Positions 1 to 64,000 of a stretch of 64,000 bases of DNA are shown here, one piece after another (within the stretch, counting starts at the first letter, position 1; every line of letters begins with the position of its first letter). This DNA comes from Acholeplasmataceae bacterium (lineage in GTDB: Bacteria; Bacillota_I; Bacilli_A; Acholeplasmatales; Acholeplasmataceae). The notes below the pieces were generated by a model that saw nothing but the letters and a program-made list of their open reading frames with translations, made no database searches and was not told the DNA's origin. The DNA is taken from assembly GCA_963675245.1 (NCBI GenBank), contig OY775910.1, positions 512,001-576,000 of the forward strand, written 5' to 3'. Position numbers and translations under genes: made by a program.

Positions 1-778
1 TATATTCAACAACATCATATTCAGCTGCGACATATCCACCAATGCTTGCGAGTGATTTAGAAAATGTCCCCATGATGATATCGACTTCTTTTTCTAGTCC
101 AAAGTATTCTGCAGTTCCTCTACCACCATGACCCAACACACCAAAACCGTGTGCATCATCTACCATCACACGCGCTTCATATTGTTTTGCCAGTCTAACA
201 ATTTCTGGAAGTTTCGCAATATCACCAGACATGGAGAAAACACCGTCAGTGACGATCAATTTCCCTTTATTTGGATCTGCACTGGCTAATCTTTGTTCTA
301 AATCAGACATATCAGAGTGATTATATCTGACAACTTCAGCATATGATAGTCTGTTTGCATCATAAATACTCGCGTGATTTTCTTTATCAGAAAAAATGAT
401 GTCGTTACGTCCTGCAATCGCAGAAATAATACCTAGATTAGATTGAAATCCAGTTGAAAAGATGGTGCAATCTTCTTTATTCAAAAACGCTGCGAGTTCT
501 TTCTCTAGCGTTTCATGTAGGTCAAGTGTACCATTTAAAAACCTAGACCCCGAAACACCTGTACCATATTTTTTGACTGCATCCACAGCAGCCTGAATCA
601 CTTCTGGATGAGATGTAAGTCCTAAATAATTATTAGAGCCTATCATGATTTCTCTATGACCTTCCATTTCCACGACGACATCTTGTTTTGATGTTAATGT
701 GTGAAAATAGGGATAATATCCTGATGCTTTCGCTTTCTTAGCTGCGTCATATGCATAGCACTTTTTAAATAAGTCCAT
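1..778 (-). CDS. PLP-dependent alpha-oxoamine synthase, serine palmitoyltransferase-like (3' end outside window)
   Basis: Not in the ORF track. Manual translation from ATG 778 (RBS GAGAGG): MDLFKKCYAYDAAKKAKASGYYPYF...GSNNYLGL...GSRFLNGT...NHASI...DGVFSMSGD...DDAHGFG...GTFSKS; open to the window edge. Confidence 0.85.
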   Translation of the reverse strand, partial: MDLFKKCYAYDAAKKAKASGYYPYFHTLTSKQDVVVEMEGHREIMIGSNNYLGLTSHPEVIQAAVDAVKKYGTGVSGSRFLNGTLDLHETLEKELAAFLNKEDCTIFSTGFQSNLGIISAIAGRNDIIFSDKENHASIYDANRLSYAEVVRYNHSDMSDLEQRLASADPNKGKLIVTDGVFSMSGDIAKLPEIVRLAKQYEARVMVDDAHGFGVLGHGGRGTAEYFGLEKEVDIIMGTFSKSLASIGGYVAAEYDVVEY

Positions 779-937
779 GTAAATCCTCTCTTTATATAAA
801 TACGTTTTATTCTATTATACTGTATTTTATTAAAATATGACCTTACACATTACCACTGTGTGGTAACAATAAATGTCTTTCAACGATTTATTGGCTTTAT
901 ATCAATATTTCATCTAAGAATAGTATCATTCAATAAA

Positions 938-970
938 TAAAAAAAGCTTGACAATTATGTCAAGCCTTTT
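938..970. terminator. Intrinsic terminator, bidirectional shape
   Basis: A-tract, GCTTGACA-ATTA-TGTCAAGC stem, T-tract; downstream of the vWA gene. Confidence 0.7.
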
Positions 971-989
971 CTTAATGTCACATTTATCA

Positions 990-2453
990 TTAATTAGCAA
1001 CAATTTCATATTGTATAATCGTCTTTAATAAATCGACAAATTCTGATTTATACATATCTTCGGTTACTGTGTTTAAATGTTCAATTCTTGAAAGTGCATT
1101 TGCCAGGTTAGCCTCATTCAAATATACACTTTCTCTTAAAATTAAAACCGTTTCAATTAGACTAGAAATAAATAATGCATCTTCACTTGGTTCTGATGTA
1201 ATTGCTGTTGGTAAAATTTCAGATACTTGTTCAAGTTGTGTATCATCAGACGTATCTGGACTTTTATATTTAATAGTTATATCTGCTAGTTTACTGTCAG
1301 AAATTGATTCACGTAATTTGATTTCAAAGACAACCGTAACCATCAAATCTGAACCTATCTCACCGGCATCTGTTTCTTCATTCGTGAACTCTTCTTCTGT
1401 TAATAAGCCGTGCTCATACCCTACTAAACGATATGATTCAACATTATCAGAATTAAATATAATTTGTGCTTTTGCATCTCTTGCTACAGTGTAAAGTGTC
1501 CCATTTATACCTTCCGAAAATGCACGATTAGCTTCTTGTACACTATCAATATACATATAGATACCATTACCATGTCTTGCTAGCGTCTCAAGATTGTCAT
1601 CTTGCAAATTACCACGACCAAAGCCAAATACCGAGAAATAAATACCAGACTGTCTTTTTTCTATGATAAATTCTTCGAGTTCTCCTCGTTCAACAATACC
1701 AAAATTAAAATCACCATCTGTGCATAATATGATACGGTTATTCCCCCCTTCAATGAAATGGTCAGTCGCTACGCTATAAGCACGCTCAATACCATCAGAT
1801 CCATATGTTGATCCAGATGCTTCTAATGCATTAATATAACTCATCATTTGATTACGATTTTCTCCTGATAAACCAGAAAATACTAATTTTGTCACAGAAG
1901 AATATGTAACAAGACTGATGGTATCACCATCTGATAAGTTTTCCACTAAAATATTTAAGGATTGTTTGACTAAATCCAGTTTTAGTGGATCATCCATTGA
2001 ACCAGATACATCAACTAAGAATACATAGTTATTACCAATAAGTAACTGTTCTGTTACTACTGCTTTCATGCCTACTATTAATAGTTTCGTCTCAGTATTC
2101 CAAGGTGTATCAATAACTTCAAAGGATGTACCTAACACATCATCACCGCTAGGATCATCGTAATCATATTTGAAATAATTAATAAATTCTTCAACACGAA
2201 GACTATTTCTATCAATGAATCCACCTTGATTAATAGTCGATCTAAAATTTGTATATGCAGCTGTGTTCACCGTTAAAGATAATTGTGATGTAGGGTTTTC
2301 TGATGTTAAGATAAAAGGATTCTCAACGATTCCTTGATAGGTATCCGTATAATTATAGTTAGCGTCTGGATCACTATTGTAATTTTCCATTGAAGAACAA
2401 GCCGTTAAAAAAGATAAACAACAAATCATAAATACAAATATCAATTTCTTCAT
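990..2453 (-). CDS. vWA-domain lipoprotein (YfbK/DUF3520 type)
   Basis: Lipobox LTAC; MIDAS motif DVSGS; CTDGDFNFG; RVEEFINYF and YRLVGYE/DAGEIG motifs of YfbK-like proteins. Confidence 0.85.
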   Translation of the reverse strand: MKKLIFVFMICCLSFLTACSSMENYNSDPDANYNYTDTYQGIVENPFILTSENPTSQLSLTVNTAAYTNFRSTINQGGFIDRNSLRVEEFINYFKYDYDDPSGDDVLGTSFEVIDTPWNTETKLLIVGMKAVVTEQLLIGNNYVFLVDVSGSMDDPLKLDLVKQSLNILVENLSDGDTISLVTYSSVTKLVFSGLSGENRNQMMSYINALEASGSTYGSDGIERAYSVATDHFIEGGNNRIILCTDGDFNFGIVERGELEEFIIEKRQSGIYFSVFGFGRGNLQDDNLETLARHGNGIYMYIDSVQEANRAFSEGINGTLYTVARDAKAQIIFNSDNVESYRLVGYEHGLLTEEEFTNEETDAGEIGSDLMVTVVFEIKLRESISDSKLADITIKYKSPDTSDDTQLEQVSEILPTAITSEPSEDALFISSLIETVLILRESVYLNEANLANALSRIEHLNTVTEDMYKSEFVDLLKTIIQYEIVAN

Positions 2454-2498
2454 TTTTCATTCCTCTTTTCTATTTTGACCATAGTATACTTCTCAATT

Positions 2499-2538
2499 TT
2501 GTCAAATATTTGAAGAACTTGTGACAATGTTGTGACAA
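2499..2538 (-). promoter_or_regulatory. OmpR/PhoB-type tandem boxes of the vWA gene promoter
   Basis: Minus strand TTGTCAC-N4-TTGTCAC-N4-TCTTCAA-N4-TTGACAA, then 10 nt, then -10 TATACT (2483-2488). Confidence 0.6.
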
Positions 2539-2609
2539 TTAACTTGGCGTAGTCATGTTATTATGATAATGTGATATCATAACATTAAGAAAACCAAGGG
2601 GTGGTAGAC

Positions 2610-3278
2610 GTGCGAATATTAATTGTTGAAGATGAAAAACACTTAAACGATTTATTACATGATTACATTGAAGAATCTTTTTCTGATGCCGAAATTGATC
2701 AAGTCTTTGATGGTATCACTGCTCTAGATGCAGTACATAATGCCCTATATGATTTGATCTTACTTGATGTTATGTTACCGCATATGAATGGATTTGATGT
2801 CTGCAGACATATTAGAGAAAATTCAGATGTTCCCATTATGATGCTCTCTGCATTAAGTGATGAAGAAAATCAATTAAAAGGATATAATCTCGGTATAGAT
2901 GATTACGTTACAAAACCTTACAGTCCTAAAATTGTGATTCAAAAGATATCTTCTGTCTTATCTCGATATGATCATAAATCGCCTAATCAATTAATGACTT
3001 ATGGCATCATATCGTATAATTTCGAGCAATACAAACTTACTATCAATCATCAACTTGTGTCTTTAAATAAAAAAGAGTGGGAATTATTTGTACTGTTTGT
3101 TCAACATATTGGTCGTGTTTTTTCAAGAGAAGAATTACTGAATCTAATTTGGGGATATGATTATTATGGTTTTGAAAGAACAGTCGATACCCATATCAAA
3201 CGTCTAAGACAAAAAATGGGTGACGCTTCATCCTACATTAAAACAGTTTACAAGTCTGGTTATAAATTCGAAAAATAA
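2610..3278 (+). CDS. OmpR-family response regulator
   Basis: ILIVEDE, LLDVMLP, DDYVTKPY receiver domain; winged helix RTVDTHIKRLR. Start moved to GTG 2610 after GGGGTGG RBS. Confidence 0.95.
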   Translation: MRILIVEDEKHLNDLLHDYIEESFSDAEIDQVFDGITALDAVHNALYDLILLDVMLPHMNGFDVCRHIRENSDVPIMMLSALSDEENQLKGYNLGIDDYVTKPYSPKIVIQKISSVLSRYDHKSPNQLMTYGIISYNFEQYKLTINHQLVSLNKKEWELFVLFVQHIGRVFSREELLNLIWGYDYYGFERTVDTHIKRLRQKMGDASSYIKTVYKSGYKFEK

Positions 3279-3299
3279 TCAATATAGGGAGGCGAACAT

Positions 3300-4703
3300 A
3301 TGAAAATAAACATTTTTTTCAAAACTTTTTTTGCATTATTTATTTCATTTTCGCTCGTTTTTATATTGAATTTATATATATCCTATCAACGCTTTTCACC
3401 TTTATATATCGAAGAAAATATTAGTCATGTAAAATCCATCATATTATCATCTGTTCCAGATATTTCAAATAGCACTCCTTTATCTGATACCGACCTTAGT
3501 CGTCTTTCAAGCGAAACAACGTTCTTACGTTATGATGGTACAATTACAGAAATGATTGGCCCAAATTATCTAGGTTTATCAGATATGCTTGATTTTGTTA
3601 TTGGCATTTATGATAGTGAAGATGCCATTGTTGAAGGTAATTTAATCTATCATACACTGAAGGTTGATGACATTTATCAAATCAACTATATTTATCAATT
3701 TGATGTCGGTGATTACTTAATTGTACAGACCCGTGTACAATCACTTGAAAATGTTGATGCAATACTTAATCGTATCAACTTTTCTCAATCAATCTATGCA
3801 TTCATCATCATCACTGCCATATCTATTATCATTTCATTGAATATTTCCAGACCCATCAAGAAAATTAACGATTATGCTAAAAAAATATCTAATTTAGATC
3901 TTCAAGGACAATTAAAACTGAATAGACGTGATGAATTTAAAGAGCTTGTCACTTCACTTAATGAAATGACATTCAATTTGAAGACAACTTATGTTAGTCT
4001 TCAAGAAGCTAATGATAAATTGTCTATAGATATTGATTTTGAAAAACAACAAGAAGAAAAAAGAAAGCAATTAATCATGATGATCAACCACGAAGTGAAA
4101 ACACCGCTAGCGGTGATGAAAGGCATGATTGAAGGTATGATTGATGGTGTTGGTAGATACAAGAACAAAGATAAGTATTTACGTGAACTTCTCACACAAA
4201 TTAATGTCATAGAAAGTATCACACAAGATTTAACATATTCATTACGACTTGAAGATAAAGTAAATAAAGAAACTGTTACGAATGCTACCTTGATAAATGA
4301 GCAATTGGATTCGCTAGAATTGTTTGCCCAACAACATCATGTTAAAATAAATAAAGATATTGATGCTTGCACTCTTTTGATTAATGAAGAATTATTTCTG
4401 ATTATGTGCTCTAATCTAATTAAAAATGCAATTATTTACAGTCAAGATAGGTTGATACATGTTTCTGGTAAGTCTATAGGTAATCAATATATTTTCACCG
4501 TTAAAAATAAAGGTGAAATTCCTGAATCAGAAATCCAAAAGCTTTTTGATCCCTTCTATCGTCTCAAACAAACTAAATCAAAAGGAACTGGTTTAGGTTT
4601 AAGCATTGTAAAACAAATTGCAGAATTATACAGTTATCCTTATAAGTTATTTAATGATAATGGAGAAGTTGTTGCAAAAGTACAAATTAAAATCAAAAAA
4701 TAG
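3300..4703 (+). CDS. Sensor histidine kinase (HAMP, HisKA, HATPase)
   Basis: Two TM segments, HAMP, H-box NHEVKTPL, N-box NLIKNA, G-box GTGLGL. Confidence 0.95.
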   Translation: MKINIFFKTFFALFISFSLVFILNLYISYQRFSPLYIEENISHVKSIILSSVPDISNSTPLSDTDLSRLSSETTFLRYDGTITEMIGPNYLGLSDMLDFVIGIYDSEDAIVEGNLIYHTLKVDDIYQINYIYQFDVGDYLIVQTRVQSLENVDAILNRINFSQSIYAFIIITAISIIISLNISRPIKKINDYAKKISNLDLQGQLKLNRRDEFKELVTSLNEMTFNLKTTYVSLQEANDKLSIDIDFEKQQEEKRKQLIMMINHEVKTPLAVMKGMIEGMIDGVGRYKNKDKYLRELLTQINVIESITQDLTYSLRLEDKVNKETVTNATLINEQLDSLELFAQQHHVKINKDIDACTLLINEELFLIMCSNLIKNAIIYSQDRLIHVSGKSIGNQYIFTVKNKGEIPESEIQKLFDPFYRLKQTKSKGTGLGLSIVKQIAELYSYPYKLFNDNGEVVAKVQIKIKK

Positions 4704-4704
4704 A

Positions 4705-4738
4705 TTGTCATGACTTTGTCATAAGTTACTGATAAGAT
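4705..4738 (+). promoter_or_regulatory. OmpR/PhoB-type direct repeat plus -10 element
   Basis: TTGTCAT-N4-TTGTCAT, 10 nt, TAAGAT; upstream of the lipoprotein at 4759. Confidence 0.6.
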
Positions 4739-4758
4739 AGAATTAGAGGAGGTGTGAT

Positions 4759-5442
4759 ATGAAAAAGTTAATCGTGTTGTTTGTGTCCATTTTCTTACTA
4801 TTTTCTATTTACGGCTGCGCTTCTGAATACATAGATGATCCCGATCCTGGTTTATCTAATGTTTTACGGTTTGATTCAAATCAGTTAATTTTTTATGTGC
4901 AATCCGGTTTAGATGTTTTATATGGCATACCCAATCCTTCCGATGATGTCATTATTTTAAAAACCGTATATTTTGAGGAATCTCTTTCTGAAGATCAACA
5001 AAATGCTTATCGGCATATACTTGAACATATTGAAACATTATCAGAGGAAACATCTGTTTCAATATCTGATATATTACAATATGATTCACAAACGCTTAAC
5101 GATGCTTTAGAGGCACTCCAATTAGACGTAACACTAAACGATATTGTTATCTTCAATGAATTAAAAACATTAAGTGAAGACTGGAATATGATTCCAGTAA
5201 TGACGCGTTTTGAATATATCGAAGCAAGATTACAACGTACCTTGACTATGGATGAAGAGTCAAATATTAATTACTTACAGTATCTATATATTGATTTAAG
5301 AGATATTGATGATAATTATCGCCTTTTTGATCACACTGATCTATTCCTAATAGAAACATTAGAATCATATGGTATAAGACTTGCAGATGATAATAAAGAT
5401 GCAATTACGAATGCTTACGAATTATTACTTCAATTAAATTAA
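4759..5442 (+). CDS. Hypothetical acidic lipoprotein
   Basis: Strong RBS GAGGAGGTG; signal peptide with lipobox IYGC. Confidence 0.75.
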   Translation: MKKLIVLFVSIFLLFSIYGCASEYIDDPDPGLSNVLRFDSNQLIFYVQSGLDVLYGIPNPSDDVIILKTVYFEESLSEDQQNAYRHILEHIETLSEETSVSISDILQYDSQTLNDALEALQLDVTLNDIVIFNELKTLSEDWNMIPVMTRFEYIEARLQRTLTMDEESNINYLQYLYIDLRDIDDNYRLFDHTDLFLIETLESYGIRLADDNKDAITNAYELLLQLN

Positions 5443-5485
5443 AAAAAACATCTCAACTGAGTAATACCAGTAAGATGTTTTTTTT
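5441..5485. terminator. Bidirectional intrinsic terminator
   Basis: AAAAAAACATCT...AGATGTTTTTTT between convergent genes. Confidence 0.65.
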
Positions 5486-6386
5486 ATTTACTCAATTCAA
5501 CGGCAATTTGTGCAGCTAATTTCGCATTATTATAAACTAATTCAAGATTCGCTCTTAACGATTCTCCATCGGTTTTATTCTTAATATAATCTAGTAAAAA
5601 TGGTGTCGTATCTTTGCCATTAATACCGCGTTTATTTGCTTCATCAATCGCAATATCAATGACATTGTTTATCACTTTAGGATCTTGGCTAAACGCTTCT
5701 GGTATTGGATTTGCAACGACAACACCACCACTTAAACCTAGTCCCCATTTCGCATGTAATAAATCTGCAATCTCCTTTGGTGTATCTAATTTATAAGTAA
5801 CCTTATGTCCACTCGTTCTTGTATAAAATGCGGGGAGTTCTTCGGTTTGATACCCAATGACTTCAACACCTTTGGTTTCCAAGTATTCCATCGTTAGACC
5901 TAAATCTAGAATGGACTTCGCGCCCGCACAAACCACACACACTTCAACAGTTGCAAGTTCTTCTAAATCTCTTGAGATATCAAAGGTTTCTTGTGCGCCT
6001 CTATGCACGCCACCAATCCCACCAGTAGCGAATACTTTGATCCCTGCCATCTTCGCGATAAGCATAGTCGCAGATACGGTAGTCGCACCGTTAAGCTTTT
6101 TCGAAACAGCATATCCAAAATCTCTTTTACTGACTTTCAATACACCTTTCGCTTTTGCAAGCATGTCTAATTCTTCATCACTTAAACCCACTTTAATTAC
6201 ACCATCAATAATAGCGATTGTAGCAAGTACTGCACCTTCACTTTTGATAAGCCCTTCAACATGTTTTGCCATCTCAACATTGACAGGATAAGGCATCCCA
6301 TGAGAAATAATCGTTGACTCCAAAGCGACAACTGGTTTTCCCTCGTTTAATGCTTTTTTTATATCATGTTTTATATCAACTGTCAT
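5484..6386 (-). CDS. psuG: Pseudouridine-5'-phosphate glycosidase
   Basis: [42 protein letters not shown]. Confidence 0.95.
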
Positions 6387-7267
6387 AGTTCAACCTCTTC
6401 TAATGCTTTAACAGACATCTTATTAGAAACAGCTTTTTCGCTTTGTACGGTTAGAACAGCGGCTTTTCTTGCATATTCAATCGGATCTAATCCTCTTATT
6501 TTACCGTAAATTATACCTGCAAAAAAGGCATCTCCCGCACCTGATGTGTTTTTAGCAACAATCGGTGTAGATGGATATATCTCAGCATGATCTTTTGTCA
6601 TAAAGAAAGATCCTTCTTTACCTAACGTAATATAAATTTCTTTAACGCCTTTTGATAAAAAATATTTACCGAGTACTTCCGGGTTATTTTCTTCAAACAT
6701 GCCAGATAAATACTGCGCTTCTAACTTATTCATCTTAAGTGCGGTTAAGTACCTTAAATATGGCTTAATACGATCCGCTTTTCTAGCGGAAATAACATCC
6801 ACATAAAATGGTTTTTTATATGTTTCAAAAATATAAGAAAGTGTCTCTTGATTTAAGTTGGTATCTACAACGATAATATCAGCATTTTGAAAACTCGCAT
6901 CTCTTACTTTGATATCGTCTTTCGTGACAAGTTCGATTTCATCCATCGCAGCAATCGCCACGACATTATCATTTTCCTCATTCAAAATAGACACATATGT
7001 TGGTGTGTTCTCCGTTTGAATGATAGATAATTTTAACATGACATCTTGTGCGTTTTGCATGACGAGTTTACGACCTTCATCTTTACCGACAGGTGTGATG
7101 AGGGTTGTATCTATGCCAAGTCTTGCTAAGTTCTCAGCGATATTTCTTCCAACTCCACCGAGTGATTGTTTTAAATAACCTGGATTAGAATCACCAAGTA
7201 TGATTTTTTCTTTTGGGTATGCAAAAAGATCTATAACTGATCCACCAACAACGAGTACTTTTTCCAT
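6383..7267 (-). CDS. psuK: PfkB-family kinase, probable pseudouridine kinase
   Basis: [15 protein letters not shown] and NTSGAGDAF motifs; overlaps psuG by 4 nt. Start moved to MEKVLVVGG. Confidence 0.85.
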
Positions 7268-7325
7268 AGAATTTTCCCTTTCATGATTGTTACTATTATA
7301 ACAAAATTCTCTCAAAAAGAGAAGA

Positions 7326-7350
7326 AAGAGCACGAGTAACTCGCGCTCTT
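7326..7350 (-). terminator. rpoC terminator
   Basis: AAGAGCGCGAG-TTA-CTCGTGCTCTT followed by a U-rich run. Confidence 0.65.
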
Positions 7351-7355
7351 GTTAA

Positions 7356-10300
7356 TTAATAATTAAATGGTTCTTCCGGTTCTTCTTGATACGTATTAGA
7401 ACGATCAAACTCAAATGAAGATTCCTTTAGAATACCCGTACCAGCAGGGATTAAACCACCGATAATGACGTTTTCTTTAAGACCATGAAGTTCATCTATT
7501 TTACCCTTAATCGCCGCGTCAGTCAAGATTCTTGTTGTTTCTTGGAATGATGCTGCTGATAAGAATGAATCAGATCTTAGTGATGCACGCGTGATACCTA
7601 ATAAGATAGGGCGACCAACCGCAGGTCTCTTACGTGCAAGGAATGCTTTCTTGTTTTCACGTTTGAATTCAGATACGGATACTTCAGTACCTGGTAATAA
7701 TTCTGTTTCACCTTCAGTGACGATGGTGATACGACGTAACATTTGTCTGATGATGAGCTCGATATGTTTATCAGAGATTTCAACACCTTGCGCACGATAA
7801 ACCTTTTGAACTTCTTCTAAGATATAGAGTTCAGCTGCTTCAGCAGAAACAACTCTTAAGAGTTCTTTAGGATTAATAGAACCAAGTGTTAGACGTTGAC
7901 CAGCTTTGACACTCGCATTCTTACGAACAAGAGATTCAACGTTTGGATCAATGGTGTACTTGTACTCTTTATCGTGTGCATCTGTGATCGTAACGATAGA
8001 TGAACCACCCCGTTGACGATCAATTGATTTAACCTTACCATCAACTTCTGATAGCACAGCTTTACCTTTAGGATTACGTGCTTCAAATAATTCTTGAATA
8101 CGTGGAAGACCTTGGGTAATATCTGATGCAGATGCCACCCCACCCGTGTGGAATGTACGCATGGTTAACTGTGTACCAGGTTCACCAATAGATTGCGCTG
8201 CAACAACCCCAACTGCTTCACCGACTTCAACAGGTGTGTTTGTAGCGAGGTTTCGACCGTAACATTTCGCGCAGACACCATTGTCTGAATTACAGGTTAA
8301 GTTTGATCTAATTTCAACTGCTTCAACACCGGCTTGAATCACTTGAGCACCAAGTTCATCAGTCACTAAACCGTTTCTTGGAACGATCATTTCTTTCGTC
8401 TTAGGATTAACAACGTCTTTCGCAACATAACGACCAACAATACGGTCATATAGTGGTACGATTTCTTTTGTTTCATCTTCTAAGATGGATCTCATGACAA
8501 CACCACGTTCAGTACCACAATCATCTTCAACAACGATGACATCTTGTGAAACGTCAACTAAACGACGTGTTAAGTATCCTGATTCAGCTGTTTTAAGCGC
8601 TGTATCGGTAGAACCTTTACGCGCACCGTGCGTTGAAATAAAGAATTCAGACACGGTTAAGCCTTCTCTAAATGACGCTTGGACAGGGACTTCAATAATA
8701 TCACCACGCGGGTTATTCATGAGTCCACGCATACCTGCTAATTGTGAGAAGTTTGAGGCATTACCACGGGCACCAGAGTCAGACATCATATAGATGTTGT
8801 TATCCGGATCAAATTCGCCCATTAAGCCAACTTGGATATCATCACGAGCTACTTGCCATTCTTTAATGACTAAGTCTTTACGTTCTTTATCTGTTAACCA
8901 ACCTTCATCGTACCATTCATTGACTTTAGCGATTTCTTCGTTTGCTTTTTCAATACGTTCATGTTTACCTGAGTAAACGTTAATATCAGCAAATGATACC
9001 GTTATACCAGCAACCGTTGAATATTTAAAGCCTAAGTCTTTTAATCTGTCAAGCATCTTTGATGTTTCAGAGATGTGTAGTTGCTTGAAGACTTGAGCAA
9101 TGATTTGTGATAAGAATTTCTTCTTGAATGGTGAAGGTACAGGTGTACTTTCTAAGAACTTTTTAGGATTCGTGCCTTTAGGCATGAAGTATGTATCAGG
9201 TGTCTTATTTTCTAAATTCGTGATCGTTGGTTCATTCAAATAAGGGAATGAAGAAGGTAGAATTCTGTTGAAAATAAGTTTACCAAATGTGGTGAGTAAA
9301 TATTTATCTCTTTGATCAGCAGTAAAGACTTGATTGATTGATTTAGGATCCACTAAAATTCTTGTATGTAAGCCGATTTCTTTGTGTTCAAAAGCCATTT
9401 CAGCCTCTGAAAAATCAAAGAAGAAATGTCCTTCATTTCTGTGTTTATGTGCATGTTCTTTTTGTTTCTCATCAGCACGATAACCACCAAATGGACGGTG
9501 AGCTTTTTCTTCAATCGTTAAGTAATAGTTACCTAAGACCATATCCTGTGATGGTGTAACAACTGGTTTACCATCTTTAGGGTTAAGAATATTGTTAGAG
9601 GCTAACATGAGCAATCTAGCTTCTGCTTGTGCTTCATTTGATAGTGGGACGTGAACAGCCATTTGGTCACCATCGAAGTCAGCGTTAAACGCTGGTGTAA
9701 CGAGTGGATGAAGGCGAATTGCTTTCCCATCAATTAATTTAGGTTCAAATGCTTGAATACCTAATCTGTGAAGCGTAGGTGCACGGTTAAGTAAGACTGG
9801 ATGTTCTTTAACAACCTTTTCTAAAGCTGCCCAAACATCATCATCCATACGGTCATACTTAGAGTTTGCATTCTTCTTAGAGTTTGCGTCTAAACCTAGT
9901 TGTTGTTGTAATTCTCTTAAGACGAATGGTTTGAAAAGAATAATAGCCATTTCACGTGGAATACCACATTGATACATTTCTAGGTCAGGACCAACGATAA
10001 TAACAGAACGACCAGAATAGTCAACACGTTTACCAAGTAAGTTTTGTCTGAAACGTCCTTGTTTACCACGTAACATATCAGATAATGATTTTAAGTGTCT
10101 ATTACGTTCAACTGCTGCTTTCTTACCACGTTTCGCGTTATCGAATAATGCGTCAACAGCTTCTTGTAACATACGTTTTTCATTCTTTGTGATGAGTCTT
10201 GGTGCCATTTGTTCTTTTTGTTTTTTAAGACGGTTATTACGGTTTAGAATACGACGGTATAAGTCATTTAAGTCAGTTGTTGCGAAACGACCACCATCTA

Positions 10301-11525
10301 AAGCAACCATTGGTCTTAAGTCTGGTGGAATGACTGGAATGACATCCATAACCATCCATTCAGGTTTGTTATCTGAGTTGTTGAATGATTCAACAACTTC
10401 TAAACGTTTGATAATGCGATCACGTTTTTGTTTAGAAGCAGTCTTTAATTTACGACGAAGAATACGAACTTCTTTATCAAGATCTAATTCTTGTAATAAT
10501 TTCTTAACCGCTTCAGCACCTGTGAGCGCTGTAAACTTACCCCAGTATTCTTCTGAAAGCATACTGAAATCTTGTTCTGATAAGATTTGTTTCTTTTGAA
10601 GTGGTGCTTGACCAGGATCTGTAACGATATATGATGCATGATAAACGACTTCTTCTAACGCTTTTGCTTTAATCCCCAAAAGGATGGCTAAGCGTGAAGG
10701 TGAGTTTTTTAAATACCATGTGTGAACAACAGGTGCTTCAAGTTCAATATGACCCATACGTTCACGGCGTACTTTAGATTCTGTAATTTCAATACCACAC
10801 TTTTGACAGATCTGACCCTTATTACCAGATTGTTTTTTACCGCAAGCACATTGATAATCCCTTGTAGGACCAAAGATGCGTTCGCAGAATAATCCGCCTG
10901 GTTCAGGTTTAGATGTTCTGTAGTTAATCGTTTCGTGTGTTAAGACTTCACCATAACTCCATTGTCTGATTTCATCAGGAGAAGCTAAGCGAATCTTAAA
11001 GTGTGAGAAGGTTCTTGAACCATAACCTTTACGAATAGGTTGAACATGACGATGAATACGTTCTGATAAATCCATGTCAAGTGCACTTTCTTGTGCGACA
11101 AGACCTTCAACTACTTCTTCGCCTTCAATGACGTGAACATGTGTGTGTTCTTTTAATGCGTCAAATCCGTAAAATTCTAAGAGATCGTTAATTTCTTTTC
11201 TTAATAGTTCATCACCTTCAAATAAGTGATATAAGGTGTGACGATCAAAATCGATGAATTCAGGTAAATCGTGGATGCTAGCTGTTTTTAAGATCGAGAT
11301 AGTTTCATCACTTAAGTTAAGATTATCCAAACTTCTTGGTAGGCTATAACGTCTTAAAACTGTTTTAATTTCATCAAATGATTCGCCAAGTAACATCTTC
11401 AACTCTTTTAGGTTAAAGGTGTTAAAGTCTTCTAGTTGTTCAATACCGGAGAGTTTTAAATGGTTTAAGGCTTCTTCTGAAAGTTTTAATGATTCAACGT
11501 GCAATGTGAGTTTTTCTTTTGCCAT
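7356..11525 (-). CDS. rpoC: RNA polymerase beta' subunit with ~165-aa N-terminal extension
   Basis: NADFDGD active site, [23 protein letters not shown]. Confidence 0.99.
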
Positions 11526-14500
11526 TAGCGGAACCCTCCTTTCGTAAATCTCGATGGATTGTTATTAACAAGTGATTTTTCTGCTTCATTTTCGCCAGTC
11601 GTTGCGTCAATTAATTCAACGTGCAATCCTAATGCTTGGAATTCTCTTGTTAAGACCCTAAATGATTCTGGGATGCCGGCTTGTGGAATTGGTTTACCAT
11701 GCGTAATGGCACTATAAACTTTATTTCTACCGAGCATATCATCAGATTTAACCGTTAACATTTCTTGTAAGGTATGTGCTGCACCGTAAGCATAGAGTGC
11801 CCAAACTTCCATTTCTCCGAAACGTTGACCACCGTTTTGGGCTTTACCACCCATCGGTTGTTGTGTAACGAGTGTATATGGACCAACAGCACGCGCATGA
11901 AGTTTATCGTCAACCATGTGTGACAGTTTAATCATGTACATGACACCAACAGAGATTCTGTTCTCATATGGTTCACCGGTACGTCCATCATATAATGTAC
12001 GTTTACCATCTGGTTCAAGACCAGCTTCACTCATAATCGATAATAAGTCTTCATCACTAACCCCATCAAATACTGGTGTCGCGATTTTAATGCCTAATTT
12101 TTTCGCAGCCATACCTAAATGAATTTCTAGGATCTGACCGATATTCATACGTGATGGTACCCCAAGTGGGTTTAACATGATGTCAATAGGTGTCCCATCT
12201 TCCATGTAAGGCATATCTTCACGTGGGAGAATTTTTGAAATAACCCCTTTATTACCGTGACGACCAGCCATCTTGTCACCTTCAGAAATCTTACGTTTCT
12301 TAGCAACATAGACACGGATGAATTCATTGACGCCGCTTTGGAGTTGATCACCATTCTTCTTAGAAAAATACTGAACAGATTGAACAACACCGCCACCACC
12401 GTGTGGGACGCGCATGGATGAATCACGGTATTCGCGTGATTTTTCACCGATGACTGCGTGAATAAGTTTTTCAGATGGTGTTGGTTCAAAGACACCCTTA
12501 GGTGTAATCTTACCAACTAAAATATCATTTTCTTTCACTTCAGAACCTGGAATAATAATACCGCGTTCATCAAGATTCTTAACGGCTTCATAACCAGCAT
12601 TTGGTACTTCACGTGTGATTTCTTCACGACCAGAGCCGCTCTTTAATTCACGTGTTTCAACTTCATATTCATCGATATGAATCGATGTATAAACGTCTTC
12701 TTTAACAAGGTCTTCACACATGATGACAGCATCTTCATAGTTATAACCTTCCCATGTCATGAACGCAACAGTAACATTTCTACCAAGTGCTAGTTCACCT
12801 TTGTTTGTTGAAGGACCATCTGCTAAGACATCTCCAGTATCAACGAACTCACCTGATTTAACAAGTGGTTTTTGAAGCACTAATGTATCTTGGTTAGAAC
12901 GCATAAAGTTTGTTAATTCATAAGTGACTGTATCACCCATACCATAATCTCTTAAGACTTTTGCACTCTCAAATGAGAAGCCTTTCTTAGGATCGTATAA
13001 AACATTGTTGCCGACGACAACACGTTCAGTTGGTTCTGGTGTGATTTCAATTCTCTTACCATCAGCATATGTGACATAGCCTGATACGTCAGATACAATA
13101 ACTGATCCAGAGTCTTTTGCTGCTCGGTATTCAATACCTGTACCAACGATAGGTGAATCTGTTTTAAGTAGTGGCACAGCCTGACGTTGCATGTTCGCAC
13201 CCATGAGTGCACGAGACGCGTCATCGTGTTCCAAGAATGGAATCGTTGATGTTGCGACCGATACGATTTGCTTTGGACTGACGTCCATAAAAGTAACTTC
13301 ATCAAGGTCAAACATAGATGTTTCACCACGATGACGACCGATGACTTTATCTTCAGTGATTTCACCATTTTCTGCCAAGTGAGTCGCAGCAGACGCGATG
13401 ATTTCATGATATTCTTCATCAGCAGTTAAGTATTTAAATTCTTGTGTAACCACAGGTCTATCTCCAGATTTATCAACAATCAAGTATGGTGTTTGAATAA
13501 AACCGTATTGATCCACTTTACCATAAGTAGCAAGTGAACTGATTAACCCGATAGATGGCCCTTCTGGTGTTTCAATTGGACAAATACGTCCGTAGTGAGA
13601 GTTATGTACGTCACGGACTTCAACGCCTGCACGGTCTCTTGCAAGACCACCGGTACCTAAAGCAGATACACGACGTTTTTGAGTTAACTCAGCTAGTGGG
13701 TTAATTTGATCCATGAATTGTGATAACTGTGAACTACCGAAGAATGTCTTAATCGCACCAGCAAGTGGCGTCATATTAATGATGTTTGACGGTGTCGCAT
13801 CCGCGAACGTCGTCGTTGACATCTTGTCTTTAATATTCTTTTCAGCTCTTGCAAGACCAATTCTAAATTGGTTCTTTAAGAGTTCACCAATAAGTCTTAA
13901 ACGACGGTTACCTAAATGGTCGATATCATCTGTCGCACCAAGACCTTCATATAAGTTTAAGTAGTAAGAGATGGATGCAACCACATCAGATAGCGTAATA
14001 TGTTCACGCATTTCACGTTGGTCGTTACCTAATACTCTAACCGTATAAATCTTATCTGTTTCTTCGTCCTTAACAGTGACGTCAATCGCTTCAACTAAAA
14101 CACCAGAACGTTCTTTTTCTTTCTCATGAAGGTCTCTACCATCAAAGAAATACTTAATGACTTTTTCATCTAACGCATTACGATTTCTACGTAAAACATT
14201 TAATGATTCTTCATTGATTTCTGTGTTCTTTGAAATAAGGATTTCGCCTGTTTTTAAGTTAACGATGTTTTCTTTCGCATATAATGCATCGCCACCATCA
14301 GGAAGATAAGTTGCTAAAATTTCTGCAGGTGGTTCGTTTTGAAGTGAATCTTCTTTAGAGATAACTTCAACGCGTAATGCATCGCGATGATCTTTTAAGA
14401 CATTGATGACGTCTTCTGTAATTTTTGTCTTTTCAGCAACAATCACTTGACCCGTTTTAGGATCAACGATATCTGTTGCTGTATATGTGCCTTCAATACG

Positions 14501-15352
14501 TGAAAGTACATCTAATTTTTTATTGAATTTATAACGACCAACAGCCGCTAAATCATAACGACGTTTTTCGAATAAACGCATTCTGACGAATTCACGTGCA
14601 GCATCTGCTGGCACTTTTTCGCCTTGTCTTAATTTTGAATATAAATCGATGATTGCTTCATCAGCATTTTTTGTATCATCTTTTTCAAAGGTAGAATCAA
14701 TATAGTTTGATTTACCAAAAATTTCATAAATATCTTTTTTCTTTTGAATACCTAAAGCACGCATTAAAGTTGTTAGAGGTACTTTTTTACTTCTGTCAAG
14801 CTTCGCATAGACAATACGTTTAGAACCAAGTTCATATTCTAACCATGCACCACGTGTTGGGATGATTTGCGCAGAATATTTAATCTGATTCATCTTCTTG
14901 TCCATTTCGCTCATGTAATAAGCGCCAGACGAACGAATAATCTGGGATACGACCACACGTTCAGCACCGTTAATGACAAAAGTCCCCGACGGTGTCATAA
15001 AGGGGATTTCACTCATTAAGATGACGTTCTCTCTAACTTCTCCGGTAATCGCGTTTTCGAGTTTAACTTTTGCAGAAAGCTGCTTAGCATAGTTAACATC
15101 TCTTAACTTCGATTCATTAATACCAAATTTTGGTTCGGTAAGGTAATGTTCTTCAAAATATAACTTTAAATCGCCGTTGTGACCTTCAATTGGCGAAATA
15201 TCTTGCAACAAACCCTTGATGCCCTCATCGATAAACCATTGGAATGATTTTGTTTGTATCTCGATCAGGTTCGGCAAATCAATGTCATAACGCATTCTTG
15301 AATAATTTCTACGTTCCGCTTTCTTGCCGTATTTCACATTCCGATATCCCAT
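11525..15352 (-). CDS. rpoB: RNA polymerase beta subunit
   Basis: [30 protein letters not shown]. Start moved to MGYRNV after AGGAG; TAATG coupling to rpoC. Confidence 0.99.
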
Positions 15353-15472
15353 GTTCCACACTCCTATCATTTCTAGAAAATCACGTCACATAACCGATTA
15401 AATTATATATTAAAACCATTATTATGCATTTTAATATATTATCACAAAGTATGCAACAAGTCAATCACTTTT

Positions 15473-16063
15473 TTACTTTTTAGCTAAAAGAACCCAATAT
15501 CCCTTTGTTTTTGTCACAATTTCACAGTTTCCAAAAATTTCTTCAAGTTTTGCTACCGATGATGGTGCACCTTGCTTTTTTTGAATAACGACATATAAAG
15601 AACCACCATCACCTAAGTGGTTATATGATTCCTCATAGATTTTAAAAACCGTATCTTTACCCGCTCTAATTGGTGGGTTTGTAACAATTAAATCAAATGT
15701 TTCCGTAATACTGTCAAACACGTCACTAATGGCTGTTTTTGCATTAGAAATTTTATTGTTTTTTATATTCATATCAACAAGCGCTATAGCACGTTCATTG
15801 ACATCAACTAACGTCACATCTACATTCTCATTATAAGATGCAATAAACAGCCCAATTGGGCCATAACCACACCCTAAATCAAGGGCTTTCTTGACGTTAT
15901 CCAAATCAATATAATCCAATAAAACACGTGTGCCGAAATCGATATAATTCCGACTAAAAACACCACGATCCGTGGTTAGTATTAAACGCACACCACGCAA
16001 CTCAAGTTTGACGTTTTGATAACCGTGTTCAAGACTTTTATCTGTTGTAAAATAGTGGCTCAT
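15473..16063 (-). CDS. Class I SAM methyltransferase (YbxB/RsmC-like)
   Basis: MSHYF start, LDLGCGYGPIG, TNPPIRAGK; conserved position between rplL and rpoB. Confidence 0.9.
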   Translation of the reverse strand: MSHYFTTDKSLEHGYQNVKLELRGVRLILTTDRGVFSRNYIDFGTRVLLDYIDLDNVKKALDLGCGYGPIGLFIASYNENVDVTLVDVNERAIALVDMNIKNNKISNAKTAISDVFDSITETFDLIVTNPPIRAGKDTVFKIYEESYNHLGDGGSLYVVIQKKQGAPSSVAKLEEIFGNCEIVTKTKGYWVLLAKK

Positions 16064-16132
16064 AAAAAGTCCCCCAATAACAGCGAAAAAACCCAAGAGT
16101 AGTCCCTGGGTTGTTTACGCTAGTTAAGTCGC

Positions 16133-16507
16133 TTATTTAACTTCAACAGTAGCTCCAGCATCCTGAAGTTGTGTCTTAAGTTCTTCCGCTTCTTCTTTGC
16201 TGACTTTTTCTTTAATCACTGCATCAGCAGTTTCTGTTAATTTCTTAGCATCTGCTAAACCAAGACCAGTTACTGCACGTACAACTTTAATAACTGCGAT
16301 CTTGTTATCGCCAAATGTCTTAAGGATTACATCAAATTCTGTTTGTTCATCAGCTGCTGCTGCGCCTGCGCCAGCTGCTGGTGCTGCTGCGACTGCAGTT
16401 GGGTCAATACCGAATTCTTCTTTTAATCCATCTACTAAATCTTTGATTTCGAGTAATGTCATCTCTTTAAGAGATGCTACAAATTCTGCTTTTGTAAGTT
16501 TTGCCAT
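16133..16507 (-). CDS. rplL: 50S ribosomal protein L7/L12
   Basis: Ala-rich hinge, [24 protein letters not shown]. Confidence 0.98.
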
Positions 16508-16527
16508 GATATGGTTCCTCCTATTTT

Positions 16528-17016
16528 TTAAGCTTCTTCACTAATCATGTGAAGGCCAACCGTTAGTTCTCTAACTGGTGTCAATAATCCTACTGCTAAC
16601 ATTGTTAACATCGTTTCGTATGATGGTAATGTAGCCAATTCATTGATTACATCTAATGATGCAACCTTTCCTTCAACAACGCCAGATTGAATAGCAACTT
16701 GTTTGTTTTCCTTAGCAAATTCGTAAACGATCTTTGCAGGAGCAACAACATCTTCATAACTCAACGCGATAGCTTTCGCACCAACTAATGTGTCTGCGAA
16801 CGCATCATATCCAGCCGCGATTGAGGCACGACGTGAGATGTTGTTCTTGTAGATTGCCACTTCACAGTCAGCTTCTCTTAACGCAGTTCTGAGTTTTGTA
16901 AAAGCTTCAACTGTTAATCCTGGGTAATCAAAGGCAACGACCGTTTTGGCACGACCAAGCTTTTCAGCTAGGACTTCTACCTGTTCGGCTTTACGTTTAA
17001 TCATTTCTTTTTGCAT
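16528..17016 (-). CDS. rplJ: 50S ribosomal protein L10
   Basis: DYPGLTV, YKNNI, LATLPS; start MQKEM after AGGAGG. Confidence 0.97.
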
Positions 17017-17029
17017 CGTATGCCTCCTT

Positions 17030-17130
17030 GAAAAAATCTCTCTTATGCCACAAGACAAAAGAGAGAAATTAATTAAATTTCACCTCGGTAGGAAATTAAG
17101 CTTTCGCACCCACTGTCTTTGGCATCTTAA
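17030..17130 (-). promoter_or_regulatory. L10 leader (ribosomal protein leader/attenuator)
   Basis: AAGACAGUGGG-...-CUUAA-...-CCUACCGAGG core followed by a UCUCU...AGAGA hairpin and U-tract before the rplJ RBS. Confidence 0.8.
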
Positions 17131-17144
17131 AATTTGTTTTTTTA

Positions 17145-17846
17145 TTAAGCGTGGAAGTTCTTTAATGAATCTTCGTCTACGCGAACACCAGGTGCCATAC
17201 TTGATGTCACTGTGATGTTTTTAATGTAAGTCCCTTTAACTGTTGATGGTTTAATTTGAACCAAACGATGATAGAGAGCTACAAGGTTTTCAGCTAATTT
17301 ATTAGCATCAAATGATACACGACCGATTGGCGCATGAATGTTACCAACCTTGTCAACACGGTATTCAATTTTACCGTTTTTAATTTCATGGACTGCTTTT
17401 TCAACATCCATAGTCACTGTTCCAGTTTTAGGGTTTGGCATTAAACCTTTAGGTCCTAGTAAACGTCCAAGTTTACCAAGTTGTGACATCATATTAGGTG
17501 TCGCAACGATGACATCAAAGTCAAACCAACCGCCTGCAATTTTATCGATGAGTTCTTTATCACCGACATGATCTGCACCAGCATCAGTCGCTTGTTTCGC
17601 TTGCTCACCTTGAGCAATAACGACAACACGATTGACTTTACCGGTTCCGTGAGGTAATACGAGCGCACCTCTTAAGTTTTGTTCCGCTTGTCTTGGATCA
17701 AGATTTAGGCGGAATGCCGCTTCAACGGTTGCGTCGAATTTCACGAATGACGTCTTCTTAACTAGATCAACGGCTTCGTTCACAGCATAATGATTGAATT
17801 TTTCAATCAGCTTTGCTGCTTCAACGTATTTCTTTCCTCGTTTCAT
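17145..17846 (-). CDS. rplA: 50S ribosomal protein L1
   Basis: [15 protein letters not shown]. Confidence 0.98.
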
Positions 17847-17861
17847 ATGTTTCCTCCAAAA

Positions 17862-17890
17862 TGTGGTCTAGCGGGATATCCTCCCACAAT
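17862..17890 (-). promoter_or_regulatory. Putative L1-binding RNA site before rplA
   Basis: UGUGGGAG-GAUAUC-CCGCUAGACCACA stem with an asymmetric internal loop next to the RBS. Confidence 0.65.
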
Positions 17891-17912
17891 TTAGACAGCT
17901 AATGATCTAAAT

Positions 17913-18338
17913 TTAGTCTTTTACTGCAATACCCATATTACGCGCTGTACCTTCAACAATCTTAGCTGCTGCTTCTACGGTATAAGCGTTTAAATCAGGC
18001 ATTTTTCTTTCTGCGATCTCATTAATTTGCGCTTTTGTTAAAGTTGCGACTTTATTCTTTAATGAATTGTCTGATCCTTTTTGGATGTTTGCCGCTTTCT
18101 TTAATAGATCGCTCACTGGTGGCATCTTAGTTACAAACGAGAATGTACGGTCATCGTATACTGAGATAACGACTGGTACAACGAATCCCATTTGATCCTT
18201 CGTTGCTTCATTAAATTGAGAACAAAATGCTTGGATATTAACCTGAGCTTGACCAAGTGCTGGACCAACTGGTGGCGCTGGGTTTGCTTTCCCTGCTTGG
18301 ATCTGCAATTTAAGAACACGAACTACTTTTTTTGCCAT
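17913..18338 (-). CDS. rplK: 50S ribosomal protein L11
   Basis: [15 protein letters not shown]; start MAKKV after AGGAGG; promoter TTGACA-17-TAGAAT at 18446-18418. Confidence 0.98.
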
Positions 18339-18366
18339 GCACACAACCTCCTTCTTTTACATAAGT

Positions 18367-18393
18367 ATGTGGTATGAATCACTTCTTCCACTA
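18367..18393 (-). promoter_or_regulatory. Putative L1-binding RNA site before rplK
   Basis: GUGGAAG-AAGUGAUUC-AUACCAC, similar to the site before rplA. Confidence 0.5.
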
Positions 18394-18502
18394 TGGTGTG
18401 CTTTCACACGCGAATATATTCTATCATTAAGGGTGGGGGTTGTCAATGAAAAAAGACATTATTGTCAAAAAAAGAGGTTCTCCTTAAGAGAACCCCCATT
18501 TA

Positions 18503-20716
18503 CTAGCCAATATAACCCCAAATAACCGGTCTTGCACTTGGATTCCAATTCACATGCCAACTTACTGGTTGTGAACTTGCTCTCGCATAAATGGTGATTG
18601 CTGAAGCATCTAAAAATGCGTTATCTCCCATATTTATCACTGTGTTAGGAATAACAATAGATACCAAAGAAATCGTTTGTCTAAACGCATTCTCGCCAAT
18701 CGTCATTAGTTGGCTTTCGGACTCTAATGTGAATGATGCCATATTGATAGCGCCATAAAATGCATAAGCACCTATTAACGTTACACTATTTGGTAAATCA
18801 AAACTTGTTAATGCATTTGCACTATAAAACGCATAGTCTCCAAGCATTTCTAATTGACTGTCCGCTTCAAACGCAAATGTTGTCATATGTGATGTGTATG
18901 AAAATGCAAAATCTCCAATCGTTGTCACACTTGCAGGAACAGTAAATGTCACGAAATCACAACTACTAAAAGATGAATATCCGATACTATCCAGTTGACT
19001 GTCTGCGTCAAACGTGATTTCGGTTAAATCGGTACCTGAGAATGCACTGCTACCAATGGATTGAACTGTGCTTGGTATTAATATGGATGTTATTCCGGTA
19101 CCCACAAAAGCTTCATCACCAATCTCTGTAATTCCATGATTTAATGTGATGTTTGAAATGGTATTTGCGTTTAAAAATGCTTGATCACCAATAGTTGTTT
19201 CATCTGTAATGATGACCGTGTTAAGCAACTCAGGAATAAAGTAATTATTTGCTGGATAACTACCAAACGATTCATCTCCAAAGATATATTCTAAATGACC
19301 GAATTGTGCTGAATAACTACTTCCATCTCTCACTCTTCCAACAAAAGGTAACGTGATAGATGTTAGACTACCCATGCCTGCAAAAGCACCAAATTCAATT
19401 GTTTGAACGCTGTTTGGTATGACTAAAGATGCGATAGATATATCCATGTTAAACGCATATTGTCCAATGTGTTGCAATTGTGAGTTTTCTTCGAATGTCA
19501 CAGATGATAAATTAATCGTATATGCAAGTGCATAATTACCAATATATAGAACTGTATTAGGAATAACAATCTCAGATAATCCAGCACAATGTATAAAGGC
19601 TGATGCTTCTATATTTACCAGTTGTGATCCTGTTTCAAGAGAAACAGCATCAGCTTTGTTAACATCATAAAAAACTTCAGAACCTAATGTTTTAGTGGTT
19701 GCTGGAATGACAAAATCTTCTATATTAGTGGCTTGATAAAAAGCTTGTGTACCAATTTCTTCTAATTGTGTTCCTTCAGCAAACACAACATTGACCAATT
19801 TGCTATTTTGGTAGAATGCTCTACTGCCAATCTTTTTAACATTCGCTGGAATCAATACGGATTCTATGATTGTATTATTTGAAAAGGCTTCTTGTCCAAT
19901 TTCTGAAACCGGATATCCATTATAGACGTTGGGTATTTCTACATAACGATCATTACCCATATAACTGACCAAGTAATAGGATTGGCCATCTGAATTAACA
20001 GCAAACTCAAAATTCCCGGTTTGTTGTATCGTCAAATCGGTATAACCTGCAAAAACACCTGTATCGATATCACCTATCCACCAATTGCCATTATTTCCGA
20101 TAAAAGGCGTTAAACCGTTTATACCATCTGTACCATCAAAACCGTTTGCTCCGTTCACGCCATCAATACCATCAGCACCGTCAACTCCAGGATCACCTTG
20201 AGCACCAATTAAATCCTCAATCGCATACAAATTCACCCAAATGGAATCTCCAACGAGTTGCCATTGAATGTATCCTTCAGCGACTCTTAATGCAACATTC
20301 TTTCCGTCATTGCCTTGAATGGATTCAAGCCAATCCTCGTATGTTCCTGTGACTAAATTCGCCTCAAAACCTAGCAGATAAATTTGTTCCATGGTTGCGT
20401 CTAATTCACTCACTAAAGAAATGGTTAATTCGGTTGATAAACCTTCATAATAAACCGTCAAATCATGCACACCAACTATTGAAAGTAGCGCTAAATCATT
20501 CGTGCTTAAAAGATCTTCCGATAGCATTACTAAGTCATTTGATCCATCCGAATAATGAACAACCAACTGAATGTTTTCTAGTTCAAATTCATCTATCATA
20601 TATGTATCCAATACCGTGGCATCATTGACTACAATAGATTCAATAACTGTTTCTTCACTACATCCAGACACAACAAACAACAATAAAAACACCAACAATA
20701 TAAACATTCTCTTCAT
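18503..20716 (-). CDS. BspA-type leucine-rich-repeat surface lipoprotein with a short collagen-like segment
   Basis: Lipobox VSGC; G-x-x repeats (GAQGDPGVDGADG); PFIGNNGNWWIG motif; many IPxxVxxIGxxAF repeats. Confidence 0.9.
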   Translation of the reverse strand: MKRMFILLVFLLLFVVSGCSEETVIESIVVNDATVLDTYMIDEFELENIQLVVHYSDGSNDLVMLSEDLLSTNDLALLSIVGVHDLTVYYEGLSTELTISLVSELDATMEQIYLLGFEANLVTGTYEDWLESIQGNDGKNVALRVAEGYIQWQLVGDSIWVNLYAIEDLIGAQGDPGVDGADGIDGVNGANGFDGTDGINGLTPFIGNNGNWWIGDIDTGVFAGYTDLTIQQTGNFEFAVNSDGQSYYLVSYMGNDRYVEIPNVYNGYPVSEIGQEAFSNNTIIESVLIPANVKKIGSRAFYQNSKLVNVVFAEGTQLEEIGTQAFYQATNIEDFVIPATTKTLGSEVFYDVNKADAVSLETGSQLVNIEASAFIHCAGLSEIVIPNTVLYIGNYALAYTINLSSVTFEENSQLQHIGQYAFNMDISIASLVIPNSVQTIEFGAFAGMGSLTSITLPFVGRVRDGSSYSAQFGHLEYIFGDESFGSYPANNYFIPELLNTVIITDETTIGDQAFLNANTISNITLNHGITEIGDEAFVGTGITSILIPSTVQSIGSSAFSGTDLTEITFDADSQLDSIGYSSFSSCDFVTFTVPASVTTIGDFAFSYTSHMTTFAFEADSQLEMLGDYAFYSANALTSFDLPNSVTLIGAYAFYGAINMASFTLESESQLMTIGENAFRQTISLVSIVIPNTVINMGDNAFLDASAITIYARASSQPVSWHVNWNPSARPVIWGYIG

Positions 20717-20786
20717 TTATAAACCCTCCTTTATATCAAAAGAAAAAAGGCTGAGTTTTATTATCCTCAGCCTCTGTTAAAGTGTC

Positions 20787-21143
20787 TTATTTAATTTTCG
20801 CACCAAATGGGAATAATGCCAGTATAGCTAACTTAAACCATTGCAGCCCAAAGGGAATACCGATGATCGTCATACAATAGAAAACACCAACACCAATATA
20901 GAGAATAAATGTTTCCCAACCACCGATGATAATCCAAATAATATTCATAATCGAATGTTTACCAAAATCGGATACGACATCGGATCCAAATGGCCATAAA
21001 ACAAATCTTGAGAACTTAAAGAATTGTAGACCAAACGGAATACCAATAATGGTGGCACATAACACCAATCCGACAACAAACCACGCTAGTGCCGCCAACA
21101 ATCCTCCAAAAAGAACCCAAATTAAATTGCCAATTAATCTCAT
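20787..21143 (-). CDS. YccF-domain inner membrane protein
   Basis: Duplicated NxIW...CxTIIGIPFGLQxFK...PFG. Confidence 0.9.
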   Translation of the reverse strand: MRLIGNLIWVLFGGLLAALAWFVVGLVLCATIIGIPFGLQFFKFSRFVLWPFGSDVVSDFGKHSIMNIIWIIIGGWETFILYIGVGVFYCMTIIGIPFGLQWFKLAILALFPFGAKIK

Positions 21144-21179
21144 ATATCCACCATCGTTTTCTTTTATCTTATCACATCA

Positions 21180-22904
21180 TTATCCAATTAACGTATATCT
21201 TATCACAAATGGTGTAGCTGGATATCCCATACTCTTATTAAAGTGTATAAAATATTGTCCTTGTTCCAAATACAATATGATTGAATGATTATTTTCACCA
21301 AGGAACAAGTTTACATGCTCTATGGTTGTTGTTTCTAAAGGAAAGTATAATACTGCATTAAGGGGTTGTTCATATAAGAGATAGTCAACTTCGATAAGAT
21401 ATGTTCCAGATGTAGGTACATCAAAATTTATTCTTTGTTTTAAGTCATAGGAAATAAATATTTGATCATAATTTTCTGTGAGTTCCAGAAAATCACCATC
21501 ATAATTATGAACATCATAATATGTACTTCGAATAATTTGGATTGTACCTTCATTCACTTGATCATTTAAATTCCTAAGATATAATGAATCTCCACTATGC
21601 AAGAGTAAATCATAATATCTCTCATCGTTGTAAAGATATGCGTATACATCCTCTGGGTAAAATGCATCTCTACTCACCAATAAGTCGGTATTTTCACATA
21701 AATCGTATATAATAACCAATTGTGTTTCATCATAATTGTGTGAAAATCTAACATAATCATAATATCCATCTAAACGATAATCATACGATTCAATACTCTC
21801 TAAACTAATGTTTTCATGGGTTTTGAAAGCTTCTTCTTCGTCCTTGCTAATCATAAAATAAGTTTCTGTGAAAGAGTTCAAATTGACTTCAACATAGTAA
21901 ACGCCTGATGATGGGATTTTAATACCACTTCTAATTCCAAATACTCCAAGAACATCAATTGGAATGTTGGGATTAGCGTCTGAGTAAAATCTTGGAACAA
22001 CATTATAATCATTTGATTCCACTTGATAATAACCTTCATCTAAATAAATGCAATAATATACATGGCCGTAATAATCATAAGGATTTTTGCTAAGATCAAT
22101 CTTTTGATCTAATTCAATGTTTTCTGCCCGTGAAATACTGCTGTTATCTAGCATTATAAACCTTTGCTCATTGTTTACTTCTATTGGTGATTCACCTGGA
22201 GTAAGTCTAGAGATAATTTCTATCTCAAAAGTGTCAGTAACTGTGATTTCTCCTTGAATAGCATCAATATGAGTATATTCTAAATCACACACGGTTTTAA
22301 TTGAGATTTGAATATGTCCATCAAAATTAAACTCTAAAGTTGTATCCGAATTCATAAGTTTATATAGTGTTTCATCATCAACACCATTAAGAATTTGATC
22401 ATACTCTTTGAAGATATCTATTTCAAGAAGTTTGGAAAGTTTCATCCGTGATTCATATGTATTATTATCAATTTTACGAAGATTGGGTAACTCGAACCTA
22501 ACTTGTCCAATGACATCTTCTTTCGTGATTAGATTTAAATCTAATAATTCTTTTTCACTTATCTCTTCTGATAAATATAGTTTATCTTCATCATATTCTT
22601 CATTTAAATAAGTTTTATAATATTTATCGTTTTCATCTGCATAAACAATATAACTACTTTCTCTATCTTCCATATATATATAAAACGGATCAATTCCCAT
22701 TTCAAACTGTTTTGATGTCGTAATTGTATATCCTGCAAACCTTGTTGAAATCTCTTGATAAACATAAAGAACATTTTGTTCCATAATTTGAAGTTCCATT
22801 GAGGTTATATCATCTTGTAATTCTCTTACTGCAATACCTGTGCAACTAAATAAAGTTAAAACAAGTATAAAAGATATACAAAGTAACAATATTTTCTTAG
22901 CCAT
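21180..22904 (-). CDS. Hypothetical lipoprotein
   Basis: Lipobox LFSC; Tyr/acidic-rich repeats predicted to be beta-rich; no family recognised. Confidence 0.7.
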   Translation of the reverse strand: MAKKILLLCISFILVLTLFSCTGIAVRELQDDITSMELQIMEQNVLYVYQEISTRFAGYTITTSKQFEMGIDPFYIYMEDRESSYIVYADENDKYYKTYLNEEYDEDKLYLSEEISEKELLDLNLITKEDVIGQVRFELPNLRKIDNNTYESRMKLSKLLEIDIFKEYDQILNGVDDETLYKLMNSDTTLEFNFDGHIQISIKTVCDLEYTHIDAIQGEITVTDTFEIEIISRLTPGESPIEVNNEQRFIMLDNSSISRAENIELDQKIDLSKNPYDYYGHVYYCIYLDEGYYQVESNDYNVVPRFYSDANPNIPIDVLGVFGIRSGIKIPSSGVYYVEVNLNSFTETYFMISKDEEEAFKTHENISLESIESYDYRLDGYYDYVRFSHNYDETQLVIIYDLCENTDLLVSRDAFYPEDVYAYLYNDERYYDLLLHSGDSLYLRNLNDQVNEGTIQIIRSTYYDVHNYDGDFLELTENYDQIFISYDLKQRINFDVPTSGTYLIEVDYLLYEQPLNAVLYFPLETTTIEHVNLFLGENNHSIILYLEQGQYFIHFNKSMGYPATPFVIRYTLIG

Positions 22905-23007
22905 AAATAATTCCCCGCGATTATCTTTTAACTAATTATATCATATTAAAATTCGTGAAAGTTACATGTTTATAAATATAAAAAAAAAGAACCCTTATCA
23001 GGATTCT

Positions 23008-23703
23008 TTAAAATGTGCACTCACCTTCATCTGTACAGGTTTCACCTTCACCCATCGTTTGGATTGGGTTTTCTTCTGTCCAAATTTGCCGTAACGCTTG
23101 TAAGAAATAATCTGTTTGTTGTGCACCAGATACACCATATTTTCTGTTAATCACGAAGAATGGGACACCTTGAACACCAATTTGCCTACCTTCATCCATT
23201 TGATCCTTGACAGCATCACCGTATTTGCCTGATTCAAGGACATCTTTCGCTTCTGTTTCATCAAGTCCTACCTCTACTGCAAGTTTAACTAAAGTGTCAA
23301 TATCAGCTAAATTAAGGCCATCTGTGAAGTAAGCTTTCATTAAACGTGATGTGAGTTTATCTTCTAACCCTTTTTCGTTTGCAAGTTTCGCTAAGCGATG
23401 GGCATCAAATGTGTTCGTCATTTGAATGATATCGTAATTGTATGTTAGACCTACTGTTTTAGCGTTTTGAGCAAACATCTGAAATCTTTGTTTCGCATCG
23501 GCTGGACTCATACCATGTCCTTCTGCAAACGCCTCATGAGCAGATTTTGTCATCACCTTTGGTGCATAAGGATTTAATTGATATGCTTTATAATCAATTT
23601 CTATTTGATCTTTGTGTTCGAATTGACTTAACGCTTGTTCGAATCTTGTTTTACCAATATAACAAAACGGACAAGCAAAGTCTGACCATATTTCTATTTT
23701 CAT
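23008..23703 (-). CDS. DsbA-family oxidoreductase (FrnE-like)
   Basis: WSDFACPFCYIG, GVPFFV, SGAQ, C-terminal CxxxxC. Confidence 0.92.
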   Translation of the reverse strand: MKIEIWSDFACPFCYIGKTRFEQALSQFEHKDQIEIDYKAYQLNPYAPKVMTKSAHEAFAEGHGMSPADAKQRFQMFAQNAKTVGLTYNYDIIQMTNTFDAHRLAKLANEKGLEDKLTSRLMKAYFTDGLNLADIDTLVKLAVEVGLDETEAKDVLESGKYGDAVKDQMDEGRQIGVQGVPFFVINRKYGVSGAQQTDYFLQALRQIWTEENPIQTMGEGETCTDEGECTF

Positions 23704-23830
23704 GATAAATACCTCCTATTTGGTTCGACATTATTATAACACCGACTTTTTATAACATGATTAATTTTGCTTAAATTTTTGCGTTTATTTAACTATTATA
23801 TTCAAAGTAAAGCGCCAATGGCGCTTAACC

Positions 23831-24370
23831 TTATACTTCTCTAATATCTATAGCGTCTACTTCTGTAGGTGTTGAACGACCGAATACATCGATATTGACA
23901 GTGATCTTTTCCTGATCATTATCAACGAATGTGACTTCGCCTTTCATCCCTTGGAATGCGCCGTTTAGAATTTCAACATGTTTTCCAATAAGGTGATCGT
24001 ATGTTGGTTTTTGCATTACACCAATCTTTAACAAGATTTGGTTGATTTCATCTGGTGCAAGCGGTACAGGTTTTGTCCCACCACCTGATGAACCCAAGAA
24101 CCCTGTAACACGTGGTGTATTTCTGACAACGAACCATGATTCGTCTGTAACCATCATTTCAACAAATACGTAACCAGGGAAAATTTGTTTTACTTTTTCT
24201 TTTTGTTTACCATCCGCTTTTGTTTCTATAATTGTTTCTTCAGGAACAATCACACGGAAGATGTAGTCTGACATGCCCATTGAGTCAACGCGACGTTCCA
24301 AGTCGAGTTTAACGGCATTTTCATAGCCGGAATACGTTTGGATGATATACCAACGTACTTTCGGGGTCAT
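23831..24370 (-). CDS. nusG: Transcription factor NusG
   Basis: WYIIQTYSGYE, FPGYVFV, VRNTPRVTGF, KOW domain. Confidence 0.98.
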   Translation of the reverse strand: MTPKVRWYIIQTYSGYENAVKLDLERRVDSMGMSDYIFRVIVPEETIIETKADGKQKEKVKQIFPGYVFVEMMVTDESWFVVRNTPRVTGFLGSSGGGTKPVPLAPDEINQILLKIGVMQKPTYDHLIGKHVEILNGAFQGMKGEVTFVDNDQEKITVNIDVFGRSTPTEVDAIDIREV

Positions 24371-24789
24371 ATGATATTACCTACTAATAATTGAGTAATC
24401 AGGAAGTCGAATAGTAATAAGAAGCCTGTTAAGATGATTAAGAAAACGACGACACGTGCTGAGTTATCAGCAAACTTCGCCCAACCTGCCCAAGAAATCT
24501 TCTTTAATTCTGGAATTGCTGGTAAAAAGAATGGATAAACAACCAAAACAATCCCAAAGAGTGATATAACGAGTAATACCCATGAGAAAATGAAGAAATT
24601 GGTTCCGCCAATAAGTGGGAAATCTTCACCAGGGGGATTAATCCAAGGAACACCTACTAAGATTGCTACTGCAAGAGCTGCAGAAATAACTGCTAATACA
24701 CCTAGCAGTAAATTTTCCCAACGATATTCTTTTGTTAGGACTTCAATGAGCTTTCCTTTTTGCTCAGTTGATTTTTGTTTAATTGCCAT
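24367..24789 (-). CDS. secE: Preprotein translocase SecE, long three-TM form
   Basis: ELKKISW motif before the last TM; position between rpmG and nusG. Confidence 0.85.
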   Translation of the reverse strand: MAIKQKSTEQKGKLIEVLTKEYRWENLLLGVLAVISAALAVAILVGVPWINPPGEDFPLIGGTNFFIFSWVLLVISLFGIVLVVYPFFLPAIPELKKISWAGWAKFADNSARVVVFLIILTGFLLLFDFLITQLLVGNII

Positions 24790-24801
24790 GGCTATGGCCT
24801 C

Positions 24802-24951
24802 CTATTTACTTTCTTTGTGCACGGTGTGTTCGTTGCATTTAGGACAATATTTTTTCACTTCTAATCGTTTTGTCTGAGTCGCTTTGTTCTTCGTTGTCGT
24901 ATAATTACGACTTAAACATTTCGTACACACCAATATAACTTTTTCACGCAT
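24802..24951 (-). CDS. rpmG: 50S ribosomal protein L33, Zn-binding type
   Basis: Not in the ORF track. Manual translation [49 protein letters not shown]. Confidence 0.97.
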
Positions 24952-25026
24952 TAAAAAACCACCTCTGTGGTCATTTGCAAATGTATTTTAACACTATTAA
25001 ATGACCTAAGTCAACTCTAATCTACA

Positions 25027-25527
25027 TTATAGCATATTTTTATACTTTTCTTTGATACGATATATCGTATTGTATACCTGTTTTTTTGATCTACCAAGTT
25101 CAGTTGCTATCTTGCTGATTGCTCGTTGTTCAATAAAATAGGCTTGATAAACATCTTTTTCAACATCTGAACACATCATCAAAAAACAATCAATTGTTTC
25201 ATCAATATAATACTTGCCTTGTGTAAAAGCAGATTCATCTTTAAGTATGTATTTCGGTAACTTTCTAATTAAATAATAAAAATGTCTTTTCAAGATAAGT
25301 TCGAAGTAACGCATGAATGTTTTATTTCTTGTTTCATTAAATGTTTTTACCGCTTTATAGAGCATTAAAATGCCTTCTTGAAAAAAATCATCATGCTCGT
25401 GATAATCAACATTTAACAAATGGACTTGTTTCCAAATAAATCGATAATATTTTGAATAAAGAAAATCTAATGCGATGTAACACTTTTCAAATTGGATAAG
25501 ATAGATCAGTTCATAATCATTCATCAA
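25027..25527 (-). CDS. SigH-like sigma-70 family factor
   Basis: DDFFQEGILMLYKAVKTF region 2, KQVYNTIYRIK region 4; occupies the sigH position. Confidence 0.85.
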   Translation of the reverse strand: MMNDYELIYLIQFEKCYIALDFLYSKYYRFIWKQVHLLNVDYHEHDDFFQEGILMLYKAVKTFNETRNKTFMRYFELILKRHFYYLIRKLPKYILKDESAFTQGKYYIDETIDCFLMMCSDVEKDVYQAYFIEQRAISKIATELGRSKKQVYNTIYRIKEKYKNML

Positions 25528-26215
25528 GTGTTTGATACATCATTAAAGCTGCTGCTACACTTACGTTTAAGGAATTAATTTTGCCATACATTGGAATTTT
25601 AACTAAATAGTCGCAATTTTGTTTAACGAGTGGACGCATGCCGCTTCCTTCATTTCCCAATATGATCGCTGTTGATTGATCTTTAGGAATGTCGTTATAT
25701 AACTTGTCGGTATTGCCATCCGTACCAATGACCCATATGTTGTGATCTTTAAGTTTCTTAATGGTATTGTTAATATTTGATACTAAGATAATAGGTACAT
25801 GCTCAATCGCTCCAGATGACACTTTCGCAACAGTCGCGTTTAATGGTACTTGATTATTTTTAGACAAAATAATCGCGGTGAGTTTTGTCGCCTCTGCTGT
25901 TCTTAAAATTGCGCCAAGATTATGAGGATCTTCAATACCATCTAAAACCACAAAACGTTTCTTACCTTCTTTTTCTAAATACGGTTCCAGTTCAGCATAC
26001 TGATAATCATCAACATCAGCAACCAACCCTTGATGTGTAGCATTTTTCGACAAATGATTTAGTTTTTCCTTATTAACGCGTGTATAGCGAACATCTTTAT
26101 CCGCTAAAAATTTCAAAAAATACTGATCGTTAAATCGTTCATCTACATATAAAGCATGAAACTTACGATTTGCGAACACAGCTTCTCTGATGACGTTTTT
26201 ACCATAAACAATCAT
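25517..26215 (-). CDS. rlmB: 23S rRNA Gm2251 methyltransferase
   Basis: DPHNLGAILRT, GNEGSG, SLNVSVAA. Confidence 0.95.
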   Translation of the reverse strand: MIVYGKNVIREAVFANRKFHALYVDERFNDQYFLKFLADKDVRYTRVNKEKLNHLSKNATHQGLVADVDDYQYAELEPYLEKEGKKRFVVLDGIEDPHNLGAILRTAEATKLTAIILSKNNQVPLNATVAKVSSGAIEHVPIILVSNINNTIKKLKDHNIWVIGTDGNTDKLYNDIPKDQSTAIILGNEGSGMRPLVKQNCDYLVKIPMYGKINSLNVSVAAALMMYQTLDE

Positions 26216-26303
26216 AATCTATCCCTCCATCAAGAGTATATATTTTTTTATATCATGAAATCCAATATTTTTTTGAACAAAAGAGCGCTGAGCGCTCTTC
26301 TTA

Positions 26304-28931
26304 TTATTGCATATCAGCTAATTTATTAATAACAACCCTAATAAATTCTTTAACCCATCTGACAATATTTGATGTGATATACATGAGTGGATACGTTGCT
26401 TGAATAAGTACAATCATCAATAAGATTTGTGGTGCAGTTAGGCTTTCTGGTGTACCACCAAAGTAATCAAAATAGAAGATTGGTGTCAAATTAAGCATGT
26501 ATGGAATGAGGAATATCGTCATAATGAACGCACCAGCCATCGCGAAGAATAAGATACGTCTGACCTTATTAAATGGCGTTGCAACTCTATATAACACCAT
26601 GAGTGATGTAAATGTAGCAACGATAACCACCAATGTGGTTGTCACATTGTCAGTCATACCTAGACTAGCTTCTAATCCAAAGATAATTAAACTGTTTATT
26701 ACAACGACTATCGCGCCAGGTAATGCAGATTTTAAAATGTTACTTAAGAATTTACCAGTCACTTGTTTATTATTGTGTTCAAGTGCTAAGAAGAAACCTG
26801 GAATACCAATCATAAAGACTTCAATCATTGATAACTGTAATGGACTGATTGGATAATATCCTTGTCTAATAATCGCGATCAAAGCGAGTAAGAAACTAAA
26901 AATTGTTTTTGTTAGAAACAACGTTGATACACGTTGTACGTTATTAATAACACGTCTTCCTTCAGCAACCACTTTAGGCATTGAACTGAAATTTGAATCC
27001 AACAATACTAAGTGTGATACGTTACGTGCTGCTTCAGATCCTGAAGCCATCGCGATGGATGTATCCGCCTCTTTAAGCGCTAAAATATCATTAACACCAT
27101 CACCAGTCATCGCGACTGTCTTACCATTATTTTTTAATGCTTCAATTAAAATTCTCTTTTGTTGTGGAGATACTCGTCCAAAGACCGTATATCTTGAAGC
27201 AATTCTAACAATTTCTTTATCGGTCATCTTTTCAAGAGAAATATACTTATCAGCACCTTCGACGTTTGCACGTTCTGCAATTCGTGAAACAGTGGCTGGA
27301 TTATCCCCTGAAATAACTTTGATATCAACGCCATATTCTCGGAAATAATTAATTGTTTCAACAGCATCAGGTCTAATTGTATCTTCAATCATAATGAGTG
27401 CCATTGGTGTGACTACACCTTTGACTGTTTGTCCTTCAATATCACCTGAAGCATAGGCTACGACTAATACACGATATCCTTCTTTAGATTGTTTTTCAAC
27501 TTCTTGATCAATTTTTGAAAAGCCATCTTTCATAACATATTCAGGTGCACCTAATAAGAACGTACCATAACGATCAAATTGGACGGCACTAAACTTACGA
27601 GCACTAGAAAATGGAATAATTGCTTTATGACGAAAACGTTTGGCTGTACCAAAACGTTCTTTTAAGGCTTGTGAGGTTAAATTATCATCTGATTGTGCGT
27701 TAAGTAACGCCGGAATTAAATTCTTAAGTGGAATCTTAGAGTCATGCTTATATTCAATAATGGATTTAACAGACATCGTACCATCGGTAATCGTTCCTGT
27801 CTTATCCAAACATAACGTGTCAACTCGTGCTAACATTTCAATACAGTAAATTTCTTGAACAAGTGTGTTATTTTGAGCAAGTCTAATAACACCAACTGCA
27901 AGTGCCATAGATGTTAACAAGAAGAGTCCAGAAGGAATCATTCCGATCATCGCACCGGCGGTTTTCTCAACAATATTCGAATATTCAGCCATACCACCTT
28001 GTTGATACATTAAATAGAATAGTACGCCACCAATCGGAATAATAAGTGCGCCACCTACGCGAATAATCATGCGAAGTGAATTTAACAATTCAGATTTTGG
28101 TTTACTATATTTTTTCGCTTGATTCGTTAACTTTTGAATATAAATATCTTTTCCTACTGCTGTTACTTGTGCATGTGCACTACCAGAAATGACATAAGAC
28201 CCTGAATATAACGTATCACCAGCACGTTTAATTATCGCGTCAGATTCACCCGTTAAAAGGGATTCATTGACTTCTATTAAGCCATCTCTTACAACAGCAT
28301 CTGCAGGAATTTGTTTACCTGAAGTTAATCTTAAGATATCGTCAATAACCACATCTGTAATGGCAATCTCAACTTCATCACGGTCTCTAATCACTACCGC
28401 AGTAGGCGCTGATAAGAGTGATAACTGATCAATGGTCTTCTTCGCTCTAATTTCTTGAATAATACCAATCGTGATGTTTAATGAAATAACCGTCATGAAC
28501 GGTACTGCTTGGAAAAATGAGACACCTGAGGCTAACATCCATATTGCAATACCAAACGTTAATATATTGAATAGCGTGAGTAAATTACCGAAAATGATAG
28601 CAGGAATACTCTTCGTTGATCCCATATCTCCAGTATTAGCCATACCAGCCATTTGTCTATATTCAACCTCTTCTGTTGTTAAACCTTTATCAACATCAGG
28701 GTTATATCTTTCAACAACGATATCATCTCTAGATCTTATTTTATCTTTCACATCTAGACCTGTTTCTGGTTCATCATCAAGTGGTACGTGCAAGCCTAAA
28801 GGATCGCCCTTCATTTGGACGAGTTTTTCTTTAACAACAGTCTTAGGCCCTTTTTTCTTTTCTTCAGGTTTGTCTTCTAAAAGACTATCTAGTGACTGTT
28901 TCTTCAGTTGATCATCAACTGTTTTTTCCAT
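26304..28931 (-). CDS. Cation-transporting P-type ATPase (CtpE-like)
   Basis: TGES, DKTGTIT, SGDNP, MTGDGVND, IPSGL. Start moved to MEKTV. Confidence 0.93.
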   Translation of the reverse strand: MEKTVDDQLKKQSLDSLLEDKPEEKKKGPKTVVKEKLVQMKGDPLGLHVPLDDEPETGLDVKDKIRSRDDIVVERYNPDVDKGLTTEEVEYRQMAGMANTGDMGSTKSIPAIIFGNLLTLFNILTFGIAIWMLASGVSFFQAVPFMTVISLNITIGIIQEIRAKKTIDQLSLLSAPTAVVIRDRDEVEIAITDVVIDDILRLTSGKQIPADAVVRDGLIEVNESLLTGESDAIIKRAGDTLYSGSYVISGSAHAQVTAVGKDIYIQKLTNQAKKYSKPKSELLNSLRMIIRVGGALIIPIGGVLFYLMYQQGGMAEYSNIVEKTAGAMIGMIPSGLFLLTSMALAVGVIRLAQNNTLVQEIYCIEMLARVDTLCLDKTGTITDGTMSVKSIIEYKHDSKIPLKNLIPALLNAQSDDNLTSQALKERFGTAKRFRHKAIIPFSSARKFSAVQFDRYGTFLLGAPEYVMKDGFSKIDQEVEKQSKEGYRVLVVAYASGDIEGQTVKGVVTPMALIMIEDTIRPDAVETINYFREYGVDIKVISGDNPATVSRIAERANVEGADKYISLEKMTDKEIVRIASRYTVFGRVSPQQKRILIEALKNNGKTVAMTGDGVNDILALKEADTSIAMASGSEAARNVSHLVLLDSNFSSMPKVVAEGRRVINNVQRVSTLFLTKTIFSFLLALIAIIRQGYYPISPLQLSMIEVFMIGIPGFFLALEHNNKQVTGKFLSNILKSALPGAIVVVINSLIIFGLEASLGMTDNVTTTLVVIVATFTSLMVLYRVATPFNKVRRILFFAMAGAFIMTIFLIPYMLNLTPIFYFDYFGGTPESLTAPQILLMIVLIQATYPLMYITSNIVRWVKEFIRVVINKLADMQ

Positions 28932-28932
28932 A

Positions 28933-29301
28933 TTAAACACCCTCTGTGATGATCTTTATAGCCTGATTCACAATGTCATTTGCACGTTCGAGATTTGATA
29001 AATACAATCCCCCAATTAACGCTTCAAATCCAGTTGCGTAACTATAAGTTTGTCGATCAACGTTTTTTCTACCGCTGCCGCTTGCATTCCTACCACGTTT
29101 GTAGAAATCGAGTTCAGCTTCTGTTAATACTTGATTGTCAATCATTATTTGAATGATTTTCGCTTGTGCTTTACTTGATGTATAAGCAATCGCTTTTTTA
29201 TGTAATTGATTCACGTTGGTGAAATTCTCGTTAATAAGATGTTCACGGACACGATATTCAAAATATGCATCGCCTAAATAGGCTAAAGTTAGTCCATTCA
29301 C
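28933..29301 (-). CDS. mrnC: Mini-ribonuclease III
   Basis: LAYLGDA, KRGRNA, ATGFEALIG; follows cysS. Confidence 0.93.
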   Translation of the reverse strand: MNGLTLAYLGDAYFEYRVREHLINENFTNVNQLHKKAIAYTSSKAQAKIIQIMIDNQVLTEAELDFYKRGRNASGSGRKNVDRQTYSYATGFEALIGGLYLSNLERANDIVNQAIKIITEGV

Positions 29302-29304
29302 ACG

Positions 29305-30618
29305 TTATAACCAACCTTGTTCTGTCAATTTAGAACGCAGTTGATCTGCTAATCTAAAGTTCTTTTCAGATCTCGCAATTTCCCATTCACGGTACATTGC
29401 TAATACATCATCTTGTAATTCAAATCTAGGCATAATACCTAAAATTTCCAATATACGTTTGACCGTATTGTAATACATGCTTATTTCTTTTGGATCAATC
29501 GTCTTATTGATTTGTTTCAATTGGTCATACACTAAAGTCATGACATTTGGTGTGTTAAAATCATTGTCCATGATTTTCATAAACGATTTCATCGTTTGAT
29601 CATCGACCATCTTCGAATTGACACCTTCTAATGATAATGATAGATATGCCTTCTTTAGTGTTCTTTTTATTTTATCATATTCTCGAGAGAATTGAATCAT
29701 CAACTCTTCGGAATACCCAATTGGTTGACGATAATGATGACTGATGATTAAAAGTCTAAATGCGAGTGGATCATAGACGTGTAATAAATCTTTCACCAAC
29801 ACGATGTTTCCTAACGATTTACTCATCTTTTCGCCACTCATGTCAAGTCTGCCGACATGCATCCAATACCGTGCTAAATGATGATGATCATGCGCTTCAG
29901 TTTGTGCAATTTCGTTTTCATGATGTGGAAATTTTAAATCTGAACCACCACCATGAATATCAATTTCACCGTGGAATATTTCTCTATTCATCACTGCACA
30001 CTCTGTATGCCAACCTGGTCTACCATTTCCCCAAGGTGAATCAAAGTTTAAGCCAATGGTTGTTCTTTTCCATAAACTAAAATCTCTTGGATCTTCTTTA
30101 TCTTCATCAAGTTGAACACGAACACCTTGATTTAATTCATCCGCTTTTTGATTTGATAAAATGCCATAATCCTTTACTTTAGACACTCTAAAATAGACGC
30201 CAGTATCCGTTTGATAAGCGTATCCTAAATCAATAAGTTCTTGTATATATTCAACCATTGAAACGACATATTCAGTCGCTTTTGGCATTTGATCTGGTAC
30301 ATTTGAACCGAGCATGATTGTCATATTAACAAATGCTTCTTCATAACGTTTAGAAAGTTCGCTTTCTTTCACATTCATCTCAAATGCTTTGTCTATAATT
30401 TTATCATCAACATCCGTCACATTTGACACGAGCTCAACGTCATAATCACATGCTTTTAAGTAGTTCTTAACGACGTCAAAAAAGATGATCGGTCTCGCAT
30501 TTCCGATATGAATATCACCGTAAACTGTAGGACCGCACACATATATAGAAACCCGATTTTTATGAACCGGAACAAACGCTTCAATTTGGTCAGTTAAAGA
30601 GTTATAAATTTTAAGCAT
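29305..30618 (-). CDS. cysS: Cysteine--tRNA ligase
   Basis: CGPTVY, HIGN, GRPGWHTEC, KMSKS. Confidence 0.98.
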   Translation of the reverse strand: MLKIYNSLTDQIEAFVPVHKNRVSIYVCGPTVYGDIHIGNARPIIFFDVVKNYLKACDYDVELVSNVTDVDDKIIDKAFEMNVKESELSKRYEEAFVNMTIMLGSNVPDQMPKATEYVVSMVEYIQELIDLGYAYQTDTGVYFRVSKVKDYGILSNQKADELNQGVRVQLDEDKEDPRDFSLWKRTTIGLNFDSPWGNGRPGWHTECAVMNREIFHGEIDIHGGGSDLKFPHHENEIAQTEAHDHHHLARYWMHVGRLDMSGEKMSKSLGNIVLVKDLLHVYDPLAFRLLIISHHYRQPIGYSEELMIQFSREYDKIKRTLKKAYLSLSLEGVNSKMVDDQTMKSFMKIMDNDFNTPNVMTLVYDQLKQINKTIDPKEISMYYNTVKRILEILGIMPRFELQDDVLAMYREWEIARSEKNFRLADQLRSKLTEQGWL

Positions 30619-30707
30619 ATCTAACCCTCACCCTTTCACATCCATTATAATTCATTAGCTAGTCTAAAACAAGTAATAGACCGATATTCCACAACTTATA
30701 CTCAATA

Positions 30708-32549
30708 TCAATTCACAATTTTTCTAAGGTTTTCAAGAATTTCAACCATCGCCCACGTGTCTTGTTTACAGTACTCAAGTAAATCATGATAAGACGTCTC
30801 GAACATCTTTTTATTCATATCTGGAAAACGTGCATAAGTCACTAACGCTTCCGTCCCATTACCAACTGCCATACCTTGATAGGTTAAATGACTAAAAATA
30901 GGTAGTACTTTTTTGATTGAAAATGACCCATTAAGCTTATTATCATAAAAGTTAATCATACTCTTTTCATCATTAAATCCTAGCGCTTTAAAGAGTGTTT
31001 TATTGCCTCTTAGAAAGTACATTAAATCTACTAAACGATCCGCCATATGAAGTAATCTTTCACGATACTCTGGAAATATGTCCGCCAGTTCTTTTAATCT
31101 CGTTTTTTCAAATGAAATATTGTACGCCATAATAGAACCACCATCATCTTTAATGACATCAAGCATGCCTTCAACAAGCGCTCTTCTTTCATCGTTATGT
31201 GTGGTCGCGATAAAACTGTAATTATCCTCGTTTTTATCACATACACCCGGCTTACGTTCAATATGAATTGAATATTGAAAAAGCGATTGTGCATATGGTT
31301 TTTCGCCTTTAAAGCGCGGTAATGGACAAGGAAAAGACTCAAAATCTAAATGATAAATTGGGTAAACTAGCGACGCAATCGCCGCTTTTATTTTTTCATA
31401 ATCAAAATAAGGGTTACCAGAATCAATCACGTCGCGTTGTATTTTATTATTATCTCTTGTTAGCCAACTTACAGGGATGTCAGTCGCCTTTACTTTACCT
31501 TCATTAATTAAATCAAACCTGTCATGTTTAACACCTGTTTCATCCGTGAATCCGTTATGTCCACCAAGATAAACAAATAGGCTATTCTTTTCAGGAATAT
31601 CTTTATAACAGATATCATAAAATACACACTGTCTCGTGTCTTTTCTTTGACAATGTTTTCCTAGACTAACAGGACTCGCATCATTTTGATCTAATCGATG
31701 TAAGACAAGTTCAATATCAGATTCAATGACGGGCATGAGTGATTCAGTCAACTTTGTTACATCAATAAAAACAATCGTGTCATCTGGATAAATAGGATTC
31801 CCAAGTGCGTCCACTTTCCCATCATGGACATACTCACTATTTAAAATACTTAAATAATATTTTCGTTTCTTATCTGTTTCAATTGCGTGTTCTAAGACAT
31901 ATCGCTGATATAAGACGTCATATATATATCTGCCTTCACTAGACAACCTATCTTTTAATCTTAAGACCTTTTTGTGATAAGCATCATTGACAGGGTAACC
32001 CAGTTCTTCTTGTAGCATTAAAATACCTTCAGGACTATACCCAAAGATGCATACTTTATTCCCCTCATCATCTTTAAACATCATATCTAAGAATTTTCTT
32101 GATGTCGTCGCTTTGGTTTCAAAGACACGAATGGTATCGTCATCTTCCAAATACCCATCAAGGAAACAATAAAATCTAAAGCCATCACGTTCAAATTCAA
32201 AACGTTTTTGTTTGTATGTATTTAAAGAATAAATCGCATGACCATGAAAGCGACGGTCGGTCGCTTTACCGGTAATGATTTCTATTTGATTGTAATAGGG
32301 TAACATGACATCCATTTGTGGATCATCGTGTTCAAGTAAATCAATATCTTCGTCGTCTTCGCCCTTTTCGACCATTAAATCCAAGAGATCTTTTGTCTTC
32401 TCTTGATTTTCCAAAGACATAATCGCTTCTAAATCATCATCTTCAGAAAAAGAAACGACGGCTTTGTTTTTTTCACGTCTGATTTCATCAAGTGCGCTAA
32501 ATCTATTACAACGTATATAGTTAATAAATCTTGTCTTAGAAATATGCAT
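30708..32549 (-). CDS. DUF2779-domain protein, predicted PD-(D/E)xK nuclease plus DEDD exonuclease
   Basis: LDG...FETKAT, Cys cluster, YHLDFES, YNISFEK, SFSIKKVLP, YCKQDT. Confidence 0.8.
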   Translation of the reverse strand: MHISKTRFINYIRCNRFSALDEIRREKNKAVVSFSEDDDLEAIMSLENQEKTKDLLDLMVEKGEDDEDIDLLEHDDPQMDVMLPYYNQIEIITGKATDRRFHGHAIYSLNTYKQKRFEFERDGFRFYCFLDGYLEDDDTIRVFETKATTSRKFLDMMFKDDEGNKVCIFGYSPEGILMLQEELGYPVNDAYHKKVLRLKDRLSSEGRYIYDVLYQRYVLEHAIETDKKRKYYLSILNSEYVHDGKVDALGNPIYPDDTIVFIDVTKLTESLMPVIESDIELVLHRLDQNDASPVSLGKHCQRKDTRQCVFYDICYKDIPEKNSLFVYLGGHNGFTDETGVKHDRFDLINEGKVKATDIPVSWLTRDNNKIQRDVIDSGNPYFDYEKIKAAIASLVYPIYHLDFESFPCPLPRFKGEKPYAQSLFQYSIHIERKPGVCDKNEDNYSFIATTHNDERRALVEGMLDVIKDDGGSIMAYNISFEKTRLKELADIFPEYRERLLHMADRLVDLMYFLRGNKTLFKALGFNDEKSMINFYDNKLNGSFSIKKVLPIFSHLTYQGMAVGNGTEALVTYARFPDMNKKMFETSYHDLLEYCKQDTWAMVEILENLRKIVN

Positions 32550-32584
32550 TTAAAAGCCCCCTTTGGTTATCTAAATTATAACAC

Positions 32585-32690
32585 AAAAAAAGCGGCATTA
32601 TCTGCCGCTTTGCGTTTAATTTGCAATAAAGTCTGAATACGCATCGTTTGCGAATTCACTTAAAAAATAATCTGTTATATCATTGATAAC
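32585..32690. repeat. Direct repeat, left copy: terminator plus 3' end of the 38189-39805 gene
   Basis: 98/106 nt identical to 38158-38263 by manual alignment. Confidence 0.95.
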
Positions 32691-32727
32691 GGTTAAATTT
32701 AGAGGTTTCCTAATAGCAACCTTATAT

Positions 32728-32758
32728 ATTACTGGAGTCATGTACCTAAGTAGCGCCA
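32728..32758. repeat. 31-bp cassette-boundary motif, copy 1
   Basis: ATTACTGGAGTCATGTACCTAAGTAGCGCCA; 27/31 identical to copy 3. Confidence 0.8.
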
Positions 32759-32855
32759 CAATTTAAAATTCCTATTAATTTATATCATTCTAGCAACTAT
32801 GTATCCGTTTGTCGCATTAATCAAACAATCAAAATCCTAATTTAAATTATACAAA

Positions 32856-33143
32856 CTAATTGTCAATTTGTTTGTATAATATCAACAGGCATGTTTTCAT
32901 AAGATTATAAAAAATCAAATTTTCTATATCTTTAGAAACAAATTCTCCAATTCTTTTTTTGTTTTGGGCATCAATATTATAGTTGTCTAATTCTTGTCTG
33001 CTGATATTTTCTCCTGAGTATGCCCTACTAATAAGACCATAAATCGAATCTACCATTGTAATGTTTTTAACATTATCATAAAAATCATTCGGAGTATTCC
33101 AATTAAGGAATACTCTAAGTATTTGTTTTTCATTTTTATTCAT
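32856..33143 (-). CDS. Putative immunity protein
   Basis: Small ORF starting 6 nt after the stop of a toxin tip. Confidence 0.6.
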   Translation of the reverse strand: MNKNEKQILRVFLNWNTPNDFYDNVKNITMVDSIYGLISRAYSGENISRQELDNYNIDAQNKKRIGEFVSKDIENLIFYNLMKTCLLILYKQIDN

Positions 33144-33149
33144 ATTTTA

Positions 33150-33785
33150 TCACCATATTCCAAATGTAATAACTTTTCCTGCGGATGTAAATAATCCATT
33201 TAAACCATACCCAAAAAATTTAGTGTTTAATGTCCAAGAATGTTGTAATCCCTTATAACTAGATATTAATGAAAGTGCATTAGCATTTTGATTTGCAAAT
33301 CCTACCGCTTTATCTTTATAGCTAATGATATTACCAAAGCCTTTACCATATTTACCATAATGATGTTTCATGGATTGAAAACCTGATTTAAAAGTTCCCT
33401 TATCCCACATGCTGGCAGCTTTGGCTACTTTGAAAGCATTTGATGCAGCCCCAGTAACCCCTCCAATGAATGCTCCTGTCATAAAGCCATCAGCAAAACC
33501 GCTATAGAAACCTTCCCAACTGCCAGAACTTATACCACCAATGGTTCCTGATATTAATCCACCAGATATTGCACCAATTGCAGCACCTTTTAATGCACCA
33601 GATAGTATAAAGCCTGCAACTCCCCCAGCAGCTCCACCCGTTGCTACGGTAGCTATTGCAAGTGCAACAATAATCACTACACCAGCTACTATCTTTGCTT
33701 CATTACTCCAACTAAATGGATTCCACCACGCTTGTCCGGTGCTATCTATGTACATCACTGGAGTAATGTAGTCAGACATAACCAC
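33150..33785 (-). CDS. Orphan RHS C-terminal toxin module, probable RNase-type tip
   Basis: Begins TPVMYIDSTG (RHS core end), Gly/Ala hydrophobic linker, WDKGTF...HHYGKYG...GKVITF tip. Confidence 0.75.
   Translation of the reverse strand: MVMSDYITPVMYIDSTGQAWWNPFSWSNEAKIVAGVVIIVALAIATVATGGAAGGVAGFILSGALKGAAIGAISGGLISGTIGGISSGSWEGFYSGFADGFMTGAFIGGVTGAASNAFKVAKAASMWDKGTFKSGFQSMKHHYGKYGKGFGNIISYKDKAVGFANQNANALSLISSYKGLQHSWTLNTKFFGYGLNGLFTSAGKVITFGIW
33754..33784. repeat. 31-bp cassette-boundary motif, copy 2
   Basis: ATCACTGGAGTAATGTAGTCAGACATAACCA; 20/31 identical to copy 1, ungapped. Confidence 0.65.
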
Positions 33786-33814
33786 TGTAATAGATGGACG
33801 TGATTAGCAAATAT

Positions 33815-34240
33815 TTATGAAATTTTCTTATTTATTTCGTAATCCATGAATTTGTTTAAAGCTATTTTGGGTTCTTCTATTAACTCTAAGAAGAATCTTT
33901 TATCTTCAATCATCCATTAAGGCGCATATACATTCTTATATTTGATTGGTTGAAAATAACATACTCCACCACCACAAATTTGATAACCACCTTTGTATTT
34001 CTTTTCAAATACCCAATTCTCGTCAATTTCATCATCAATAATATTGAATTCATCACCTAATTGATAAAAACCTAATGTTGTTATTTGTTTTAAATAAATA
34101 AGTATGTATTTTTTTCGATGTGATTGCATAATTGCATAAACGTTAAATTCTTGAGAATAATTAAAATCAAGTCCAAAATAAATTGCATTATTCTCTTGAA
34201 ATTTATACATATCAACGATTCTTACTTTCATACGTTTCAT
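33815..34240 (-). pseudogene. Putative immunity gene with an internal stop
   Basis: The ORF stops at TAA 33917-33919 but the frame continues WMIEDKRFFLELIEEPKIALNKFMDYEINKKIS to TAA 33815. Confidence 0.65.
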
Positions 34241-34243
34241 CTC

Positions 34244-34738
34244 CTATTTAAGTTTAAAATCATACCACATTTGAAACGGATACCATTTAGGAAAATATCT
34301 ATTACCTACATAATGAACGGTATTACCATCAAAACTCATTTGATATTTTGTCCATCCTAACCATCCTGGCATTTTTGGATTTCTCATTGGAACTTTACCA
34401 TATAAGCTTGTTCCTGAATTTGGATATTTTTTTGCAGCATTCATAGTTATGCTTGATTTTAAATTATTAGGTTGTGTATTATCTGTCTTTCCATTACCCC
34501 ATATCACAAGATATTTGATATTTGGTAAGTCTTTAATGAAATCAAATGAATCAATTTCACCCGACCATTGATCAATAATCACTTTATCAATGCCTTTTTG
34601 TTTAATATAGTCAATTTGTCTGTCGTTATCTTTGGTGTCAATAATGATAGCTTCTTTGATGAGCGCTCCACCTTGATATTGAAAAATCGAGTAAAACCAA
34701 TAACCATCTCTCTTTTCGCATACTAATTCTTTATTCAT
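34244..34738 (-). pseudogene. Deletion chimera: LRR-like immunity N-terminus fused to a toxin C-terminus
   Basis: N-half ...SFDFIKDLPNIKYLVI (LRR-like); C-half QPNNLK...MRNPKMPGWLGWTKYQ...VHYVGN...DFKLK resembles polymorphic-toxin RNase tips. Confidence 0.55.
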
Positions 34739-34747
34739 AACCAGCTC

Positions 34748-34976
34748 CTATCTGCCCCAGTAATCATCTAAATATAACGTGAATTGATTATTTTGCCAAT
34801 AATATCGTCTGCCTAGTGACCATATTTTGTCATAGAACTCTCTGTTTCAACTTTTATATCCATATTCAACCATCCACATTAATAAATCTTCTCTCTTCAG
34901 GATTGTAATATCTGCTATTTAAGTAATATAACCCTACTTCTTCATCATATTGATATCCCCTATATCATTATGGATT
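34748..34976 (-). pseudogene. Degenerate RHS core fragment joined to a toxin C-terminal fragment
   Basis: NP**YRGYQYDEEVGLYYLNSRYYNPEERRFINVDG (34976-34869), then in another frame ...REFYDKIWSLGRRYYWQNNQFTLYLDDYWGR* abutting the next RBS. Confidence 0.85.
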
Positions 34977-35067
34977 TCTATTACCACAATCAGATATGAT
35001 ATAACCTGTAGTTTTCTAAATATTTATAATCTTTTTAAATTTAAAGCCTTTTTTTATGAAACTATTA

Positions 35068-36048
35068 TCATAGCTTAACTAAATCATAGTCCGAAAGGTC
35101 TATATTCACTACTAAACTATTATCTCTACATAACGTATATTTACTGTCTGCAGTTTTTAACAAACTTTTAATTAGTTCTCCAAAATTTTCAAACTCAATT
35201 AATGCTATCATATGTCTTTCATTTAATTCTCTAATTTCAATCTCTCCTTTTGTCAAATAGATTTCATCTAATTTTCCAAGAAAACTAATTTTTTTATATC
35301 CAAGACTCGGGTTACGTGAATACATAAATCTAAGATTATATTTATTCTCTGATGTCCAATGAAGTGCTGGAAAGTTAGTTCTACGTTTTGAATGATAACC
35401 TTCTTCAAGAGCAGGAATATCTTTCATAAATTCCAATGTCTGTATGTCATCCACACTATAGTAATTGTATAAATAAACTGGGACTTCATTAGAAACGGCT
35501 ATACAACCTTCTCTTTGGCTCAAATCAACAATAAAATACCCGTAGCAAGCTTTTCCTTCTTGATGAATGATATCACATTCAATTCTGTACGCATAGACAC
35601 CATGATTCACTAATTTTTTTATGTTTTTGAAAAAGGAATCCGATCTAAGTTTCTTTTCAGCTACCATTTCTTTATCTAATGCTAAAAACATTTTTTTTGC
35701 TTGATTTAGCATTTGCTCATGTGTTGTTTTAGGAGCATAGTTAAGATCTAAATAGTTCTCATAAGGATCAAATAGCATAAACTCATCTTGTCTATTTACT
35801 AAATCAATATATGCTTGTTTAGCTTTCTCTTTGACTTCTGGAATAAGTCTACCAAGTTCCCACTGATAATATCCTAGTGATAACCATACCATTATTGGTA
35901 TGAATGATTTATCCATCAATATATTTTCATAGTCTTCGATGGTTAGTTTTGTTGCCTTTTCACTAGTTTCCCCGCTTTTTAAATAATCAAAATATGCTAA
36001 ACATATTTCTTCTACCATTAAATTTTCAAAATAGTATTTTACCCGCAT
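35068..36048 (-). CDS. Putative immunity protein for the GIY-YIG toxin
   Basis: Starts 4 nt after the toxin stop; helical N-domain with WLSLGYYQWELGRL. Confidence 0.6.
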   Translation of the reverse strand: MRVKYYFENLMVEEICLAYFDYLKSGETSEKATKLTIEDYENILMDKSFIPIMVWLSLGYYQWELGRLIPEVKEKAKQAYIDLVNRQDEFMLFDPYENYLDLNYAPKTTHEQMLNQAKKMFLALDKEMVAEKKLRSDSFFKNIKKLVNHGVYAYRIECDIIHQEGKACYGYFIVDLSQREGCIAVSNEVPVYLYNYYSVDDIQTLEFMKDIPALEEGYHSKRRTNFPALHWTSENKYNLRFMYSRNPSLGYKKISFLGKLDEIYLTKGEIEIRELNERHMIALIEFENFGELIKSLLKTADSKYTLCRDNSLVVNIDLSDYDLVKL

Positions 36049-36052
36049 ATAA

Positions 36053-36586
36053 TTATCTTCCTCCTAATTTTTCCCATAATAACCTTAATTCACTATCTAT
36101 TTTGTTAAGAATTAAAGATCCAGGATATCGTCTGTTTGATACACTTTTCCTTAAATTATATGGTAACATTTTGTCTGAGAATGGACTCACATCTATAATA
36201 TTATCCAAACCATGTGATAATATTAATCCCGTTTCCAATACACGTGCCTGTGATTCACTCATAGCACTTGAATAATTCATCTTTATAAATTGTCCAAACC
36301 TATTTTTATGGTCACGTAATCTTGTCTTTGGATTTTTTGTAATACCAACATAAAACACATTATTGTGTTCATCAAGTAGCGTATAGACATAATAATTGTC
36401 TTTGTTCCTTGCTGAATGTGCCGTCTCAATCGCCTCAGCGATTTCGACAACTGCAGGTTTAATTGCTACTGATGCTATAATTGCGATTATAAAGATTATT
36501 CCCCAAACGACTAAATCATCTGCAATTGCTATATTTCCTGTTGGATCTGTGAACATTACTGGATTAATGTACATATGTAGCGCCAT
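36053..36586 (-). CDS. Orphan RHS C-terminal toxin module with GIY-YIG nuclease
   Basis: NPVMFTDPTG, TM segment, YVYTL...FYVGITKNPKTRLRDH...ARVLE...YN. Confidence 0.85.
   Translation of the reverse strand: MALHMYINPVMFTDPTGNIAIADDLVVWGIIFIIAIIASVAIKPAVVEIAEAIETAHSARNKDNYYVYTLLDEHNNVFYVGITKNPKTRLRDHKNRFGQFIKMNYSSAMSESQARVLETGLILSHGLDNIIDVSPFSDKMLPYNLRKSVSNRRYPGSLILNKIDSELRLLWEKLGGR
36555..36585. repeat. 31-bp cassette-boundary motif, copy 3
   Basis: ATTACTGGATTAATGTACATATGTAGCGCCA. Confidence 0.8.
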
Positions 36587-36705
36587 GGGATTATATTTTG
36601 GTTTTAATTGACTTTATTATATTATTCGAACACTTATAATCAATATCATTCTTTGTTATTTCTAAAGTAACTTTTTATATCATGCTTTTTTTAGTGGTGC
36701 ACTTG

Positions 36706-37140
36706 TCAATCACTCTTAACCTTGATACCGTAAAATTGTCCTGTCTTGACAATTTGTACCTCAATGACTTCTGCTAACGCTCTAAATATTCTGTTCTTGT
36801 TCCACCAAAAAAATGGATTTTTGAAGAAGAAGATTTTCTCGTGCTGTTCCCAGATACCTTTTTCTGTTTCAAATACATTAATTTTGTATTTGTGACGACC
36901 CATAAATTCCGGTTCTACATACATTTTCAAAAAATCAATACTATTGAAGTACGCAAAGTTTAAATCCCCTCTTGCTTCAATGCTTAAAACAGAGAAACAA
37001 CCATTTTCGTTATAATAACTATACGTATCTAAAGATGCGTTTTTACCCAAATAGTTTTCAAATATATGACTTGAATATTTCATGCCGTATTTAACACACA
37101 AAAAATCTAAATTTTTTTTAATTATTTCTTCCATAAACAA
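36706..37140 (-). CDS. Putative immunity protein
   Basis: GGAG RBS immediately after the stop of the upstream toxin gene. Confidence 0.6.
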   Translation of the reverse strand: MFMEEIIKKNLDFLCVKYGMKYSSHIFENYLGKNASLDTYSYYNENGCFSVLSIEARGDLNFAYFNSIDFLKMYVEPEFMGRHKYKINVFETEKGIWEQHEKIFFFKNPFFWWNKNRIFRALAEVIEVQIVKTGQFYGIKVKSD

Positions 37141-37144
37141 CTCC

Positions 37145-38035
37145 TTATAGATAATAATTTAGTGGCATTTTCCAAATATGCCTAGTTCTCCATATACCCA
37201 CAATCAGTTTTTCGGTACCATAATACAGTCCTCTTCCTCTATGTAAAGTAGTCATACCGATATCAATGACAGTATAACCTTTTCTGAGAGTATTGAGCAT
37301 CCAATTGCCATTATGTATAACTGACCTTGTGGTATTATATAACTGTCCTAAACCTTTTGCTCCTGATTTATAACCTTTCCATGCATCATAAATATTATCG
37401 GATATCCCCATTAGACGGGCAACGTCAGTGACTCTATCTACATCTCTACCGATCATGGTAACTCTGCCAAAATCACTTATATCATCTGATTTGATATTAT
37501 CTTTTGTTGAAACACTTGCATTTGATGATTGACTACCAACAAGTAGCCAATTAACCTCATAATCTGACATTTTAAGTTTGATATTTTGACTTGTGATGTC
37601 TTTGGGAAATTTGATATCGAATTTATTATCTTTATTTTTATATGTATTTGTACTTCCATCAAAATCTAGTGAGTTATCAATGTCAAACCATTCATCGCCA
37701 ACTTGATAACGAACTGCACCATCATATAAGACAACCTCATAACTGCCATCCTGCTTTCTGAAATGTTTTTCACTTTCTGTTCTTCTCGACGTGTCTTCAG
37801 CGACAATTGGAATGTCCTTTTTATCTATATCAACATTCTTAATCTTTTCTGTTTCCACATTTTCAACAATGTCATCAACAACAGGTTCATCTTGATTCGC
37901 AAACACTTGAAGTGGAATCAAATTAAAAAGCATCGCGATTAACACAATGGTTGCGATAGCTCTTTGCATACTTTAAATTCTTCTTGTTCTCACAATAATT
38001 TCATGTGAATCAAGACCACTAAACATTCTTTTCAT
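37145..38035 (-). pseudogene. Internally deleted secreted RHS/WapA-like toxin gene (signal peptide and N-domain fused to the toxin tip)
   Basis: ATG 38035 with GGGGG RBS; in-frame TAA at 37973-37975; signal peptide ending LQVFA; EDTSRRTESEKHFRKQDGSY...WFDIDNSL N-domain; no YD repeats; tip MIGRD...NGNWM...GYTVIDIG. Confidence 0.75.
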
Positions 38036-38157
38036 TTATTTAGCCCCCTATAAAACGATTGATTTTAGTTGTACATCGTTGTTGTTATTTCTTATATCAT
38101 ATCACTATAAAAATGCTTTGTAAACGACAAATATGTCATAGTCGTGATTAATTTATA

Positions 38158-38263
38158 AAAAAAAGCGGCATTATCTGCCGCTTTGCGTTTAATTTGCGAT
38201 TAAGTCTGAATACGCATCGTTTGCGAATTCACTTGAGAAATAATCTGTCATATCAGCAATAAC
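38158..38263. repeat. Direct repeat, right copy, including terminator AAAGCGGCA-TTATC-TGCCGCTTT
   Basis: Matches 32585-32690. Confidence 0.95.
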
Positions 38264-39805
38264 TGGTGCAGTTAAATCTTGTGCAACATCATTGATCACG
38301 ACACTCTCAACGCCAACAACACCATAAACATGTGCTAATTCGCGAGATGCTTTTCCGATAAGGCTACCTACATTGAGAACAACATCAGCAGCTGCAGATA
38401 CCGTAATACCTGTATCACCTGGAACCCATACAACAGCGTTTAGTGCATATGGTGGTTGATAATTCCCAACTAAACCACCAACGAAGAATCTCTTGTAAAC
38501 GCCTGTGTCAGCATCAGCAGATACATGTTCAACGTTAATATTACCAGCAAAGAAACCATCTTTAACTTTTAATGAACTGTTACCGATTAAACCACCAACA
38601 TATAATGTATAGGTACCAGTTGTGAATGTTTCTGCTAGCTGTATATCAACATAGACATCAATATTACCAGTCACAACAACATCACTAACATTACTTGAAT
38701 TTTCTGAAGCTAATTTATCACCAATTGCCCCACCGATAGCTACTTTGACTTGATCTTCATCATCAAATGCATCAATATAGGTTTGATAGGATAAATCAAT
38801 ATCAGCGTTCACTTCATGAATTTCTGAATCGACTTCTGAAAAACCGACGACTCCACCCATTTTAACAAGATAACCCTCATTATTATCGATTGAAGTTGTT
38901 TCAAGTGAGATGGAAGAGTTTGAAATGGTTGCCCCATTAAGTGTTCCTTTTAATTCACCAGCAATCCCACCAATATATACAAAATCATCTGATGATGATG
39001 TGATGTAATAATGACTGTTTGTGACATGAACATTCTCAATGGAGACATTGCTTGATGCCACATATCCAAATAAGAATCCGATGCGAGCGAGATTACTAAT
39101 CGCTTGTGGTGCTTCCAGCGTACCAATCGTTACATGATCAACTGTAAGATTAGACACATTAGCTGCAGAACTCACGTAACCAAAGACACCAATATAATAA
39201 TAATTACTATCAGGGTTTGTCGTTGAATTTGATGTTGTAATATTAATGTTACTTAATGTGTGGTTTTGGCCATCAAATGTGCCAGAAAAATATGTTGTAT
39301 CAAATGGTGAAATATAATCGATTCCTTCAAAGTCAAGATCGTTATCTAGCACGTAATCCGCACCACGATATGCGTCCATTGCTAGAAATTCTTCAACTGT
39401 TGAAATGTGAATTGTACCGATTGTTTGGAATGTAAATCGTTCAACAGCAATTACATCTCGATCTACAGTGGCTTCTACAATAATATAATAAGATTGTTCT
39501 AAGCCTAATCCTGCAAATGTAATGGTTGCCCCATCAATTGCATAATCTCCAGTAGTGCTCTTGCTAAAACTTCTTGAAGATATCGCTTCATCGTCAGCAT
39601 TATATAAGCGCGCATAAATTGTGCCTGTGATTTCATCTTCAGGATCATCAACAGTCAGTTTGACTGTAATGCTATTTTGATTAATTGATTCATCCGTAAA
39701 TGATGCTGTAATGGCAGTTTCATCATCAATCACAGTACCTTCTTTACATGCAACTAATGCAAATAAACTTACAATGGTTAATAAAATCAATACAAATTTC
39801 TTCAT
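38189..39805 (-). CDS. Surface lipoprotein with GLUG/ZmpA-type beta-helix repeats
   Basis: Lipobox LVAC; YVLDNDLDF, FSGTFDGQNHTLSN, repeated (Y/F)VGGL(I/V)G. Confidence 0.8.
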   Translation of the reverse strand: MKKFVLILLTIVSLFALVACKEGTVIDDETAITASFTDESINQNSITVKLTVDDPEDEITGTIYARLYNADDEAISSRSFSKSTTGDYAIDGATITFAGLGLEQSYYIIVEATVDRDVIAVERFTFQTIGTIHISTVEEFLAMDAYRGADYVLDNDLDFEGIDYISPFDTTYFSGTFDGQNHTLSNINITTSNSTTNPDSNYYYIGVFGYVSSAANVSNLTVDHVTIGTLEAPQAISNLARIGFLFGYVASSNVSIENVHVTNSHYYITSSSDDFVYIGGIAGELKGTLNGATISNSSISLETTSIDNNEGYLVKMGGVVGFSEVDSEIHEVNADIDLSYQTYIDAFDDEDQVKVAIGGAIGDKLASENSSNVSDVVVTGNIDVYVDIQLAETFTTGTYTLYVGGLIGNSSLKVKDGFFAGNINVEHVSADADTGVYKRFFVGGLVGNYQPPYALNAVVWVPGDTGITVSAAADVVLNVGSLIGKASRELAHVYGVVGVESVVINDVAQDLTAPVIADMTDYFSSEFANDAYSDLIAN

Positions 39806-41145
39806 GCTATACCTCTCATTTTGTTAATGACGTAATTTAATCTATTTAACACACGATCTTTTTCTAAAAGACAGAGTGCAACAGGAAGACTTGGACCATG
39901 CATATCGCCTGTGGATGCGATTCTTAATCCCATCCATAACGCTTTACCCTTAGTTTCGGTATCTTTTCCTGCTTGTTTAATGGCTTCTTCAATTGATACA
40001 ACAGACATATCAGATTGTTCAAGCAATACTTTAAATGATTCAATAAGATTTAAACTGTTTTGTTCATTAAGAAAATCATATGCTTCTTGATTTAATTCAA
40101 ATGCATCATGGAAAAACGCATGATAGAGTTCCACGATTTGTCCAATATGTGTCATACGATCTTGGAATAATTCTGCTAATAATTTCAACCAATCTTCTGA
40201 TGGAATGTCAATGGCTGCTTTTTCCAAATATGGACGCATCAAATCCGCTAGCGTATCAACATCAAGCGCTTTGATATACTTACTGTTAACAAACGCTAGT
40301 TTTTCTTTATCAAACATTGATGGTGCCTTTGTTAATCTATTTGGATCAAATAATTCAATAATTTCATCATGTGTGAGTATTTCTTTATTGGTTGGTGGTG
40401 ACCAACCCAATAAAGCAATAAAGTTATACATCGCTTCTGGCAAATAGCCCATGTTGGCATATTCAGAAATGAATTGAACAACATCTTTATCACGTTTTGA
40501 TAATTTCTTTTTTTGTTCATTCACGATGATGGTCATATGACCAAACGTTGGTGGTTCCCAACCAAACGCTTTATAAACCATGATTTGTTTTGGTGTGTTT
40601 GTAATATGTTCTTCACCACGTAAGACGTGAGTGATTGCCATTAGATGATCATCAATAACAACCGCGAAATTATACGTTGGAATACCATTATCTTTCATGA
40701 TAATCCAATCTTCAACTTCTTTTGATTCAAACGATAAGTTTCCGCGAACAATATCCTTAAAAGAATAGGTTTGGTCGTTAGGCACTTTAATGCGAATCGC
40801 GAATAGATCGCTACCTTCTCTAAACTCTTTATAAGCGAGACCGCGTTCCAACAACTCATTCGCATATGCTTGATACATGTCTAGTCGTTCAAGTTGACGG
40901 TATGGACCATATTCTCCAGGATTATTTGGTGATTCATCCCAGTCAATACCTAACCATTTCAAATAATTAAATTGTGACTCTTCTCCGCCTTTGACGTTTC
41001 TAGCGACATCCGTATCTTCAATACGAATGATAAAATCTCCACCAAAGTGACGGGCAAAGAGATAATTAAATAACGCTGACCTTGCGTTTCCAATGTGTAA
41101 TAATCCAGTTGGACTCGGTGCGTAACGCACGCGAACTTTTTGCAT
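39802..41145 (-). CDS. gltX: Glutamate--tRNA ligase
   Basis: RYAPSPTG, HIGN, RIEDTD, KLSKR; start MQKVR after AGGAGG. Confidence 0.98.
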   Translation of the reverse strand: MQKVRVRYAPSPTGLLHIGNARSALFNYLFARHFGGDFIIRIEDTDVARNVKGGEESQFNYLKWLGIDWDESPNNPGEYGPYRQLERLDMYQAYANELLERGLAYKEFREGSDLFAIRIKVPNDQTYSFKDIVRGNLSFESKEVEDWIIMKDNGIPTYNFAVVIDDHLMAITHVLRGEEHITNTPKQIMVYKAFGWEPPTFGHMTIIVNEQKKKLSKRDKDVVQFISEYANMGYLPEAMYNFIALLGWSPPTNKEILTHDEIIELFDPNRLTKAPSMFDKEKLAFVNSKYIKALDVDTLADLMRPYLEKAAIDIPSEDWLKLLAELFQDRMTHIGQIVELYHAFFHDAFELNQEAYDFLNEQNSLNLIESFKVLLEQSDMSVVSIEEAIKQAGKDTETKGKALWMGLRIASTGDMHGPSLPVALCLLEKDRVLNRLNYVINKMRGIA

Positions 41146-41213
41146 AAGATGCCTCCTTACATGCAATTAATATTATACGGTAATTATTATTATTTCACAA
41201 TAATAATATGATA

Positions 41214-41741
41214 TTATTCATATTTCAAAGGACCTTTATAGCCAATTGATTTTAAATAGGTGTTTACTTGTCTGCGATTTTTAAATACGGTCACTTTATC
41301 TTTATATGTTTTTTCATACATTTTAAACGTTTTTCTTCTCGCTTTTTTACGACCATCATAAAGGATCCACCAGATGAAACTCCAGTTTAAATTTTCTGTG
41401 CAATCCTCACAAACAGAATCTCTTGTTTGATTGCGATATTTAAACCATCTATGAAAAGATCCCCATAGACATTTAAAACGATTAAAATTAAAAATAAAAA
41501 TATGATCTGCTTGTTCAAAACGTTCGGGTGCTAACTTGGTGTACGACCCATCAATTGCCCATGAGTCTTGTGTCATAAATGCTCGCATATCAACTTCAAC
41601 ATCTTTTCTGTCTCGCTCTACCCAATGTGCTTCAAATGATATACTGTCAATATGAAGAACAGGAATATTGTAAGTCTCACCGATACGCTTTGTAAATGTA
41701 GATTTCCCGGCACTTGCGTAACCAACAACTGCAATCTTCAT
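41214..41741 (-). CDS. FlaR/topology-modulation-like P-loop kinase
   Basis: GYASAGKST, LHIDSI, WAIDGSY. Confidence 0.8.
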   Translation of the reverse strand: MKIAVVGYASAGKSTFTKRIGETYNIPVLHIDSISFEAHWVERDRKDVEVDMRAFMTQDSWAIDGSYTKLAPERFEQADHIFIFNFNRFKCLWGSFHRWFKYRNQTRDSVCEDCTENLNWSFIWWILYDGRKKARRKTFKMYEKTYKDKVTVFKNRRQVNTYLKSIGYKGPLKYE

Positions 41742-41820
41742 GGCATACCTTCTTTATATTATTTTCAACACCCATATTATAACATACAAAAAAGAAAGGG
41801 ACCCATAGGGTCCCAAACGA

Positions 41821-42219
41821 TTAACGTTTTGAGAATTGTGAAGCTTTTCTTGCTTTCTTCAAACCAGGTTTCTTTCTTTCTTTCGCACGTGGATCACGTG
41901 TGATTAAGCCTGCTGGTTTTAATGTTGCACGAAGCTCAGGATTCATTTCAAGCAATGCTCTTGTAATACCATGACGGATTGCGCCAGCTTGCCCTGTTAA
42001 TCCACCACCATTAACATTAACTTGAATATCATATTTGCCTTCTGATTCAGTTAGTGCAAGTGGTTGTAATACGTCTAAACGTGTAGCCGGAGATGGAATA
42101 TATTCTTCGAAAGGACGACCGTTGATTAAGAATTCACCTTTACCTGGTGTTAAAATAACACGAGCAACCGAACTCTTTCTACGACCTGTTCCAAAAAATT
42201 GTGCTTTATCTGTAGCCAT
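41821..42219 (-). CDS. rpsI: 30S ribosomal protein S9
   Basis: [12 protein letters not shown] ... QFSKR. Confidence 0.98.
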
Positions 42220-42222
42220 TGA

Positions 42223-42651
42223 TTAAACCTCCAAACTTTCTGGTTGTTGAGCACTATGTTTGTGCTCTGGTCCAGCATAGACGAATAATTTTCTCGCCAT
42301 TTGCGCGCCAAGTTTTGTATGAGGCAACATACCCTTGACAGCTTTCTCAACCATTCTTGTAGGAAATTTTTTCATTACGTCTTTAGCTGCCGTACTTGAG
42401 AGACCACCATTATAACCTGAGTGGCTATAATAAAGTTTTTGATCCCATTTTCTACCTGTTAAATTAATTTTTTCTGCATTAATGATAACAACATAGTCAC
42501 CACTATCTACATGAGGAGTGTAGGTTGGTTTATGTTTACCTTTTAAGACAGATGCAACCGCTGTTGCGAGACGACCTAACGTCTTGTTTTCTGCATCGAC
42601 GACATACCATTTTCTTTCAATCGTCTGTGCGTTAGCCATGAATGTTTTCAT
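42223..42651 (-). CDS. rplM: 50S ribosomal protein L13
   Basis: [20 protein letters not shown]. Confidence 0.98.
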
Positions 42652-42654
42652 TAC

Positions 42655-42748
42655 ATTTCTCCTTATTATTTATGAAATAAGGGCTAAGTGGAATAACTTT
42701 TTAAATATGTACCTCTGTCATAATACTATAAATAGTATTGATTGTCAA
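42655..42748 (-). promoter_or_regulatory. rplM promoter and L13-leader-like 5' UTR
   Basis: TTGACA-17-TATTAT; UAUUCCAC-UUAGCCC motif; CCUUAUU can pair over the AAUAAGG RBS. Confidence 0.5.
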
Positions 42749-42762
42749 TGATTATATGCTAT

Positions 42763-43260
42763 TTAAGATACAATTTTAACGCTGGTTAAATCTGGTTCAA
42801 CAACTACTTTTTCATCTTTAGAAGTTGGAATATTTTTACCGATGTAATCAGCTCTAATTGGAAGCTCTCTATGACCTCTATCAATGAGAATTGCTAGCCT
42901 TATTTGACTAGGTCTACCGTAATCATTAATCGCGTCCATTGCTGCCCTTACGGACCGCCCAGTAAAGAGCACATCATCAATTAGAATCACATGCTTATCA
43001 TACGCGTTAAAATTTAATTTTTTAGGAATATTCATCCCCTTAACATCATCTCGGTAAGGTGTGATATCTAAACCAAAAAGTGGTACATCAACATCCGCGA
43101 ACCTTTTCAGATTTTTTTGGATAGCTAAAGCGATCGGATATCCCTTTTTTTGAATGCCAATTAACACGATTTCTGATAAGTCTGCATGGTGTTCTATGAT
43201 TTCATGTGTCATTCGTTTTAGCGTTCTTGATATTTGTTCTTCATTCATTATTTCTTTCAT
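42763..43260 (-). CDS. pyrR: Pyrimidine attenuation regulator / UPRTase
   Basis: RMTHEIIE, LDITPYRDD, DDVLFTGR, DRGHRELPIRADYIGK. Confidence 0.95.
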   Translation of the reverse strand: MKEIMNEEQISRTLKRMTHEIIEHHADLSEIVLIGIQKKGYPIALAIQKNLKRFADVDVPLFGLDITPYRDDVKGMNIPKKLNFNAYDKHVILIDDVLFTGRSVRAAMDAINDYGRPSQIRLAILIDRGHRELPIRADYIGKNIPTSKDEKVVVEPDLTSVKIVS

Positions 43261-43340
43261 ATTTATCACCATATCTATTCTATCATTATTTTTTACAATT
43301 TTCCTCTTGTAATTCTTCAAATTCATGTTATACTTGTAAA

Positions 43341-43432
43341 CAGTAAAGGTCCTTTAAGACTTGCCCGTGAGCATGTTAAGGTACTATTCATCCATACCTA
43401 CACTTAAAGGACACCTACAGGTGTCTTTTTTT
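43341..43432 (+). promoter_or_regulatory. PyrR-binding attenuator leader of the uracil permease
   Basis: Extended -10 TGnTATACT; CCUUUAA stem with CCCGUGAG loop; antiterminator pairing CCUUUAAG/CUUAAAGG overlapping the terminator GGACACCU-AC-AGGUGUCU-U tract. Confidence 0.8.
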
Positions 43433-43471
43433 GTAGAAGGCCTTTAAAAACTAAATAGAGGAGTGTTTAAC

Positions 43472-44878
43472 ATGAATGAACAAAAGCTTTTGATTGACAT
43501 CCAGGAAAAGCCAGAACATGTTGGTAAATGGATTTTACTTTCCTTTCAACATGTATTCGCAATGTTTGGTGCAACCGTACTTGTACCATTACTAACTGGA
43601 CTTAATGTGGGGGTTGCGTTACTCGCGAGTGGTATTGGTACATTGATTTATATCGTATGTACAAAAGGTAAGGTACCAGTTTACTTAGGATCGAGCTTCG
43701 CCTATATTGGTGCTATTCTCATTGCAGCATTATCAAATGCACGTGAATTAGGTGTCATTGGTGCAGAAGATGGATTAGAACAGTTAAGTGCTGCTATATC
43801 AAATGGTTCAATTAGTTTTGTTGAAGCATATGGTTCAGCTTTCTTAGGGTTAATGGCTGTCGGTTTAACATATATCATTGTGTCAGTCATCATCAGATTT
43901 ACAGGTAGTGGTTGGCTTAAAAAACTACTTCCATCCATCGTTGTTGGACCCATGATTATTATTATTGGTTTATCATTAGCAGGTGTTGCTGTTGGTAACA
44001 TTGGCTTAGGTGCTGGTGGTGGTTCATGGCAAACAATCGTTGTTGCTGCAATCACATTCTTAGCTGCGGGTGTTATTTCTATTAAAGCGAAAGGCTTTTT
44101 AAAGATTGTACCTTTCTTAGTTGCGATTTTAGTTGGATATGCCTTCGCGATGATTTTCCAGCAGGTTGATTATAATATCTATACAAGTTCAACATTCTTA
44201 CAATTGCCTAGCGTAACGTTTGTTGGTACATACGGTTTTGATGTCAATTGGTTACAAGTACTTGCATTCGTACCACTTGCATTCGTTACAATGGCAGAAC
44301 ATATCGGAGATCATACAGTATTAGGAGAAATTACAGGTCGTGATTTCATCACAGATCCAGGTTTACAAAATACGTTATTAGGAGATGGTATCGCAACCCT
44401 TGTTGCTGGTGCTATTGGGGGTCCTGCTAATACGACATATGGTGAAAACACTGGTGTGGTTGCTGTCACAAAAGTTGGTTCTGTATGGGTGACTGGATTA
44501 GCTGCAGTCATCGCAATCCTCTTAGCATTCTTCGGTTATATTCAAGCATTTATTCAAAGTATTCCTTGGTCAGTTATCGGTGGTATCACATTGATCTTAT
44601 ACGGATTGATTGCTGCTAACGGTGTAAAAGTCTTAATTAAAGATCGTACTGATTTAGGTAACATGAGAAACTTAATTGTTGTTTCAACAATGTTAGTTAT
44701 TGGTTTAGGTGGCGCGGTTATTCCGTTAAACGCATTCGCATCACTTACGGGTATGAGCTTAGCTGTTCTCGTGGGTATCGTATTAAACCAATTATTAATC
44801 GGTTTAGAAAAATTCACATGGGTTGGATTCTGGAATGGTACTAAAAACGTATTTAGAAAAGTCTTTAAAAGAGCATAA
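43472..44878 (+). CDS. uraA: Uracil permease (NCS2 family)
   Basis: QHVFAMFGATVLVP, EHIGD, NTTYGEN. Confidence 0.93.
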   Translation: MNEQKLLIDIQEKPEHVGKWILLSFQHVFAMFGATVLVPLLTGLNVGVALLASGIGTLIYIVCTKGKVPVYLGSSFAYIGAILIAALSNARELGVIGAEDGLEQLSAAISNGSISFVEAYGSAFLGLMAVGLTYIIVSVIIRFTGSGWLKKLLPSIVVGPMIIIIGLSLAGVAVGNIGLGAGGGSWQTIVVAAITFLAAGVISIKAKGFLKIVPFLVAILVGYAFAMIFQQVDYNIYTSSTFLQLPSVTFVGTYGFDVNWLQVLAFVPLAFVTMAEHIGDHTVLGEITGRDFITDPGLQNTLLGDGIATLVAGAIGGPANTTYGENTGVVAVTKVGSVWVTGLAAVIAILLAFFGYIQAFIQSIPWSVIGGITLILYGLIAANGVKVLIKDRTDLGNMRNLIVVSTMLVIGLGGAVIPLNAFASLTGMSLAVLVGIVLNQLLIGLEKFTWVGFWNGTKNVFRKVFKRA

Positions 44879-44909
44879 TTAATCATTTAAAACAAAAAGG
44901 TCGTATGAA

Positions 44910-45119
44910 TTACGGCCTTTTATTTTTTTCATTGAATAGGTATTCAATCGTTAGGTGTGGAAACAACTCAGAAATATAACTGACTTCATGTTCTAAAAAT
45001 GCTTCTCTCCCATAAAGTTTATGATGCAATGATTTTTCTGAGATACCTAATGCTTTAGAAACTGCAGCTTGAGATATGCCTTTTGCATACATCTCAATAA
45101 TAAGATTGTAGTAAACCAT
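44910..45119 (-). CDS. Small Cro-like HTH protein
   Basis: YNLIIEMYAKGISQAAVSKALGISEKSL...IEYLF; GGGGG RBS. Confidence 0.75.
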   Translation of the reverse strand: MVYYNLIIEMYAKGISQAAVSKALGISEKSLHHKLYGREAFLEHEVSYISELFPHLTIEYLFNEKNKRP

Positions 45120-45255
45120 ATTTCCCCCTATATGTGCGTTTGCATGTATTTTATACTATTGTATATGCATATGAATATATTGTCAACAAAAGGCATTAAT
45201 GCACTCATGCTTAAGCCGTAATCAATGATATGATGATTATGAAATGAGGGACAAT

Positions 45256-45621
45256 ATGGATATTTATGATCGCATTGCATTTCAATTAAAATCACAACGA
45301 CTAACCAGAAAATCATTATGTAATGAAACAGGTATTCCTTACGCGACACTATCTAGTTTATTTCAACGTCGTTCTGAAAATATCAACATGTCTACCATCA
45401 TTAAAGTTGCAGATTTCTTAGGTGTAACAACGGATTACTTAATCATTGGTGATCGCCTGAAAGCAGGATACTCTTTATCAGAAGATCCTGATCACACCTA
45501 TCAAAACGGTGATACTATCACGAGAGAACTATTAAGAATTATAAATAAACTTACCGTAAAAGGTAAAAACGCATTATTGTCTAGAGCATACGAATTAGAA
45601 GAAACAGACAGTAAAGAATAA
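45256..45621 (+). CDS. XRE-family HTH repressor
   Basis: TGIPYATLSSL...KVADFLGVTTDYL; start MDIYDR after GAGGG. Confidence 0.85.
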   Translation: MDIYDRIAFQLKSQRLTRKSLCNETGIPYATLSSLFQRRSENINMSTIIKVADFLGVTTDYLIIGDRLKAGYSLSEDPDHTYQNGDTITRELLRIINKLTVKGKNALLSRAYELEETDSKE

Positions 45622-45647
45622 AGCACCTTCGAAAAGGTGCTTTTATT

Positions 45648-46730
45648 TTAGAATTTATCAAATAAGATATTCTCGTCTTTCATCTCATGTTTTGATAGCA
45701 CGCGAATACACGCATCAATCATCCCAGGAGATCCACAGAGATACGCTTCTGATTCAGTTAAATCTTTGGTGTGCCTGTCAACGACATCTGTGATTAACCC
45801 AGTTTCGCCTGTCCAGTGATCTTCTTCTTTTGGTTCAGATAACGCTGGAATGTATTCGAAATTAGGATATTCCTTAGCAAGTGCTTCAAATTCCTCTGTG
45901 TAGTAAAGATCTCTTTTTGATCTTGCACCAAAGAAATATTTCACTTTTCTTGGCATACCTTGATCTTTCAAAAAAGCAAGAATTGATCTGATTGGTGCCT
46001 TACCAGAACCACCGGCGATACAGATCATATCGCGCTTAGAATCTTCTCTTAAGAAGAAATCACCATAAGGACCTGTAATCACCATTTTATCGCCTTCTTG
46101 AAGCGCTTTATGAACGAACGTTGTCGCTTGTCCTTTAGGTACATAGCGAATGACAAGTTCAATGTCGCTCTTGTTTTTGGGATCACTCGCAATTGAATAG
46201 GCGCGAATAATTTCAATACCAGGTACTTTAATTTGAACATATTGTCCTGGTTTGAAATCAATCGTTTCAGGATCTATTAAATGGAATCTAACAAGTTTAA
46301 TATCATACGTTAAATCTTCAACGTGGGTAATCACCGTTCTATATTCTTTCGCTGAAAGTAATCCTTTAGGTAAAACGATTTTCATGTTGTCATATGTTTT
46401 AATTTGACACGATAAGTGTACACCTTCTTTAGCTTCTTCTGGAGAAACAAATGCTTCTTCGGTTGGTCTTAGTGGTGAGTCATCATCTAATAATCTTATT
46501 TTACAAAATCCACAAGTGGCTTTCCCGCCACACGCAGATGGCACGAAAATCTTTTCGTGTGCTAACGCGTTTAATACCGTATCATCACCACGCACAGGAA
46601 TGGTTGTGTCATCATTAATGTGAATGGTTTTTTCTTTGTCGCCGCCCATCAATTTTTCAATCACGATTAACAGTGCTGAAATGATGAGCATCAGTCCCAC
46701 GAGTATACTGGGTAATATGATCCAATCCAT
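45648..46730 (-). CDS. nqrF: NqrF-like NADH oxidoreductase (TM, 2Fe-2S, FAD, NAD domains)
   Basis: CGGKATCGFC...SC, RAYSIAS, GPYG, GGSGKAP, YLCG. Confidence 0.85.
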   Translation of the reverse strand: MDWIILPSILVGLMLIISALLIVIEKLMGGDKEKTIHINDDTTIPVRGDDTVLNALAHEKIFVPSACGGKATCGFCKIRLLDDDSPLRPTEEAFVSPEEAKEGVHLSCQIKTYDNMKIVLPKGLLSAKEYRTVITHVEDLTYDIKLVRFHLIDPETIDFKPGQYVQIKVPGIEIIRAYSIASDPKNKSDIELVIRYVPKGQATTFVHKALQEGDKMVITGPYGDFFLREDSKRDMICIAGGSGKAPIRSILAFLKDQGMPRKVKYFFGARSKRDLYYTEEFEALAKEYPNFEYIPALSEPKEEDHWTGETGLITDVVDRHTKDLTESEAYLCGSPGMIDACIRVLSKHEMKDENILFDKF

Positions 46731-46741
46731 AAATATCCCCC

Positions 46742-47314
46742 TTATACCAATCCGGTAAAGCCCATAAATGCAAGAGCTAAAATACCTAACATAAAGAAGA
46801 CAATGGCTTTACCACGTAATCCACGCGGTGGATTAGCTACTTTATGCATCTTTTCACGTAAACCGGCTACTAAAACAATAGCAAGTAACCAACCAACAGA
46901 TGAACCGAAAGCAAACGTCGTTGTTTGTACAAAGTTATAATCTCTATTCACAAAGAATAGTGATACTGCTAAGACGACACAGTTAACAGTAATTAGTGGT
47001 AAGAATATGCCAAATGCATTATACAGTTTAGGAATAAATCTTTCTAAGAAAATTTCTAAGAATTGAACGGTTGCAGCAATCGTAATAATGAATACGATAT
47101 AACTAACATATGTCGTATTCGTCGCAACTAATAACTGATAAATTGGCCAGTTGATCATCGCCGTAAGTGTCACAACGAATATAACAGCAATCCCCATACC
47201 TCTAGCATTCTTAACATTCGTTGATATCGCAATTAAAGGGCACATACCAAGAATGAAGACTAACGCGATATTATTATTTAATATCGATGAAATAAAGAGT
47301 TCAAATGCGTTCAT
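46742..47314 (-). CDS. nqrE: NqrE/RnfA-family membrane subunit
   Basis: LGMCP, LPLITVNC. Confidence 0.85.
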   Translation of the reverse strand: MNAFELFISSILNNNIALVFILGMCPLIAISTNVKNARGMGIAVIFVVTLTAMINWPIYQLLVATNTTYVSYIVFIITIAATVQFLEIFLERFIPKLYNAFGIFLPLITVNCVVLAVSLFFVNRDYNFVQTTTFAFGSSVGWLLAIVLVAGLREKMHKVANPPRGLRGKAIVFFMLGILALAFMGFTGLV

Positions 47315-47328
47315 ATATCATATCCTCC

Positions 47329-47955
47329 TTATATCGTTTCTTCAAAATTCCTGGTCCATTGACGAATACCCCAAATGAACATACCAAGAATAAAGAAACC
47401 ACCTGGTGCCATAGCCATGACAACCCAATTAACCCATGTTGAAGGCATCACTTGCATATTTAAGAATGTACCAAACGCAAGTATTTCACGAATGGACGCT
47501 GTTAATACAAGGACAAATGCGTAACCCATACCTGAAGCAAATCCATCAACAATGGAATACTTCACTGGATTTTTAACAGCAAATGCTTCTGCTCTACCCA
47601 TAACAATACAGTTTGTAATAATCAATCCAACATATGCACCAAGTGAATCAGCGATCGTTGGGAAATAAGCTTGTAAGAAAAATTGAACAACGATAACAAA
47701 TGATGAGATAACGACCATATAAGTAATCATTCTTACTTTTGACGGAATAAAGTTACGTAAGAGTGAAATAACTAATGAGGATGCCATCACAACAAACGTT
47801 ACACCTAACCCCATAGCGATCGCGTTTTCAACTTTATTTGTTACTGCTAATGCAGAACATATTCCTAAGACAGCAATCGCGATTGGATTGTTTATAGACA
47901 TACCATCTCTTAAAATGTTATACGTCTTCGTATACTTCAAGCGAATCCATTTCAT
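47329..47955 (-). CDS. nqrD: NqrD/RnfE-family membrane subunit
   Basis: LGICSALAVT, VGLIITNCIVMGRAEAFA. Confidence 0.87.
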   Translation of the reverse strand: MKWIRLKYTKTYNILRDGMSINNPIAIAVLGICSALAVTNKVENAIAMGLGVTFVVMASSLVISLLRNFIPSKVRMITYMVVISSFVIVVQFFLQAYFPTIADSLGAYVGLIITNCIVMGRAEAFAVKNPVKYSIVDGFASGMGYAFVLVLTASIREILAFGTFLNMQVMPSTWVNWVVMAMAPGGFFILGMFIWGIRQWTRNFEETI

Positions 47956-48566
47956 GAGACATTACCTCCATATCCTTCTGATTCCCATACTTGCATCGCG
48001 TAAGTATAGGCTAAATTGAGCATTGCTTCAAATGCTTTTGATGTTCTTGTAGCACCTGTAATCGTATCTACTTCGTTGTCTGCATTTGCTGCACTGTCTT
48101 TATTGATTTCTAATTGTGGTGTCATTTTAATACCCACGAATGTATCTAAATATTGAGCCGTCGCGACAACCCCACCTAAACCAGGTGTTTCGGCTTGTGA
48201 TAATACCGCTACTTTTTGAATAGTCACTAAATCAGATTCTAATGTTAAGACACCAGAAATCGTATCCCATACACCACCACCCGAATAAGCAAAACTCAAC
48301 GCACCTGTGCTTTCTTGATAATAAAAAGTAATATCGCCATTAACACTATCTGTGTACTCATATACGACCACTTCAGCGTCAAATACATCATGAATATTCG
48401 CTGTGTTATATTCAATATCAAAGCCAGTTAATACTGCTGATTTTAACTTCACATCTGCGTTTAATGCGATACGATCCTCAGTTAATGCCTTCGCACCCAA
48501 TAAGAGTGCTGAAGTAATCACACCAAGTATTAAGACGAATAGGATGACTTTAAGATTTCTGTTCAT
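47952..48566 (-). CDS. nqrC: NqrC/RnfG-family FMN-binding subunit
   Basis: ETPGLG and flavinylation motif VDTITGAT; start moved to MNRNL. Confidence 0.85.
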   Translation of the reverse strand: MNRNLKVILFVLILGVITSALLLGAKALTEDRIALNADVKLKSAVLTGFDIEYNTANIHDVFDAEVVVYEYTDSVNGDITFYYQESTGALSFAYSGGGVWDTISGVLTLESDLVTIQKVAVLSQAETPGLGGVVATAQYLDTFVGIKMTPQLEINKDSAANADNEVDTITGATRTSKAFEAMLNLAYTYAMQVWESEGYGGNVS

Positions 48567-49482
48567 TGAGTTCACCCACCTCTTCTTTTTTCTTACCTGA
48601 ATCAAATAATGCACCAACTGCGTTCATTAAGATGATGGCGAATACAGTTCCTTCTGGGAATGTACCAAAATTTCTAATAAGGACAATCAATAAGCCTATA
48701 CCAATACCATAATATAATTTACCCCATGGTTTAATTGGTGCAGAGACAGGTTCTGTCGCTACAAAAAATGCGGCAAACAGTACCGATCCTACAAATAAGG
48801 AATAATAAGGATTAGCAAAGTTGTCTGGGAATATGTAGTACCCAGCTAAAGTCACTATAAACACAGTCCCTAACACACCTAGTGGTATCCGCCAATCGAT
48901 TACTTTAAGTGCGGCTAATAATAAACCTAACACTAAAATCCCAATTCTGAATGTTTCCCCAATAGAGCCTGGTGTGTATCCAAATAATAAATCAGACATC
49001 GTATAGGTAAATGCATTACCACTATTTAATAATGATAAAGGTGTTTGTGTCCCAATCACCCCTGTCACAGGATCTAACCACGCTGTAGAAATGAATTGTG
49101 GAAATGATATCGTTACAAACAAAATCCCTACTAAAGCAGGATTAAATATTGTTTTCCCTCTTCCTCCAAAAATACTCTTACCAAAGAAGTATCCGAAGAA
49201 AGATCCTACACCTGCAATCCATACTGGTACAGATGGTGGTAACAGTAATGTAAAAATAAGTGGCGTAATAAACCAAAAATAGTCAAAAGGTAATTTTCTA
49301 ACGCTTGAAAATAATAGTTCTACGAGTGCCGCAACTATAACTGCAACCACAGCTACTAAAAGCACATAGAAACTAAAAATAATCGCTGAGGCAAGTAATA
49401 GTATGCCTAAAGCGACTCCAAGAATCGATAAATTTCTCGACGTCAATGTGGTATTATACGCGTTCGTTTTATCTTCTGTCAT
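48550..49482 (-). CDS. nqrB: NqrB/RnfD-family membrane subunit
   Basis: FGGRGKTIFNPALVG, PGSIGET, FFVATEPVSAP, FAIILMN; start uncertain (49482 or 49503). Confidence 0.8.
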   Translation of the reverse strand: MTEDKTNAYNTTLTSRNLSILGVALGILLLASAIIFSFYVLLVAVVAVIVAALVELLFSSVRKLPFDYFWFITPLIFTLLLPPSVPVWIAGVGSFFGYFFGKSIFGGRGKTIFNPALVGILFVTISFPQFISTAWLDPVTGVIGTQTPLSLLNSGNAFTYTMSDLLFGYTPGSIGETFRIGILVLGLLLAALKVIDWRIPLGVLGTVFIVTLAGYYIFPDNFANPYYSLFVGSVLFAAFFVATEPVSAPIKPWGKLYYGIGIGLLIVLIRNFGTFPEGTVFAIILMNAVGALFDSGKKKEEVGELNEQKS

Positions 49483-49644
49483 GTATTTCACCGTATCTTT
49501 CATATTGATATGACGTATAGTACGTTGTATGTTTATTCTATCATATGGATAATTATAATAAGTATTGATATGTTTTACTTATTAAAAAATAAGAAATTCT
49601 AAAGAATTTCATTAAAAAAGCACAAGAAATACTGTGCTTTTAAA

Positions 49645-50991
49645 TTATTTCAAGAATTTCTTGACGGTTTTCAATTTCTTATCAGATGCTGGTGGATAAG
49701 TGAATGGTAAATCTAATTTAAATCCCTTTTTCGTGTAACCTTTCATATGTGAAAATGTTTTAAATGATTGATACCCATGATACGTACCAATCCCACTTTG
49801 ACCAACACCACCAAATGGTAAATTGGGGTTTGCGATATGCATAATCGTATCATTGATCGCGCCACCGCCAAAACTGATTGATGAGAAAATGAGTGATTGT
49901 TCTTTTTTATCATCTGAAAACAAATAGAGTGCTAAAGGTTTTTCTTTTTGTTTTAAAACATCTATCATTTCCGATATATTCTTAAATGTTAAAACGGGAA
50001 GAATTGGACCGAATATTTCAGCTTGCATCGCTTCATCTTCCCAAGATGATTCCTGTAAAATAACTGGTGAAATAATGCGTTTTTCATGGTTTTTATGACT
50101 GTCTTTACCACTCGGATGAGTAGCCATGAGGTTGACTAATCTTTGAAAGTGTTTATCTGTAATCATAGAACCGTGATTACCATCAGGATCTGAGAATTTA
50201 TTCATGGCTTTATGAAGTTCATGCATGAATTCTTTTTCAATTGCTTCTTCGACATACACATAATCAGGTGCGATACAAGATTGTCCAGCGTTAATCAGTT
50301 TCCCGAAAGCGATTCTTTTAGCACTATGTTTTAAATGAGCGTGTTTTGTGACAATTGCGGGACTTTTCCCTCCAAGTTCTAATGTGACCGGGATGAGTTG
50401 CTTTGCCGCCTTTTCATAAACGATTTGACCCACTCTTGAACTTCCCGTAAAAAAGATATGATCAAATTTTAGATCTAAAAGTTCGGACGTGATTTTCGCA
50501 TCACCGGTAACAATCTTGACATAGTCTTCATCAAAAGATGATTGAATCATATCAACCAGTGCTTGTTCGGTATGAACAGCTTGTTCACTTGGTTTTAAGA
50601 TTGCTGTATTCCCAGCAGCTATTGCACCAATGAGGGGTTCAATTAGTAATTGAACCGGATAATTATAAGCACCAATAATAAGAACTGTTCCTAAAGGTTC
50701 AGGTTGAATAAAAGACGTTGTGAATAATTGATAATAAGGGGTTTTTACGCGTCTGGTTTTCATCCATTTTTTTAACTGTTTTAACGTATATGAAATAGAC
50801 TTTTTAACAAAACCAATTTCTGTCATGTATGCTTCATAAGCTGATTTGTTTAAATCTTTTTCTAAAGCGAGCAGTAACGTCTCTTCATGTGTCTCAATCG
50901 CTTGATAGAGAACTTTTAATTGTTCTTTTCTAAATAAATAATCTCTTGTTTTTCCTGAATTAAAAAATGCTTTTTGTCGTTCTAGATTCAT
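49645..50991 (-). CDS. Aldehyde dehydrogenase (family 3-like)
   Basis: FFTGS, LELGGKSP, NAGQSCIAPD, EIFGP. Confidence 0.95.
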   Translation of the reverse strand: MNLERQKAFFNSGKTRDYLFRKEQLKVLYQAIETHEETLLLALEKDLNKSAYEAYMTEIGFVKKSISYTLKQLKKWMKTRRVKTPYYQLFTTSFIQPEPLGTVLIIGAYNYPVQLLIEPLIGAIAAGNTAILKPSEQAVHTEQALVDMIQSSFDEDYVKIVTGDAKITSELLDLKFDHIFFTGSSRVGQIVYEKAAKQLIPVTLELGGKSPAIVTKHAHLKHSAKRIAFGKLINAGQSCIAPDYVYVEEAIEKEFMHELHKAMNKFSDPDGNHGSMITDKHFQRLVNLMATHPSGKDSHKNHEKRIISPVILQESSWEDEAMQAEIFGPILPVLTFKNISEMIDVLKQKEKPLALYLFSDDKKEQSLIFSSISFGGGAINDTIMHIANPNLPFGGVGQSGIGTYHGYQSFKTFSHMKGYTKKGFKLDLPFTYPPASDKKLKTVKKFLK

Positions 50992-51066
50992 GCTATCGTC
51001 TCCTTATAATCAATCACATTATAGCATACAAAAAAGGTGAGTTACTAAAACTCACCTTTCTTCATG

Positions 51067-51651
51067 TTACGCGTTTAATACGATAACCGAGTATTTATAT
51101 ATATAATCAAGGGCGTCTTGTTCAGATAAATCAATTTTACGGTTAACGCGTTGCATGATTAAACCCACAGTTAATGCTCGAATAATGTGTCCTTTTTCTT
51201 TTCTATCTTGAGGTTTTGGATGAATAACATTCTCTTTAACACCCATCGTTAGAATGTCCATTAAAACGGATTGAACATCTTGTTGTATATCTTCCATAAT
51301 TTCTTCTACATCATGTTTAGGCATCACTTTTATACCTTGGCCTTCACTCATGATACTCATCATAAGTTCATTCGCTTCTTGAGCACTCTTCATCATTCTC
51401 AAAAAGAGTTCTTTGAATGCTGTCTCGAATGTCTGTCCATTGAGTGGTGCTAGTATTCGTTTTCTATAATAATCTGCTAGGTAACAATATGTTTCTTTCA
51501 CTAATTCTTCTTTGCTGTTAAAGTGTTCATAAACCGTACTTTTAGCGATATCTGCTAATTCAGCGATTTTAGCGACTGATATATCACTGATGTTTTCATC
51601 ATGTTTAATTAAGTCAGCTAATACATCAATGATTTTATCCTTGGTTGACAT
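51067..51651 (-). CDS. TetR/AcrR-family regulator
   Basis: SVAKIAELADIAKSTVYEHFNSKEEL. Confidence 0.92.
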   Translation of the reverse strand: MSTKDKIIDVLADLIKHDENISDISVAKIAELADIAKSTVYEHFNSKEELVKETYCYLADYYRKRILAPLNGQTFETAFKELFLRMMKSAQEANELMMSIMSEGQGIKVMPKHDVEEIMEDIQQDVQSVLMDILTMGVKENVIHPKPQDRKEKGHIIRALTVGLIMQRVNRKIDLSEQDALDYIYKYSVIVLNA

Positions 51652-54600
51652 GTGCTTCAACCTCTTTCTTTGCTTCTGCTTCTTCTAACTTAATTTTCTT
51701 CCGATTAACAAGTGCGTAAATAGCTGGTACGACCAATAATGTTAGTACAGTTGCATAAATCAAACCACCGATTGCTGTGACAGCCATTGGTTGTAATAAC
51801 TCAGATCCTTGTCCAATACCTAAAGCCATTATAAAGAGTGCAAGAATCGTTGTAAGTGCTGTCATGAAGATTGGTCTAATACGTGTTTTACCTGCTTCAA
51901 TAATCGCTTCTTTAACGCCTTTACCTTCTTCTCTTAACTTATTAATATAATCAATTAAGACAATACCGTTATTCACGACAATACCGACTAATACGATGAG
52001 ACCCATAATTGAAACCATTGAGAGATTCATATTAGTTACAAGCAAGGCTAACATGCCACCAGTGAAGGCGAGCGGAACAGTACCCAATATAATTAACGGA
52101 TATAAAAGCGATTGGAACTGAATGGCCATAACCATGTAAACTAAAGCGATTGCGATAAGTCCTGCAATAACTAAATCATTGACAGCTGCTAAAATATCCT
52201 CATTTTCACCCTGGAATTCAACATGATAACCATTACCATATGATGCGAAATCATCACTATCTAAATAAACATTGACTGCATCAACAGCATCACCTGAAAC
52301 GATGGTGACATTATAACCATCTTCTATTTGTGCTGTGACATTCAAATAACGATTTGAACCATCAGTATAAATGGTTGCGAAACCTGTAACACGTTCAACA
52401 GTTGTGACACTAGTTGCTGTATCATCGTATAAATTTGCTACTGCTAAAGATGTTAATGTAGGTGAATTAACAGGGTCAGTTGGCATCATCGTAATCTCAC
52501 CATTTTCAACATACAAAAACGGATTAACAATAAACATAATTGGATCTCCTGGTGTATATGTAGGAAGTGATACATTTGGTACATATACTAACCCACCGTT
52601 TTCAACGTAGTTTTCAATGAGTAATCGTGTATCATCATTAAAGAGTAATATGCGACTCAAGAATTGTTCATAATCACCAAAGACATCAAATGTAATACCA
52701 CCAGCAACAGTTGTTTGTGGTACTTCAATATCATAATCAACACCTTCAATTTGTAGAGTAACTGTATCTGTAATACTCATTAATCCTTCAAGTGTTGTGA
52801 AAAATAAACTCATATTTTCATTCACATCATTAGCCGTTAATCCCACTAACATCGCGTGATCAACATCCACTGTGATCTTGACATTATCCGCACCCATGTC
52901 AACACCGTTATCAATATCTTCGACATGTTCAACATCGGCGAGTACAGCGGTAATATCATTCGCGATTGCTTCTAACGTTAATAAATCATAGCCTGATACT
53001 TTAATGTTAATGCCAGATGCTCCTGAAATGGAAGCCGTTGTATCTTGAGATGAAATGTCAACTTCCAAGATATTTGACGATGTCATATCATCGATGTTAT
53101 TAAAGTCAACATCATTGAAAATGTCAATGATAAGTGCACGATAATAGTCTGTGTCATGTGCGCGATCATCTGTTAAGCTGACTGTGATGCTAATACCACC
53201 ACTACTGCCCATCATACTTCTCATTGCAGTAAGTCCACTACCACCACTTGAACCAATGGTTGCAGATACGGTTTCAATGTCATCAAGTAACATAATTTTG
53301 TTTGTGACATAATCCGTGTAATCCGCTTGAGCAGCAAATGTCGTTGTACTATCTGTCGATACGGTAATATCAATATATCCCTCATCTGATGTAGGTAACA
53401 TGATAAATCCTTTTGCATAGACCAAGAAGAAACTACCGACTAATAAGCCTAATACAACAATATATGTGAGCGCTTGATGATGAATCGTAAAGTTCACTGA
53501 TTTTTCATAAGCTTTCTTAATCCAATGTAAGAATTTTCCTTCTTTCATTGGTTTTTTATCATCTAACATTCTAGAAGATAGCATAGGTACCATTGTTAAA
53601 CCGATAATTAATGAGGCACCTAATGAATAAGCAATTGTTAACATCATATTGATAAATATTTCGTTAATGATACCTTCTAAGAATAGAATTGGTAAGAACA
53701 CAGCGACGGTGGTTAATGTGGATGCTGTAATCGCGCCCGCAACTTGCTTCGCACCAAATATCGCTGCATCATGTTTAGATTTTCCTTCACTGATCATTCG
53801 GTAAATGTTCTCGATAACAACGATCGCGTTATCTACTAACATCCCAATGCCTAAGGCAAGTCCTCCCATTGAGACCATATTTAACGACACACCTGTAAAG
53901 TACATTAGCATAAATGCTGCGACAACAGAAATAGGAATGGCAAGACCAACGATAAGTGTTGGTTTAACATCTCTTAAGAATAAAAATAAAACGAGAATTG
54001 CTAATATCCCACCATAAATAAGATTTTGTAAAACAGAGTTTATAGACAATCTGATATATTCGCCTTGATTTAACAATATATCATAACTAGCATTAGGATA
54101 TTGATCGACAATATCATCTAATCTTGCCATAATGTTATCTGTTACTTCAGTGATGCTGTAATCTGATTGTGCTTGAAATGAAATATTAATCCCCTGTTTG
54201 CCATTTATTTTTGAATATGTGTTTGTATTCGCATTAATATAACTAATACCTTCTTCATTCACTAGATCGCTCAAGCGAACAATCTCACCAGCATCTTCTA
54301 AAATAGGTAGATTTTCAACTTCTGTAATTGATGATGGACTATCACCTAGATAAAGCATTCTGATTTCGCCTTCATCTAATGCAACACCAACTAAACCAGC
54401 AACATTTTGATCTTCGATGGTTGCTAGCACATCATCGATTGATAAACCATATGAAGCAAGTATTGTTTCATCTAAATTAATTTGTAGAATTGTATCTGAT
54501 GCACCACTAATTGAGACGTCAGCCACGCCACTAATAGAGGTTAATTCAGTGATAATATCTTCATTAATCCAGGCTGTATTTAAGATTAATGCTTCTTCGT

Positions 54601-55045
54601 CTGATACACTTTCATCATATGATTGATAAAGTGAGATTTGCATGACTGGAAGCATATCAGGACTAATCCTTAAAATACGAGTATTTCCCACACCATCAGG
54701 AAATGAGATATTGTTTAGTGATTCTCTTAATTCAATAAATGCGGAATCCATATTCGCGCCATCTTGGAATGTAATCATAGATACTGCAAAATGTTCATAG
54801 CTCATTGATGAAATTTCAGAATAGCTATTGACCGTAGCTGCAGCTGCTTCAATAGGTGCAGATACGTCTGCTTCTAAAGTTTCCGGATTTTCACCTTCAT
54901 AGGTTGTAATAGTCACTAAGTAAGGTAAATTAATATCTGGGAACAGATTTAATGGTAATCTTGTAACTGCAAATATACCTAATGTAATCACGATTAGGAT
55001 ACCCATTAAAACTGTAATCGGTTTTCTAACACTATATTTACTCAT
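51635..55045 (-). CDS. RND-family permease (AcrB/SwrC-like)
   Basis: GMLVDNAIVV, TRIRPIFMTALTT; two large extracytoplasmic loops. Confidence 0.93.
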   Translation of the reverse strand: MSKYSVRKPITVLMGILIVITLGIFAVTRLPLNLFPDINLPYLVTITTYEGENPETLEADVSAPIEAAAATVNSYSEISSMSYEHFAVSMITFQDGANMDSAFIELRESLNNISFPDGVGNTRILRISPDMLPVMQISLYQSYDESVSDEEALILNTAWINEDIITELTSISGVADVSISGASDTILQINLDETILASYGLSIDDVLATIEDQNVAGLVGVALDEGEIRMLYLGDSPSSITEVENLPILEDAGEIVRLSDLVNEEGISYINANTNTYSKINGKQGINISFQAQSDYSITEVTDNIMARLDDIVDQYPNASYDILLNQGEYIRLSINSVLQNLIYGGILAILVLFLFLRDVKPTLIVGLAIPISVVAAFMLMYFTGVSLNMVSMGGLALGIGMLVDNAIVVIENIYRMISEGKSKHDAAIFGAKQVAGAITASTLTTVAVFLPILFLEGIINEIFINMMLTIAYSLGASLIIGLTMVPMLSSRMLDDKKPMKEGKFLHWIKKAYEKSVNFTIHHQALTYIVVLGLLVGSFFLVYAKGFIMLPTSDEGYIDITVSTDSTTTFAAQADYTDYVTNKIMLLDDIETVSATIGSSGGSGLTAMRSMMGSSGGISITVSLTDDRAHDTDYYRALIIDIFNDVDFNNIDDMTSSNILEVDISSQDTTASISGASGINIKVSGYDLLTLEAIANDITAVLADVEHVEDIDNGVDMGADNVKITVDVDHAMLVGLTANDVNENMSLFFTTLEGLMSITDTVTLQIEGVDYDIEVPQTTVAGGITFDVFGDYEQFLSRILLFNDDTRLLIENYVENGGLVYVPNVSLPTYTPGDPIMFIVNPFLYVENGEITMMPTDPVNSPTLTSLAVANLYDDTATSVTTVERVTGFATIYTDGSNRYLNVTAQIEDGYNVTIVSGDAVDAVNVYLDSDDFASYGNGYHVEFQGENEDILAAVNDLVIAGLIAIALVYMVMAIQFQSLLYPLIILGTVPLAFTGGMLALLVTNMNLSMVSIMGLIVLVGIVVNNGIVLIDYINKLREEGKGVKEAIIEAGKTRIRPIFMTALTTILALFIMALGIGQGSELLQPMAVTAIGGLIYATVLTLLVVPAIYALVNRKKIKLEEAEAKKEVEAHVNQG

Positions 55046-55068
55046 GTTTTACTCCTTTGTTGTCAATC

Positions 55069-55086
55069 CGACCGACCGGTCGGTCG
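55069..55086. promoter_or_regulatory. Perfect 18-bp palindrome, probable TetR operator
   Basis: CGACCGACCGGTCGGTCG just downstream of the minus-strand promoter TTGACT(55124-55119)-17-TAGAAT(55101-55096). Confidence 0.8.
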
Positions 55087-55219
55087 TTTTATTCAATTCT
55101 AACAAAATTAAAATCTATAGTCAATCAATATAGTCCAATTTTAGTATTTTTTTCATAATCTACTTATTACTTGGTATTTCGTCTTTTCTCGTGTAAACTA
55201 AATGTCGAGAGGTTTTAAC

Positions 55220-55969
55220 ATGCAAACTATAACATTTAAAGATATATTTCTAAGATTCATAAAGAAGTATCCGGTGACATTCACCTTATTGGCTGCTAAT
55301 TTATTTATGTTTATATTCGTTTTATTTAATGGTGGTTATCCATCTAATCCAGTTGAATTAGCAACCGTGTTACGAAACAATGGTGGCTTGTCTCCTAATT
55401 TAGTAAGTCAAGGTGAATATTGGCGTATATTGACAGCTATGTTTTTACATGCTGGTTTTCTTCATTTTTTTCTAAACAGTTTCTTCCTTTATTACATAGG
55501 TAGCTTTGTTGAACGTATGCTTGGTAGTTTGAAATATGGTATTCTTTATTTCATTAGTGGCATTGGTTCTGGTATTTTTGTTTGGTTATTAAGCAACCCT
55601 TTAACCATTACAGTTGGTGCAAGCGGCGCGTTATATGGTGTCATGGCTGGATTGTTCTTAATGACATTCATTAAATCCTCGTGGTTCCATCCAAGAAGTA
55701 TTCGCTCTATCAGAATGATGGTCGCGATTAATATTTTCTTTACCTTCGCATCCATGATTGGTGATGGTTCAATTTCAGTTTGGGGTCATTTAGGAGGATT
55801 CGTTGTTGGATTAATTGTTATTTATGTCATCATGCCTAAAGAACCCTATAACATTAATCGTATCTATCGTCCTAGACCGCCGCGTGAAACAAGTCATCAT
55901 GGACGTACCGTGATTGATGCTGATAGTGTCACAGATGATGATATTTACGATACACATTATACAAATTAA
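55220..55969 (+). CDS. Rhomboid intramembrane serine protease
   Basis: EYWR, FLHAGFLH, GASG, HLGG. Confidence 0.93.
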   Translation: MQTITFKDIFLRFIKKYPVTFTLLAANLFMFIFVLFNGGYPSNPVELATVLRNNGGLSPNLVSQGEYWRILTAMFLHAGFLHFFLNSFFLYYIGSFVERMLGSLKYGILYFISGIGSGIFVWLLSNPLTITVGASGALYGVMAGLFLMTFIKSSWFHPRSIRSIRMMVAINIFFTFASMIGDGSISVWGHLGGFVVGLIVIYVIMPKEPYNINRIYRPRPPRETSHHGRTVIDADSVTDDDIYDTHYTN

Positions 55970-56004
55970 AAAAAGCCTTGTTGGAAATCCCAATAAGGCT
56001 TTTT
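55968..56004. terminator. Bidirectional terminator
   Basis: AAAAAAGCCTTGTTGG-AAATC-CCAATAAGGCTTTTT. Confidence 0.75.
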
Positions 56005-58372
56005 ATTTAATATCAATTTCTACATTTTTCGTCTCAAAATCGCTTATTACACGTATCTTTAATTTCCCCTTATTTTGAGGTTTTACAATGGCCATTGCTT
56101 CTCCAAAATAGGTTGTATTCGTATACCCAGAATATCCATCTTTATTATATGGACATGCATTGCCAAAACCAATTAATTCTCCTTGATCCACTTGAATATT
56201 TATATTAGTTTGTTCAAGTGGTTTTACGATGCCATTTTTATCCGTTATTTTGAAATGAACAAATACTAAATCTTCAATCGATAACTCATTTTCATTTTCT
56301 ATATAAACATTTAACCTATTATCATCGCCTGCTGAAGTTAGTGACGTGCGACCTATTTCGACGTTATTTTGATCATATCCGATTGCGGTCAAAGTGCCTG
56401 GATAATATGTTGTCTTTATATAAAATACAGCACCATGTTTTCGTTTCTTCGATTCAGCAATCTTTTTATCATTCAGCAATAAAACAACTTTATCTGCTTT
56501 AGCATACACTTCTATTTTTGCAGGTTTACCTTCCAATCCGTTGAAACTCCAAGAGGAAATCGCGTTACTCATCTTCCATGCAGAAGGCGAATGTTTTCTC
56601 TTTTTTTCTTGTACTGGCACAACGGCCATCCCAATCGGATCGAGATTATACGCGACTCTTGTGAATGCAGTTTCTCCACCAGTGTTTCCAAGTATATCAA
56701 TTCTGCCAGATCCTGCAGTCATCCACCCTGGACCATGTGAGAAATCAGGTACTTGATGTTCATACACCCAAGCGCCAATACCTACTTCTCCTAAATAATC
56801 CATACCTGACCAAACAAAATCACCAATTATAGCTGGATTGGTTTGAGCTAAATCATAAAATTGACATGCATCTTTACAAAATGTTTCTGTTCCTAAAATG
56901 ACACGATGAGGATATTTTTTAACATCTTTTTTATATCGATCAATCCCATAATTATATCCAGCAACATCCATATTAGCAAATGCTTTTTTAGTGTTTCGAT
57001 CACTACCTTTTAAAGTAGCACCCCACTTCATGAATTTATCACCCAGTAAGCCTGCTAAATTATTGAAGAACTCGCTTCCTACCGCTTTCTTTTTATTCTT
57101 TAATGATGCTTCTTTTTCGGCTTTATCATCTGTGTAAACACCAAAACCTAATTGACTTAAATAGTTAAAAAATATGTTAACCCCACATGTCACAGGACGG
57201 TCATCTAATGTGTGAAGATATTTTGTCATTTCTTCAGTAAACTGAATACCCCTTTCCTGAGCTGTTTCTGACACTTCATTACCTGTAGAATACATGATGA
57301 CAGATGGATGGTTGAAATCTTTATCCACTAAATCTTTTAAATCTTCTTTCCACCAATCACTAACAAAATTAGCATAGTCATACTTTGTTTTATGAATATA
57401 CCACATGTCGACATATTCATCTAAAACAAGCATCCCTAGTTCATCACACGCATTTAACAATGCTTTTGAACATGGATTATGTGCAGAACGAATTGCGTTA
57501 TACCCTGCAGCTTTTAATCGTTGTACTTTACGATACGCCGCGGTGGGATGTTCAACTGCACCAAGCAATCCATTATCATGATGAATACAAGCCCCATATA
57601 AAATGGTTCTCTTATCATTTATAAGTAAACCTGTTTCACTGCTTACAGAAACAGTTCTTATACCAAAAGTTGTTTCTTGAATATCGTCTTCAAAGATTGC
57701 ACGGCACGTATATAACTTAGGGTTTTCAACTTGCCATAATTTAGCATTTGGTAAAATCAAACGAACAGATGAGTTTTTATTTGTATCTATTTTTTCTTCT
57801 TTAATGATGTTTGTGTCATCAAGAATTTGGATATTTACGATGCCAGATATATTTGTTTCAAGACTTATTTCAATCTCGGGATGATGATTAATGGTTTTTA
57901 TTTTCAGACTGTTTAACGAAATATGATGTTTGGGTAATACATACATATGCACTGGTCTATAAATGCCTGTTCCGGTATACCATCTACTATTGGGTTGATC
58001 ACTATTATAAGCAATGACCTCTATTTTATTATCTTCACCAAATATCAAAAATTCATTTGCGTAAACATAAAAATTCGTATACCCATATGGTCGATCATAT
58101 GCTTTTTTACCATTGATATATACTTCAGCATTATGATAAACCCCTTCAAACTCAAAAACAATCACTTTATCGTAATCGTCTATAGGTATATGAAATGTTT
58201 TAACATACACATAATCATGACCTTCAAACCAACCAATATTCTTACCACCTTGACTATTATCTGTTCTCTTTTCATGAATCATCGCATCATGTGGTATTGT
58301 AATGTCTTTGATGGTGGTTATATCATCTTTTTGATAAATATGCCAATGATTATTAAAATTAATTTTCTGCAT
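56003..58372 (-). CDS. Glycoside hydrolase family 2
   Basis: SRWYTGTGIYRPV, GACIHHD, NAIRSAHNP, NHPSVIMYSTGNE, GTET. Confidence 0.93.
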   Translation of the reverse strand: MQKINFNNHWHIYQKDDITTIKDITIPHDAMIHEKRTDNSQGGKNIGWFEGHDYVYVKTFHIPIDDYDKVIVFEFEGVYHNAEVYINGKKAYDRPYGYTNFYVYANEFLIFGEDNKIEVIAYNSDQPNSRWYTGTGIYRPVHMYVLPKHHISLNSLKIKTINHHPEIEISLETNISGIVNIQILDDTNIIKEEKIDTNKNSSVRLILPNAKLWQVENPKLYTCRAIFEDDIQETTFGIRTVSVSSETGLLINDKRTILYGACIHHDNGLLGAVEHPTAAYRKVQRLKAAGYNAIRSAHNPCSKALLNACDELGMLVLDEYVDMWYIHKTKYDYANFVSDWWKEDLKDLVDKDFNHPSVIMYSTGNEVSETAQERGIQFTEEMTKYLHTLDDRPVTCGVNIFFNYLSQLGFGVYTDDKAEKEASLKNKKKAVGSEFFNNLAGLLGDKFMKWGATLKGSDRNTKKAFANMDVAGYNYGIDRYKKDVKKYPHRVILGTETFCKDACQFYDLAQTNPAIIGDFVWSGMDYLGEVGIGAWVYEHQVPDFSHGPGWMTAGSGRIDILGNTGGETAFTRVAYNLDPIGMAVVPVQEKKRKHSPSAWKMSNAISSWSFNGLEGKPAKIEVYAKADKVVLLLNDKKIAESKKRKHGAVFYIKTTYYPGTLTAIGYDQNNVEIGRTSLTSAGDDNRLNVYIENENELSIEDLVFVHFKITDKNGIVKPLEQTNINIQVDQGELIGFGNACPYNKDGYSGYTNTTYFGEAMAIVKPQNKGKLKIRVISDFETKNVEIDIK

Positions 58373-58494
58373 GATAATCTCCTATACACTCATTATGTCG
58401 TTCTAAAGGTCATAAGTCAAGATGACCTTCGTGTGTTGTATATAAATATGCGTATACTGTAAAAAAATACTACCGCCAATGACGGTAGTCGTTT

Positions 58495-60366
58495 TTATTT
58501 GTTGGAGTCAACCATTAATTCAATTAAATATTTTGAGAATTCAGTAGCATCTTCTATCGGTAACCCCTCTGCAAGTAAAGCTTGGTGATAAAGAATGGAT
58601 GCGTAACGATCAATCGTCGCACCATCCTTTTCAAATTGTGCGCTAATCGCTTTAAAAAGTGGATGGTTAGGGTTAACTTCTAAAATGCGTTCCGCCTTAA
58701 CGTCTTGACCGTTTGGCATTTGTTTTAACACTTTTTCCATTTCAAGTGATAATCCTTCTCCAGAAACCAAGCAGACTGGAGAGTCAGAAAGTCTAGCAGA
58801 TAACTTCACATCTTTAACTTTATCCTTAAGGGCTTTCTTCATCGCTTTTAAGATATCTTTATTTTCTTTTTCTTGAGCTTTTAAATCTTTCTTCTGATCT
58901 TCATCAATAAAATCTGCTTCACCTTGTTGTACTGATTTAAATGGTACATCTTGATATGATCCCAAGATTTGAATCATGAATTCATCAATGTCATCTATTA
59001 AGAATAAGACCTCATACCCTTTTTCTTTAACCTTATCCATTTGTGGTAAGTTCATTATGGATGCTTTATTTTTACCCGTAGCATAATAAATCGCTTTTTG
59101 AGCTTCAGGTTTTCTTTCAATGTATTCTTTAAACGTTATATACTCATCAGATGCACTCGTCTTAAACATAATAAGATCTTGTAGTTTTTCTTTATTCATG
59201 CCATACATATCATAAACACCATATTTAAGGGTTAATCTGTAGGCATCATAAAATTGAACATACTTTTCTCGATCGTTAGCAAGTAGTTTTTCTAATTCGC
59301 TTTTTATTTTCTTTTCAATGTTTGACGCGATGCGTTTGACTTGTTGGTTTTGTTGTAGCATTTCACGAGAAATGTTTAAACTAATATCTGCGGAATCAAC
59401 CAACCCTTTAACAAACTTGAAATAATCTGGTAATAAATCTTTGTTGCGATCTTGGATAAAGACACTCTTTGAATAAAGTTGCAATCCTTTTTCATATTTT
59501 TCGCTATAGAAATCATATGGTACTTTTTTAGGAATAAAGAGTAATGCAGTATAGGTTAATAACCCTTCTACAGATGTATGAATGGTGAGTAGTGGATCTT
59601 CATAATCAGAAAATTGTCTCTTATAAAATTCATTCAATTCTTCATCTTTAAGATCCGATTTTGATTTCTTCCAGATAGGTGTCATTTGATTCAATGTTTG
59701 AATCTCTTCTTTTTCCTTTTTATCATCTTTGACAACCGATGTCATCTTAATAGGATAACGCACATAATCACTATATTTTTTAACAAGACTCTTTATGGTG
59801 TATTCACTCAAAAATGTTGAATAATCTTCTTCGTTTTCCTCATTATCCTCATTTAAATATAGTGTAATAGTCGTCCCAATATCTTCTTTTTCAATCTCAT
59901 CAATACTGTAAGATGATTCACCATTCGATGACCACAAATACCCTGTATCCGCATAAGGTGATCTTGTTCTTACTTCAACTTTATGAGCAACCATAAAGGA
60001 TGAATAAAAACCGACACCAAATTGACCAATGATATTGATATCTTCTTTTTCTAATTTTTCTTGGAAAGCTTTAGAACCACTTTGTGCGATTGTTCCTAAG
60101 TTTTCAACGAGTTCTTCCTCTGTAAACCCAATACCATTATCTTTAATGGTTAACGTTCTTTCTTCTTTATTAGGTTCAATCCAGATGTCATAATCAGTTG
60201 CAGGAATTGATGTATCTGTAAGCGACAAAAAATGACGCTTATCGATAGCATCAGACGCATTCGAGATTAATTCTCTTAAAAAAATTTCCTTTTGCGTGTA
60301 GATGGAATGCGTCATTAAATGTAATAGTTTTTGTGATTGTGTTTTAAATTTTTTAGTTTTTGACAT
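58495..60366 (-). CDS. htpG: Hsp90 chaperone
   Basis: IFLRELISNASDA, IGQFGVGFYS, NISREMLQ. Confidence 0.97.
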   Translation of the reverse strand: MSKTKKFKTQSQKLLHLMTHSIYTQKEIFLRELISNASDAIDKRHFLSLTDTSIPATDYDIWIEPNKEERTLTIKDNGIGFTEEELVENLGTIAQSGSKAFQEKLEKEDINIIGQFGVGFYSSFMVAHKVEVRTRSPYADTGYLWSSNGESSYSIDEIEKEDIGTTITLYLNEDNEENEEDYSTFLSEYTIKSLVKKYSDYVRYPIKMTSVVKDDKKEKEEIQTLNQMTPIWKKSKSDLKDEELNEFYKRQFSDYEDPLLTIHTSVEGLLTYTALLFIPKKVPYDFYSEKYEKGLQLYSKSVFIQDRNKDLLPDYFKFVKGLVDSADISLNISREMLQQNQQVKRIASNIEKKIKSELEKLLANDREKYVQFYDAYRLTLKYGVYDMYGMNKEKLQDLIMFKTSASDEYITFKEYIERKPEAQKAIYYATGKNKASIMNLPQMDKVKEKGYEVLFLIDDIDEFMIQILGSYQDVPFKSVQQGEADFIDEDQKKDLKAQEKENKDILKAMKKALKDKVKDVKLSARLSDSPVCLVSGEGLSLEMEKVLKQMPNGQDVKAERILEVNPNHPLFKAISAQFEKDGATIDRYASILYHQALLAEGLPIEDATEFSKYLIELMVDSNK

Positions 60367-60391
60367 GTTATCGCCTCCACATGATATTTTA

Positions 60392-60838
60392 TTAATCTAA
60401 GGCTTCCATGTCAAGTGTCTCATCTTTCTTCATCGCTGTATTAATTTGATTGTGGTAAACGACATAGCGTGTGAACAAAAATTCTGTCACGAAATTAATA
60501 ATCATTGTCCCCACCAAAACGAGATATCCATTCCAACCAATCCCTTCCAAGGCGTCTCCCCACCACGTTGATAATGGTGTAAATACAGCATAATATCCTG
60601 CGACCTTCATCATGGCTATTGGAACATTAGCAGCTGATTTAAACGTGAACTTACGATTGAGTGTGAAATTCCATAAAACAGATAATATGAGTGCTGTTAA
60701 GTAGGATGGCCAGTAGTCTATTTTACCCCATTCATACATGATGGTAAATGTTAAGACTTGAATGACACCAGCGGAAATTGAAAATAGTGTGAATTTTATC
60801 ATTTGCAGAAGTGTTTCATTTTTCTTGTTGTCTTTCAT
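60392..60838 (-). CDS. GtrA-family membrane protein
   Basis: SVLWNFTLNRKFTFKS; four TM segments. Confidence 0.8.
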   Translation of the reverse strand: MKDNKKNETLLQMIKFTLFSISAGVIQVLTFTIMYEWGKIDYWPSYLTALILSVLWNFTLNRKFTFKSAANVPIAMMKVAGYYAVFTPLSTWWGDALEGIGWNGYLVLVGTMIINFVTEFLFTRYVVYHNQINTAMKKDETLDMEALD

Positions 60839-60907
60839 ATCTAAGCTCCTATATTATGTGTGAATTGTGGGAAAGTATTACGCATTTTCACATTTTTGAC
60901 TTTCTAT

Positions 60908-60935
60908 TTGACATTTAAAGTTAAAAACATATAAT
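60908..60935 (+). promoter_or_regulatory. Consensus sigma-70 promoter with no downstream long ORF
   Basis: TTGACA (60908-60913), 16 nt, TATAAT (60930-60935). Confidence 0.75.
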
Positions 60936-60941
60936 TGTTAT

Positions 60942-61013
60942 GGATACACCCGAGAGGGTATACAAATTTTTTTCTCTCCTATTAAAAAAGCACTAAGCAG
61001 CAAGTGCTTTTTT
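60942..61013 (+). ncRNA. Candidate ~70-nt small RNA
   Basis: Promoter, GAGA-tetraloop hairpin, U/C-rich linker, terminator AAAAAAGCACT...AGTGCTTTTTTT. Confidence 0.5.
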
Positions 61014-61417
61014 TATTTATCTTTGAACAATCTCGCGGGGTTTGTAATCGGTAAAATGTAGGGTGGTACATTCGCGTTTGCTGTAAGTGTTGTCACTAAA
61101 GATCTTAAATATGGGAAGAGAATTGCAGTTCCATTAATTTTTGATAAAGAAAGCGCGGGTTCTTGTTCCCACTTCTCTACATTGAAAATACCAGATATTT
61201 GTATATCTAGATAAAAGGGTATATCTTCATTGTAGTCATCGAGAGATATTGCTAATGATAATATGAAACTATCATTGTTTCGTTTTGTGATTTCACGATT
61301 GAAATTTGGTTTGACTTGTACTTTATGATTCGGTTCAATTTTGAATGACTTATTTAAAATAAACGACATCTTATCAACTGTATATCCAACAAGTTTAATT
61401 TGAATTTGTTCAGCCAT
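61013..61417 (-). CDS. SecB-like chaperone
   Basis: PFYLDIQISGIF and NGTAILFPYLRSLVTTLT...PPYILPITN, typical of SecB-like proteins. Confidence 0.8.
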   Translation of the reverse strand: MAEQIQIKLVGYTVDKMSFILNKSFKIEPNHKVQVKPNFNREITKRNNDSFILSLAISLDDYNEDIPFYLDIQISGIFNVEKWEQEPALSLSKINGTAILFPYLRSLVTTLTANANVPPYILPITNPARLFKDK

Positions 61418-61431
61418 ACGTTTCAACTCCC

Positions 61432-63078
61432 CTAAGCATTTTTATGCTTATTTTTATTTTGATACATATCTTTATCTGCTCTAACGATCATGTCATTAAT
61501 GTTTTCATCATCTTCACTATAAATTGATGTTCCCAAAGAAATCCTTAAATCAAATTTGTGATATGAACTTATAGATTTAACATCACTTATTAAACGTTGA
61601 CGGCAACTCAAATATAAATCGTCATCAAGTGACTGAATGATACATGCGAATTCATCACCACCAATGCGGTAGCATTCTCCATATCTTCCAAACGCATCTA
61701 AGATTCTTGAGAACCCTTCTTTTAATGCGAAGTCCCCTTCGACATGTCCATATTGATCATTGATTTGTTTTAAACCATCAAAGTCAAAGAATACCAACCT
61801 TAAATTTTTCTTAGCAAGTTCATTTGAAAAGAAACGCTCAAAGTCTTCTTCATATGCATGTCTATTCTTAGATCCGGTCAATCGATCCATATAGGCAAGT
61901 TTCGCGTAATCTTCAGAAAGATAACTTAATTTTAATCTCGTTTCGATAAATAAAATATAGTCGATAAAAACAACAATCGCTAATAACGCCAAAACCGCTA
62001 AACTATAAATTGCTAAATCATCGTGACTAAATGTTTGTTCATTAATAAATGTGATAAAACCATATAAGAATAAGATACCATAATAACGACTAAATTTTTT
62101 AGCGAGCTCATTATGATTTAATACATCAATGACGATAAATACCAAAATATTAGCCATACCCAACAACTCCATGACAGACACGAATAAAGTAGGTCTCATA
62201 AAATCAATGACACCAAATAACTGCAGGGTTGTTATGACGATAGCTTGGAAACCAAAATACGCGACCAAAGCTAAAGATTCTTTCTCGAATCGTTTTGTAA
62301 TGTTTGATTTATAATACATAATGATTGGAATTGGTATAAGCAAAAATAATGTAAACTGTAACCCACCTAATATATAGGCATTGCTTGTGATGAATTGTAA
62401 AAGTGTTGATCTCGCAATTACCCATAATCCAAAAATAATCGCGAAATACGCTAAATAAAATCTGCCACGTTTACGTTGTTGATCAACAACTTGACTAATC
62501 GCTAAAACAACAATCCCCATAACAATGAATAACATACCAAAACCAAATGATAAGATATGTTGAAAAACAATGTGAAGATAAAGCGAACCAGTTGAGTCTG
62601 ATGATTCATAAATTGGCGAGATTAATCCTGATGATTTTTGATATGGTGAATGAAACGTAATTGACAAGATTTGATCACTATTTATATCATGATCAACAGA
62701 AATGACATGATGAAGATTTGCATAAAACGAATAACTAAAAGGTTGCTGAGTAGCACTATAGATAATGTCAGCATCTAATCGGACAACGATATCTTGATGA
62801 TCTGTAAAAACTAGTAGTGCTTTGATGTCATCAGATGCATCTATCGTTTTGTAAATGGTGAATTCTTGATAAGGTTCAGCAGAAATTCTTGTCGGATATT
62901 CTAATAGTTCAACTTCACTTCCAGAAACTTCCGTCATCCAACCTTCGCTTAATATCACTGAAGGAATATTGAGTTTCGCATCTAACATCGTTCTAAAAAC
63001 AGTCGTTAATAAAACCATGATCATAACGACTGCAGTAGCAACCATATAAGATTTTTTTAGTGCCGAATTTTTAAACAT
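61432..63078 (-). CDS. Membrane diguanylate cyclase (extracellular domain, multi-TM, GGDEF)
   Basis: DRLTG, DFDGLKQINDQYGH, YRIGGDEF; start uncertain (63078 preferred). Confidence 0.9.
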   Translation of the reverse strand: MFKNSALKKSYMVATAVVMIMVLLTTVFRTMLDAKLNIPSVILSEGWMTEVSGSEVELLEYPTRISAEPYQEFTIYKTIDASDDIKALLVFTDHQDIVVRLDADIIYSATQQPFSYSFYANLHHVISVDHDINSDQILSITFHSPYQKSSGLISPIYESSDSTGSLYLHIVFQHILSFGFGMLFIVMGIVVLAISQVVDQQRKRGRFYLAYFAIIFGLWVIARSTLLQFITSNAYILGGLQFTLFLLIPIPIIMYYKSNITKRFEKESLALVAYFGFQAIVITTLQLFGVIDFMRPTLFVSVMELLGMANILVFIVIDVLNHNELAKKFSRYYGILFLYGFITFINEQTFSHDDLAIYSLAVLALLAIVVFIDYILFIETRLKLSYLSEDYAKLAYMDRLTGSKNRHAYEEDFERFFSNELAKKNLRLVFFDFDGLKQINDQYGHVEGDFALKEGFSRILDAFGRYGECYRIGGDEFACIIQSLDDDLYLSCRQRLISDVKSISSYHKFDLRISLGTSIYSEDDENINDMIVRADKDMYQNKNKHKNA

Positions 63079-63229
63079 ATTTTGTTTCACCAAGTTTGTG
63101 GTAAAAAATCTTATACCCATTATACAATAATTATATTGTGATGCCAATCTTAAAAAGATTAAAAGTCTTGTTTACATTTTGCTTGATTTCTTGTAAAATA
63201 GAGTTAATAATGTGACGGAGGAACTCTAT

Positions 63230-63400
63230 ATGCCAAGAAGAATTACAGATATTTGTATTGCAGATGGCGCTTGTGTACCAGAATGTCCGGTAGACTGCAT
63301 CTCTGAAGGCGAACCAATCTTTGTTATTGATGAAGACATTTGCATTGACTGCGGAGCATGCCAGGATGTTTGTCCGGTAGACGCTATCATTGAAGTATAA
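63230..63400 (+). CDS. Dicluster-type ferredoxin
   Basis: CIADGACVPECP and CIDCGACQDVCP; GGAGG RBS. Confidence 0.93.
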   Translation: MPRRITDICIADGACVPECPVDCISEGEPIFVIDEDICIDCGACQDVCPVDAIIEV

Positions 63401-63466
63401 GGATTAGAAAAGGATGAAAATCCTTTTCTTTTTATAAAAAATGTCTATCGCACGATAGACTTTTTT

Positions 63467-64000
63467 TTATTGTTTTTTTATGAACTTGATTGCTTCTTCT
63501 GGTAATTTAAAATCCAATATATCTAAATTTTGAGCTTGATGCTTTTTATCATAAGACATCGGAATCACTTGACAACCATTATCTAAGTGATACCTCAGTA
63601 AAACTTGAGCCCAGCTTTTATTAAACGGTTTACCTATGTCGGTAAGCTTCTGTCTAAACATATCATCCACACTTCGTAGTGGACTATATATTTGTGGTAA
63701 TATATCATTTTGTTTACAAAATTCAATTATCTCTTTATTCCAATTTGATGGGTTTGATTTAACTTGATTGACGACAGGTTTAACTTTGGCATTCGCCAAT
63801 AAATAAGTGAGTTCTAGTATCATAAAATTGGATACTCCAATTGACTTTAATTGACCTTTTTGGTGATATTCTTCCATAACACGCCACACACGCAAATTAT
63901 CCTCGTTGGTTTCAAATGGACGATGTATTAAATATAGATCAATGTAATCAGTATTCAAATTTTTAAAACTACTCTCAATACTTTCTCTGATTAAATCTTC
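63467..64000 (-). CDS. Aldo/keto reductase (5' end outside window)
   Basis: DYIDLYLIHRP, SIGVSNF, PVVNQ; frame open to the window edge. Confidence 0.9.
   Translation of the reverse strand, partial: EDLIRESIESSFKNLNTDYIDLYLIHRPFETNEDNLRVWRVMEEYHQKGQLKSIGVSNFMILELTYLLANAKVKPVVNQVKSNPSNWNKEIIEFCKQNDILPQIYSPLRSVDDMFRQKLTDIGKPFNKSWAQVLLRYHLDNGCQVIPMSYDKKHQAQNLDILDFKLPEEAIKFIKKQ

Follow-up and report, generated by a model that had tools for sequence, protein, structure and literature searches.

To our knowledge, bacterial RNA polymerase (RNAP) carries alpha-CTDs on its two alpha subunits only. The alpha-CTD (PF03118) is a small helical domain of the double helix-hairpin-helix type on a flexible RNAP tether, and in E. 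coli its DNA-contact residues are R265, N268, G296, K298, and S299. The acidic repeats AR1 and AR2 of NusA, found in E. coli and its relatives, are tandem domains of the helix-hairpin-helix type, attached to the transcription apparatus close to where RNA exits; they do not bind DNA, and AR2 binds the alpha-CTD. PF03118 domains also occur as arrays in free-standing, uncharacterized bacterial and phage proteins. As described in the available portion of PMC2939025, the lineage-specific insertions of the large subunits, such as beta'i6/SI3 and beta i4 of E. coli, are clade-restricted surface domains on a conserved core. Finally, the phage Xp10 protein P7 binds a 10-residue peptide at the N terminus of beta' in Xanthomonas RNAP (excerpts of PMC3985653), and a ligand at this terminus can alter both initiation and termination (excerpts of PMC3985653; PMC6624301, as listed in a literature search).

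The rpoC gene in the window (the whole stretch of DNA analyzed here, 64,000 nucleotides) encodes a beta' subunit with an N-terminal extension, and its features are as follows.

7356..11525, minus strand: rpoC (RNA polymerase beta'), from the open reading frame and its translation, 1389 amino acids including the extension.
11525..11527, minus strand: TAA, the stop codon of rpoB, which shares one base with the rpoC ATG (TAATG).
11535..11541, minus strand: Shine-Dalgarno sequence AAGGAGG, read from the sequence, 9 nucleotides before the rpoC ATG and within the 3' end of rpoB.
11010..11525, minus strand: N-terminal extension, residues 1-172, which precedes the conserved beta' start and is conserved in 25 aligned relatives.
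11337..11516, minus strand: repeat 1, alpha-CTD-like, residues 4-63, from a PF03118 match, a fold match, and dN/dS.
11151..11336, minus strand: repeat 2, alpha-CTD-like, residues 64-125, from hhalign to repeat 1, a PDB profile match, and fold.
11031..11150, minus strand: variable acidic linker, residues 126-165, from low pLDDT, dN/dS, charge, and spread of length.
11010..11030, minus strand: clade-specific segment KGYGSRT, residues 166-172, conserved in the alignments and joining the beta' core.

Each of the described systems shares something with this arrangement and differs from it in other respects. Both repeats have the fold of the alpha-CTD and detectable homology to it, but they lie in tandem at the beta' N terminus rather than at the alpha C terminus, are acidic, and are without the contact arginine and the G-x-K-S hairpin; moreover, the genome also has a normal alpha-CTD on RpoA. 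They resemble NusA AR1-AR2 in being tandem, acidic, and of the helix-hairpin-helix type, but they are part of beta', and in the structural matches listed for them the alpha-CTD ranks ahead of any NusA chain. Like beta'i6/SI3 and beta i4, the extension is a clade-restricted accretion of whole domains on the surface of the core, whereas the insertions treated in the available portion of PMC2939025 are BBM2 or sandwich-barrel modules and internal rather than terminal. In the PF03118 arrays the module stands free, while here it is fused to an essential core subunit, and unlike P7, which the phage supplies as a protein of its own, the two folded domains at the beta' N terminus belong to the host enzyme. 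A literature search returned no description of an RpoC extension in Acholeplasma or phytoplasmas; the Lane and Darst catalogue lay outside that search and may mention it. PDB entry 9a4w, a "RPOA-RPOC" model, was set aside as irrelevant, being the canonical B. subtilis alpha-beta' contact.

The core of RpoC is complete by profile: TIGR02386 (NCBIfam rpoC_TIGR) matched residues 176-1367 with 1707.5 bits against a cut-off of 963.5, and Pfam Rpb1 domains 1-5 were all found, with RNA_pol_Rpb1_1 beginning at residue 171. The initial annotation of this DNA had described an extension with two repeats ahead of an RpoC start at about residue 173, and the conserved beta' start motif does lie at residue 173; the coordinates it gave, 11028-11525, correspond to residues 1-166, and the repeats it quoted are residues 10-62 and 66-121. 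The rpoC frame contains no in-frame TGA. Genetic code 4 was considered, but a single in-frame TGA was seen, at codon 2 of an over-long rpoB frame and 5' of the likely rpoB start, and Trp is encoded by TGG at all 13 of its positions in rpoB and rpoC; genetic code 11 (standard) therefore applies.

Judged from the nucleotide sequence, beta' looks to be translated from Met1 with its extension of ~172 residues, given the Shine-Dalgarno sequence, an ATG that overlaps the rpoB stop codon, and a dN/dS of 0.04. The Met1 start and the sequence MAKEKLTL that begins with it are conserved in rpoC of several genera. It is barely credible that the extension is an annotation artefact, with the real start near the conserved beta' N terminus and the upstream frame open by chance: more than 130 genomes keep the frame open and conserve the protein that it encodes, dN/dS is 0.037 in repeat 1, the start at Met1 is coupled and has its Shine-Dalgarno sequence, and folded domains are predicted with confidence. 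The sole downstream ATG ahead of the core sits 27 codons before the motif and is missing in several relatives.

Repeat 1, scored on the isolated extension, matched the Pfam family RNA_pol_A_CTD (PF03118) over residues 3-58 with 26.4 bits (cut-off, 23.8; E value, 5.7e-6), and 20 of the 25 relatives matched the same family at an E value of 0.1 or less, the best at 3.4e-8. The PF03118 model itself gave no match to repeat 2. When profiles of the two repeats, built from the 25 relatives, were compared by hhalign, they aligned over 56 columns at 30% identity (probability, 96.3%; E value, 1.5e-9), a match that makes the internal repeat more than chance. Against the PDB, the repeat 2 profile matched the Thermus thermophilus alpha-CTD 1doq_A (E value, 8.3e-4), and its best ten matches were all alpha subunits. 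The predicted model of repeat 1 (pLDDT, 81-87) superposed on the B. subtilis alpha-CTD 1z3e_B with a Z score of 9.7 and an rmsd of 1.6 Å over 63 of 67 residues; for repeat 2, predicted alone (pLDDT, 88.5), the corresponding values were 8.7 and 2.1 Å over 61 of 67 residues, and the top five rows of its structural search were all alpha-CTDs. The top Foldseek rows were nearly all alpha subunits, mostly with probabilities of 0.9-1.0 and E values of only 0.02-0.1. Among the listed matches of the repeats, which were mostly alpha-CTD, RAD51-N, Y-family polymerase, and SAM domains, there was no NusA chain. The clusters nearest to the extension in the Atlas were PF03118 proteins (best score, 0.90), namely "alpha-CTD domain-containing" proteins of 150-300 amino acids. 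These data establish that the extension consists of two tandem alpha-CTD-fold domains that arose by an old internal duplication. The alpha-CTD/HhH fold first proposed for both repeats is thereby borne out by the 1z3e_B scores, and the comparison of residues 1-125 with RNA_pol_A_CTD is answered at the level of both sequence and structure by the PF03118, 1doq_A, and 1z3e_B matches.

As measured by substitution rates, both repeats are under strong purifying selection. Relative to the closest relative, dN/dS was 0.037 for repeat 1, 0.020 for the core, and 0.38 for the linker; for repeat 2, dN was 0.09 and dS was saturated. The linker, annotated at the outset as acidic, has a median charge of -7 among the relatives, yet it is dispensable: its length ranges from 3 to 52 residues, shrinking to ~3 residues in one 0.9-Mb genome. 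Since the first beta' strand follows repeat 2 at a distance of only ~12 residues in that genome, the repeats must sit near the beta' N terminus. The linker is predicted to be disordered (pLDDT of <50 for residues 127-150) except for a short conserved helix at about residues 154-160. In the KGYGSRT segment, K166, Y168, G169, and S170 are invariant or almost so in the alignments of relatives.

The extension was present in two families of one order, in 111 of 115 genomes of family f1 and 20 of 22 genomes of family f4, and one of the four f1 genomes counted as lacking it (G016) has a divergent two-repeat extension. It was not found in the three other families of the same order (f2, 0/106; f3, 0/5; f5, 0/2; 0/113 together), whose RpoC begins 9 residues before the IRLASPEE motif, or in 362 genomes representing 28 other families of the class. 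The extension had been expected to be lineage-wide, which holds for these two families; a distribution across the Mollicutes is contradicted by the 0/362 count in the 28 families. By its distribution, therefore, the extension is a lineage-specific accretion on RNAP, found throughout a clade and not in its relatives, on an unchanged core. The clade includes uncultivable, plant-pathogenic phytoplasmas as well as cultivable Acholeplasma. In a genus with small genomes (g2, 0.4-0.9 Mb), the extension was kept in 35 of 35 genomes, and retention of the module in genomes of ~0.5 Mb argues that it is important.

We also compared the other RNAP subunits of genomes with and without the extension. The genome's RpoA (329 amino acids) has its own CTD at 76.3 bits and retains LSVR..N..L and LGRKS; the question of whether RpoA keeps its CTD is thus settled in favor of a normal, basic domain (charge, +2; pI 9.2). 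Within the order, RpoA ended in a mostly acidic C-terminal tail in 29 of 29 extension-bearing genomes and in none of the 12 extension-less ones. Long acidic alpha tails also occurred without the extension in 3 of the 24 genomes resolved from other families (G305 of family f14; G291 and G277 of family f21), a count that leaves out G263, which was not parsed. Since such tails occur in two other families, the association is not exclusive, and the tail was rejected as a strict partner marker of the extension. In a tree of RpoA and SigA, whose root was not set, the order splits into f1, f4, and a group of f2, f3, and f5, so that the co-occurrence of tail and extension amounts to one or two events. 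Complementary gene loss was rejected as well: omega (PF01192) was found in 40 of 41 relatives, the single miss being a 77%-complete genome, and the delta N-domain in 41 of 41, equally with and without the extension, so there is no missing accessory subunit for the module to replace. The genome's NusA (356 amino acids) is without acidic repeats.

With only one or two events on the tree, the persistence of extension and tail could be partly a matter of inheritance, and no partner has been found; on these grounds, the extension might aid the folding or assembly of beta', or merely be tolerated as near-neutral baggage, with no regulatory partner. We consider this unlikely, because purifying selection on the repeats is near that on the core, the g2 genomes retain the extension despite their size, the module has been independently copied into other proteins, and the RNAP of the sister families assembles without it.

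The positions in the repeats that correspond to DNA contacts were placed by alignment to alpha-CTDs. The R265 equivalent, the arginine of the SVR motif, was Glu or Asp in 21 of 25 relatives in repeat 1 and 24 of 25 in repeat 2, and never Arg. Repeat 1 has lost the G-x-K-S hairpin by deletion, and repeat 2 has D-E-L-L in its place, with D105, at the G296 position, kept in 24 of 25 relatives. Net charge was negative in 24 of 25 relatives for repeat 1 (median, -3) and in all 25 for repeat 2 (median, -8), the acidity of repeat 1 being mild (-4 to 0). The initial annotation had held that the basic DNA-contact residues are replaced by acidic ones, and both the substitution counts and the median charges agree. 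The repeats are thus without the traits of a functional alpha-CTD, having lost the contact residues and lying at the beta' N terminus rather than the alpha C terminus. The same data make it very improbable that the repeats act as extra alpha-CTDs in cis that bind upstream A/T-rich (UP-like) DNA and raise promoter affinity. That role would accord with their fold and homology, with a GC content of 0.31-0.39 over the window, and with a tether near the -35 element and upstream DNA (excerpts of PMC3985653), but the missing arginine, the lost or altered hairpin, and the negative charge in nearly every relative all speak against it.

The extension probably serves to dock a protein and not to bind DNA. 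The initial annotation had offered protein binding or nucleic-acid mimicry near the RNA exit channel as putative roles, by a tentative analogy with the NusA acidic repeats. Our preferred reading, held with middling confidence, is that it would serve as a non-DNA-binding docking module near the beta flap, sigma region 4, and the RNA exit. Its location is carried over from proteobacterial enzymes: the RNAPs of E. coli and Xanthomonas have a flexible, accessible stretch at beta' residues 1-10, adjacent to the zipper and the Zn finger, and a protein that binds this stretch has the flap tip helix and sigma region 4 as its neighbors (excerpts of PMC3985653). The two repeats would not bind DNA but would use their conserved acidic faces to keep a basic partner at the beta' N terminus. 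That partner might be sigma region 4, the genome's genuine alpha-CTDs, which are basic, the N-terminal domain of NusA, or some other factor, and the effect would fall on initiation or early elongation. A specific binding function is also suggested by copies of the same two-domain module in unrelated proteins. A complex prediction of the genome's own alpha-CTD and tail with residues 1-128 (alignments of 22 rows each) gave an ipSAE of 0.00 in 2 of 2 runs (mark, 0.32), which, in runs made without controls, is uninformative either way. A whole clade has four alpha-CTD-type domains per enzyme, two of them repurposed, and the repurposed pair, acidic and without DNA-contact residues, would be placed by sigma region 4 and the RNA exit. 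The extension offers a defined, testable handle on how transcription is organized in a lineage where regulators are very scarce.

If acidic charge alone is considered, a role as a nucleic-acid mimic would fit just as well. As an electrostatic gate, the acidic repeats and linker would cover basic surfaces that bind nucleic acid close to the RNA exit and upstream DNA, whether on sigma region 4, on the Zn finger, or on the real alpha-CTDs at the face that contacts DNA, and would reduce nonspecific DNA and RNA binding in an A/T-rich genome, as do sigma region 1.1 and the acidic tail of delta. NusA AR2 of E. coli binds the UP-element face of the alpha-CTD in this manner, and entry 2jzb, presumably the precedent for that contact, was listed in the structural search with repeat 1. 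Acidity of repeats and linker in nearly all relatives, conserved Glu or Asp in place of the former DNA-contact arginine in both repeats, the basic character of the genuine alpha-CTD, and the acidic alpha tails that accompany the extension within the order are all consistent with such a gate. We nevertheless regard it as rather doubtful. The linker is the part most like a mimic, yet it is dispensable, and the acidity of repeat 1 is slight; folded domains at a dN/dS of ~0.04 speak more for a specific surface than for charge in bulk; and all 41 relatives already have a delta whose tail is very acidic, while acidic alpha tails occur in other families without the extension.

A profile search with the extension found the two-domain module in unrelated proteins, among them P0074, with 75% identity over 174 amino acids to the extension of one genus, and P0077, with 50% identity. 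Sigma-70 region 4 was also present in three module-bearing proteins and one genomic open reading frame. The sigma-like proteins, of ~1000-1100 amino acids, combine at least one copy of the module with sigma region 4, and some have a region-1.1-like start. The domain-fusion case for sigma region 4 as the partner comes from a few metagenomic proteins. In at least one instance, the gene for a sigma-like protein lies directly upstream of, and overlaps, the gene trio that makes up PDC-M33, a candidate defence system. A contig profile search with an alignment of the sigma-like paralogues yielded 62 loci and no further genomic contexts; 61 of these match generic sigma region 4 only, and L160 matches the C-terminal part.

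These copies would allow a more particular version of docking, in which the extension is a dedicated docking hub of Acholeplasmataceae and phytoplasma RNAP and the sigma-like proteins use decoy copies to engage its binder, which would be a host factor or a polymerase-hijacking phage protein. We think this decidedly unlikely; if true, it would link an appendage of the core enzyme to phage defence. Among the proteins matched by the extension profile, the number of PF03118 stretches reaches 11, and these are often accompanied by a helicase or HTH domain or by sigma-70 region 4. The extension also points to a wider, uncharacterized class of alpha-CTD-like arrays, often joined to sigma region 4.

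The rpoB and rpoC genes lie in that order on the minus strand of the window, and rpoC begins well upstream of its conserved part.

7356..11525, minus strand: rpoC, open reading frame of 1389 aa with zero in-frame TGA codons

The conserved beta' start falls at residue 173. Pfam RNA_pol_Rpb1_1 matches from residue 171 and the NCBIfam equivalog rpoC_TIGR from 176 to 1367, and no RpoC model covers the first ~172 residues. These residues (here referred to as the extension) comprise repeat 1 (4 to 63), repeat 2 (64 to 125), an acidic linker (126 to 165), and KGYGSRT (166 to 172). The rpoC start codon at Met1 is well supported because an AAGGAGG sequence lies 9 nt 5' of the ATG, which shares one base with the rpoB TAA (TAATG). 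Both the MAKEKLTL N terminus and the position of the start immediately behind rpoB are conserved across genera. All 13 tryptophan codons of rpoB and rpoC are TGG, and the long rpoB frame contains a single TGA, at codon 2, 5' of the likely start; the lack of TGA tryptophan codons in both genes indicates that TGA is read as stop and that the standard code applies. Reading window positions 15352 to 15391 with code 4 would lengthen the rpoB frame in the 5' direction, past this TGA. The real rpoB start is probably the ATG at codon 8 or 14 of the long frame.

The initial annotation had described two alpha-CTD-like domains at the RpoC N terminus, and sequence comparison bore this out for each repeat. 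The isolated extension matched Pfam RNA_pol_A_CTD over residues 3 to 58, corresponding to repeat 1 (26.4 bits against a gathering score of 23.8; E 5.7e-6), and all eight of its PDB sequence matches at E ≤ 10 were alpha subunits, the best being Thermus thermophilus 1doq_A (E 0.002). When the extension was aligned with those of 24 other genomes (alignment A1), 20 of the 25 sequences had a PF03118 match at E ≤ 0.1. Profiles of repeats 1 and 2 cut from A1 matched each other in hhalign (probability 96.3%, E 1.5e-9, 30% identity over 56 columns), which indicates an internal duplication. A4, a profile built from repeat 2 only, matched 1doq_A over its full length without gaps (E 8.3e-4), and its best ten PDB matches were alpha subunits. 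A1 also matched the genome's own RpoA CTD in some of the small genomes (E ~5e-4), as at G010:C1:570356-570598, within the rpoA gene of genome G010.

An AlphaFold2 model of residues 1 to 172, built with A1 as the alignment, consists of two helical domains, each with a short helix followed by four helices; pLDDT was 81 to 90 at residues 10 to 125 and below 50 at 127 to 150. In Foldseek, nearly all top matches to this model were alpha subunit chains (TM ~0.6 to 0.78 on the target; rmsd 1.6 to 2.2 Å over ~60 columns for isolated-CTD chains), with probabilities mostly of 0.85 to 1.0 and E values of only ~0.1, as expected for a 60-residue domain. A structure search independent of Foldseek gave the Bacillus subtilis alpha-CTD 1z3e_B as the best match of repeat 1 (Z 9.7, rmsd 1.6 Å, 63 of 67 residues) and, from the whole-extension model, alpha-CTD 5vi8_T as that of repeat 2 (Z 5.3). 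Modelled alone (pLDDT 88.5), repeat 2 matched 1z3e_B with a Z of 8.7 (rmsd 2.1 Å, 61 of 67 residues), the top five matches all being alpha-CTDs, and Foldseek agreed (best E 0.017, probability 1.00). Below the alpha-CTDs, at Z 4 to 6, came helix-hairpin-helix and SAM-like domains (RAD51 N-terminal, Y-family polymerase thumbs, SAM). The NusA acidic repeat, which the initial annotation had offered as an analogue, was absent among the structural matches listed. The nearest ESM Atlas clusters were Bacillota proteins of 150 to 300 aa named "alpha chain C-terminal domain-containing" (best score, 0.90).

An extension with this fold could bind DNA as an alpha-CTD does. However, when the repeats were aligned on 1doq and the CTD of the genome's own RpoA, the DNA-contact residues proved to be replaced by acidic ones, as proposed from the first inspection. 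The own RpoA (329 aa) retains a normal CTD (76.3 bits) with LSVRLFNSL and LGRKS. The SVR arginine (R265 in E. coli) aligns with E18 in repeat 1 and E74 in repeat 2; among the 25 relatives, this position is E/D in 21, K in 2, S in 1, and Q in 1 for repeat 1 and E/D in 24 and S in 1 for repeat 2. Repeat 1 has a shorter G-x-K-S hairpin, and repeat 2 has D-E-L-L in its place, with D105 kept in 24 of 25. Net charge among relatives is -3 for repeat 1 (-4 to 0), -8 for repeat 2 (-11 to -2), and -7 for the linker, compared with +2 (pI 9.2) for the CTD of the own RpoA. The replaced contacts and acidic charge make alpha-CTD-type DNA binding by the repeats very unlikely on sequence grounds, and DNA binding by the extension unlikely. 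An electrostatic or nucleic-acid-mimic role for these acidic domains ranks second among the readings, as a doubtful one.

Compared with the closest relative, repeat 1 had a dN/dS of 0.037, the linker one of 0.38, and the first ~490 residues of the core one of 0.020, and repeat 2 had a dN of 0.09 with saturated dS; only this closest pair was informative because dS was mostly saturated in more distant pairs. Homologue source names placed the genome in Acholeplasmataceae, with Alteracholeplasma palmae, Acholeplasma hippikon, and Haploplasma modicum as named carriers, and precomputed Pfam lists place PF03118 on only 3 of 69 homologous RpoC clusters. Across 251 genomes of the order, the A1 profile detected the extension in 111 of 115 genomes of one family (f1) and 20 of 22 of another (f4) but not in families f2 (0/106), f3 (0/5), or f5 (0/2), where RpoC begins 9 residues before the I-R/G-L-A-S-P-E-E motif. 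Genus g2, with phytoplasma-sized genomes of 0.4 to 0.9 Mb, has it in 35 of 35. Two of the four f1 misses are in genus g8 and two in fragmented genomes that are 88 to 90% complete; in one g8 miss (G016), the reading frame reveals a divergent two-repeat extension. In a class-wide sample of 400 genomes, A1 matched 30/30 of f1, 7/7 of f4, and 0/362 from 28 other families. The extension is thus lineage-wide, as anticipated, within two families, and the idea of a spread across all Mollicutes did not hold. Its two alpha-CTD-fold domains are real, translated, and under strong constraint, have lost the DNA-binding signature, and are restricted to these families. No description of it was found in the literature searched, which did not cover the main catalogue of RNAP lineage-specific insertions. 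A tree of RpoA and SigA without an outgroup (27 genomes with both proteins parsed, 635 columns) gave three groups, f1, f4, and f2 with f3 and f5, compatible with a history that may comprise one gain, or one gain then one loss. A 2.6-kb contig (L030, G012:C16:1-2589) of one 77%-complete assembly carries the 5' part of another rpoC, which differs from the first and also has a two-repeat extension; it probably comes from another strain mixed into the bin and is probably not a paralogue.

With A1 as the query, a search of 1.84 billion representative proteins yielded 151 matches at E ≤ 1e-3; these include RpoC fragments and proteins other than RpoC that share the two-domain module.

P0074, 663 aa: N terminus 75% identical over 174 aa to the RpoC extension of one genus; rest unrelated
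P0077, 1115 aa: module at 193-338 (50% identical), Sigma70_r4 at 525-564, start resembling sigma-A region 1.1 by eye
P0092 and P0118, ~1030 aa: N-terminal module and Sigma70_r4
P0078, P0082 (two modules), and P0102: also module bearing

P0074 may represent true capture of the gene or may stem from chimeric assembly. By eye, two of the metagenomic non-RpoC module proteins have a sigma-A region 1.1-like start. Of 30 proteins scanned, six carry Sigma70_r4, three being P0077, P0092, and P0118, and a seventh carries GerE or Sigma70_r4_2. The weaker matches make up a wide class of proteins with arrayed PF03118 stretches, as many as 11 in one protein. P0093, P0108, P0114, P0132, and others belong to this large uncharacterised class of 3 to 11 tandem PF03118 domains, whose partner domains are Sigma70_r4, SNF2 or DEAD helicase, HTH_3 or HTH_31, Clp_N, and S1. 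In the genome survey, module paralogues occurred in 1 of 132 matching genomes (G139).

L122 (G139:C1:1-9000) 2-3352, plus strand: sigma-like ORF running in from the contig start (1116 aa or more), with module copies and Sigma70_r4
L123 (G139:C2) 4899-6158, plus strand: frame of 420 aa with two further module copies, running off the contig end

The two frames may be the same gene. The sigma-like ORF runs into the start of a three-gene set that matches PDC-M33A, B, and C, a candidate defence system in PADLOC (E 6e-156, 1e-60, and 1e-43). This set adjoins genes for a C-5 DNA methylase and a type II restriction enzyme. Because the module has been copied into other proteins, we infer that it has a specific binding function, and its repeated pairing with sigma region 4 suggests that region as a candidate partner.

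Linker length varies from 3 to 52 residues among relatives, and in one 0.9-Mb genome repeat 2 ends only ~12 residues from the first beta' strand, so the repeats must lie at the beta' N terminus itself. In E. coli and Xanthomonas RNAP, beta' residues 1 to 10 are flexible and exposed and lie close to the zipper and Zn finger, and a protein bound at this terminus has been modelled as abutting sigma region 4 and the flap tip helix (PMC3985653). During initiation, both acidic domains would be positioned next to sigma region 4 and the -35 region, and during elongation next to the RNA exit and NusA site. P7-NusA-TEC is reportedly the subject of a cryo-EM study later than that modelling. Protein docking at this flap, sigma-4, and RNA-exit corner is our first-ranked reading, with about an even chance of being correct. 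The genome's own factor set is standard (sigma-A, 422 aa; NusA, 356 aa, without acidic repeats; delta, 198 aa, with a very acidic tail; and omega). Among relatives with and without the extension, omega is present in 40 of 41 and delta in 41 of 41, so nothing is obviously replaced by the extension.

RpoA continues past its CTD in all 29 extension-bearing genomes examined, mostly by 12 to 16 residues and by up to ~45; this tail is acidic in 28 of them, typically ending in DDEDKE or DDDNE.

L081 2209-2487 (G000:C1:804875-805861): 3' end of the own rpoA, encoding the acidic tail ...NSSSKDSNVFADDIDKE

In extension-lacking genomes of the same order, RpoA ends 18 residues past G-x-K-S in 12/12 (tail 0/12). 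A long acidic tail accompanies a short RpoC start in 3 of 24 parsed genomes of the class-wide sample (G305, G291, and G277, from two unrelated families that lack the extension), one such tail ending in DDEDDKE. We treat the co-occurrence as a lead only: it is non-exclusive and comes down to one or two evolutionary events within the order. At the rpoA 3' ends of two divergent genera of the same family (L115 in G018 and L121 in G016), the genuine alpha-CTD itself lacks the SVR arginine and G-x-K-S; both genomes retain the beta' extension.

Follow-up and report, generated by a model that had tools for sequence, protein, structure and literature searches.

The window, by which we mean the whole 64,000-nucleotide stretch of DNA that was analysed, comes from the genome designated G000 (other G-numbers denote sampled relatives) and carries an island of RHS toxin material, all of it on the minus strand, flanked by two direct repeats. 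The left repeat (38149-38267) covers the end of a 538-aa lipoprotein gene (the last ~25 codons and the stop codon) together with a terminator hairpin, and the right repeat (32572-32693), ~90% identical to the left one, is an orphaned lipoprotein tail with the same terminator; the homology of the right repeat continues, more weakly, to about 32720, beside copy 1 of the motif described below. An empty site corresponding to the island is present in G163, and a search of the syntenic island of G169 for a duplication of the lipoprotein tail found none.

Reading along the minus strand from the left repeat, the first element (36706-37969) pairs a 274-aa ORF (37145-37969) with a candidate immunity gene (36706-37140). 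This ORF is a signal peptide and an RHS N-terminal segment joined straight to a toxin-like C-terminus, with the entire RHS shell missing; the N-terminal part has counterparts in the start regions of full-length RHS genes of G165, G166, G167, G170 and G171, and the C-terminal part in an orphan of G169. Next come an orphan toxin ORF of 177 aa (36053-36586), with a DPTG cleavage-type motif, a hydrophobic linker and a GIY-YIG nuclease domain (PF01541, E 1.8e-8), and a 326-aa candidate immunity gene (35068-36048). Further on lie a broken RHS-associated core remnant (YYLNSRYYNPEERRFINVDG; 34872-34988) with two stops, which matches positions 11-49 of the TIGR03696 model at 39.4 bits, and a DNA copy (33917-34738, 97% identity) of the C-terminal half of the toxin tip of the intact RHS gene together with its immunity gene, the tip copy falling within an ORF at 34244-34738 and the immunity copy (33917-34240) being shortened by a stop. 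A second orphan toxin ORF (33150-33785, 211 aa), the opening of which is ~90% identical over at least 120 bases to the tip of an intact RHS gene in G169, precedes a candidate immunity gene of 95 aa (32856-33143). With its core remnant and its fragment of an RHS N-terminus, the array lies among RHS gene material. Family searches of the window toxins and immunity ORFs returned the GIY-YIG domain as the sole match.

Results

The motif and its surroundings

Three ungapped minus-strand copies of a 31-base motif, each of which we call a handle, were confirmed at 36555-36585 (copy 3), 33754-33784 (copy 2) and 32728-32758 (copy 1), in agreement with a preliminary description of the sequence, as was the 27/31 match that it had given for copies 1 and 3 (4/31 positions differ). 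The shuffled window gave 0 matches, with the caveat that the pattern was derived from the same copies. A genome-wide scan allowing <=3 mismatches brought the total in G000 to five, the other two (946281-946311 and 947521-947551) sitting directly 3' of the only intact RHS gene of the genome (2336 aa). The homology block that the window shares with this intact locus (34490-33733) passes through copy 2.

All three window copies are class A handles, reading ALHMYINPVM (copy 3), VMSDYITPVM (copy 2) and ALLRYMTPVI (copy 1), and an in-frame ATG or GTG starts a reading frame at each of them. As previously proposed, the right half of the motif codes for (N/T)PV(M/I), and its right end is simply the usual N-P-V-M terminus of the RHS core. 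The 211-aa toxin ORF described above begins at copy 2, which continues as TPVMYIDSTG, and the 177-aa one at copy 3, which continues as NPVMFTDPTG; a small ORF follows each toxin ORF, so that both copies show the make-up of an orphan tip/immunity module (a core-end PxxxxDxxG, a variable toxin and a small ORF that is an immunity gene by position only). Copy 1 is truncated: with no toxin behind it, it joins in frame, 12-14 bases past the CC of its proline codon, to the duplicated lipoprotein-gene tail. The preliminary description had each copy following an immunity gene; the arrangement holds, in that a small ORF in the immunity-gene position ends 40-120 bases before each window copy, and the immunity role itself goes by position, a family search of these small ORFs having given no match.

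Comparison with intact RHS genes

The core end of the intact RHS gene of G000 reads ...NMYAYCANNPVMYLDISG. Across the family, the core ends of long RHS reading frames carry NNP(V/I) in 31/31 cases with a different left arm, and the left 23 bases of the motif occur in none of these 31 frames, which bears out the earlier suggestion that the left half is not core sequence. Only about 12 bases are common to the motif and the resident core. The left edge of the motif is constant across dozens of cassettes with unrelated upstream DNA; among 33 distinct family matches, the frame upstream of the motif was closed within 1-37 codons, and an orphan toxin ORF was opened by the motif in 31. The data therefore support the view that the motif marks cassette boundaries as a discrete junction which intact RHS genes lack.

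Symmetry of the site

The motif is a near-palindrome, ACAT(T/G)ACT-CC-AGT(G/A)ATGT, whose centre is the CC in the proline codon of N-P-V-M. In copy 2 the palindromic core, ACATTACT-CC-AGTGATGTA, occupies 33751-33769 and its arms match at 8/9 positions; in copy 3, where a 23-base left arm beginning at the in-frame ATG is followed by CC and AGTAATG, the core lies at about 36552-36570 and the arms match at 7/9, as they do in copy 1. Mean arm matches around CC were 6.8/9 in class A handles (36 sites), 3.6 in short core-type handles (18 sites) and 3.3 in intact cores (31 sites); the samples behind several of our counts are biased, because part of the loci were fetched for containing a large serine recombinase (LSR) or the motif. 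A scan of possible centres gave one peak only, at CC. The 11-6-11 dyad that had been noted in copy 2 is present there at 7/11 positions (hand count), but this centre scored a mean of 3.8/9 across copies, no higher than other offsets, against 6.8/9 at CC, and the conserved 11-6-11 geometry of Xer/dif sites was rejected for the motif. The symmetry that matters is 9-2-9 about the proline-codon CC, and imperfect inverted half-sites around a central dinucleotide are what is found in LSR attachment sites. Of 401 genomes sampled from the class, 14, belonging to four families, contain the palindromic core (reversed control, 0 matches), and many of the copies in other families are perfect 8-2-8 palindromes.

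Linkage to a large serine recombinase

In relatives, the gene for a TnpX-like LSR ends 0-130 bases upstream of the motif, and in many copies the start codon in the left arm overlaps the LSR stop. A handle was found within ~130 bases downstream of the LSR C-terminus for 24/26 LSR copies at >=42% identity to two queries (18 by pattern and six by eye), and for 0/14 at <=40% identity. The array LSRs have Resolvase, Recombinase, Zn_ribbon_recom and DUF4368 domains; their best solved relative is TnpX (catalytic domain, PDB 2mhc; E 3e-39), with YokA/SprA also among the solved relatives. The subtype of the left arm tracks the LSR lineage, and the 31-mer of copy 2 is identical to the G076 sequence immediately 3' of an LSR stop codon. 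Most handles are nonetheless unlinked, since only 10/38 family pattern matches adjoin an LSR.

G000 itself has no serine recombinase (no PF00239 match) and no LSR fragment, tblastn having given nothing below E 0.26 and nothing near either RHS locus. Its six tyrosine recombinase genes (PF00589) each lie at least 46 kb from either locus, and none stood out among the ORFs listed for the relatives' arrays, a listing made without a scan with tyrosine-recombinase models. The enzyme tied to the motif is a TnpX-like LSR, not a tyrosine or Xer-type recombinase as the preliminary description had supposed; nor does its picture of an integron-style fixed site served by a recombinase encoded elsewhere agree with the relatives, where the recombinase belongs to the mobile unit and is found within the arrays.

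Edges of the shared units

Units consisting of a toxin, an immunity gene, an LSR and a left arm are common to different genera, with their edges at the CC site on both sides. A 3.37-kb unit found in G084 and in G049, which belong to two genera, shows 100% identity from the AATAAT-CC of the core end on, and the identity ends 3 bases past the motif; in two further genome pairs the shared block ends 11 and 17 bases after CC. In all three pairs the shared block extends through the left arm to beyond CC, so that the arm goes with the LSR rather than with the toxin downstream. One and the same toxin is found behind three different left arms at T-CC, namely the intact core in G169, one arm in the window (copy 2) and another in the array of G169. 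Element boundaries thus coincide with the site in independent genomes, as they do at LSR attachment sites. The state predicted by the model set out below is present in G448, where a tip, an immunity gene, an LSR, a handle and a displaced tip come in that order after an intact RHS gene (at least 2195 aa). When 71 genomes of the G448 family were searched for a before/after pair involving this displaced toxin, two distant orphans were the only matches. Among the genomes compared, no circle, no recombination event and no within-species pair of empty and filled sites was seen.

Some further observations concern the make-up of the units. The second unit of G049 and G007 have the LSR module in common and differ in their upstream cargo, which is at odds with a simple fixed unit. 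The short core-type handles have a sharp 18-base edge that the LSR model leaves unexplained. The join of copy 1 to non-RHS DNA, to the right of CC, falls outside the proposed crossover interval. Public runs holding the stretch were available as assembled contigs, three from one sample and one from a low-depth second sample; a lone apparent joint from 32758 to 33751 proved to be a contig of the other RHS locus that maps to both handles, and not an excision product.

Discussion

From the comparison of sequences we consider it likely that a site-specific system swaps RHS toxin tips and that the 31-base motif is its attR-type junction, made up of a recombinase half-site and the crossover, the copies in G000 being scars. 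Read in this way, the motif lends support to the site-specific tip exchange put forward in the preliminary description, as do its discrete, non-core nature, the recombinase tied to it in relatives and the unit edges that fall at it. The mobile unit of the relatives comprises a new toxin tip, an immunity gene, a TnpX-like LSR and then the 23-base left arm right after the LSR stop. This unit would recombine with the RHS core end, the crossover falling at CC in the proline codon of N-P-V-M, so that the incoming tip would be fused in frame to the core, while the old tip would be displaced downstream, now behind the left arm of the unit and CC-AGTGATG, which together make up the motif. The left arm, which mirrors the sequence right of CC as predicted for a site bound by a recombinase dimer, also contains a start codon. 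Catalysis of the exchange by the LSR, the crossover at CC and the order of these events are what we infer from the arrangement of the units. The five copies in G000 may be scars of past insertions, or LSR-less cassettes once served by an LSR in trans; as the genome holds no serine recombinase, they look like relics and are probably inactive now.

A broader proposal, to which we would give a little less than an even chance, is that TnpX-like 'tip transposons' in several families of the class deliver toxin-immunity cargo into the last RHS codons and so re-arm the gene in frame. LSR-less cassettes with the same half-site could then be moved in trans, the arrays would be the serine-recombinase counterpart of an integron, and the window copies might still be usable as docking or excision sites once an enzyme-bearing element enters the cell.

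It is also conceivable, if unlikely, that the LSR is a selfish passenger which lands at a pre-existing palindromic handle and moves no toxin cassettes, the handle having another role such as translation start or leader of independently expressed small toxins. The absence of the LSR from most handles and the single shared module of the second G049 unit and G007 would fit such a passenger, as would the in-frame NTG at the left edge of every handle and the TGnTATAAT box found ~35 bases upstream in some subtypes. Against this, the blocks shared by the three genome pairs take in the left arm, the arm subtype goes with the LSR lineage, and between G084 and G049 the toxin and the immunity gene move with the LSR, with the left edge at the CC site of the core. 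A promoter scan of the window gave 35 matches against 35.5 in shuffles, so that no statistical weight can be given to the boxes that lie ~30 bases upstream of copies 1 and 3.

We regard as quite improbable the view that the motif is a short core-end remnant, kept by orphan tips after ordinary homologous C-terminal displacement, with a diverged left half, (N)LY(A/R)Y(C/I)--(N/T)PVM, that is two codons shorter. Homologous exchange through circles was indeed proposed for RHS tips by Jackson et al. (2009; PMC2935791). The right 11 bases of the motif equal the core end, ALYRY/VLYRS in some subtypes resembles NLYAY, some orphan N-termini match the last ~20 positions of TIGR03696, and the 120-base direct repeats flank the window island as would be expected from a homologous single crossover. 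The left arm, however, is absent from all 31 long core frames, keeps the same left edge despite unrelated upstream DNA and abuts the LSR stop codon; nor is the mirroring of the arms around CC demanded by any coding constraint. Moreover, efficient exchange by RecA needs longer homology than the ~12 bases shared with the resident core.

We consider very improbable the integron-like model, in which cassettes would be stacked at an 11-6-11 site by a tyrosine recombinase (Xer/IntI-type) whose gene lies elsewhere. G000 does have tyrosine recombinase genes, copy 2 does show the partial dyad, and immunity-gene arrays beside XerC/D or XerD-like recombinases are described in earlier reports (PMC3482391; 10.1101/471110). 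However, all six genes of G000 are at least 46 kb away from both loci, the copies taken together show no enrichment of the 11-6-11 centre, and no tyrosine recombinase stood out among the ORFs listed for the relatives' arrays, which do contain an LSR.

The attR-type reading, if true, bears on how toxins are exchanged. Tip acquisition by RHS and other polymorphic toxin genes has so far been attributed to homologous recombination, and a literature search, which left subscription journals outside its coverage, found no paper tying an LSR or other serine recombinase to RHS tip exchange. If a serine recombinase were dedicated to a codon-precise site where core and tip meet, the long-standing model would gain an enzymatic, testable mechanism, which would account for the fixed non-core start of the orphan tips seen here. 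It would also define a new kind of small mobile element with a weapon tip as cargo, and a natural system for in-frame C-terminal domain swapping.

Several known systems share features with the arrays. The array LSR resembles the TnpX/TndX-type LSRs of Tn4451 and Tn5397 in that TnpX is its best solved relative and DUF4368 belongs to the domain set; in those elements too the recombinase gene stands at the end of a small element, as in the array units. Tn4451 and Tn5397, however, carry resistance or conjugation genes and have loosely defined insertion sites, whereas the cargo proposed here is a toxin tip with its immunity gene, the target inside the RHS gene is codon-precise and the fusion would be in frame. 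Site-specific recombination inside a gene, at the border of a constant N-terminal and alternative C-terminal parts, is known from the Gin/Cin/Min/Pin serine invertases and the R64 shufflon. In tail-fibre switching and the shufflon, a small invertase or a tyrosine recombinase inverts the DNA between inverted sites, and the set of segments is closed; here, by contrast, all sites are direct, the enzyme is an LSR and the cargo would be imported. The SPbeta element, inserted by SprA in spsM, likewise has an LSR element within coding sequence and its recombinase gene beside the junction. Such insertions split and inactivate the gene until excision, whereas insertion at the RHS core end is proposed to keep the gene whole with a new C-terminus.

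Among conflict-gene arrays, Koskiniemi and colleagues reportedly described RHS orphan tip/immunity arrays with C-terminal displacement in 2014. Repeated intergenic sequences and a linked recombinase are shared with the rAID-1 (Ross et al., 10.1101/471110) and polyimmunity loci (Zhang et al., 2012, PMC3482391), which are Bacteroidales arrays of mainly immunity genes headed by a single XerD-like tyrosine recombinase and called integron-like. Neither locus of G000 has a 5' XerD-like recombinase followed by co-directional immunity genes, nor a tyrosine integrase heading the array (the nearest PF00589 gene being at least 46 kb away); in our arrays the serine recombinase lies inside the units, whole toxin tips would move and the site is in coding sequence. 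RHS C-terminal displacement as outlined by Jackson et al. (2009; PMC2935791) has a similar layout: behind an intact RHS gene stands a stack of displaced tips, all of which start at the core-end motif and are paired with an immunity gene, and new tips push older ones downstream. Here, unlike in that scheme, the junction consists of CC and a fixed 23-base arm foreign to the core, and the relatives' arrays include a gene for a serine recombinase.

Results

The three 31-base motif copies lie on the minus strand at 32728-32758, 33754-33784 and 36555-36585 (copies 1, 2 and 3), as the preliminary description had placed them, and each starts a reading frame shortly 3' of a small ORF in the immunity position; shuffled window sequence gave no matches. 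A search of the whole genome (1.63 Mb, single contig) found two further copies, at 946281-946311 and 947521-947551, both downstream of its only intact RHS gene (2336 aa). The core end of that gene is ...NMYAYCANNPVMYLDISG, and its agreement with the motif is limited to the last ~11 bases (AAT-CCAGTGATG). Across 172 genomes of the family, with up to 2 mismatches, the pattern occurred in 38 places in 21 genomes of 5 genera, and the reversed-pattern control gave six single matches. The frame 5' of the motif was closed within 1-37 codons in all 33 distinct matches, 31 of which open an orphan toxin ORF, the other two being chance matches. Core ends in long open frames, on the other hand, read N(L/M)YxYxxNNP(V/I) in 31 of 31 cases. 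Because the upstream frames are closed and every long-frame core end reads differently, the motif is, on sequence grounds, specific to orphans, and the earlier proposal that it is not plain core holds.

Left arms (the 23 bases preceding the CC of the proline codon) fall into the subtypes VMSDYIT, ALHMYMT, LGYRHMT, VLYRSIT and others, each falling two codons short of the core. A second class of orphan handle (junction sequence) has, left of CC, 18 bases of genuine core (GCATAYTGTGCAAACAAT) and no more, preceded by unrelated DNA; it was found at loci L062 (the array of congener G169), L063, L065, L066, L098 and L099. The common 18-base edge is sharp and 5 bases shorter than the motif's arm, and these handles remain unexplained by the tip-exchange model.

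On the minus strand, in descending coordinates, the window locus opens with a lipoprotein gene (538 aa) and a 274-aa ORF (37145-37969) in which a signal peptide plus the N-terminal segment of RHS is fused straight to a toxin-like C-terminus, the entire RHS shell being deleted. A small ORF separates this from copy 3 and its GIY-YIG toxin, which are followed by an ORF of 326 aa, a broken RHS core remnant and a 97% identical copy of the tip end and immunity gene of the intact RHS gene. Next come copy 2, whose toxin has 211 aa, and an ORF of 95 aa. The last element, copy 1, lacks a toxin and continues in frame into another lipoprotein tail, a duplicate of the first. What stands here is a set of discarded tips rather than a functioning RHS gene. 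The immunity-gene copy (33917-34240, minus strand) has a premature stop, giving 107 aa against 141 aa for the immunity gene of the intact RHS tip (genome coordinates 945825-946250).

This 5.5-kb RHS island lies between two direct repeats of ~120 bases (32572-32720 and 38149-38267), which share about 90% identity and comprise the final ~25 codons of the lipoprotein gene, its stop codon and a terminator hairpin that is identical in both. In G163 the lipoprotein gene, terminator and DUF2779 gene are contiguous without the island, and five other congeners have a gap of just 1.7-1.9 kb at the same site. The direct repeats and the empty site in G163 fit insertion, by a single homologous crossover, of a circle bearing a lipoprotein-tail segment.

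The array of congener G169 contains a 530-aa ORF whose stop overlaps the next handle's start codon (TAATG). It carries Resolvase, Recombinase, Zn_ribbon_recom and DUF4368 domains, its closest solved relative is TnpX, and NCBIfam gave only sub-threshold CcrB and XisF matches. Homologues of this large serine recombinase (LSR) are present in the family and in the wider class. Of 26 distinct copies with at least 42% identity and a complete C-terminus, 24 are followed by a handle no more than about 130 bases away (18 found by pattern, six by eye; the exceptions are L107 and L113), and the 14 rows with 40% identity or below have none. The handle either begins at the LSR stop codon or lies ~100 bases on, past a hairpin with a T run and a TGnTATAAT box, and arm subtype tracks LSR lineage. 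Only 10 of the 38 family motif matches adjoin an LSR, and a figure of 22/52 is biased, many loci having been picked for holding an LSR or motif. The LSR stop overlaps the displaced toxin's start (TAATG, TAGTG) at L083/L062 (G169), L085 (G076), L116 (G465) and others, whereas other subtypes have the hairpin and TGnTATAAT box in between; the unit may keep the displaced toxin-immunity pair expressed. At L097 (G072:C42), a handle (MLGYRHITPVMYIY...) follows the LSR (8643-10247) and runs into non-toxin sequence at the array end, a situation similar to that of copy 1. At L102 (G059:C1), an IS-type transposase pair (2739-3976) directly upstream of the LSR unit appears to have severed the unit's toxin.

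The left arm and the bases that follow it are arranged symmetrically about the proline CC, as ACAT(T/G)ACT-CC-AGT(G/A)ATGT. Mean arm matches were 6.8 of 9 in motif-type handles (36 sites, including three or four false positives), 3.6 of 9 in short core-type handles (18 sites) and 3.3 of 9 in intact cores (31 sites). Scanning the centre gave a single sharp peak, at CC, whereas the 11-6-11 (Xer-type) centre first proposed scored only 3.8. Of 401 genomes sampled from the class, 14, in four families, contained the 19-base palindromic core (one mismatch allowed), often in clusters of 3-6 copies; the reversed control gave no matches. At L106 (G369:C33), the handle just 3' of the LSR carries two extra bases (CT or TC) precisely at the CC centre, and the reading frame of the displaced toxin is shifted as a result.

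Discussion

In relatives, the RHS core of an array leads into a tip and immunity gene, then an LSR, then a handle with a further tip and immunity gene; some arrays contain a second LSR unit. G448 shows the state predicted by the tip-exchange model: behind an intact RHS gene (at least 2195 aa) come a tip, an immunity gene and an LSR, and after these the handle with the displaced tip. G084 and G049, of different genera, have a 3.37-kb unit in common. Its two copies are 100% identical starting at AATAAT-CC of the core end, against a similarity of only about 65-75% in the core upstream, as judged by eye from the alignment; the shared block ends 3 bases past the motif, and the blocks shared by two other pairs reach 11 and 17 bases past CC. 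From T-CC onward, the copy 2 toxin is about 90% identical both to the tip on the intact G169 core and to a G169 orphan behind another arm. Taken together, these edges and junctions locate the proposed exchange point in the interval from 1 base left to 11 bases right of CC. One pair has the LSR module in common but not the cargo, and the junction of copy 1 with foreign DNA falls beyond this interval. No recombination event was seen in the public sequencing runs, which consist of assembled contigs.

Neither a serine recombinase gene nor a fragment of one was found in the whole window-bearing genome. Its copies would therefore be scars, or cassettes formerly reliant on an enzyme supplied in trans; they are probably relics. 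Its six tyrosine recombinases all lie far from both RHS loci, and none is linked to either.

The comparative evidence supports site-specific tip exchange as initially suggested, with the enzyme and site type revised: the sequences point to a TnpX-like serine recombinase and a 9-2-9 site at CC in place of an integron or Xer-type system. In literature outside subscription journals we found no paper tying a serine recombinase to RHS tips. Jackson et al. (2009, PMC2935791) propose homologous recombination by way of circles as the route of tip exchange. Among known systems, XerC/D genes adjoin polyimmunity loci (Zhang et al., 2012, PMC3482391), and rAID-1 arrays are described as XerD-linked and integron-like (Ross et al., 10.1101/471110).
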